Position numbers and translations under genes: made by a program. Positions 1 through 30,953 of a stretch of DNA of 30,953 nt are shown piece by piece. This DNA is from a virus. Taxonomy: Duplodnaviria > Caudoviricetes. Position 1 is the stretch's first letter, and each line of letters begins with the position of its first letter. The stretch lies in IMG/VR virus record IMGVR_UViG_3300044233_000092, positions 1-30,953 of that record; one strand, given 5' to 3'. Under the pieces are notes generated by a model that saw only the letters and a list, made by a program, of their open reading frames with translations, searched no databases and had not been told where the DNA came from.

Positions 1-58
1 GTTCTTTGACCTTTCGCATTTCTGCCAAAGTTTCTGCCATTGACTTGTTATACTTCAT
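1..58 (-). CDS. 5' end of a late gene, truncated by the window edge (MKYNKSMAETLAEMRKVKE...)
   Basis: ATG at 58-56 preceded by GGAGAG SD and a TATAAATA late promoter; frame open to the window edge. Confidence 0.7.
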   Translation of the reverse strand, partial: MKYNKSMAETLAEMRKVKE

Positions 59-75
59 TTTTCTCTCCGTGTTAC

Positions 76-83
76 TATTTATA
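76..83 (-). promoter_or_regulatory. T4-type late (gp55) promoter TATAAATA
   Basis: Exact consensus immediately after the stop codon of 84..437. Confidence 0.8.
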
Positions 84-437
84 CTAATTATCTACTTTAC
101 TACCACCACGCCACTGGTAACAACTCCAATAACCTGCGGTAGTCTTGTCTTTCTTCTGGTCGCAATTGTGTCGTGCCCTAAATGAGGCTCTTCTACCAGG
201 GTCGTCTCTTTTGATTTCCATATTAGGATCGCCAAAGGTTACTTTAATAACATTACCTTTTTTGTTCTTAACATAGACGCCAAACTTTCTTTTACTGCCA
301 CTTGGTAATCTGAAAGGATCATTAAGATTTACTTTACGACCTTGATACTCTGCCTCAGTAATGCCCTCTGCCTCATGTTCATATACCATGCCCTCACAAA
401 CAAGATCAATGCGTTCTACCTCTTTTCTTGTTTTCAT
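84..437 (-). CDS. Conserved hypothetical phage protein (FGDP...RRASFRARHNC...TAGYWSC type; DUF6321/DUF5754-like)
   Basis: 117 aa, TAATG coupling to the upstream gene; motif recalled from marine phage and viral proteins. Confidence 0.75.
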   Translation of the reverse strand: MKTRKEVERIDLVCEGMVYEHEAEGITEAEYQGRKVNLNDPFRLPSGSKRKFGVYVKNKKGNVIKVTFGDPNMEIKRDDPGRRASFRARHNCDQKKDKTTAGYWSCYQWRGGSKVDN

Positions 438-2260
438 TATTTACCTCTTACTTTCGCAGCCAAGTCTTTATCTGCCTTACCCCAAGTACCAGATGATTTA
501 GTTACAAAACTATTCACTCTTGCCATACCCCATTGTTGTGGTGTAGTACCAGGTCTATGTCCAGTTCTCCATGCAGCCATACCTCTGTTATATACTTTCA
601 TTAGAATACCATATGGCATACCAGATTTCGCTGCCTTCTTTTTGACGCCCTCATTCTCTGCCAATAGTTCATCTAACATTTCAGATACAGTTTGGTCTAA
701 TACAACTCTATATGCTGTACCATACTCATCTTTATATTGTTTGATTGTTTCATCTAACTCTGACCATGCTTTGATATCTTTGATTTCTTCTTTGACATCA
801 TCACCAAACATTCTCTTAAATTTCTTTGTATGTCTACTTGGTTTAGTTTTAGCGTCAGCATCACCAGGTGCAGGTTTATATGCCTTAGGATTATCATCGT
901 CCATCTTTGCACCTTTTGAAAAGTGTCTATCTCTGGCAATCTTTGTTGATTTTGCAAAATCACCTTTACCAGGTTTTTGATAGTAAACTGCAGGTTGTGT
1001 GCCAGGTCTATCTTTGATATCTGGATCTTGTCCACCATATGCCGTTTTCTTTCTTTCACCATCGTGTTTCTTTTCGTCCAGTTCAACTTCTTCAAACTTT
1101 TGAAATTTTCTATCATCAACAAACTTTGCATAGTCTCTTACTTGACCTGGTGTTTTGATATTAAATTTTCTTTGTGTGTGTATTTGATTTGCATTTTCTG
1201 GTCCTTGTGTCCATGTATCTACATTTCCAACTTTTGGTTGTCCAGGTGTTACAACATTTAATTTACGATCTTTCTTTTCTGCCTTTTTAGTTTCTTTTTC
1301 TTCATCATCTGTATTTTTTTGTTGACTATCTTTAGCATTGTTTATTTCTTCTTCAAATGTAGAAAAAGATTTTAAAGTTCTACTATTCTTTTGTAATACT
1401 AATTTCTTTTTGTCAACATCTTCCGTTTGTAATTCTGTATCAATTACCTCTGCAGGTTGTATATCATCTAAAAATGCCTTCTCTACACCACCATCTTCCA
1501 TTTCATATTGAATATAGTTTGGCCCTCTTTTGATAATCGTACCTACATTACGATTTGATATTACTTCAATTTGTTCACCCATTAAATAAATCTCATTATT
1601 GTGATACTGTTCTCTAATACTTTTCAAATCCTCATTATCATTAGGTGGTAGTATTTCTTCGTTAACTCCCATACCCTTTTTTAAGTCTTTAAATAATTTC
1701 ATGGCGTCATTCTCCCTTGTGCCTGCGATAAGTCCTGCTCTAAAACTTTTGAAGTCATTTCTCATAGCAAAATCTCTCATCTTACTGGCACTCATGCCTG
1801 AGGCACCAGTTGCGTCTGGGTCTCTTGCCCCAGCACTCACTACTTCAATTGTATCAAAGTTATAGTCCTTACCATTATATTGTTTCGTTAATCTTTTAAA
1901 TTCTGCGACCCTATCTGATCCTGCAACCATCATAACATCTGTATATTTTTTGTCAAATCTATTTTTCAATATTTCCATAAATGTTCGTTCTCTGCCTGTC
2001 GCTGGTAAAATTTGTATACCTACTGGATACATCTTTTTAAGATAGTCAATCTTTTGTTTTACACTCAATGGATTTTTTCTACGATCCTGAGTGGCACTCA
2101 CATATAGCACAGGTAGACCTTTTACCCTTTTTGCCATAGTGATAACTCTATCAATTAATTTTTGATGACCTATCGTTGGTGGGTTCATACGACCAAAGGC
2201 AAACACTACGGTTTGCTTTCGTCCTACGCCCTTTCTTAATAGTTCTTTAATTGTCTTCAT
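437..2260 (-). CDS. HIGH-superfamily nucleotidyltransferase ('cytidylyltransferase') fused to a long charged linker and a C-terminal DUF5824-like domain
   Basis: FGRMNPPTIGH (HIGH-like), AGSDRV, SAGARDPD, MSASKMR (KMSKS-like); C-terminal VYNRGMAAWRTGHRPGTTPQQWGMARVNSF. Confidence 0.8.
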   Translation of the reverse strand: MKTIKELLRKGVGRKQTVVFAFGRMNPPTIGHQKLIDRVITMAKRVKGLPVLYVSATQDRRKNPLSVKQKIDYLKKMYPVGIQILPATGRERTFMEILKNRFDKKYTDVMMVAGSDRVAEFKRLTKQYNGKDYNFDTIEVVSAGARDPDATGASGMSASKMRDFAMRNDFKSFRAGLIAGTRENDAMKLFKDLKKGMGVNEEILPPNDNEDLKSIREQYHNNEIYLMGEQIEVISNRNVGTIIKRGPNYIQYEMEDGGVEKAFLDDIQPAEVIDTELQTEDVDKKKLVLQKNSRTLKSFSTFEEEINNAKDSQQKNTDDEEKETKKAEKKDRKLNVVTPGQPKVGNVDTWTQGPENANQIHTQRKFNIKTPGQVRDYAKFVDDRKFQKFEEVELDEKKHDGERKKTAYGGQDPDIKDRPGTQPAVYYQKPGKGDFAKSTKIARDRHFSKGAKMDDDNPKAYKPAPGDADAKTKPSRHTKKFKRMFGDDVKEEIKDIKAWSELDETIKQYKDEYGTAYRVVLDQTVSEMLDELLAENEGVKKKAAKSGMPYGILMKVYNRGMAAWRTGHRPGTTPQQWGMARVNSFVTKSSGTWGKADKDLAAKVRGK

Positions 2261-2417
2261 TAAATTCCTTAAATGATTTAATCTTTACACTTTCACCTCT
2301 AGCAGTTTTAAAATCACTTGCTTTTGGCGCACCTTTAGTGCCTGGTTTTCTCATCTTCTCACCAGACCCTTGTTTTATTCTTTGTCTTTTCTTATGAATA
2401 TTTTTCCACAAACTCAT
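2247..2417 (-). CDS. Small basic protein, 56 aa, missing from the ORF track (MSLWKNIHKKRQRIKQGSGEKMRKPGTKGAPKASDFKTARGESVKIKSFKEFNEDN)
   Basis: Hand translation; ATG overlaps the upstream stop (TAATG) and the ORF fills the gap; the NIHxKRxRIKxGSGEKMRKPG motif is familiar from marine phage small proteins. Confidence 0.8.
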   Translation of the reverse strand: MSLWKNIHKKRQRIKQGSGEKMRKPGTKGAPKASDFKTARGESVKIKSFKEFNEDN

Positions 2418-2674
2418 TACTCGCCCCCTCCGTTGCCATTTCCATTACCACCATTACCTGGTGTAGCACCATTGCCATTACCATTCGCACCGTTACCATT
2501 ACCATTGCCGTTACCATTACCACTTGTATTCTGTGGTTCTTGTTTTGGTCCTGGTCCTAGTCTACCATAGTAGGCATACTTTCTAAATTTAGGTACACAC
2601 ACTTTAAGTTTCTTATCGTACTTATATCCTGGTGGACACTTTTTACTTTCTGCAAATTGTTTAAAACTCCACAT
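2417..2674 (-). CDS. Small protein with CPPGY...C motif and Gly-Asn low-complexity tail (likely start MWSFKQFAE)
   Basis: TAATG overlap with the upstream stop at 2674 favours this start over 2686. Confidence 0.7.
   Translation of the reverse strand: MWSFKQFAESKKCPPGYKYDKKLKVCVPKFRKYAYYGRLGPGPKQEPQNTSGNGNGNGNGNGANGNGNGATPGNGGNGNGNGGGE
2430..2524 (-). repeat. Imperfect hexanucleotide repeat encoding (Gly-Asn)n
   Basis: ccatta/ccattg/ccgtta units; protein SGNGNGNGNGNGANGNGNGATPGNGGNGNGNG. Confidence 0.8.
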
Positions 2675-3894
2675 TAGCCTTCCCAATTTTTTGCAGCCGT
2701 AAAGTTTTGAATACTAAACTCTAGTCTATCAACTAACTTTACTGCCTTACCTTTCTTATCTACTGCAACATAACCTTCTGGGTTTGTTGCCTTTAGTCCG
2801 TTACCATCTCTCTTAAATGTACCAATAGACTTCGCTTTGTTTAGTTTGTCTATAATTACTTTTTTGGCTCTTTGTAAAGACTTATAAGTGGCACATGCCA
2901 TGTAGATTGATTTATTATGTTCATCTATAAATTTGATACCAGTATCTTGTATTGTTTGATACTTTTGTTTTGAAGCGTCTGTCTTTACTCTATCAATTTC
3001 TTTTTGTGTTTTTTCTGCATAGTAATTTTTAAAATTAGTTGCCGTTTCAGTTGTAGATGGTAAATCAGTTGCGGCACGAATAAAACTGTTAAGATAAGTT
3101 TTAAGTTGTACACCTATAGATAAAGTATTCTTTTCTGTTTTAATTTTATTCAGTAGTTCTTTTGATTGTTTTAAACTACCACTTGCCATATTAATAATCT
3201 TTTGTAATTGTTGAGTTTCACCTATAGTCATAGTTGCATTACCAGATACATCTTTATATGAAGCGTCATCAAACCAGACATTAGGTGTTCTTCTTAATTT
3301 AGAAACATTGGCACCAAACTTGGCATTCATCTTATCAAAACTTCTACCTTTGTATGTTGTATGAAACACAATACCTAATTTACTATTTTTAATCTTACGA
3401 CCAAATGGTGTATTTTCAGGTACCATGTAAACAATAGTATTAGGTTGAAAAGAAATCATTGTTTCAGATTTACCACTACCATCTTTGTAAGTAGTTAATT
3501 TTTTACCTGATGATGTAAACATTAAATCACCTTGTAGTATTTCTTTCATACCAAGACCAGAAAGATATTGTAAACATTCTCTTAATATATTTGCAACTGG
3601 TCCTTCATGGTTGTTTCTTATATCTTGTATATTGTAATTTACTTTAGGTGTCTTATTGAATACTGACTTTGTGCCTACAAAAAATTTACCATTCTCTGGA
3701 CTTGGTCCACAAACTATTGCAGGTGCACCATCCCATTTTGTTGTAACATTTAATTTACTTGTTGAATTACCTGCCAACATATCTTTTAGACTTTCTAAAA
3801 AAGCAATCGCATTTTTACCACCATCAAAACCATTATTGATGATATCATCTTCTAAATGTTCTAGGTGTGTATTTTTATCTTCTACTAATAACAT
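2674..3894 (-). CDS. DUF6267-like protein with ATP-dependent ligase-type nucleotidyltransferase motifs
   Basis: KNTHLEHLED N-terminus; TTKWDG (motif I KxDG), LQGDLMF (III-like), PEGYV (IV), VKLVDR (V). Confidence 0.7.
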   Translation of the reverse strand: MLLVEDKNTHLEHLEDDIINNGFDGGKNAIAFLESLKDMLAGNSTSKLNVTTKWDGAPAIVCGPSPENGKFFVGTKSVFNKTPKVNYNIQDIRNNHEGPVANILRECLQYLSGLGMKEILQGDLMFTSSGKKLTTYKDGSGKSETMISFQPNTIVYMVPENTPFGRKIKNSKLGIVFHTTYKGRSFDKMNAKFGANVSKLRRTPNVWFDDASYKDVSGNATMTIGETQQLQKIINMASGSLKQSKELLNKIKTEKNTLSIGVQLKTYLNSFIRAATDLPSTTETATNFKNYYAEKTQKEIDRVKTDASKQKYQTIQDTGIKFIDEHNKSIYMACATYKSLQRAKKVIIDKLNKAKSIGTFKRDGNGLKATNPEGYVAVDKKGKAVKLVDRLEFSIQNFTAAKNWEG

Positions 3895-4997
3895 TAAAAT
3901 TTTATATTTCTTCTAAATGATACTTCAGGTATTGCACCTAAAAATTTCATTAATCTATTTACACTTGACTTGGCAAAACTACTTGCCTTTGCAATCACTC
4001 TACTAAACAAAGACTTGACTTTGTTTTTAATTACATCTATAATACCCTCATCTAAACTACCATACCATTCATTTGAGTAATCTTCTTTTTGACCTGCCAT
4101 ACTATCAACAATCAAAGATACAACTGACCAAAAATTATATTCACCAGTTTTTTGTTTCTTTACAACTCTACCACTTGTTTTAAATCTTGCCTGTAGTTTC
4201 ATAGCGTCTGCAATCTTCTTACAGTAGGCGTCATCATCTACGCTTTCTATTCTTACTTTACTGCCATCAGCACTTGCAACGACCATAAACTCTGCCGCAC
4301 TATTACTACCTTTACCATACTTCTCATAACCAGACATCGCCTCTCTAGCAAATGCAATCTTAAACTTGGCACTCTTTTCAAACAACTGACCTAAATCTCT
4401 CATACAATCTTTATGTGCAGCCTCTGCCGCGTTTACAACTGGGTTATCACCTTTCTTAATAATAGGTCTTAACTTACCAGGTGCAAGTGTAGATGTAACA
4501 AAACCATCAAAGGTTTTATTTGCTTGTTTAAACTCTGGTGATTTTTTAAGTGCGGGTGTTGATTTCAATGCCGCATAGAATGTTGCGGTACTCTCTGCCT
4601 TACCACCTGACATCAATTGTGCCATGCCAATCTTTAGTGATAATCTTTTATTGCCTATGAGTATGTCTGTTTTAGGTGTGGTGTCTGTTGCACCATATGA
4701 AGACCAGAAAGGTGTTAATTTAGATTTGGCACGACCATATTGTTCTGCCTTAGCATTCTTGTTACCAAATCTTTTTGCGATTGCCTTGGCGATGAGTTCG
4801 CCTGCTTTTAATGCTGCCTTTTCTTTCTGCAACATTTTAAATACACCTGGATTGATGCCAGATGTTGCAAGGTCTAGTTTCTTGCCATTATTCTTATGCC
4901 AACCAATAACTATGGCAGCCTCGTAATCTTCAGCCTTTAATGCCTCAGTTAGTGATGGACCTTCGTTATCCCAGTCTGTAAAACTCTTAATAGTCAT
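3894..4997 (-). CDS. Hypothetical late protein with a possible PD-(D/E)xK-like nuclease motif
   Basis: 367 aa; TPKTDILIG...RLSLK; GGGAG SD; first gene after a late promoter. Confidence 0.6.
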   Translation of the reverse strand: MTIKSFTDWDNEGPSLTEALKAEDYEAAIVIGWHKNNGKKLDLATSGINPGVFKMLQKEKAALKAGELIAKAIAKRFGNKNAKAEQYGRAKSKLTPFWSSYGATDTTPKTDILIGNKRLSLKIGMAQLMSGGKAESTATFYAALKSTPALKKSPEFKQANKTFDGFVTSTLAPGKLRPIIKKGDNPVVNAAEAAHKDCMRDLGQLFEKSAKFKIAFAREAMSGYEKYGKGSNSAAEFMVVASADGSKVRIESVDDDAYCKKIADAMKLQARFKTSGRVVKKQKTGEYNFWSVVSLIVDSMAGQKEDYSNEWYGSLDEGIIDVIKNKVKSLFSRVIAKASSFAKSSVNRLMKFLGAIPEVSFRRNIKF

Positions 4998-5024
4998 ATA
5001 CTCCCATTAATATATTAAAATAAC

Positions 5025-5032
5025 TATTTAGT
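5025..5032 (-). promoter_or_regulatory. Late promoter variant ACTAAATA
   Basis: Core TAAATA overlapping the stop of 5028..5288, 27 nt upstream of the ATG at 4997. Confidence 0.6.
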
Positions 5033-5288
5033 CAAGCAGAAACTGTGGTATACCTCCATTTACTAACCATATTTGATTTTTATTATGAAATTCTGCAAAT
5101 TCTTTTGCTTTATCACGGAACTTAAATACTTTTATTGTTCTTTCTTTGTTCTCAACTACTGCAAACTCATAAGACTTGCCTTTGCGTTTAGTTTTTACAG
5201 AATACTCTATATTAGAACTTGAAGTCTTGGAACTTCTTGTATTTTTCTTCTGGACTTTCTTCCGTCTTTTCAAGGTTGTGTTCGACAT
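5028..5288 (-). CDS. Basic hypothetical protein overlapping the 3' end of gp41 by 77 nt
   Basis: CAGGAG SD 4 nt before ATG; 86 aa. Confidence 0.7.
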   Translation of the reverse strand: MSNTTLKRRKKVQKKNTRSSKTSSSNIEYSVKTKRKGKSYEFAVVENKERTIKVFKFRDKAKEFAEFHNKNQIWLVNGGIPQFLLD

Positions 5289-6615
5289 ATTTCTCCTGTT
5301 CTGGTTGTATTAAGTTTTGTGCCTGTTGTTCTATATCAAACAGTTTCATTCTGGCACGGTCAACACCAATAATAAACTTACGATTTACTGTTGGGTCATT
5401 ATATCTGTTCTTCAACTGTTTGACTAACATCTGGCCTGCTCTTTCTAATTCTTCACTACTAATTAAGGCAAACATAAAGTCTGCTGTAGCGGGCAAACCA
5501 AAACTCTCTGAGGTATCTTCTAAACCAATATCACTAGATACAAAACCAGATCTGGTTGTTTGAGTTGCGGTTACGATTGGTACATCTAATTCTACTGCAA
5601 GACCACGCATTTCTTCAGCGATTGCTTTTACATAGGTATATGAGTTTACATTTGCACCAGGTTTAAATCTACTACTTGCACATATATTAATATAATCAAC
5701 AAATATGATATCTGGTTTAAATGTTCTCTTTAGTGCCAACTCGTTGACTAATGCACGGTAATGATTAACACTTGCACTTGCTGTTGGATATTCTTTGATA
5801 ATTAAAGTGCCAGTAGTTTTATTTTGTAACTTGACTATCTTTTCGTTAAATAACTTTTTATTTAACATATGTAAATCTTCCATAGATATGCCAAGTAAGT
5901 TTGCGTCTATTCTTTCAGCAATTCTTTCTTCAGCCATTTCCATGGTGATATACAAAACATTTTTATTCTGTGCCAATGCACCTGCAGCCTGATGACACAT
6001 AAACAAAGTTTTACCAACACCCGTGCCTGCCAATGCAACATTAAGAGTTTTTGTAGGCAAACCACCTTTGGTTACTTTGTTAAAATAATCTAAATCAAAT
6101 GGTATTCTGTTTTCTTTTTTGTGGTAAAAATCAAATCTTCGTTCTATATCTAGTAAGTAATCATGGCCAACATTACGATCAAAACTAACAGATAGAGCGT
6201 CCCGTAATATTTCTGGTATAGCCTCAGGAGTATGTTTCTTATCTTTTCCATCTAATATATGTATACCGTCCATTACTGCATTATGTACAGCACGGTCTTT
6301 ACAAAATTTTTCTGTGGTATTGACTAACCAGTCTAGGTCTATTTCTTCTTTGTTAAGTGTAGATATTAAGTCAACGATTTGTTTATATTCGTCTTCGTTT
6401 AAATCTTTGCGTTTACCAATATCAATTTGTAGAGTTTCTTTAGTAGGTCGTTTATTATATTGGTCAATAAACTTTCTGATCTCATCAAATACAATTCGTT
6501 CTTTACGGTCATCAAAGTATTCTGCCTTGAGAAAAGGTAATACTTTTCTGGTATAGTCTTCGTTATGTAATAAATTTTTAAGTGTTGTTCTCTCTATTCT
6601 TTCCGCTGTTACCAT
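5212..6615 (-). CDS. 41: Replicative DNA helicase (T4 gp41, DnaB-like)
   Basis: Walker A AGTGVGKT, FVDYINI, TATQTTRSG, SESFGLPATAD, KQLKNRY. Confidence 0.97.
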   Translation of the reverse strand: MVTAERIERTTLKNLLHNEDYTRKVLPFLKAEYFDDRKERIVFDEIRKFIDQYNKRPTKETLQIDIGKRKDLNEDEYKQIVDLISTLNKEEIDLDWLVNTTEKFCKDRAVHNAVMDGIHILDGKDKKHTPEAIPEILRDALSVSFDRNVGHDYLLDIERRFDFYHKKENRIPFDLDYFNKVTKGGLPTKTLNVALAGTGVGKTLFMCHQAAGALAQNKNVLYITMEMAEERIAERIDANLLGISMEDLHMLNKKLFNEKIVKLQNKTTGTLIIKEYPTASASVNHYRALVNELALKRTFKPDIIFVDYINICASSRFKPGANVNSYTYVKAIAEEMRGLAVELDVPIVTATQTTRSGFVSSDIGLEDTSESFGLPATADFMFALISSEELERAGQMLVKQLKNRYNDPTVNRKFIIGVDRARMKLFDIEQQAQNLIQPEQEKYVEHNLEKTEESPEEKYKKFQDFKF

Positions 6616-6865
6616 TATTATCCTTCTCTACTTCGATTGCTAAAATGTCGCCCATGACATTTATAAAACTTTCTGAATTGGTATCTATATCTTTTGGATT
6701 TTCATGTACATTATATTCAAACTTTAACCGTAACTTATCGTTTTCTTCTATGGGTGTTACTTTACCATAAGTGTACATAACACCCTCGAACTCTCCTTCT
6801 TGTATAAGAAACCCAGTCAAATCACTTTGTGGATTTTGCATATAACTATACTTCGGGATTGCCAT
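6578..6865 (-). CDS. Hypothetical protein at the position T4 gp40 occupies (between uvsX and 41)
   Basis: 95 aa, overlaps both neighbours; the gp40 link is positional only. Confidence 0.7.
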
Positions 6866-7871
6866 AACTATATTCTTTTTTTGCTGCCTCGTCTAGTTGT
6901 GCCATTATATCATCAGTAAAATATTTCTCTGGTTCGTTGTAGATAGATTTGGCATATTGTTTAGTGCCATCTGGTAGTTCTATTCTTGTTGATACTTGTT
7001 TAAATATACCATGTTTAACTGCCAGATCAAGTAAACCATAATACTTGTCTAATCCAGTTTCATATCTTAATCTAACATCGACCATCATATTCTCTTTTGA
7101 TAATCTGGACTTTTGTGTCTTACAATGTATGATATTACCAATGACCTCTGTACCATCTTTTTCTTTTTTCTTTGATAGGTAAATGATTGTACTTGCGGCA
7201 TATTTAAGTCCACTACCACCACCCATTTCTTTAGTTGGCATATATGCACCAACAACATCATAGGTATGATTAGTAATAACCATAGGTACTTTTGCACGAC
7301 CAAGTTTCAAAGTCAACACTCTAAATGCAGCCTTCAATACTTGAGCCCTAGTCATATCTCTAGTTTCTTTACCATCTGCTGTATCTTCAACTTCTTTTGT
7401 AGTAGATAACATACCAAGACTATCTAATACCATAAAGATAGGTTTTCTATCTGCTTCATCTTGTTCCATGTATTTATCTAATACAGTTATTGCCTGTGTT
7501 CTAAATTCTTGTACAGTTGTTACTGGCATTATAATCATTCGTTCACTATCAATACCACGATTTTCGATTAGTTGTTTTGTTAACGCACTTTCACTTTCAA
7601 AGTATATCACACCTGCGTCTGGGTTACTATCTAAAAAGTGTTTAACCATGCCTAGTACAAAGAATGTTTTACCAGTTGCACTTTCACCTGCTAATGCGGT
7701 AATCTTGTTTGATGGTATGCCACCATGAATACTACCTGACAATACTGCATTGAATATATGTGAACCAGTATCAATAAATGTATCTACATCACCTGCTTCT
7801 ACACCTTCACTTACTAAACTGGCATATTCGTTACCTGTTTCTTTAATTATCTGTTTCAGAAAGTCTGGCAT
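6846..7871 (-). CDS. uvsX: RecA-like recombinase UvsX
   Basis: [35 protein letters not shown]; AAGGAG SD. Confidence 0.97.
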
Positions 7872-8046
7872 TGTTTGTCTCCTTTTTTATCATAAAATCT
7901 AATTTCTTGTAGAGTTTGCCTACAGTTTCACATTCTGTTATCTGTATTGCACCTCGTTGTAATGACGCTTGTAAAACCTTTATCATAGTTTGATAATCAC
8001 CAAGGTTTAGATTTTGGTCGTCTAGTTTTTCTAAAAGTTCTTTCAT
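7843..8046 (-). CDS. Hypothetical protein (~67 aa, likely start MKELLEK)
   Basis: AAGGAA SD upstream of the ATG at 8046; fills the gap before uvsX. Confidence 0.6.
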
Positions 8047-8073
8047 TATATCACATTCCTTTCCATAAGTCAA
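8045..8073 (-). promoter_or_regulatory. Sigma70-type promoter TTGACT-17-TATAAT with TGn extension
   Basis: Read directly from the sequence. Confidence 0.75.
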
Positions 8074-8076
8074 GCA

Positions 8077-9201
8077 TTATCTTATAATTTGTATATCTGC
8101 ACCCTCTGTCCATATCTCAAGGTCATTTCTTACCATTTCATTGGCAACTAATTTATTATATCTTTTAGTAGCAATCTTTTGCCACCATTTAATTACATTT
8201 TCAAAAGAAAATTTATCGTAATGAAATCCTGGTTTTAGTTTATCTGTTTTACCTTTAATATAATCTGGTACATTCTCGTAACCGTAATCACTTACATAAA
8301 ATCTTTTCTTTTCTGTTAAAGACTTCTTGTCTTCTAAAAATTTTACAAATTTATTATACAAGTGTTCGTTATGTTTTTTTAATGATGATTGTATTATATT
8401 TATCATGGCATGATGTGTTGTCAACTTACGACTACTAATACCATCTTTTACAATAGGTCCACCATTCTTCTCTTTAAACCAATCGTTTATCTTTGTAAAA
8501 CTTTCACCATGTAACATAGGTATAAAATTACTTTCTGTTACACCTTTAAATCGTAAGTAAGGTTTCATACCATCATATTGACTTGACGATTTACTACTAC
8601 CATATAAACTTGTTGTTTCAAACAAACATATATTTGTGTTATACTTATCATCTATCAGTTTCTTTATTCTATGACTACAACATATCGCGGCAAGTAATTT
8701 ACCACCAAGATAGTTGTAACCAAATGGTTGTGTAGGCACAATAGTGAAACCCATGATTGCGGCATGATTAAATCTTTTCATTTCTACCTTGTCTTGCGTT
8801 TTCAATGGTCTACCTAATACTTCGTTTCTAGGTTTACTATTCATCATAGGACTACCAAAACGAATAAACCCTACAATCTTATTTGTGTTTGTTTCTTTTA
8901 CAATTATTCGTATTGCCTTACCAGGTATACTTGCCATCGCGGTATGACTTGTAACTTTATTTAATATTCTGGTAAATGTATCGTTGTCCATTTCTTGTAT
9001 ATCAAAATTCATATTCTCTGGCAATATGCCAAAGTCATTAAAGAAATCATCTTCATCTGCCATACCAGGTAATTGAAATGGAAAGTCTTTTACTTGTTCT
9101 AGTTTTTGCTCTTTAATATATTGATCTATTCTATCAAACTGAGCAAAGTAGTTTGTAAAATATAACATCGCCCATTCAGCGTCTTGTTGATTTAATATCA
9201 T
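8077..9201 (-). CDS. DUF4338 / DruA-like (GNAT/Mom-related) protein
   Basis: IVPTQPFGYNYLGGKLLA, FETTSLYG..SSQYDG motifs; ATGA-coupled to gp43. Confidence 0.7.
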   Translation of the reverse strand: MILNQQDAEWAMLYFTNYFAQFDRIDQYIKEQKLEQVKDFPFQLPGMADEDDFFNDFGILPENMNFDIQEMDNDTFTRILNKVTSHTAMASIPGKAIRIIVKETNTNKIVGFIRFGSPMMNSKPRNEVLGRPLKTQDKVEMKRFNHAAIMGFTIVPTQPFGYNYLGGKLLAAICCSHRIKKLIDDKYNTNICLFETTSLYGSSKSSSQYDGMKPYLRFKGVTESNFIPMLHGESFTKINDWFKEKNGGPIVKDGISSRKLTTHHAMINIIQSSLKKHNEHLYNKFVKFLEDKKSLTEKKRFYVSDYGYENVPDYIKGKTDKLKPGFHYDKFSFENVIKWWQKIATKRYNKLVANEMVRNDLEIWTEGADIQIIR

Positions 9202-11669
9202 GCAAAAAAGTCCTCAATAGTATTACTATCAGAGGCGTCTATATGCCAGTTGATTGCACCTAGAATAAATCGTAATGGTTCCATAAATGATTTAGTGAAT
9301 TGTGTTTCATAATCAATATACCCATGCATATCAAACTCTTTAGGTAATTTAGATATAAAAGTAATACAGTTTGCATTCCATAGATTTTTTCTTAGGTGAA
9401 TATATTTACCTTTGTCGCCCTCATAGATAGATTGAAACTTATGACCAATCTTTTTAATTTTAAGTAGGTGATTATACATCAATGCACCTTTAACATGCAT
9501 TGGTGTACCTTTCTTGTATATAGATGTTCTATCACCATATTTCTTCACACCATTTATACTACGAGGAAAAGCAATCTGTTCAGGTGGTAACAATTCAAAC
9601 TCACGCCTAAAGTCAATAATAAATTGTTTCATTTCTTGTTGATCACCACCCATGATAACTTTGAATGCCTCTTTAAGTTTATCTCTACAAGGTAAAGGGG
9701 TAGAAGTTTTTACTGCCTCGATACCCATGATTTTTAATTTAGGTTCTGGGTATTGTACACCCTCAGAATTATGAACATTAAGAATATATCTTTTCTTTGC
9801 CGTCCAGATACCTTTGTCAGCGATAACTTCTCTTTTCATTACCATTTTGTTTTCATAAACATTCATGTAACTACCAAGTTCGTTATAACACTTTTCGATA
9901 TATGGTTCAAACTTTTCTGTACAGAATTGATCTAATGCTTTTACGATTTTTGTTTTATCAGTTGCACCAGTTAACTTTACAAGTGGTGCCATATTAACAT
10001 AGATACTATCTGTATCAGAGGCAATAACATAATCTTTATTGTCTGTTTTATATAACTTGTTAAAATACTCGTTGACTTTTTTATCTATCCATCTGATATT
10101 CAATTGACCAGATGTAGTGATTGCTTCTGCCTGTCTGTGGTCATAGTATCTAAAATATTTGTTACCAATCGCACCATAGGCACTATTTAAAGAAATCTTT
10201 TTAGAATGTTGTATTAGATAAAATTTTCTTGCCAGTTTTTCATACTTCTTATCTTTTGTGTTGGCATACATTTGTTCTGCCTCTAACATTTTCTTTTTGT
10301 AGATAACACGGTCGTCATATTCTCTTTTAATAATTCTAGGTAACATACCAAGTTTATTTGTTTTGTACATTGTGCCATTTGCAGCCATACAATTACCATC
10401 AGACATATCAATCTTTTTGTCTAGTAGTTCATCTATCAATACATCTTTACGATCAGATAATATTGTCTCTGGTGAAATATTATACTGCATAATCAAATGT
10501 GGATATAGTGAGTTTAAATCAAACGATACTACCCAATCATGGAAACCAGTAATAGGTTCTTTTACATATGCACCAACAAGTTCTTTCGATTGTGGATTCA
10601 TATCACGCATTGGTACAATCGTATTTGTTTTTAATAGTTCGTTGTAAATAATAGTGTCCCACATACGAACCTGTGAGAATACATCTTCATAATTTACTTT
10701 GGCATTGTATGCCATAGTGATTGCAAGTTCTATCAGTTGTAATCTATCTTCTAGTCTATCAACTAATTCAACATCTTGTATATTATAATCTATGAATGAT
10801 TGTATGTCTTGTTGATACCATTCTTTGAAAGTATCATATGGGTTATCGTCTTTTGTTTCACCAAGTTCTACAAAACCAATATGGTCTAGTTTATAACTCT
10901 CTTGGTTTTTGATTGTAAATTTTTGATAAAGTTGTAGGTAATCTAATTGTGCAATACCATGTAATCTAAAATAAGTTTGTGTCTTACCCATATAGTAGGT
11001 ACTATCTTCCATGACTTGACCCCAAGGCGACATTTTATTCTTTACAGTTTCACCAAGTATCTTATCAATTCGTCTTACAAGATATGGTATGTCAAAGTAT
11101 TTACTATTCCAACCTGTAATGATGTCAGGTGTATATTCTTTCCAGAATTTAATAAACTTGATAAGTAAATCTTTTTCATCAATACATTTTATATAATGCA
11201 CATTATCTTGTTTAGGTTTATAATCTGCTAAACCCCAAACCAATATTTGTTTTTTAACTTGGTCTTTGATTGTTATACAAATCATTTTTTCTGCATGGTC
11301 TTCTACATTAGGAAAACCATGTTCACTTTCAACCTCAATATCAATAGTGTAAATACGAAGTTTATCTTTATCATATTCTACTGTGCCAGAATATTTGTCT
11401 GAAATAAATTGATATTGAAATCTATCTGTGCCATAAACAAAGTTTTTATGTTCTTCATATCTTTTGATGGCACTTCTTGCCTCTCTTATTGTATTATAAG
11501 ATTTAGGCATAAGACCTTTGCCATCTAAAGAGTTATGGGTACATTGACCTTTGAATGGAAAATATAAACGAGGTTGGTATTTTATTCTTTCAGAAAATCT
11601 TTCACCGTTTTGAAAACCTCGTATGTGTAGAAAATCGCCATGTGGCGTAACATTCGTATAAAAATCCAT
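9198..11669 (-). CDS. 43: Family B DNA polymerase (T4 gp43)
   Basis: Exo I DIE, GWNSKYFD, YNIQD; polymerase motifs SFDLNSLYP, KISLNSAYG, SDTDS, KKRY. Confidence 0.98.
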   Translation of the reverse strand: MDFYTNVTPHGDFLHIRGFQNGERFSERIKYQPRLYFPFKGQCTHNSLDGKGLMPKSYNTIREARSAIKRYEEHKNFVYGTDRFQYQFISDKYSGTVEYDKDKLRIYTIDIEVESEHGFPNVEDHAEKMICITIKDQVKKQILVWGLADYKPKQDNVHYIKCIDEKDLLIKFIKFWKEYTPDIITGWNSKYFDIPYLVRRIDKILGETVKNKMSPWGQVMEDSTYYMGKTQTYFRLHGIAQLDYLQLYQKFTIKNQESYKLDHIGFVELGETKDDNPYDTFKEWYQQDIQSFIDYNIQDVELVDRLEDRLQLIELAITMAYNAKVNYEDVFSQVRMWDTIIYNELLKTNTIVPMRDMNPQSKELVGAYVKEPITGFHDWVVSFDLNSLYPHLIMQYNISPETILSDRKDVLIDELLDKKIDMSDGNCMAANGTMYKTNKLGMLPRIIKREYDDRVIYKKKMLEAEQMYANTKDKKYEKLARKFYLIQHSKKISLNSAYGAIGNKYFRYYDHRQAEAITTSGQLNIRWIDKKVNEYFNKLYKTDNKDYVIASDTDSIYVNMAPLVKLTGATDKTKIVKALDQFCTEKFEPYIEKCYNELGSYMNVYENKMVMKREVIADKGIWTAKKRYILNVHNSEGVQYPEPKLKIMGIEAVKTSTPLPCRDKLKEAFKVIMGGDQQEMKQFIIDFRREFELLPPEQIAFPRSINGVKKYGDRTSIYKKGTPMHVKGALMYNHLLKIKKIGHKFQSIYEGDKGKYIHLRKNLWNANCITFISKLPKEFDMHGYIDYETQFTKSFMEPLRFILGAINWHIDASDSNTIEDFFA

Positions 11670-11675
11670 TATGTA

Positions 11676-11704
11676 ATTATATCAGGTTTTGACTTATTTG
11701 TCAA
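11676..11704 (-). promoter_or_regulatory. Perfect sigma70 promoter TTGACA-17-TATAAT for gp43 (leaderless geometry)
   Basis: -35 at 11704-11699, -10 at 11681-11676, 6 nt to the ATG. Confidence 0.85.
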
Positions 11705-11903
11705 GTGGAAAATGTTTGTCTAATGCCTCAAGTTGATCTTCGTACATAGCAATCTGATTAAGTTCTTTTTCTAAAGTTTCAATGATATCGCTATGTTCAC
11801 CTATGCCTACAACTTGTCTCATGTAGACTTCCACATTTGCTTTATGTTTATCAATATGTCCCTGTGCGTGGGATCTAAGCGCTTGTATTATTTCCGTTCT
11901 CAT
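11694..11903 (-). CDS. Conserved hypothetical protein (69 aa, ANVEVY...GIGEH motif)
   Basis: GAGGAG SD before the ATG at 11903. Confidence 0.75.
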   Translation of the reverse strand: MRTEIIQALRSHAQGHIDKHKANVEVYMRQVVGIGEHSDIIETLEKELNQIAMYEDQLEALDKHFPLDK

Positions 11904-12315
11904 TTTTCTCCTCACTTGGTTTTTTACCAATGTTATATTTTGGTTCTAATATCCATTCATGTTTTTCTTTGAATGGTAGTACCTTAATTTGTGATAGAGG
12001 CGCTGTTGTGGTAACTTCACCAACAAGTTCTATAAGTCCCCAATCACTTAATAATTTACCAATAGTATTTCTTCTTTCAATATCATTGGCAAAAATATTT
12101 GCTGTCTTGCCATCTAAGGCAAATAACTCTTTGAAGTGAACAATAAAATATCTACCTTGTTTATGTAGTATATGACAAGATTGATATATCTTCCGTTCTT
12201 TTCTACTTGCAACACCTATTCGTGTTAGTGTCTCTCTAATTTTTAGGAAATCGTCTGGCTCTTTGATTTTCACCTCGAGCATTTGATCTGGTTTCCATTC
12301 TATAACTTCACTCAT
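11875..12315 (-). CDS. regA: Translational repressor RegA
   Basis: DDFLKIRETLTRIGVAS, QSCHILHKQGRYFIVHFKELF; position after gp62. Confidence 0.97.
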   Translation of the reverse strand: MSEVIEWKPDQMLEVKIKEPDDFLKIRETLTRIGVASRKERKIYQSCHILHKQGRYFIVHFKELFALDGKTANIFANDIERRNTIGKLLSDWGLIELVGEVTTTAPLSQIKVLPFKEKHEWILEPKYNIGKKPSEEKNENGNNTSA

Positions 12316-12704
12316 TTTTTCCCACCTTTATATAATCTCTCTTTTATATAATCAATCTGTGATTTGGTAAGAATGTTGAGAGCCTCACTTGCTTTCTTAT
12401 TTGAGTAACCATAGTATTGTTTTATAACATCAATATCTTTGATCTTACTCTTTGTTAACCACTTACTAAATCGTTTCTTATTTCTTATAGTATTTAGTAG
12501 AAACGAAAATTGCATGTGTTTTGAGGCATGATGTAACCTATTCATTTCGTTAGCATACATCACCGTATCAGGAAAGTAAGATAAACCTTTGTTGATAATG
12601 AATGGTGGATATTTCTTTTCCCAATCTTTATCATCACTATCTAGTAGTTTTTCTTTCGACCAGTTGATTGCGGTGAGGTAGTTTGTTAATTTATACTCAC
12701 TCAT
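12312..12704 (-). CDS. 62: Clamp loader small subunit (gp62)
   Basis: YPPFIINKGLS...ANEMN...KKRFSKW; synteny 45-44-62-regA. Confidence 0.93.
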   Translation of the reverse strand: MSEYKLTNYLTAINWSKEKLLDSDDKDWEKKYPPFIINKGLSYFPDTVMYANEMNRLHHASKHMQFSFLLNTIRNKKRFSKWLTKSKIKDIDVIKQYYGYSNKKASEALNILTKSQIDYIKERLYKGGKK

Positions 12705-13645
12705 TTGAATTTACACTCACCCATTATTTCTGTTAAACATGCCACCATATTTAACTCTGGGTCAGCCACAAACGCATTTTTATATTGATATTCTGCCAAT
12801 AGTATAACCATAGGTGGTATACTTTCTGGTTTCATAGTATTATAAAAGTTTGAATATAAATCTTTAAATAGTCCTGCAGGATCTTGGTCAATATTATCTA
12901 CGACCCACTTTCTCATATCACCAAAGTGTCTATTCTTTAGTGCCTTAGATAATGATTGTAGGTTTGCTTCAGATATTGTTACAAGTATGCCAGTATCTAT
13001 TTTACCAGATACAGAATATCTTTGTAACTCGTTTATTGTTCTTCTAAAGTCAGGATAATATTTGATGATTAATTCTGCAACAACCTTGGCGTCAAAGTCT
13101 ATGTTCTCTTGTTCAAGTATTGTACATAATCTTTTATGAAATAAACCTGCTAGTTGTTCTTTATCTTTATTCTGTATTACAAAATTTATAACAGTACACC
13201 TAGAATGAATAGCAGGTATAATTTTATTCTTGTAATTACATGTAAATATAAATCTACAATTATTACTAAATGTTTCGATAAAGTTTCTTAACGCAGGTTG
13301 CACGGACTCAGCATTCATATAATCTGCCTCGTCAACAATAACAACTTTTGGTTTATCACTTTCGTTTAGTGATACAGTACTGGCAAAATTTTTGATTTGA
13401 TTTCTTACAACATCAATTGAACGACCTTCGTCAGAACCATTGATGACCATAACATCACAATCAAGTTCATTACATAGTGCCTTAGCGACAGTAGTTTTAC
13501 CTGTACCAGCAGTACCAGATAATAATAAATTTGGTATATCACCTTGATTGAGTATAGACTTAAAAGTCTTTTTAATCTCAACGGGTAATATACACTCGTC
13601 AATCGTAGAAGGTCTATACGCTTCTACCCATAATGTGTTGTCCAT
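12701..13645 (-). CDS. 44: Clamp loader ATPase subunit (gp44)
   Basis: LWVEAYRP, GTAGTGKTT, DEAD, SRC motif. Confidence 0.97.
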   Translation of the reverse strand: MDNTLWVEAYRPSTIDECILPVEIKKTFKSILNQGDIPNLLLSGTAGTGKTTVAKALCNELDCDVMVINGSDEGRSIDVVRNQIKNFASTVSLNESDKPKVVIVDEADYMNAESVQPALRNFIETFSNNCRFIFTCNYKNKIIPAIHSRCTVINFVIQNKDKEQLAGLFHKRLCTILEQENIDFDAKVVAELIIKYYPDFRRTINELQRYSVSGKIDTGILVTISEANLQSLSKALKNRHFGDMRKWVVDNIDQDPAGLFKDLYSNFYNTMKPESIPPMVILLAEYQYKNAFVADPELNMVACLTEIMGECKFK

Positions 13646-13647
13646 AA

Positions 13648-14322
13648 TTATCCCTCATACTTACTTGTATTTTCTAACGCAACCCAATATTGTAGGGCTT
13701 TGTTCTTATGTTTGAAATTAGAAATAAGTTTAGATGATATATGAACAGTATAATCACCAGGTAACATTTTAAGATGTTCAGTTTTAAAATGAAAGTCAAA
13801 CGATTTGTTTGTATCACAAACGCCAACTTTTACACCGTAAGTGTTCGCTGTTTCGTTCTTCTTATCTATCGCGGACATCATTATATCACCATCATTTGAT
13901 TTAACAGATATGTCTGGTAATTGTAACATCGCGGCTGCCTTTTTAACTTTAATTAGGTCTGCCTCAGTAAGTGTAAACTCTACCTCTGTGTCAGGCATTT
14001 TTACATCTTTTTGTGGGGTAGTTAAGATAGAAGCGTCAGCGAAGAAATATTTAGACTTTGTAGAAGTACCTTCTTCATTGATTGTCATAAACTTTTCATC
14101 AAAAGTAAATGTTGGTTTACTGAATAAAGACATCATGCCTAAAAATTCAGATAGGTCGTATATGGCAATATCTTGCGGAAAGTCTTCTTCGACCTCTGCT
14201 GTTGCCAATATGTTTTTCATTGTAGAGATAGTCTTAATAGTTTTACCTGGTGTGATCATCAAGTTAGGATTGATCTCACTAAAGTTTTTAAGTATCTCTT
14301 TGGTATTATCACTTATTTTCAT
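13648..14322 (-). CDS. 45: Sliding clamp (gp45)
   Basis: MKISDNTKEILKNFSEIN, IYDLSEFL, YWVALE; AGGAG SD. Confidence 0.95.
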   Translation of the reverse strand: MKISDNTKEILKNFSEINPNLMITPGKTIKTISTMKNILATAEVEEDFPQDIAIYDLSEFLGMMSLFSKPTFTFDEKFMTINEEGTSTKSKYFFADASILTTPQKDVKMPDTEVEFTLTEADLIKVKKAAAMLQLPDISVKSNDGDIMMSAIDKKNETANTYGVKVGVCDTNKSFDFHFKTEHLKMLPGDYTVHISSKLISNFKHKNKALQYWVALENTSKYEG

Positions 14323-14333
14323 TATATAATCTC

Positions 14334-14711
14334 CTAGTCATTAGGGTTGTTTAACTTCTCTGCCATTGGGTTTCGAAGTGGTGCATTATCGTTCCATTTA
14401 CCAATATCGTGTTGTAGTAAATCTTCGTTTAGTGTTTCAAATAAAGACTTATCATTACTATAGTGGTCTTGCGATAATTGTATTATAGCATAGTGAATAA
14501 CTTTCATAAGATCATTCTTATTCTTGCCATCTTTTTTGCCATATCGTTGGGCATACTTTAAAATATTGCCCATACAAAAACCTTCACCATGACCTTGGTC
14601 AATGATGATTTCAGTTGCTTGTTTTTGTGTAGTTGAGTAATGTGAACGATAGGTTTTATCAATATACCTTTTCACATCATCTAAAATAATATTTTCTTTA
14701 AATTTATACAT
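14334..14711 (-). CDS. DUF3310 family protein (putative nucleotide-metabolism protein, T7 gp1.7-related family)
   Basis: HY...GFCMGNILKYAQRYGKKDG...DLMKVIHYA; ATG start chosen from promoter geometry. Confidence 0.7.
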   Translation of the reverse strand: MYKFKENIILDDVKRYIDKTYRSHYSTTQKQATEIIIDQGHGEGFCMGNILKYAQRYGKKDGKNKNDLMKVIHYAIIQLSQDHYSNDKSLFETLNEDLLQHDIGKWNDNAPLRNPMAEKLNNPND

Positions 14712-14717
14712 AATCAC

Positions 14718-14746
14718 ATTCTATCATAATTTAGTTTAAAAGTCAA
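14718..14746 (-). promoter_or_regulatory. Sigma70-type promoter TTGACT-17-TAGAAT
   Basis: 6 nt from the -10 to the ATG at 14711. Confidence 0.75.
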
Positions 14747-14764
14747 GCGGGGTTTACACCCCGC
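14738..14764 (-). terminator. Intrinsic terminator after hsp20 (GCGGGG/CCCCGC stem), overlapping the next -35
   Basis: GC-rich stem 14747-14764 followed by TTGACTTTT. Confidence 0.65.
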
Positions 14765-14773
14765 CCAAAAAAT

Positions 14774-15199
14774 TTATGCAATATCAATTGTTCTAGGTTT
14801 CTTACCTTCTGGTACGATTTTCTCTAAAGCAATTTTCAACATGCCGTCAACCATTTCTGCACCTTTCACTTCAACATCATCTGCCACAGTAAACGATCTA
14901 GTGAAATGTCTTTTTGCAATACCTCTATGTATTGTTTCAGTATCATCTTCATCTTTGTGGATAGATTTTATAGTCAATGAGTTATCAGCATAATGGACAT
15001 CTATATCTTTTTTATTGTACCCGGCAAGTGCCAGTTCAATAGTCCAGTTTAGTTCGTCTTTACCTTTAACGATATTATATGGTGGAAAAGTTGTTTGCTT
15101 ACTATCTAAATGTAAGTCAAAGTGATGGAAGAGATTATCAAACCCTATTGAGTAAGGTCTTAAATCACCCCATATTGATAAATTTCTTGTGCTATTCAT
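14774..15199 (-). CDS. hsp20: Small heat-shock protein Hsp20 (IbpA-like)
   Basis: FPPYNI, IELALAGY, HRGIAKRHFTRSF, DGMLKI; CAGGAG SD supports the ATG at 15199. Confidence 0.95.
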   Translation of the reverse strand: MNSTRNLSIWGDLRPYSIGFDNLFHHFDLHLDSKQTTFPPYNIVKGKDELNWTIELALAGYNKKDIDVHYADNSLTIKSIHKDEDDTETIHRGIAKRHFTRSFTVADDVEVKGAEMVDGMLKIALEKIVPEGKKPRTIDIA

Positions 15200-15205
15200 A
15201 GTATT

Positions 15206-15252
15206 ACTCCTGTTTAGCAAGTTTAAAATGTATACCCATCATGGCATATACA
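15206..15252 (-). promoter_or_regulatory. ROSE-like RNA thermometer in the hsp20 leader
   Basis: ACUUGCU-AAAC-AGGAGU hairpin with bulged G over the SD; upstream UGUAUA/UAUACA hairpin. Confidence 0.55.
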
Positions 15253-15256
15253 CTAT

Positions 15257-15264
15257 TATTTATA
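15257..15264 (-). promoter_or_regulatory. Late promoter TATAAATA for hsp20
   Basis: Exact consensus. Confidence 0.8.
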
Positions 15265-15268
15265 TAAG

Positions 15269-15367
15269 TAGGGTTTTGTTTTTTTCAAGTCTAAACCCTA
15301 AAAAGACTTATAATGTTGCACTTTACGAGAGGCAACTAACAACAGGTCTTACGAATTGCCTGTGTTA
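15269..15367 (-). ncRNA. Candidate structured RNA: two hairpins plus an H-type pseudoknot
   Basis: Pairings read by hand; CATAAATA late-promoter variant at 15369-15376 directly upstream. Confidence 0.5.
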
Positions 15368-15371
15368 CTAT

Positions 15372-15635
15372 TTATGCTCCAACGGCATTGTTCATGTTAT
15401 CTAGGGCAGCAAAACCTGCGGCAATTAGTGCCTTAGATGGGTTGCCAATTCTGTAACTGGTACCCTTTTTTGATTTGTTGATGTACACACAATGTCCATC
15501 TTCTCTTAACTTATTCACCACACTTCTTGGTGATTTTAAGTTGAATTTCTTTTGTGCATCTGTCCAAGAAATACTATTGCCTCTTAGCATTGCATTTAGA
15601 AATTTAGTTGAGTTTGCTATTCTTTTTCTAGCCAT
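15372..15635 (-). CDS. Small basic winged-HTH-like DNA-binding protein
   Basis: TAAGGAG SD; ISWTDAQKKFNLKSPRSVVNKLREDGHCVY pattern. Confidence 0.7.
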   Translation of the reverse strand: MARKRIANSTKFLNAMLRGNSISWTDAQKKFNLKSPRSVVNKLREDGHCVYINKSKKGTSYRIGNPSKALIAAGFAALDNMNNAVGA

Positions 15636-15660
15636 AATATACTCCTTATATAAGGTTGTA

Positions 15661-15864
15661 TTAAAGAAACCGCTCTTGCTGTCTCTTTAATTTGTTAATA
15701 CGCTTTAGACCCTCTTTGGCCTTGCGTTGTCTTTTTAAAGTAGGTTTCTCATAGTACTGGCGCATCTTCACCTCTTTTAAGATACCTTCTTTCATAACTT
15801 TTTTCTTTAGTTGCCTAATTGCTTTTTCAATATTGTTATTTCTAACTTTAACCTCTAGTGTCAT
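15661..15864 (-). CDS. rpsU: Phage-encoded 30S ribosomal protein bS21
   Basis: VRNNNIEKAIRQLKKKVMKEGILKEVKMRQYYEKPTLKRQRK; GAGGTG SD. Confidence 0.93.
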   Translation of the reverse strand: MTLEVKVRNNNIEKAIRQLKKKVMKEGILKEVKMRQYYEKPTLKRQRKAKEGLKRINKLKRQQERFL

Positions 15865-15986
15865 TGACTATTCACCACCTCTCTAATAATTTCTATTACT
15901 CCATTGTATATGATATAAGCAACATCAGGTCCCCATATCATTACTGCGGCATAACCTATAATTATACCTAGAATTAATTTAAACAT
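15861..15986 (-). CDS. 41-aa membrane protein missing from the ORF track (MFKLILGIIIGYAAVMIWGPDVAYIIYNGVIEIIREVVNSQ)
   Basis: AAGGTGG SD; ATGA overlap with the rpsU start; hydrophobic N-terminus. Confidence 0.75.
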   Translation of the reverse strand: MFKLILGIIIGYAAVMIWGPDVAYIIYNGVIEIIREVVNSQ

Positions 15987-16005
15987 TCTTACCACCTTTT
16001 AAGTT

Positions 16006-16042
16006 TGAGTACGGGTACTTCCCAGTGGGTTGCCCGTACTCA
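16006..16042. other. Strong intergenic stem-loop (TGAGTACGGG/CCCGTACTCA) without a U-tract
   Basis: 10-bp perfect arms plus an inner CCC/GGG. Confidence 0.7.
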
Positions 16043-16069
16043 TTGAGGTCTACATTATGAAAAATGGAT

Positions 16070-17239
16070 TTATTGGTCATCAACCAACTCCTCACCATCA
16101 TTGGAAGATCCTTGATTTAATTCTTCAATCGACACACCAGCGTCAACTTTAGTGTACAAATCAAGGAAACTCTTTTTAGTATCATCATCAAAACGATTGA
16201 TACAAACTTCAACAGCCTTTAACTTGTTGTTAAAGATTGCATAGGCATTAATGATATGAACCAATCTTCTGGTTGCAATAATCTCATCAACACCACCGTC
16301 AAAGAAAGTTTTACGAATAACCTCTGCCCACTTAACAAGATTGGCAGTAAAGTCAGTATCTTTTTTACCGTAATGATCCATTACATTATCTAAAATCTTT
16401 GTTTCAGTTTTTGCATTTGGATATTCTTGTTCGAATGTAACAGGAAATCTTTCTAGGAAAGCCTCGTTCATTATGTTAGTACCAATAAATCTACCGTCAT
16501 CAGAACCTTTACCTTTAGTATTAGCAGTGGCAACGACATTGAACCCATCTTTAGGTTCTACAAAGGTACCAGTCTTCTTTAAAAAGACACCGTTACCTTC
16601 TAGTATTGGTTGTAAACACATAATCTTATTAGACGCCAAATCTATTTCGTCTAATAATAGAACAGCACCACGCTTCATAGCGTCAACTACTGGACCATCA
16701 TGCCAAACAGTTTGACCGTCTTGCAATCTAAACCCACCAAGTAAATCGTCTTCATCAGTTTCGATTGTTATGTTAACTCTAATTAATTCTCTTTTAAGTT
16801 CAGCACAACTTTGGATAACACCTAAAGTTTTACCGTTACCAGAAAGACCAGTAATGAAAGTTGGATAGAAAATTTTAGATTTAATGATATTCTTAATATC
16901 TCTAAAGTTACCAAAAGGAACAAATGTTTCTTCTTTATTAGGTACAAGATTTTCTTGTATTGCAACCGCAGTAGATATTCTACCTTTAGTTACAGGTTGA
17001 GAAACAGGTTCAACTTTTTGTTTAACATTTTTAGATGGGTTTATAATATTTGGTAAAGTATAAACACCACGACCTTTTCTAGCCACTTGGTCTTTGTATC
17101 TCCAATGTGATACCCAAGAACCGTCAACTTTGAAATTTCTTTCAAGGTCTTTGATTTGTTGGGTTGTGATATCTAAAGAACCAAACTCTTTATGAGCAAG
17201 TTCGATAAATTCAATTTTAGTTTCATTCAATTTAGTCAT
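16070..17239 (-). CDS. cobS: MoxR/CobS-like AAA+ ATPase
   Basis: GLSGNGKT, LLLDEID, ATANTKG, NEAFLERF. Confidence 0.9.
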   Translation of the reverse strand: MTKLNETKIEFIELAHKEFGSLDITTQQIKDLERNFKVDGSWVSHWRYKDQVARKGRGVYTLPNIINPSKNVKQKVEPVSQPVTKGRISTAVAIQENLVPNKEETFVPFGNFRDIKNIIKSKIFYPTFITGLSGNGKTLGVIQSCAELKRELIRVNITIETDEDDLLGGFRLQDGQTVWHDGPVVDAMKRGAVLLLDEIDLASNKIMCLQPILEGNGVFLKKTGTFVEPKDGFNVVATANTKGKGSDDGRFIGTNIMNEAFLERFPVTFEQEYPNAKTETKILDNVMDHYGKKDTDFTANLVKWAEVIRKTFFDGGVDEIIATRRLVHIINAYAIFNNKLKAVEVCINRFDDDTKKSFLDLYTKVDAGVSIEELNQGSSNDGEELVDDQ

Positions 17240-17270
17240 AATAAAGTCCTCACTTTTTAATTATTGTTAT

Positions 17271-17339
17271 ATCCTATCATACTTTTGGTGATTTGTCAAC
17301 CATTTTCTTAAAATTAAAAGCATTATATTTCAATGACTT
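17271..17339 (-). promoter_or_regulatory. Putative early promoter TTGACA-17-TAGGAT with a 28-bp upstream box (copy 1)
   Basis: Same architecture as 19574-19642. Confidence 0.8.
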
Positions 17340-19545
17340 ACGCAACCTTGTCAATAAATTTGTTGAGTAAAACCCTAGAAACACGCTTTGTTTTAAAGTT
17401 TTTAAGAAATTGTTGCTTCATTTTAGCGGCACTCATATCAGTTGTAATATCTGCCTCTTCATCTTTTACCTGTAATTTAGACTTAGGTAAGATATAGAGT
17501 TCATCATAACCAATATTCTTCTTTGTTATTACACCATGTTCTTTCAATTCTTTTCTAGCCTTCATAGTTTCCTCATAAGAGTTTTGATATGGGTCTTTAG
17601 AAAAGTTTGATAGTTCGTTGTATGATAGATTTCTACCACTAGTAACAAAGAAACCAATTAGTTGACTACCAGTCTTATGTTTGAAATAATTGAACATAGG
17701 TTTGTGGCAACGCATAAATTGGTAACCTCTAATATTATTATTGTAACCAAACTGGTATTGTTTGTCTTGTATTACAATATTACCATTTGGGTGGTCTGCC
17801 ATAAAGTTATTCATGTCTTCATCTTTTTCATATTCAGTATTTGCAACCTTAGTAACATTACCACTAGCATGCCCAACACCGTCAGTTAGAAATATAGTAG
17901 TCATTTTTTGTACTCTATATTTTTTCTGAAAGTTGTTTACAATATCAATAGTATGTAAGATTGCACTATCTAATGGAGTGCCACCAAGTCTCATAGGATT
18001 TGGTAAAGTAAAATAACTATCTTCTTCAATATAGTCATCAGTAGGTGTATTGTTCATACCGTATCTATTTCTTCTACCATGAAAGTATTTTGTAGTTTGA
18101 TATAGATAAGTCATTGATTGATTGTAGATAGGAGTTTTTTGCGTTGTATCTACTAATTCCATCATAGTAACATTTTCCATGATAAGTTGATCTTCTTTAT
18201 CATAGATGTATGGAGTATGTTTATATCTACCATTACCTAACCAACCAAGATAATCGTCTTCTTTGTTTTCATCAAAATGTCTTTTACCAATATCAGTAAA
18301 TGCATAAACTTTACAAGGTATTTGTACTGCCTTACAAAACATAACTAGGTTCATTGTTTGTACTAAGGTATCATGCATAGCAGTATCCATACTCCCTGAC
18401 CAATCAACAACTAATATCATACCATGATTTTTTGCACCAGGTGTAATTTCTATTCTTTTAAAGATATCCTCGTTGTATTTGTAAGTATGTAATTTATTCA
18501 TGTTTAGCATACCAGTTCTACTTGTTTTAGTTCTACGGTATGCGTCAGCAGATTTTTTCATTTCAAACTCTTTAACCATATAGTTAACAGTTCTTAATTG
18601 TTGTTGTTTGAATTTTTTGAAGTTTTGATAATATGCGGTATAGTAATTACTATTTCTTTTATTAAACAATTCTAATATTCTTTTATTAGGCACAACCGCA
18701 TTTGTTCTTTTAGGTAAAGTTACATAGATGTTATCTCTATATTCTTTATCTTGTGGCGTCAAAGATTTTTTCTGTTCTTCTAACGCTTTGTCTGTGATTG
18801 CTTCGTTTGTATTTTCTGGGTTGTACCCTGCGTCTTCGTTAGAGGTTTCGCTTTCTCTATCATTATTAGTTTCATTCTCGGCAGTAGTTTCCTCAGTTTG
18901 CTCTTGTTGCTCATAATCATCACCTAATCTTTCAGAAAGTTCAGAACCTGTAACTAATACCTGTTCTTCTTGGTATTGTTCTTCATCAAATACTTCTTCT
19001 TTCGAATAATCAAAAATATCTTGTACTAACTTTTCAACATCTTGCCAAGTATCTAGGTCTTGCGATCTCTTAATAAAACCTTGTTCGATATCGTTAAAGT
19101 CAATATCATTGTAAGTATAACCAGACTTTGTATAAACATTAAGTCTATCTATAAATCTCATTGAGTTAATATCTTTTTCAGATAGTCTAAAGAAATCTCT
19201 TTCTAGTAATTCATTGTAACCATTGAAATAAGATTTTTTCAAACCAGGATATTTAGATTTCATTTTCTTATCAATACGAATATCCTCAACTACATTGTAA
19301 TAAGAATGTGGTATTTTTTTCTCTTTGATTTTTTGTACATCTTCGATTGGCGTATACAAAGCGTGCCCTACTTCATGTCCAACTAACATATCATATAAGT
19401 CATTAGACATTTCGTCCCATACAGGTAAACATAGTAATCTAGTTTTAGGCACAAAATATGCCGTTTCTACTTTTCTATGTTGTACGGTAATATTTTCTGT
19501 GGCAAGAAGTTTTGCCAAGTTTGATTTTTGTTGTTGCGTTATCAT
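17338..19545 (-). CDS. HExxH metallopeptidase-like plus VWA-domain protein (CobT-like partner of the AAA+)
   Basis: HEVGH and NVVED near the N-terminus; acidic linker; MIDAS DWSGS, GGTPL, LTDG; GAGG SD supports the ATG at 19545. Confidence 0.85.
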   Translation of the reverse strand: MITQQQKSNLAKLLATENITVQHRKVETAYFVPKTRLLCLPVWDEMSNDLYDMLVGHEVGHALYTPIEDVQKIKEKKIPHSYYNVVEDIRIDKKMKSKYPGLKKSYFNGYNELLERDFFRLSEKDINSMRFIDRLNVYTKSGYTYNDIDFNDIEQGFIKRSQDLDTWQDVEKLVQDIFDYSKEEVFDEEQYQEEQVLVTGSELSERLGDDYEQQEQTEETTAENETNNDRESETSNEDAGYNPENTNEAITDKALEEQKKSLTPQDKEYRDNIYVTLPKRTNAVVPNKRILELFNKRNSNYYTAYYQNFKKFKQQQLRTVNYMVKEFEMKKSADAYRRTKTSRTGMLNMNKLHTYKYNEDIFKRIEITPGAKNHGMILVVDWSGSMDTAMHDTLVQTMNLVMFCKAVQIPCKVYAFTDIGKRHFDENKEDDYLGWLGNGRYKHTPYIYDKEDQLIMENVTMMELVDTTQKTPIYNQSMTYLYQTTKYFHGRRNRYGMNNTPTDDYIEEDSYFTLPNPMRLGGTPLDSAILHTIDIVNNFQKKYRVQKMTTIFLTDGVGHASGNVTKVANTEYEKDEDMNNFMADHPNGNIVIQDKQYQFGYNNNIRGYQFMRCHKPMFNYFKHKTGSQLIGFFVTSGRNLSYNELSNFSKDPYQNSYEETMKARKELKEHGVITKKNIGYDELYILPKSKLQVKDEEADITTDMSAAKMKQQFLKNFKTKRVSRVLLNKFIDKVA

Positions 19546-19573
19546 AGTCCTCAATATTTTTAATTATAGGTAT

Positions 19574-19642
19574 ATCCTACACTATTTTACCAAAAATGTC
19601 AATAAAATAATTATAATTAAAATCGTTATATTTCAATAACTT
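19574..19642 (-). promoter_or_regulatory. Putative early promoter TTGACA-17-TAGGAT with a 28-bp upstream box (copy 2)
   Basis: Box 25/28 identical to copy 1, same 12-bp offset from the -35. Confidence 0.8.
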
Positions 19643-19668
19643 GACTAGGGTGCGACATTCCGCACAGC

Positions 19669-21207
19669 CTAATGTACTGCTTTCCAGTCAAAATCTGTAA
19701 CCAATTTCATGCCATATTCGTTGTTTCCGTCTGGCAATACCACATCTGGTTTAAGTTTCAACTTGTTTATCTTAAATGGCGTGTAATCAACAAAGTGGTG
19801 CCATCTACCATATTTCCATACTAGACTTGCCACATCTGGGTGCATATCTACTAACATTTGAGATTTATTGATTGTGCCATCTACATTGTAACCTGTCTCT
19901 TTAAATTCTTTGTTATCTGTATTTTCTGCATGGTAAAATTCTGCCGTGTTACCACCTTTAACTGTTTGTGTTGCAGCCTTACCTTGTAGAAAGGCATTGA
20001 ATTGAACGCAACAATCACCATCTTTCATTACTCGTAAACAGATATCAGTATCTTCATTATATCTACCACGCCATCTATGTTTAGTATCATTACGAATTAA
20101 TAAACAACTGTATATTCTAGTGTTCGATACAAATGGTGGGTAATTACTATCTGGTGCAATAAAGAAACGATATTGTGGACCTGCAATATAAATGTTTTCG
20201 TATCTATCAACAAAATCTTCCATCACTTGAAAACCAACACCACTTTCAAATCTTATTCTTTGATTATTATGTAAACGATAAAAGTCTGATATGTTATCAT
20301 CAAATACCCAATGACTTGTTGCACCAATAGATATAGAATGATCCCATGCCCAGTTTCTTGCACGACCAGGTCCATCACCGTGATTAGAGAATGGTGCCTC
20401 TAGTAGAGTTACATATTCTCTTATCTTAAAATTATCTAGCGCCTTATCGTAGTCTTGCATGTCTTGTGGTTCTACTACAATATAATGTGGTACCTGCATA
20501 CGGGCAAGTGATCTACTTGTAATCATTGTATCACTACGACCTTTACTTACAATGTAACAAGGGTGTCTAGGGTTAGTTCTCTTTTCTTGTACCCATCGTA
20601 ATAATAAATTTTTAGTAATCTCTAGTTTGGGGTGCCAGATAGATTTACTTTTTTCTGTAACTTCTTGTTCTATCTTTTCACCAAACTCTTTGTAATCTTC
20701 TTTTGTTCTAAAGTGTAATAGAAACTTACGATATGGTGCGTTGTCTTCTTGTTTATATTCTGGCATACCTTTCCAATGTTTAGGCCATGCGTTGTCTTGT
20801 ATTTCACTATCTCTTGTTTTGTCTGCTTTTACTTTACCAAAAAATTTTTTGACTTTCTTTGGTTCTAGTTTTCTTCTATCAATCACAACTGGTTCATCAT
20901 CATCTGCCAGAAAACTTGTACCTGCACTTGTAGATTTAAGTGGGTAGTATGTTTCTGATACATCACCAGGTATCATTTGATTAATCTTTTTACAAAAGTC
21001 TTCTAGGTCATCTAGGTTTCTAAATGCCATGTAGATTGTTTTGTATGTATCGTCTTTTTGTTTTATTTCTTTTTGGGTAGTATCAATAACAGTACCCACA
21101 ATAAGATCATCACCTTCAACATGTCTATCCAATGTGGCGATGTATTCGTCATCTTTGACTTGGGTCTTTTCCATAAAGTTATCATATCTTGCACTTTCTT
21201 TTACCAT
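19669..21207 (-). CDS. TAGT/GREB1-like GT-A glycosyltransferase with two tandem N-terminal small domains
   Basis: YIVSKGR, YIVVEPQD, ARNWAWDHS, HWVFDDNI (DxD-like), RYNEDTD, KGGN. Confidence 0.75.
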   Translation of the reverse strand: MVKESARYDNFMEKTQVKDDEYIATLDRHVEGDDLIVGTVIDTTQKEIKQKDDTYKTIYMAFRNLDDLEDFCKKINQMIPGDVSETYYPLKSTSAGTSFLADDDEPVVIDRRKLEPKKVKKFFGKVKADKTRDSEIQDNAWPKHWKGMPEYKQEDNAPYRKFLLHFRTKEDYKEFGEKIEQEVTEKSKSIWHPKLEITKNLLLRWVQEKRTNPRHPCYIVSKGRSDTMITSRSLARMQVPHYIVVEPQDMQDYDKALDNFKIREYVTLLEAPFSNHGDGPGRARNWAWDHSISIGATSHWVFDDNISDFYRLHNNQRIRFESGVGFQVMEDFVDRYENIYIAGPQYRFFIAPDSNYPPFVSNTRIYSCLLIRNDTKHRWRGRYNEDTDICLRVMKDGDCCVQFNAFLQGKAATQTVKGGNTAEFYHAENTDNKEFKETGYNVDGTINKSQMLVDMHPDVASLVWKYGRWHHFVDYTPFKINKLKLKPDVVLPDGNNEYGMKLVTDFDWKAVH

Positions 21208-22064
21208 TAAATAAACTCCTCTAAACTATTTGTATTACCTTTCTTATATGCCTTTGACCAAGACACTTTGACTTTACCATAATCTCTGAAACCACCTTGC
21301 ACTCTGGTACCGTCTGTATTATATAGGATTTTAAAAAACTCTGGAAATCTTTCTTGTATCTTTTTATGGTCGTTATGTGTTTGTTCAAATGTTTGATTGT
21401 CCCATACTGTACTTGCCATATTCTTTTTTGTAACACTTGTATTTGAAAAACAAAACTCACTTGATACTCTGTTACCATAACCATTTGTAAGTAATGTTAA
21501 AAAGAAGTGTGTATCTTCCATCACTCGTATAGATGTTAGATCCCATTTGTGTAAGTCTTTATAGAAATCTTTACCATTGAACCAAACACCAGAGCCAAGA
21601 CTTGAATGATTGACATATGGTTTACCACCAGGTGGATTTTCTACATGACTACAACCACAGAATGATACTTCATCTTCATCTAACCATTTTTCATATAGTT
21701 CAAACATTTCTAATATATCATCTGGCGTACATAATCGTCTGGACTTTTCCATGTTATCTTTGCCACCAAAGTATTTACTGTTTCGTCTATGAAAGTTTAA
21801 GTCATCATCTAATACCACATACTTACTATCACCTGCTTTATCATATATAAATTTTCTTGTTTTTGGTAAACAATAATATTCTGAATAATGATATTCTTTT
21901 GTATTTGGTAATACCATAACAGAACCTAGAAAGTTTGGTAGATTATAGTTACCTAGTTCATGTGCCTGTACAACCAATGTAACTTTTCTTTGTAATTCTT
22001 CTGGTAAATGATTGTAAGTAATCTGGTTGTTGTATCTATGAACAGTTGGTATATAAATTTTCAT
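21207..22064 (-). CDS. Second GT-A glycosyltransferase-like protein (TAGT / T-even glucosyl-HMC glucosyltransferase-like)
   Basis: IYIPTVHR, VVLDDDL, MEDTHFFLTLL; TAATG-coupled to the next gene. Confidence 0.7.
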   Translation of the reverse strand: MKIYIPTVHRYNNQITYNHLPEELQRKVTLVVQAHELGNYNLPNFLGSVMVLPNTKEYHYSEYYCLPKTRKFIYDKAGDSKYVVLDDDLNFHRRNSKYFGGKDNMEKSRRLCTPDDILEMFELYEKWLDEDEVSFCGCSHVENPPGGKPYVNHSSLGSGVWFNGKDFYKDLHKWDLTSIRVMEDTHFFLTLLTNGYGNRVSSEFCFSNTSVTKKNMASTVWDNQTFEQTHNDHKKIQERFPEFFKILYNTDGTRVQGGFRDYGKVKVSWSKAYKKGNTNSLEEFI

Positions 22065-22071
22065 ATTCTAT

Positions 22072-22100
22072 ATTATATCACAAAATAATAAAAAAGTCAA
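22072..22100 (-). promoter_or_regulatory. Sigma70-type promoter TTGACT-17-TATAAT
   Basis: 7 nt from the -10 to the ATG at 22064, no SD. Confidence 0.8.
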
Positions 22101-22102
22101 GC

Positions 22103-23809
22103 CTACTCAATAATTTTAGTAAAATTCCCTACTTTTTCAAACTTCATTACATTGGCAAATCTATCTGCTATCATATCTGTTTTGTGTGATATGATAAAGA
22201 CATTCTCACCCTCTAAAGTATTTAGGATTTTCAAAAAGTCATCTGTGCCTGTACCATCTAAACTACTGTCAAATATTTCATCTAGTAATAAAAGATTGGT
22301 AGATATACTATTCTTCATCTTCGCAATGGCACGCCAAGTAAATAATAGTGCCAGATTTATTCTCATCTTTTCACCCTCACTAAATGAGGCATAAGAAAAC
22401 TCGTCACGGAATCTACTTCGTATTGTTTCTTTAAATTCATTATCTAATCTAAAGTTTACAAAGAAATCCATACTTGCAAGATACTTGTTAATAAGTTGGT
22501 TCATTATTGGTAGATATTGTTTTATTACTTTTGTTTTAATACCACTATCATTTAACATTGTTTTTGCCGCGGTCAAATAATCTAGTTCTTCACTCTTACT
22601 TAATTTTTTTTCATCAATACCTTTTTGTTGTTCTTCTAATTCTAATAGTTTGCCTCTCGCTTCGCCACTATCACTTGATTGTTGTTTTAATTCATTTATC
22701 TTATGTGTTAATTTTGTGTTAATATTGTGTAACTCTAATTTTGATTGTTCAAACTTGGCCACATCTATTTCTACTGTTCTTATATCTGCCTCTATACTTT
22801 GTATCTTTTCTAATTTTTTACTAATGTTTCTTATTTCTTTATCCGCGTCTTCTAATGCTTGATTCCATTTCATAATAGATTGATTGTTGTCTCTAATCAT
22901 ATCTTGTTTATTACTCAATACTTGTTTACATGTTGGACAGTTATCATGGTTCTCATAGAAAGATTTGTGTTTGTTACATTCTTTTAATTTACTTTCAAAC
23001 TGTGCCTCAAAGTTTCGTAACTTATTTGATTTGTCAGATAGATTATCTTTGTCTTTAATATCAGATCGTAGTTTAGATATTTCAGATTGTAAGGCACTAA
23101 TGTGTGTATTGTATTTGTCTATTGCATTTGTATTACTGGTAACTTTCTCTATCTCACTTTGTACTTCAATATTAGATCGTTCTTGTAACTTACCAATATA
23201 TTCTTTTTGTGTTTCTATCTTGGCATTTGTGATATCAAGTTCTCTTAATATATCTTTGATTTGTTCTTCTTGTTCTTTTATCCTGACTTTGGCAAGCATT
23301 TGCATTACAGAAAATATCTTAATATCTAATATGTCCTCAACGACCTCTCTACGATAAGAGGACTTTAATTCCATAAAAGGTACGAAGGTTGAAGACCCTA
23401 ATATAACAACTTGTGTAAAACTTCTATAATTAAACTTTAGTATTTGTTGTTCTAACATCTTTTGATAATCTGCAATTGTAGCGTCTTGGTTTATCATTTC
23501 ACCATTCTGGTAGATTTCAAATATGTTAGGTTTGATACCTCGTCTAATTTTATACTTGTTGTTTGATATACTAAACTCTAGTTCTACCTCTGTGCCACCT
23601 AAATTAATACTATTGACTAATTGTTCTTGTTTGATTTCTCTAAAAGGTTTTTTAAACAAAGCAAAACATAAGGCGTCTAATATAGTAGATTTACCTGCAC
23701 CATTATGACCTACTATAAGTGTAGTAGAGTTTTGGTCTAGTGGTACCTCTATAAATTGATTACCAGAAGATAGAAAGTTTTTCCATCTTATCTTTTCAAA
23801 TACTATCAT
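22103..23809 (-). CDS. 46: Recombination endonuclease ATPase subunit (gp46, Rad50/SbcC-like)
   Basis: GHNGAGKST, CPTC zinc hook, FSEGE signature, LLLDE, ISHK. Confidence 0.97.
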   Translation of the reverse strand: MIVFEKIRWKNFLSSGNQFIEVPLDQNSTTLIVGHNGAGKSTILDALCFALFKKPFREIKQEQLVNSINLGGTEVELEFSISNNKYKIRRGIKPNIFEIYQNGEMINQDATIADYQKMLEQQILKFNYRSFTQVVILGSSTFVPFMELKSSYRREVVEDILDIKIFSVMQMLAKVRIKEQEEQIKDILRELDITNAKIETQKEYIGKLQERSNIEVQSEIEKVTSNTNAIDKYNTHISALQSEISKLRSDIKDKDNLSDKSNKLRNFEAQFESKLKECNKHKSFYENHDNCPTCKQVLSNKQDMIRDNNQSIMKWNQALEDADKEIRNISKKLEKIQSIEADIRTVEIDVAKFEQSKLELHNINTKLTHKINELKQQSSDSGEARGKLLELEEQQKGIDEKKLSKSEELDYLTAAKTMLNDSGIKTKVIKQYLPIMNQLINKYLASMDFFVNFRLDNEFKETIRSRFRDEFSYASFSEGEKMRINLALLFTWRAIAKMKNSISTNLLLLDEIFDSSLDGTGTDDFLKILNTLEGENVFIISHKTDMIADRFANVMKFEKVGNFTKIIE

Positions 23810-24553
23810 TTACCAATATCTATTAGGGTATTCTTCTTTGTTTGTAAATCGTAAGTTGCCTGACACACTTACTCTCACACCTTTTGTTTTGAATGGATAA
23901 ACTTCATGGTTCAATTCTGCAGGAAAGATCCACATGTTACCAACTTCTGGAAAGATAGGGTGGCTAGTTTCTTTCCATTTCTGGTCGCCTCTTTGACTTA
24001 ATTCCATACAAAAGTTTAATGTGCCTGGTGGTGTTGAGTTTGATACATGATTTTTGATTTCATCTTCCCACTCTGGGTTTTGACAAAATATAACAAATGA
24101 TAAATCACCACTATGATTATGTGTAGGATTAAACTCACCTGCTTGCATGTAATTAATCCATAAACTTTCTAAACTAAATTTCATAGGAAAACGAATACTA
24201 TTACCATCTTTATCTTTTGGTAAGTATTCATGTAATTCAAAATGATCTTCATGGCTATGTCTGTATGCCATAAATATCTTTGCCATTTTAGACATGAACC
24301 AATCTCTATCTTCTGCTTTATAAAAATGTTCTTTTTCTAAATGACCAGCAAGTGCCGGTCTAGCGTCATTCGCTCTATTTTTTTGTGATCTTTCAACAAG
24401 TTCATTTATAAAGTACATAGGTAGTTTGATACCCATAACAAATGGTCCCCAAACACAACTCTTAAATTTAAATTGTGATTTTTCACTTTCTAAATCAACA
24501 GGTTCAATTCCTTGTAACCTACTGATATAACTTGGTACAGTATCTTTCATCAT
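23810..24553 (-). CDS. 2OG-Fe(II) oxygenase-like protein
   Basis: WINY...NPTHNH...IFPAELNHEVYP...RVSVSGN (HxH...H triad and distal Arg). Confidence 0.8.
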   Translation of the reverse strand: MMKDTVPSYISRLQGIEPVDLESEKSQFKFKSCVWGPFVMGIKLPMYFINELVERSQKNRANDARPALAGHLEKEHFYKAEDRDWFMSKMAKIFMAYRHSHEDHFELHEYLPKDKDGNSIRFPMKFSLESLWINYMQAGEFNPTHNHSGDLSFVIFCQNPEWEDEIKNHVSNSTPPGTLNFCMELSQRGDQKWKETSHPIFPEVGNMWIFPAELNHEVYPFKTKGVRVSVSGNLRFTNKEEYPNRYW

Positions 24554-25605
24554 ATTTCAATATCTCCTGCCTCAGTATATAAAGATTTCATTAAGACTTT
24601 TAACTTATCTTTATTTAAGTCTGTTTCTAGTTGTTCAATATAATTATCTAAAAGTGTTGGTGTATCTTCACTTCTTTCCGCGATATCATCTGCCACAGTA
24701 GAAGCGTCTAGGTCAGAAAAGTCTTCAACAACTTTTATATCATTGACGGTTGTTTTATAAAACCCGTCTAAAAATTTATCAAATAAGAAATAATCTTTTT
24801 TCTTTTCGACAATCAGTTTTACAAACTTGTCATTGTATTTCGAATGATCAAAGTTTGAGTAATCGTTTGTTTCATCATTGTAATATATTTTTTCGTGTAT
24901 TGTTTCTGGGTTTCGTATATGTTTTATTTCTCTTGTTTCTGTATCTAGTATATGAAAACCTTTTGGGCAATTGTGATCTGCCCAGTTAAACTCGTATGGA
25001 CTACCAAGATAATATATTTGACCATCGTCAGATTTTTTATGAAAGTGGCCAGACAATACTGTTTCAAATCGTCTAAACAATTTCTTTTCTAACCCATTTG
25101 TTGATATATGGCCATTGTGCATTTCAAAACCTTTGATTTCTAAATGACCAAGTACCATATCTGCGCTTTCTTGTTCTAACATCATAGTTGTTTGTTCTAT
25201 GTTAGAAGAATTAACCCATGGTAGAAATAAAAATCTCATATCATCTATTGTTGTTATGATAGGATCTTTATGTATATTAAACAATAAAGGGTTCAGTAAT
25301 TCAGTTGGTGAATTTATTTCATTTGTATTCTTATAGTAAGTATCGTGGTTACCTACAATGATATCAACATTACAACCACGATTGATTAATGGGTTTACAA
25401 ACTTATTGTTAAAGTCAGATAGTGTTTTAAAATTTACAAACTTTCGTCTATCTAACACATCACCAAGATGTATCACATTCTTTATATGATTAGCCTCTAG
25501 GTAAGGAAAAAATATCTCATCATAAAACTTATAAAAGTATTTACTGTAATGAGGATTATCGTTTCTTGCACCTAGGTGTGTATCTGCAATTAAAGCAATT
25601 TCCAT
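24550..25605 (-). CDS. 47: Recombination endonuclease nuclease subunit (gp47, Mre11/SbcD-like)
   Basis: ADTHLG, LGDVLDRR, GNHD, SGHFH. Confidence 0.96.
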   Translation of the reverse strand: MEIALIADTHLGARNDNPHYSKYFYKFYDEIFFPYLEANHIKNVIHLGDVLDRRKFVNFKTLSDFNNKFVNPLINRGCNVDIIVGNHDTYYKNTNEINSPTELLNPLLFNIHKDPIITTIDDMRFLFLPWVNSSNIEQTTMMLEQESADMVLGHLEIKGFEMHNGHISTNGLEKKLFRRFETVLSGHFHKKSDDGQIYYLGSPYEFNWADHNCPKGFHILDTETREIKHIRNPETIHEKIYYNDETNDYSNFDHSKYNDKFVKLIVEKKKDYFLFDKFLDGFYKTTVNDIKVVEDFSDLDASTVADDIAERSEDTPTLLDNYIEQLETDLNKDKLKVLMKSLYTEAGDIEI

Positions 25606-25606
25606 A

Positions 25607-26164
25607 TTATGCCATAAAGTATTCTAATTTCTTAGGTTCTTTCTTTTTTCTTTTTGTTGGTTTGTTTTCAACTGGTTTTGGTTCTTCTTCGTATATCATA
25701 TTCTTTTTAAGAAAATCTGTATAGGCATTTTGATATTCTGTATTATCACTTTCTTGCCTTACAATCTCATCTAGTCCACCCTTCATTATTAGTTTTTGTT
25801 TTATCGTTGTTTGTTTTTTCTCTTTCTGTATTCTACGAATAAAAGCATAATAAATTATTTGGGTGAAGTAGGCAAAAGGATTAGATGACTTTTCAGGGTC
25901 AAAGTTGGCGACATACTGTAAACAGTTTTCTATGCCATCACTAATCATATCCTCTTTGTATGTATAGTTTATAAAGTTTGGTCTATAAGACAAATGGTTT
26001 GCAATCTTTAAAAAACATTCACCAATGTAATCACTTATTGGTGGGTCTCGTCTTTTTCTATTTCTTGCACTTACCACTTTCTTATGGTATTTTTTCATTT
26101 CTTCAAGGAACTTTTTATTATCAACATAATGTTCCTTTTTGCGTGTATTTAATTTTACATTCAT
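25607..26164 (-). CDS. 55: Late-transcription sigma factor (gp55)
   Basis: HYVDNKKF, IANHLSYRPNFINYTY, NPFAYFTQIIYYAFIRRI. Confidence 0.96.
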   Translation of the reverse strand: MNVKLNTRKKEHYVDNKKFLEEMKKYHKKVVSARNRKRRDPPISDYIGECFLKIANHLSYRPNFINYTYKEDMISDGIENCLQYVANFDPEKSSNPFAYFTQIIYYAFIRRIQKEKKQTTIKQKLIMKGGLDEIVRQESDNTEYQNAYTDFLKKNMIYEEEPKPVENKPTKRKKKEPKKLEYFMA

Positions 26165-26172
26165 AATTAGTT

Positions 26173-26201
26173 ATTATATCATATTATAGTATAAAAGTCA
26201 A
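26173..26201 (-). promoter_or_regulatory. Sigma70-type promoter TTGACT-17-TATAAT for the gp55 operon
   Basis: 8 nt from the -10 to the ATG, no SD. Confidence 0.8.
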
Positions 26202-26247
26202 CCATATATACTAGATTTAGTTAAATTAATTTTATTAAAAATAATGC

Positions 26248-26276
26248 TTGACAAAACCGTTGACTTGGTATATAAT
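26248..26276 (+). promoter_or_regulatory. Perfect consensus plus-strand (antisense) promoter TTGACA-17-TATAAT
   Basis: -35 at 26248-26253, -10 at 26271-26276, AT-rich upstream. Confidence 0.75.
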
Positions 26277-26308
26277 GGGCCATGCCCCGGTTGTCAGAGT
26301 ATCTTGCT

Positions 26309-26767
26309 TTAGTGTTTAGTTTTGTTACCTTTGAGATATTCCATAGTATCATAGTAATCCTCATCATTCATTTTATCTAATAGTTTTTGCATACTGTCTT
26401 TTTCTCTTTTCAATTTATCTTGTAAAGGTTCTAATTTTTTGTTATAATTCATTCTTAAATTATTATAATAATCTTTGAGACTATCGTTAGGCACCGCCAA
26501 GGTCATTACATTATTTTTATGTATTGAGAATATTTTATCAGTAGATTGAAATACCCAAGGTCTTAATGCCATACGCTCTTCAATCCAGTATTGGTCATCT
26601 TCAACTGGTTCGTTATGCAAATCTATTTTATATGGATCACTCAATCGCAAAAAGTCTGAGCCTTCTTGCACTAAAATACCTGCGATTACTTGTTCACCTG
26701 AAACAAGTTTAAGTAACCTAGGTACAGGTATTTTTACATGAGTTTCTTTTACTTTTTCATTACTCAT
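26309..26767 (-). CDS. Conserved hypothetical protein between uvsW and gp55 (possible Sm-like fold)
   Basis: LLKLVSGEQVIA...LRPW pattern; has its own late promoter. Confidence 0.75.
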   Translation of the reverse strand: MSNEKVKETHVKIPVPRLLKLVSGEQVIAGILVQEGSDFLRLSDPYKIDLHNEPVEDDQYWIEERMALRPWVFQSTDKIFSIHKNNVMTLAVPNDSLKDYYNNLRMNYNKKLEPLQDKLKREKDSMQKLLDKMNDEDYYDTMEYLKGNKTKH

Positions 26768-26772
26768 ATTAG

Positions 26773-26780
26773 TATTTATA
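26773..26780 (-). promoter_or_regulatory. Late promoter TATAAATA (leaderless geometry)
   Basis: TATAAATACTAATATG, identical to the gp3 promoter-start. Confidence 0.8.
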
Positions 26781-27654
26781 TATCCACATTATGCATTTCA
26801 TAGTCGAACTCTTGTTCAGTATAAAACCCTACTCTTTCCATAAAGTGATTAAGGGTAAAGTTTTTTCTTTCTTTGTACGAAAAGTCATCAGCGATATCAT
26901 ACAAAGTCGCCCTAGACTTACTATCACCAAGACGCAACCCACGACCAAGAGACTGTAAAACTCGTATTTTAGATTTGGTAGGGCTTGCGAATATAACATT
27001 GTGTAGATTCCTAATATTGATACCAGTAGAAAAAGTTCCGTAACTCGCAACGATAATGGCATTGTTTTCATTTTCTGTAATACTCCTTATTGTTTCTCTA
27101 TCTTTAGTATCTGTGCCACCATAAACAAAAAATAATTTTCTTGTATGTGGGTCTAAAGTATCACCAATCATATCATACAGTATTTTACCATGTTTGTCAA
27201 CATATTGAAATAAAACTAAAGTATTCCCTGTCTGGTCTTTGGTAAGATTTTTGATAAAGTTGTTTCTTCTTTGATGTGATACTATATATTCCATTTCTTC
27301 TTGGTACTTTAAATTCTTTACTTGTATGCAATCTTCTTTAGGATATTTGAGTACCACACATTGTATTTTTAAATCTGCTAATTGTTTCTTATCTATTAAA
27401 TCTCTTGTGGTTGTAACATTTGTAACAGGACCAAATAAACCTTCTAATACTAATTTATGGACTTTACTATCATCTAAAGTACCAGTCGTGCCTATTCTAA
27501 AGTTTGCATTGACTAGACTACCCATAATCTTTTGTAGTTCTTTTGATTTGTATAGATGTGCCTCATCACCAATTACACAATCAAACTGTTCAAAGTATTT
27601 TATCAAATGTGGCAAGAGATTGCCATGTAGATACAACAACAGGTTTCTTTTCAT
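26776..27654 (-). CDS. uvsW: UvsW helicase, C-terminal part (UvsW-like sequence starts near 27597, after the frameshift)
   Basis: GDEAH, GTTGT, SYGTFSTGINI, QSLGRGLR. Confidence 0.9.
   Translation of the reverse strand: MKRNLLLYLHGNLLPHLIKYFEQFDCVIGDEAHLYKSKELQKIMGSLVNANFRIGTTGTLDDSKVHKLVLEGLFGPVTNVTTTRDLIDKKQLADLKIQCVVLKYPKEDCIQVKNLKYQEEMEYIVSHQRRNNFIKNLTKDQTGNTLVLFQYVDKHGKILYDMIGDTLDPHTRKLFFVYGGTDTKDRETIRSITENENNAIIVASYGTFSTGINIRNLHNVIFASPTKSKIRVLQSLGRGLRLGDSKSRATLYDIADDFSYKERKNFTLNHFMERVGFYTEQEFDYEMHNVDI
26829..27071 (-). CDS. Candidate nested +1-frame membrane protein, holin-like (80 aa)
   Basis: TAAGGAG upstream, MKTM dual start, two hydrophobic segments, basic C-terminus; could be a frame shadow. 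Confidence 0.4.
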   Translation of the reverse strand: MKTMPLSLRVTELFLLVSILGIYTMLYSQALPNLKYEFYSLLVVGCVLVIVSLGRLCMISLMTFRTKKEKTLPLITLWKE

Positions 27655-28240
27655 CTATCTCATAACCATAATACTTTCTTTGTACATAGTCTTCCGCTTT
27701 CCAAGAATAGTCTTCAAAGTCTTTGTACATTTGTTCTACCAATGATGTAGTTGGCACTACTAATAAACTTCTTTTACCAAGTGTTGTCATCATTCGTATG
27801 ATACAATAAATGATTAAAGACTTACCAGAAGCGGTAGGCGATAACAAAATACAGCGTCTATGATTAATCGCATGTGCAAAAGCGTCCAGTTGGTAATCTC
27901 TAATTTTTAGGGATTTCGTCAAAATTTTGTCAACAAACTTGGAAAAATCGTCTCTAGGAACGCTACCAGTCCTGTTTAAGCCATCGGGCAGTATGATTGT
28001 ATGGCCGTTTTTTTCACAAAAATGCTGTACATACGGCACTAGACCGCGATACAGTTTACCAGTCGCTTTACTGTATAATCGTATCTTACCGTCCCATCTT
28101 TTGGCACGAACAGATGGCATGAAACTTGCACCTGGTACTTGAAATGTAAAAAAGTCTGATAAGTCTTGGACTAATCCAAGGTCTTCACTTTTACATTTGA
28201 CATATGCTTGATTAAAGATTTCTATTTGTAATTCTGCCAT
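27590..28240 (-). CDS. uvsW: UvsW helicase, N-terminal part (premature stop from the frameshift)
   Basis: WDGKIRL, RDYQ, SPTASGKS, VPTTSLVEQM, STWQS. Confidence 0.9.
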   Translation of the reverse strand: MAELQIEIFNQAYVKCKSEDLGLVQDLSDFFTFQVPGASFMPSVRAKRWDGKIRLYSKATGKLYRGLVPYVQHFCEKNGHTIILPDGLNRTGSVPRDDFSKFVDKILTKSLKIRDYQLDAFAHAINHRRCILLSPTASGKSLIIYCIIRMMTTLGKRSLLVVPTTSLVEQMYKDFEDYSWKAEDYVQRKYYGYEIDEKKPVVVSTWQSLATFDKIL

Positions 28241-29030
28241 CTAATTCTTCATATGATATATTTGTCCAATTATCTCTTTCATCTAATTCTTCTATATTAT
28301 CACCAACATGTATAAACTCGTGGTCTTCGTATTTGTTTAGTAATCGTTTCGTATGAGATATCCAGTTTACTGGATTTACTTTGTTTGCATTAGTACCAAC
28401 ATAACCTTTTGTACCTTTATATACATTGTTTACTGTATCTGTTTTTGAATAGTAGTCATAACCTATCAGATATATTTTTTTCTCTTTATCTGCTGCCATC
28501 ATGGCAATCAATATACCTGCATTTGTTTTTTCTTGTTTATATTTACCTAGACCCATTACTTTGTCTTTCTTCTTCGTCCAGGTTATAAGATATCCTTCTT
28601 GGTCTTCACTTAGGTAGAGTTTGAAATCGTCTTCATTCTTGTCTGTGCTTTCTTCTCTCATCTTTCTCATCAAGTCTCTATTGTTTGCCCAACATACAAA
28701 ATATCTTTTCTTCTCACCACGCCATGCCCATTCGTCTGTATAGTCGTTAATGTCTATGTCTTGTCCTATAAACTTTGCAACTGTTTCAGGTTCAAATAGT
28801 TTAGGATATAATGTGTGTGGATTCTTTTCCCATGTTTTCAGATATACAGGATTCTCAAATGCATATCCACTACGATATATTTCGTGGCATATATTATAGT
28901 CCATTGCCAATAATACATCAGGTGTAAAGTCTCTATAAAGACCATTACAACCATATATCTTTCCGTGTTCTCTTAATCTATGTAGGTCAAAGTCTTTTCT
29001 ACTTTCACCATTACCAATACAAAATATCAT
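28212..29030 (-). CDS. 'GNGESR' family protein (DUF115/Maf/sialyltransferase-like fold), paralog 2
   Basis: IGNGESR, YGCNGLYRD, IYLIGYDY, NNVYK. Confidence 0.7.
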   Translation of the reverse strand: MIFCIGNGESRKDFDLHRLREHGKIYGCNGLYRDFTPDVLLAMDYNICHEIYRSGYAFENPVYLKTWEKNPHTLYPKLFEPETVAKFIGQDIDINDYTDEWAWRGEKKRYFVCWANNRDLMRKMREESTDKNEDDFKLYLSEDQEGYLITWTKKKDKVMGLGKYKQEKTNAGILIAMMAADKEKKIYLIGYDYYSKTDTVNNVYKGTKGYVGTNANKVNPVNWISHTKRLLNKYEDHEFIHVGDNIEELDERDNWTNISYEELDGRITNRNL

Positions 29031-29590
29031 GCCAATCTCACATTCTCATAATTGTTTAATACATTATCCCAGTTACCATACTGTACAAATTTCATCTGTG
29101 GATATAATTCAAAAGTTTCTACAAACTGTTTACTTGGAAATACTTTAGGATTATTTTTAAGTGGATAATTATTACTACTTTTATATATGTTATTATGTTT
29201 ACCCGTTTTATCATAATCAAATCCAATCATATGTACCTCTACACCACCTGGATATTTCCATTCATCATTCAAATACTTACACGCATTTATTGTTGCCAAT
29301 CGTAATGCTGCCGTGCCACAATCAGGCCAGTCTTGGTCCCAATAACATATTCTATTATATGCGTCTCTACTTTCACTATCGTTTCGCCAACGATGTTGAA
29401 ATAATACTCTACGATCTTTCCAACAACCTGCAAAAGTAACTTCATTCGATATACCTTTGTCTTTACAAAACAAATAGTCTGTCCAATAATCTCTATAAAT
29501 GGCATTGCACCCATACTTAACACCTTTAAGATTGTCTATGTTAATAGACCTTCTACTTTCACCGTTACCAATAACCCAATGTATTAACAC
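29027..29590 (-). CDS. 'GNGESR' family protein, paralog 1 (GTG start overlapping the uvsY stop)
   Basis: IGNGESR, YGCNAIYRD, VHMIGFDY, NNIYK. Confidence 0.7.
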   Translation of the reverse strand: MLIHWVIGNGESRRSINIDNLKGVKYGCNAIYRDYWTDYLFCKDKGISNEVTFAGCWKDRRVLFQHRWRNDSESRDAYNRICYWDQDWPDCGTAALRLATINACKYLNDEWKYPGGVEVHMIGFDYDKTGKHNNIYKSSNNYPLKNNPKVFPSKQFVETFELYPQMKFVQYGNWDNVLNNYENVRLA

Positions 29591-30018
29591 TAGATACTGC
29601 CTTCAGTAAACTTTTTCCATTCTATCGCATTTTTAATTTGAAAGGTGCGATTGTTAATTTGTTTAAGTGTATCTTCACAGAATTTACATATCTGTTTTAG
29701 ATATTCAATCTTTTGTCTTTGTTTAATAATACTATCATCAGCGTCTAAAAATTTATCCACATCTTGTCGTAATACTTTTAAATCAAAGTTTTCATTCTGG
29801 TATTCTTCTGGGTCTGCTTTGCCAGTGTAGAACAACCATCTCTTAATGTGTAGTTTAGAATAGTCGCCTTCTTCTTTCTTCAACATCAAAGCATATGTTG
29901 AATATATCTTTAAGTATTTTGAGTGTAGTGTAGGTGTAGATAAACTCTCTATATCAAGTTGAGTATCATCTATTGCCAGGTCTTTAGACGCCTGGTCTTG
30001 TAATTCTTCTAATGTCAT
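29590..30018 (-). CDS. uvsY: Recombination mediator UvsY
   Basis: DLAIDDTQLD...LHSKY...YTGKA...RTFQIKNAIEWKKF. Confidence 0.93.
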   Translation of the reverse strand: MTLEELQDQASKDLAIDDTQLDIESLSTPTLHSKYLKIYSTYALMLKKEEGDYSKLHIKRWLFYTGKADPEEYQNENFDLKVLRQDVDKFLDADDSIIKQRQKIEYLKQICKFCEDTLKQINNRTFQIKNAIEWKKFTEGSI

Positions 30019-30030
30019 AGTATCTCATAA

Positions 30031-30621
30031 TTATAATGTTGTATATGTATGTATCTTATATCCAAAGGTACAACTTGCCGTTAGATATTCCACATCCGTT
30101 AAGTTTTGATTATACTCTAAAGCACTTAATGATTTAGGGTATATGTCTTGGTAATTTATTTCCATCACATTGATGTTTCTACTTGTCATTACCGTTAGTT
30201 TTGCGTCAGCAAATATAGCGCCATCATTTGTTGCACGGGTAGGTCTACCTGCGTCAGTTGATCTAGTTTGTGTTGACAATGGCATTCTATCACCACCATC
30301 AGCAATTAATGCCCTATACTTTTCATCACTATCTACCTGTGCCAACCCTGCCATCCAATCATGTATTTGTTTGTATGTCTCTAGGTTTTCATCTACTGTA
30401 AATGTAATTGTTAGATCATCAAAAGTTAAATCATTACCAGGTATTTTAAGTTGTTGTAATCTTGTAGGTTGTATCAATTCAGTTAGAGTAATACCAGGTA
30501 TATTTGCCTGTACTGTATTAAACTCAACCTTTGGTATCTTAACACATTGAAACCTAAACTTGGTAGGATCTGCAAAATCCAGATTTGATGGTTGTTTACT
30601 TGCTAAACTTGCTTCCGTCAT
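30031..30621 (-). CDS. 3: Tail completion / tube terminator protein (gp3)
   Basis: PTKFRF...ANIPGI...FDDLTITFTVDENLETY..IHDWM; gp23-gp3-uvsY-uvsW synteny. Confidence 0.88.
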   Translation of the reverse strand: MTEASLASKQPSNLDFADPTKFRFQCVKIPKVEFNTVQANIPGITLTELIQPTRLQQLKIPGNDLTFDDLTITFTVDENLETYKQIHDWMAGLAQVDSDEKYRALIADGGDRMPLSTQTRSTDAGRPTRATNDGAIFADAKLTVMTSRNINVMEINYQDIYPKSLSALEYNQNLTDVEYLTASCTFGYKIHTYTTL

Positions 30622-30626
30622 ATTAG

Positions 30627-30634
30627 TATTTATA
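30627..30634 (-). promoter_or_regulatory. Late promoter TATAAATA for gp3
   Basis: Exact consensus, 5 nt before the ATG. Confidence 0.8.
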
Positions 30635-30636
30635 AT

Positions 30637-30664
30637 AAAAAAAGGGGGCGATATTGCCCCCCTT
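30637..30664 (-). terminator. Rho-independent terminator after gp23
   Basis: GGGGGC-AATATC-GCCCCC followed by T7. Confidence 0.9.
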
Positions 30665-30686
30665 AATCTCTATATTACAGATAAAA

Positions 30687-30953
30687 TTACATTAAGTTTG
30701 TAACTTTTACCATTCTGTAATAGATGTTTGCTTGGTCAGTACCAGTGTCTGATGCTTGTGCTGAACTTTCAGCAAATGGGTTTCTAATTAGACCATATCT
30801 AGTTTTAAAACCAATTTTTGGTTGGAATGTATCTTCACCAACTGCTCTCACCATTTGTAGTGGAACATATGGGCAATAGAACATACCAGCATCATACGGG
30901 CTAGTTCCTTTGTAACCCACTGTGAAGTATTGAGCCGCAGTATTATTTGACGT
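30687..30953 (-). CDS. 23: Major capsid protein gp23, C-terminal fragment
   Basis: GYKGTSPYDAGMFYCPYVPLQMVRAVGEDTFQPKIGFKTRYG...YYRMVKVTNLM. Confidence 0.97.
   Translation of the reverse strand, partial: TSNNTAAQYFTVGYKGTSPYDAGMFYCPYVPLQMVRAVGEDTFQPKIGFKTRYGLIRNPFAESSAQASDTGTDQANIYYRMVKVTNLM

Follow-up and report, generated by a model that had tools for sequence, protein, structure and literature searches.

Gene E of phage phiX174 is nested within gene D. Envelope genes nested in the +1 frame of another gene are already known from other phages too, among them the Sgl genes and Rz1 (PMC6139136). In ssRNA phages, membrane lysis genes embedded in the +1 frame arise readily, and the 33 active leviviral lysis candidates include 21 that are read in the +1 frame of rep (PMC7693330).

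Here we analyse an open +1 frame in the helicase gene uvsW of a T4-like phage. What our sequence comparisons suggest to be new is a nested gene that lies over conserved helicase motifs in large dsDNA phages and has been remodelled between lineages. Our searches of the open-access literature found no description of a nested gene in uvsW. As far as sequence can tell, it is highly probable that the +1 frame of uvsW is a real, functional gene.

The nested frame in its genome

The window, that is, the whole stretch of DNA analysed (30,953 nt), is a 31-kb fragment of the genome of a marine, pelagiphage-like T4-like phage. It reads on the minus strand throughout, with the capsid end, tail tube, uvsY, uvsW, a late sigma factor, and recombination and replication genes. 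A phage-encoded ribosomal protein S21 (15661–15864, minus strand) is annotated in HTVC008M too, the Pelagibacter phage that is the closest cultured relative by UvsW. In the window, an A-run near 27598 has lost 2 nt, and this deletion splits uvsW. It is absent from all five closest contigs used for comparison, among them one with 99.9% identity, and is likely an assembly error. The relevant features are the following.

26776–27600, minus strand: uvsW helicase, C-terminal part (host frame); PHROG helicase matches; 72.6% identity to HTVC008M UvsW
26829–27071, minus strand: nested +1-frame ORF, 80 aa, predicted small membrane protein; +1 frame of C-terminal uvsW, offset 583
26916–26966, minus strand: predicted transmembrane segment 2, about residues 36–52; found in the window's clade only
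26988–27050, minus strand: predicted transmembrane segment 1, about residues 8–28; common to all open lineages, boundaries estimated
27083–27089, minus strand: Shine-Dalgarno-like TAAGGAG, 11 nt from the downstream ATG; an AGG Arg codon of uvsW forms part of it
27172–27200, minus strand: sigma-70-like promoter match (11/12) within uvsW; the nested start lies about 100 nt downstream
27590–28240, minus strand: uvsW helicase, N-terminal part, cut off by the 2-nt deletion
30627–30634, minus strand: match to a T4-type late promoter; lies upstream of the run of tail-tube, uvsY and uvsW genes

The ORF, which overlies the last conserved motifs of the C-terminal part of uvsW, is present as the original prediction described it: it starts with an ATG, begins MKTM and is preceded by TAAGGAG formed with the uvsW AGG codon. 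TAAGGAG occurs twice on the minus strand of the window, and the second copy lies 6 nt before an 87-codon ORF. The two hydrophobic segments of the prediction are there as well (two 19-residue windows with Kyte-Doolittle maxima of 1.8 and 2.6), and so is the avoidance of NTA in all 10 of the 10 Leu/Ile/Val codons that precede a purine. An AlphaFold model of the product is one long helix (pTM 0.33) and is uninformative. Metatranscriptome contigs (depth 2–4) overlap the ORF in three of four runs, and such contigs show neither strand nor frame.

The late promoter match at 30627–30634 may be the source of the transcript of the uvsW run; the window holds four such matches, a count not above chance. 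A perfect 12/12 sigma-70 match lies on the plus strand at 26248–26276, upstream of the late sigma gene, and points back into a 152-aa gene and uvsW. Antisense RNA over the nested ORF could arise from it.

Taken alone, this genome makes a weak case. Given the protein and the codon usage of the context, the probability of an open frame at the nested site is 0.0017. But of 3000 simulations, 29% contain a +1 run as surprising as this one at some place in the window (P about 0.29), and 51 of 369 +1-frame windows show two transmembrane-like stretches by default. Such a near-chance signal is what one would expect if there were no second protein and the frame reflected non-coding constraint (RNA structure, accuracy selection or recent recombinational spread) or shared ancestry. 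The relatives allow us to weigh this explanation.

Selection on the +1 frame in close relatives

We collapsed 161 uvsW loci into 117 representatives. The near group comprises the 36 representatives with at least 76.5% identity over the C-terminal half of uvsW; two loci with 77% identity and a stop at codon 46 (L042 and L054) were moved to a middle group of seven before counting. Stops in close relatives would have refuted the original prediction, and this check did not refute it. The first +1 stop of the near group falls at codon 81 in 30 of the 36, at codon 74 in three and at codon 64 in three, which leaves at least 63 open codons in every one. The middle group has its first stop at codon 46 in five members and at codon 36 in two, HTVC008M among the latter. 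The near group starts with ATG in 33/36 and GTG in 3/36 and keeps AGGAG in 29/36.

Openness goes together with a specific pattern of codon choice. NTA before a purine makes up 6/390 cases inside the ORF in the near group compared to 1001/2006 outside it, and NTA before a pyrimidine stays common (116/253 inside, 831/1342 outside). Among the synonymous differences at at-risk sites, counted in 16 disjoint pairs, the ratio of stop-free to stop-making ones is 22:1 inside compared to 66:157 outside (p = 4e-10).

Synonymous variation, whose normal level would have spoken against a second gene, is reduced. Diversity in the near group is 0.70 of expected over the ORF and 0.57 over codons 9–49; in distant homologues it is 1.04 of expected. 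The lowest window that does not overlap the ORF stands at 0.89. Four-fold sites diverge by 0.117 inside and 0.258 outside in pairs. The reduction is weaker in clade B and absent in clade C, two lineages described below. These rates are based on present-day sequence pairs and column diversity, not on branch-wise counts.

Other genes of the window behave differently. The best 60-codon window of 11 control genes carries at least 1.0 +1 stop per sequence, compared to 0.10 in the uvsW ORF; five genes with too few relatives and gp43, which had no usable windows, were left out. The two runner-up +1 runs of the window, which lie in two other genes, are broken in relatives (3.7 and 3.9 stops per sequence). 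The best control window itself lies in the gp41 helicase (window 5212–6615, codons about 176–235), with 1.0 compared to 3.7 expected +1 stops per sequence in 32 representatives. This partial deficit comes with normal synonymous diversity.

It is quite improbable that all of this arises with no second protein. First, RNA structure was rejected as the cause: the folding z is +1.3, the covariation term is only −0.73 kcal/mol and there is no Rfam match. Second, accuracy selection on conserved helicase residues was rejected too, because invariant Leu/Ile/Val residues use stop-making codons in 201/304 cases elsewhere in uvsW and in 0/78 inside the ORF. Third, two-fold pyrimidine sites diverge normally inside the ORF (0.154 vs. 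0.142 outside), hence the segment is not young and a recent sweep is unlikely. Fourth, the +2 and antisense frames over the same stretch carry stops, and +1 alone is free of them. Fifth, three clades show the effect and a fourth does not. Apart from the near-chance signal of the single genome, this explanation can draw on an ORF-region tree that is more compact than the tree of the N-terminal part, and on a mild baseline stop deficit in clade Z pairs and in cyanophages, to which we now turn.

Lineages and forms of the predicted product

Among 74 distant representatives gathered regardless of their +1 frame, 26 are open over codons 4–59 compared to 2.2 expected. Two further searches were seeded by open members, and clades B and C were named after their openness had been seen; later clade counts are therefore enriched. 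On a tree of 211 representatives, with openness scored over codons −12 to 35, the frame is open in 19/19 members of clade B (1.2 expected), 17/18 of clade C (2.1 expected) and 50/100 of the remaining sequences (3.6 expected). Clade Z, which has the same helicase motifs, is open in 0/48 and has 160 stops compared to 138 expected. Hence the helicase motif itself does not forbid stops. The pair test gives stop-free ratios of 14:0 inside and 65:126 outside in clade B, 13:1 and 44:108 in clade C, and a small baseline effect of 22:41 vs. 73:297 in clade Z (p = 0.013).

Clade Z has a peculiarity at nested codon 18. This unusually uniform synonymous site holds a stop-making codon in 42/48 sequences (ATA in 40; e.g., L131 and L411), as if the frame were held closed, or as if one loss were shared. 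An apparent second dip in clade Z turned out on inspection to have no shared open frame.

In 58 cyanophage representatives, five are open over codons −12 to 35 compared to 6.3 expected, and they have no common start, so we claim no nested gene there; stops are mildly depleted over codons 9–35 (4 vs. 28). T4 and KVP40 are closed early, T4 uvsW being open over codons 9–27 only. Of the cultured phages, Melnitz is open over codons −29 to 59 and HTVC008M over −28 to 35. The frame is thus not that of a universal lysis gene: clade Z, T4, KVP40 and most cyanophages have it closed, and length, start and topology vary from clade to clade.

Start signals follow the open frame in part. Outside clade A, the clade of the window, GGAGG followed by a start 5 nt later (codon −12) goes with an open frame of at least 47 codons in 33/34 sequences, compared to 47/139 of those that lack this arrangement, though sequences are not independent. 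Clade B has the canonical GGAGG-5 nt-ATG in 13/19. The frame is open and the GGAGG motif absent in 5/19 of clade B and 18/18 of clade C, whose starts are therefore uncertain.

One could also argue that the selected thing is not a free protein and that it is the act of +1 translation or a frameshift entry, which would regulate uvsW or provide a membrane anchor for truncated UvsW. Clades B and C have 25–55 open codons upstream as well, and the long Shine-Dalgarno spacing in clade A and the weak conservation of individual residues would agree with this. We nevertheless consider it very unlikely. A +1 stop at codon −5 in 26/36 near representatives leaves four codons for entry, and by eye these hold no slippery heptamer. 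The canonical start signal of clade B speaks against it too, as do the varying stop positions and the end of the window ORF, 62 nt before the next gene. Simple regulation is at odds with hydrophobicity that is selected beyond openness, a property that would suit an anchor, though.

That hydrophobicity was judged against synonymous resampling conditioned on openness. Over codons 13–33 the Kyte-Doolittle value exceeds this null in clade A (1.74 vs. 0.74), clade B (2.11 vs. 0.96) and clade C (1.80 vs. 1.07), but not in closed clade Z (0.76 vs. 0.91). Codons 36–51 are strongly above the null in clade A only (2.39 vs. 0.65, mean z 2.85), and over this second segment rare uvsW codons (CAG, CGT, GGG, TTG and CTT) are fixed in the near group. 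Values above an openness-conditioned null indicate that selection acts on membrane character. Selection on residue identity is not visible: nested-frame substitutions are no more conservative than those elsewhere (BLOSUM −0.81 vs. −0.78, p = 0.72).

The product differs between lineages. Clade A has two hydrophobic segments, clade B has one long hydrophobic stretch flanked by basic residues, and several smaller groups have a one-segment form. By length and type, the putative forms would be 80 aa with two passes here, 45–60 aa with one pass, 70–90 aa from an upstream start, and lipoprotein-like. T-ending codons of the conserved helicase motif make the +1 frame hydrophobic by default, and lineages hence appear to build different products on one shared membrane segment.

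The lipoprotein-like form belongs to clade C, which includes Melnitz (e.g., L414:1693-1860). Cys27, present in 17/18 and mostly following ITS or TTS, makes a lipobox-like motif, and Cys39 and Cys46 are invariant. The motif recurs in database proteins (e.g., P0004, P0035 and P0055), several of which end in IPF. Near the N-terminus of uvsW, clade C has another ORF in the +1 frame, about 57 codons long (e.g., L385:1363-1533, plus strand, and the same stretch of Melnitz uvsW, L323). GAGGA stands about 8 nt before its ATG, and its C-terminus is hydrophobic. The 50 codons tested are free of stops in 16/16 of clade C, 0/24 of clade A and 1/45 of clade Z, and the ORF is also open in 3/17 of clade B and 10/75 other sequences.

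A single-sequence search for homologues of the ORF found nothing, and two queries of the ESM Atlas gave sub-threshold matches only. Profile searches found 1 and 8 proteins plus 61 cluster representatives, together 62 distinct proteins. One of these is a repeat protein; the other 61 align to uvsW read in the +1 frame, and some of them come from frameshifted assemblies. These searches thus found no free-standing homologue, and overprinting is the most likely origin of the gene. The data agree with a single origin followed by losses as well as with several origins.

Lysis, other roles and comparison with known systems

The product was originally proposed to be holin-like, in part because its MKTM start was likened to the N-terminal dual-start motifs of lambda S (MKM) and phage 21 S (MKSM). 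What stands of this proposal is a well-supported, selected membrane-protein ORF; the dual start, the basic tail and the holin-family arguments failed. Met4 is found in 24/36 near representatives and is Thr in 12, and TAAGGAG would sit 20 nt from it. The basic stretch, read as a sign of a holin, is equal in clade Z, which lacks the ORF (codons 64–72 carry a net charge of +2.2 in clade A and +2.1 in clade Z), and is hence a by-product that is not diagnostic. The window product matches no holin family in PHROGs, Pfam or NCBIfam. Phage_holin_3_6 is matched by 1/22 aligned members (E = 0.018), amid many generic membrane families. Failing such tests, the ORF is not classed here as a class II holin.

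It had been pointed out that the window shows no other holin, but this says little for a single 31-kb contig, which is the whole assembly, compared to the 147 kb of HTVC008M. Against a role in lysis, no endolysin matches were found among the 38 window proteins, and the products vary between clades. In favour of such a role, the HTVC008M annotation (198 features) has two endolysins, about 60 kb from uvsW, and neither a holin nor a spanin. The main text of the Melnitz paper contains no word beginning with “holin” and names no holin gene; the paper proposes CsgG as a pinholin analogue (PMC9004378). The ready origin of +1-embedded lysis genes in ssRNA phages speaks for a lysis role too (PMC7693330).

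Given that the gene is real, we put a role in lysis at about one half. Our best explanation, held with slightly less than even confidence, is an overprinted, selected ORF that is likely translated into a small inner-membrane protein, most plausibly a holin-like lysis timer. Overprinting would have placed the +1 frame on uvsW, and selection would have preserved both its openness and its hydrophobic character. Translation would start from its own ribosome-binding site on the late uvsW message, probably at a low rate because of the long 11-nt Shine-Dalgarno spacing. The clade A product would cross the membrane twice with both ends in the cytoplasm. As a guess, it would accumulate and then permeabilise the membrane, thereby releasing or activating the phage endolysin. 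Holin is the leading single guess for the nested product, not a result.

The nested gene may also be real and its membrane product do another job: superinfection exclusion, antiholin activity or lysis inhibition, blocking of an enzyme of the host envelope or, for the Melnitz clade, that of a lipoprotein in the outer membrane, such as an o-spanin. We lean away from such a role but give it appreciable weight, since all of the selection evidence fits it equally and patchy presence suits an accessory function. For an o-spanin speak the cysteines of clade C, two cysteines being the commonest o-spanin pattern (PMC6139136), and a match to PHROG 456 “Rz-like spanin” in one of seven clade C members (E = 0.005). 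The other six miss this PHROG, no i-spanin partner was found among the window proteins, and the product of the window itself lacks a lipobox near the start (Cys27 occurs in 0/26 clade A members). ITS-C fits the consensus lipobox but TTS-C does not (PMC6139136). Exclusion is not backed by a family match to exclusion proteins. A host-type promoter match upstream of the ORF in the window would agree with a role outside lysis, but does not track the ORF: matches of at least 11/12 occur in 7/36 near and 15/73 far representatives, several of them lacking the ORF. We rejected this patchy internal promoter as a companion of the ORF. The match is built from the uvsW codons for V-D-K-H-G...Y-D/N and turns up in scattered lineages, six with 12/12.

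A broader reading, which we regard as rather doubtful, is that the lysis genes missing from marine T4-like phages that infect SAR11, OM43 and related hosts are hidden in uvsW. The +1 frame would then be a hotspot for de novo membrane proteins, remodelled into a holin with two passes here, into holins with one pass in other lineages, and in the Melnitz clade into a lipoprotein spanin accompanied by a second nested gene.

Returning to the holin-like reading, the cultured relatives have endolysins but no recognised holin. For the timing of lysis in these abundant marine phages the nested ORF is a specific, short and cloneable candidate, with forms in cultured Melnitz and HTVC008M. Whatever its function, it points to an unannotated gene family overprinted on conserved helicase motifs. 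Lineages with and without the ORF provide a natural experiment in gene birth, and the locus suggests scanning core T4-like genes for stop avoidance in the +1 frame.

How does the ORF compare with known systems? The T4 holin T (class III, one transmembrane segment plus a large domain in the periplasm; PMC9636201) is a T4-like holin with one pass, as in the short forms here. It is a free-standing gene, however, its periplasmic domain is large and we found no similarity between the two. Class II holins such as S21-68 of phage 21 (two transmembrane helices, N-in and C-in; PMC9636201) share with the nested ORF a length of about 80 aa, two predicted segments, basic residues flanking these segments and probable late expression. 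The nested ORF differs in that it has no family match and no conserved dual start, lies outside a lysis cassette and has relatives that are one-pass or lipoprotein-like.

Embedded o-spanins such as lambda Rz1 in Rz (PMC6139136) are likewise out-of-frame nested envelope genes of dsDNA phages, and the Melnitz-clade form resembles them in its lipobox-like motif and two further cysteines. Rz1 is nested in its partner (PMC6139136), whereas our ORF lies in an unrelated enzyme gene of a window in which no i-spanin was found, and its product has no N-terminal lipobox.

The Sgl genes in the +1 frame of levivirus rep (PMC7693330) differ in their host gene. Here that gene encodes a DNA helicase, and it belongs to a large T4-like phage with dsDNA; the nearest cultured relative of this phage carries endolysins of its own. 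The Sgls are mostly found in the variable parts of rep (PMC7693330), whereas the ORF in uvsW overlies conserved motifs and is a candidate for lytic activity. What both have in common is a small hydrophobic ORF with its own Shine-Dalgarno sequence, placed over an essential nucleic-acid enzyme gene, without homologues elsewhere and missed by annotation (PMC7693330).
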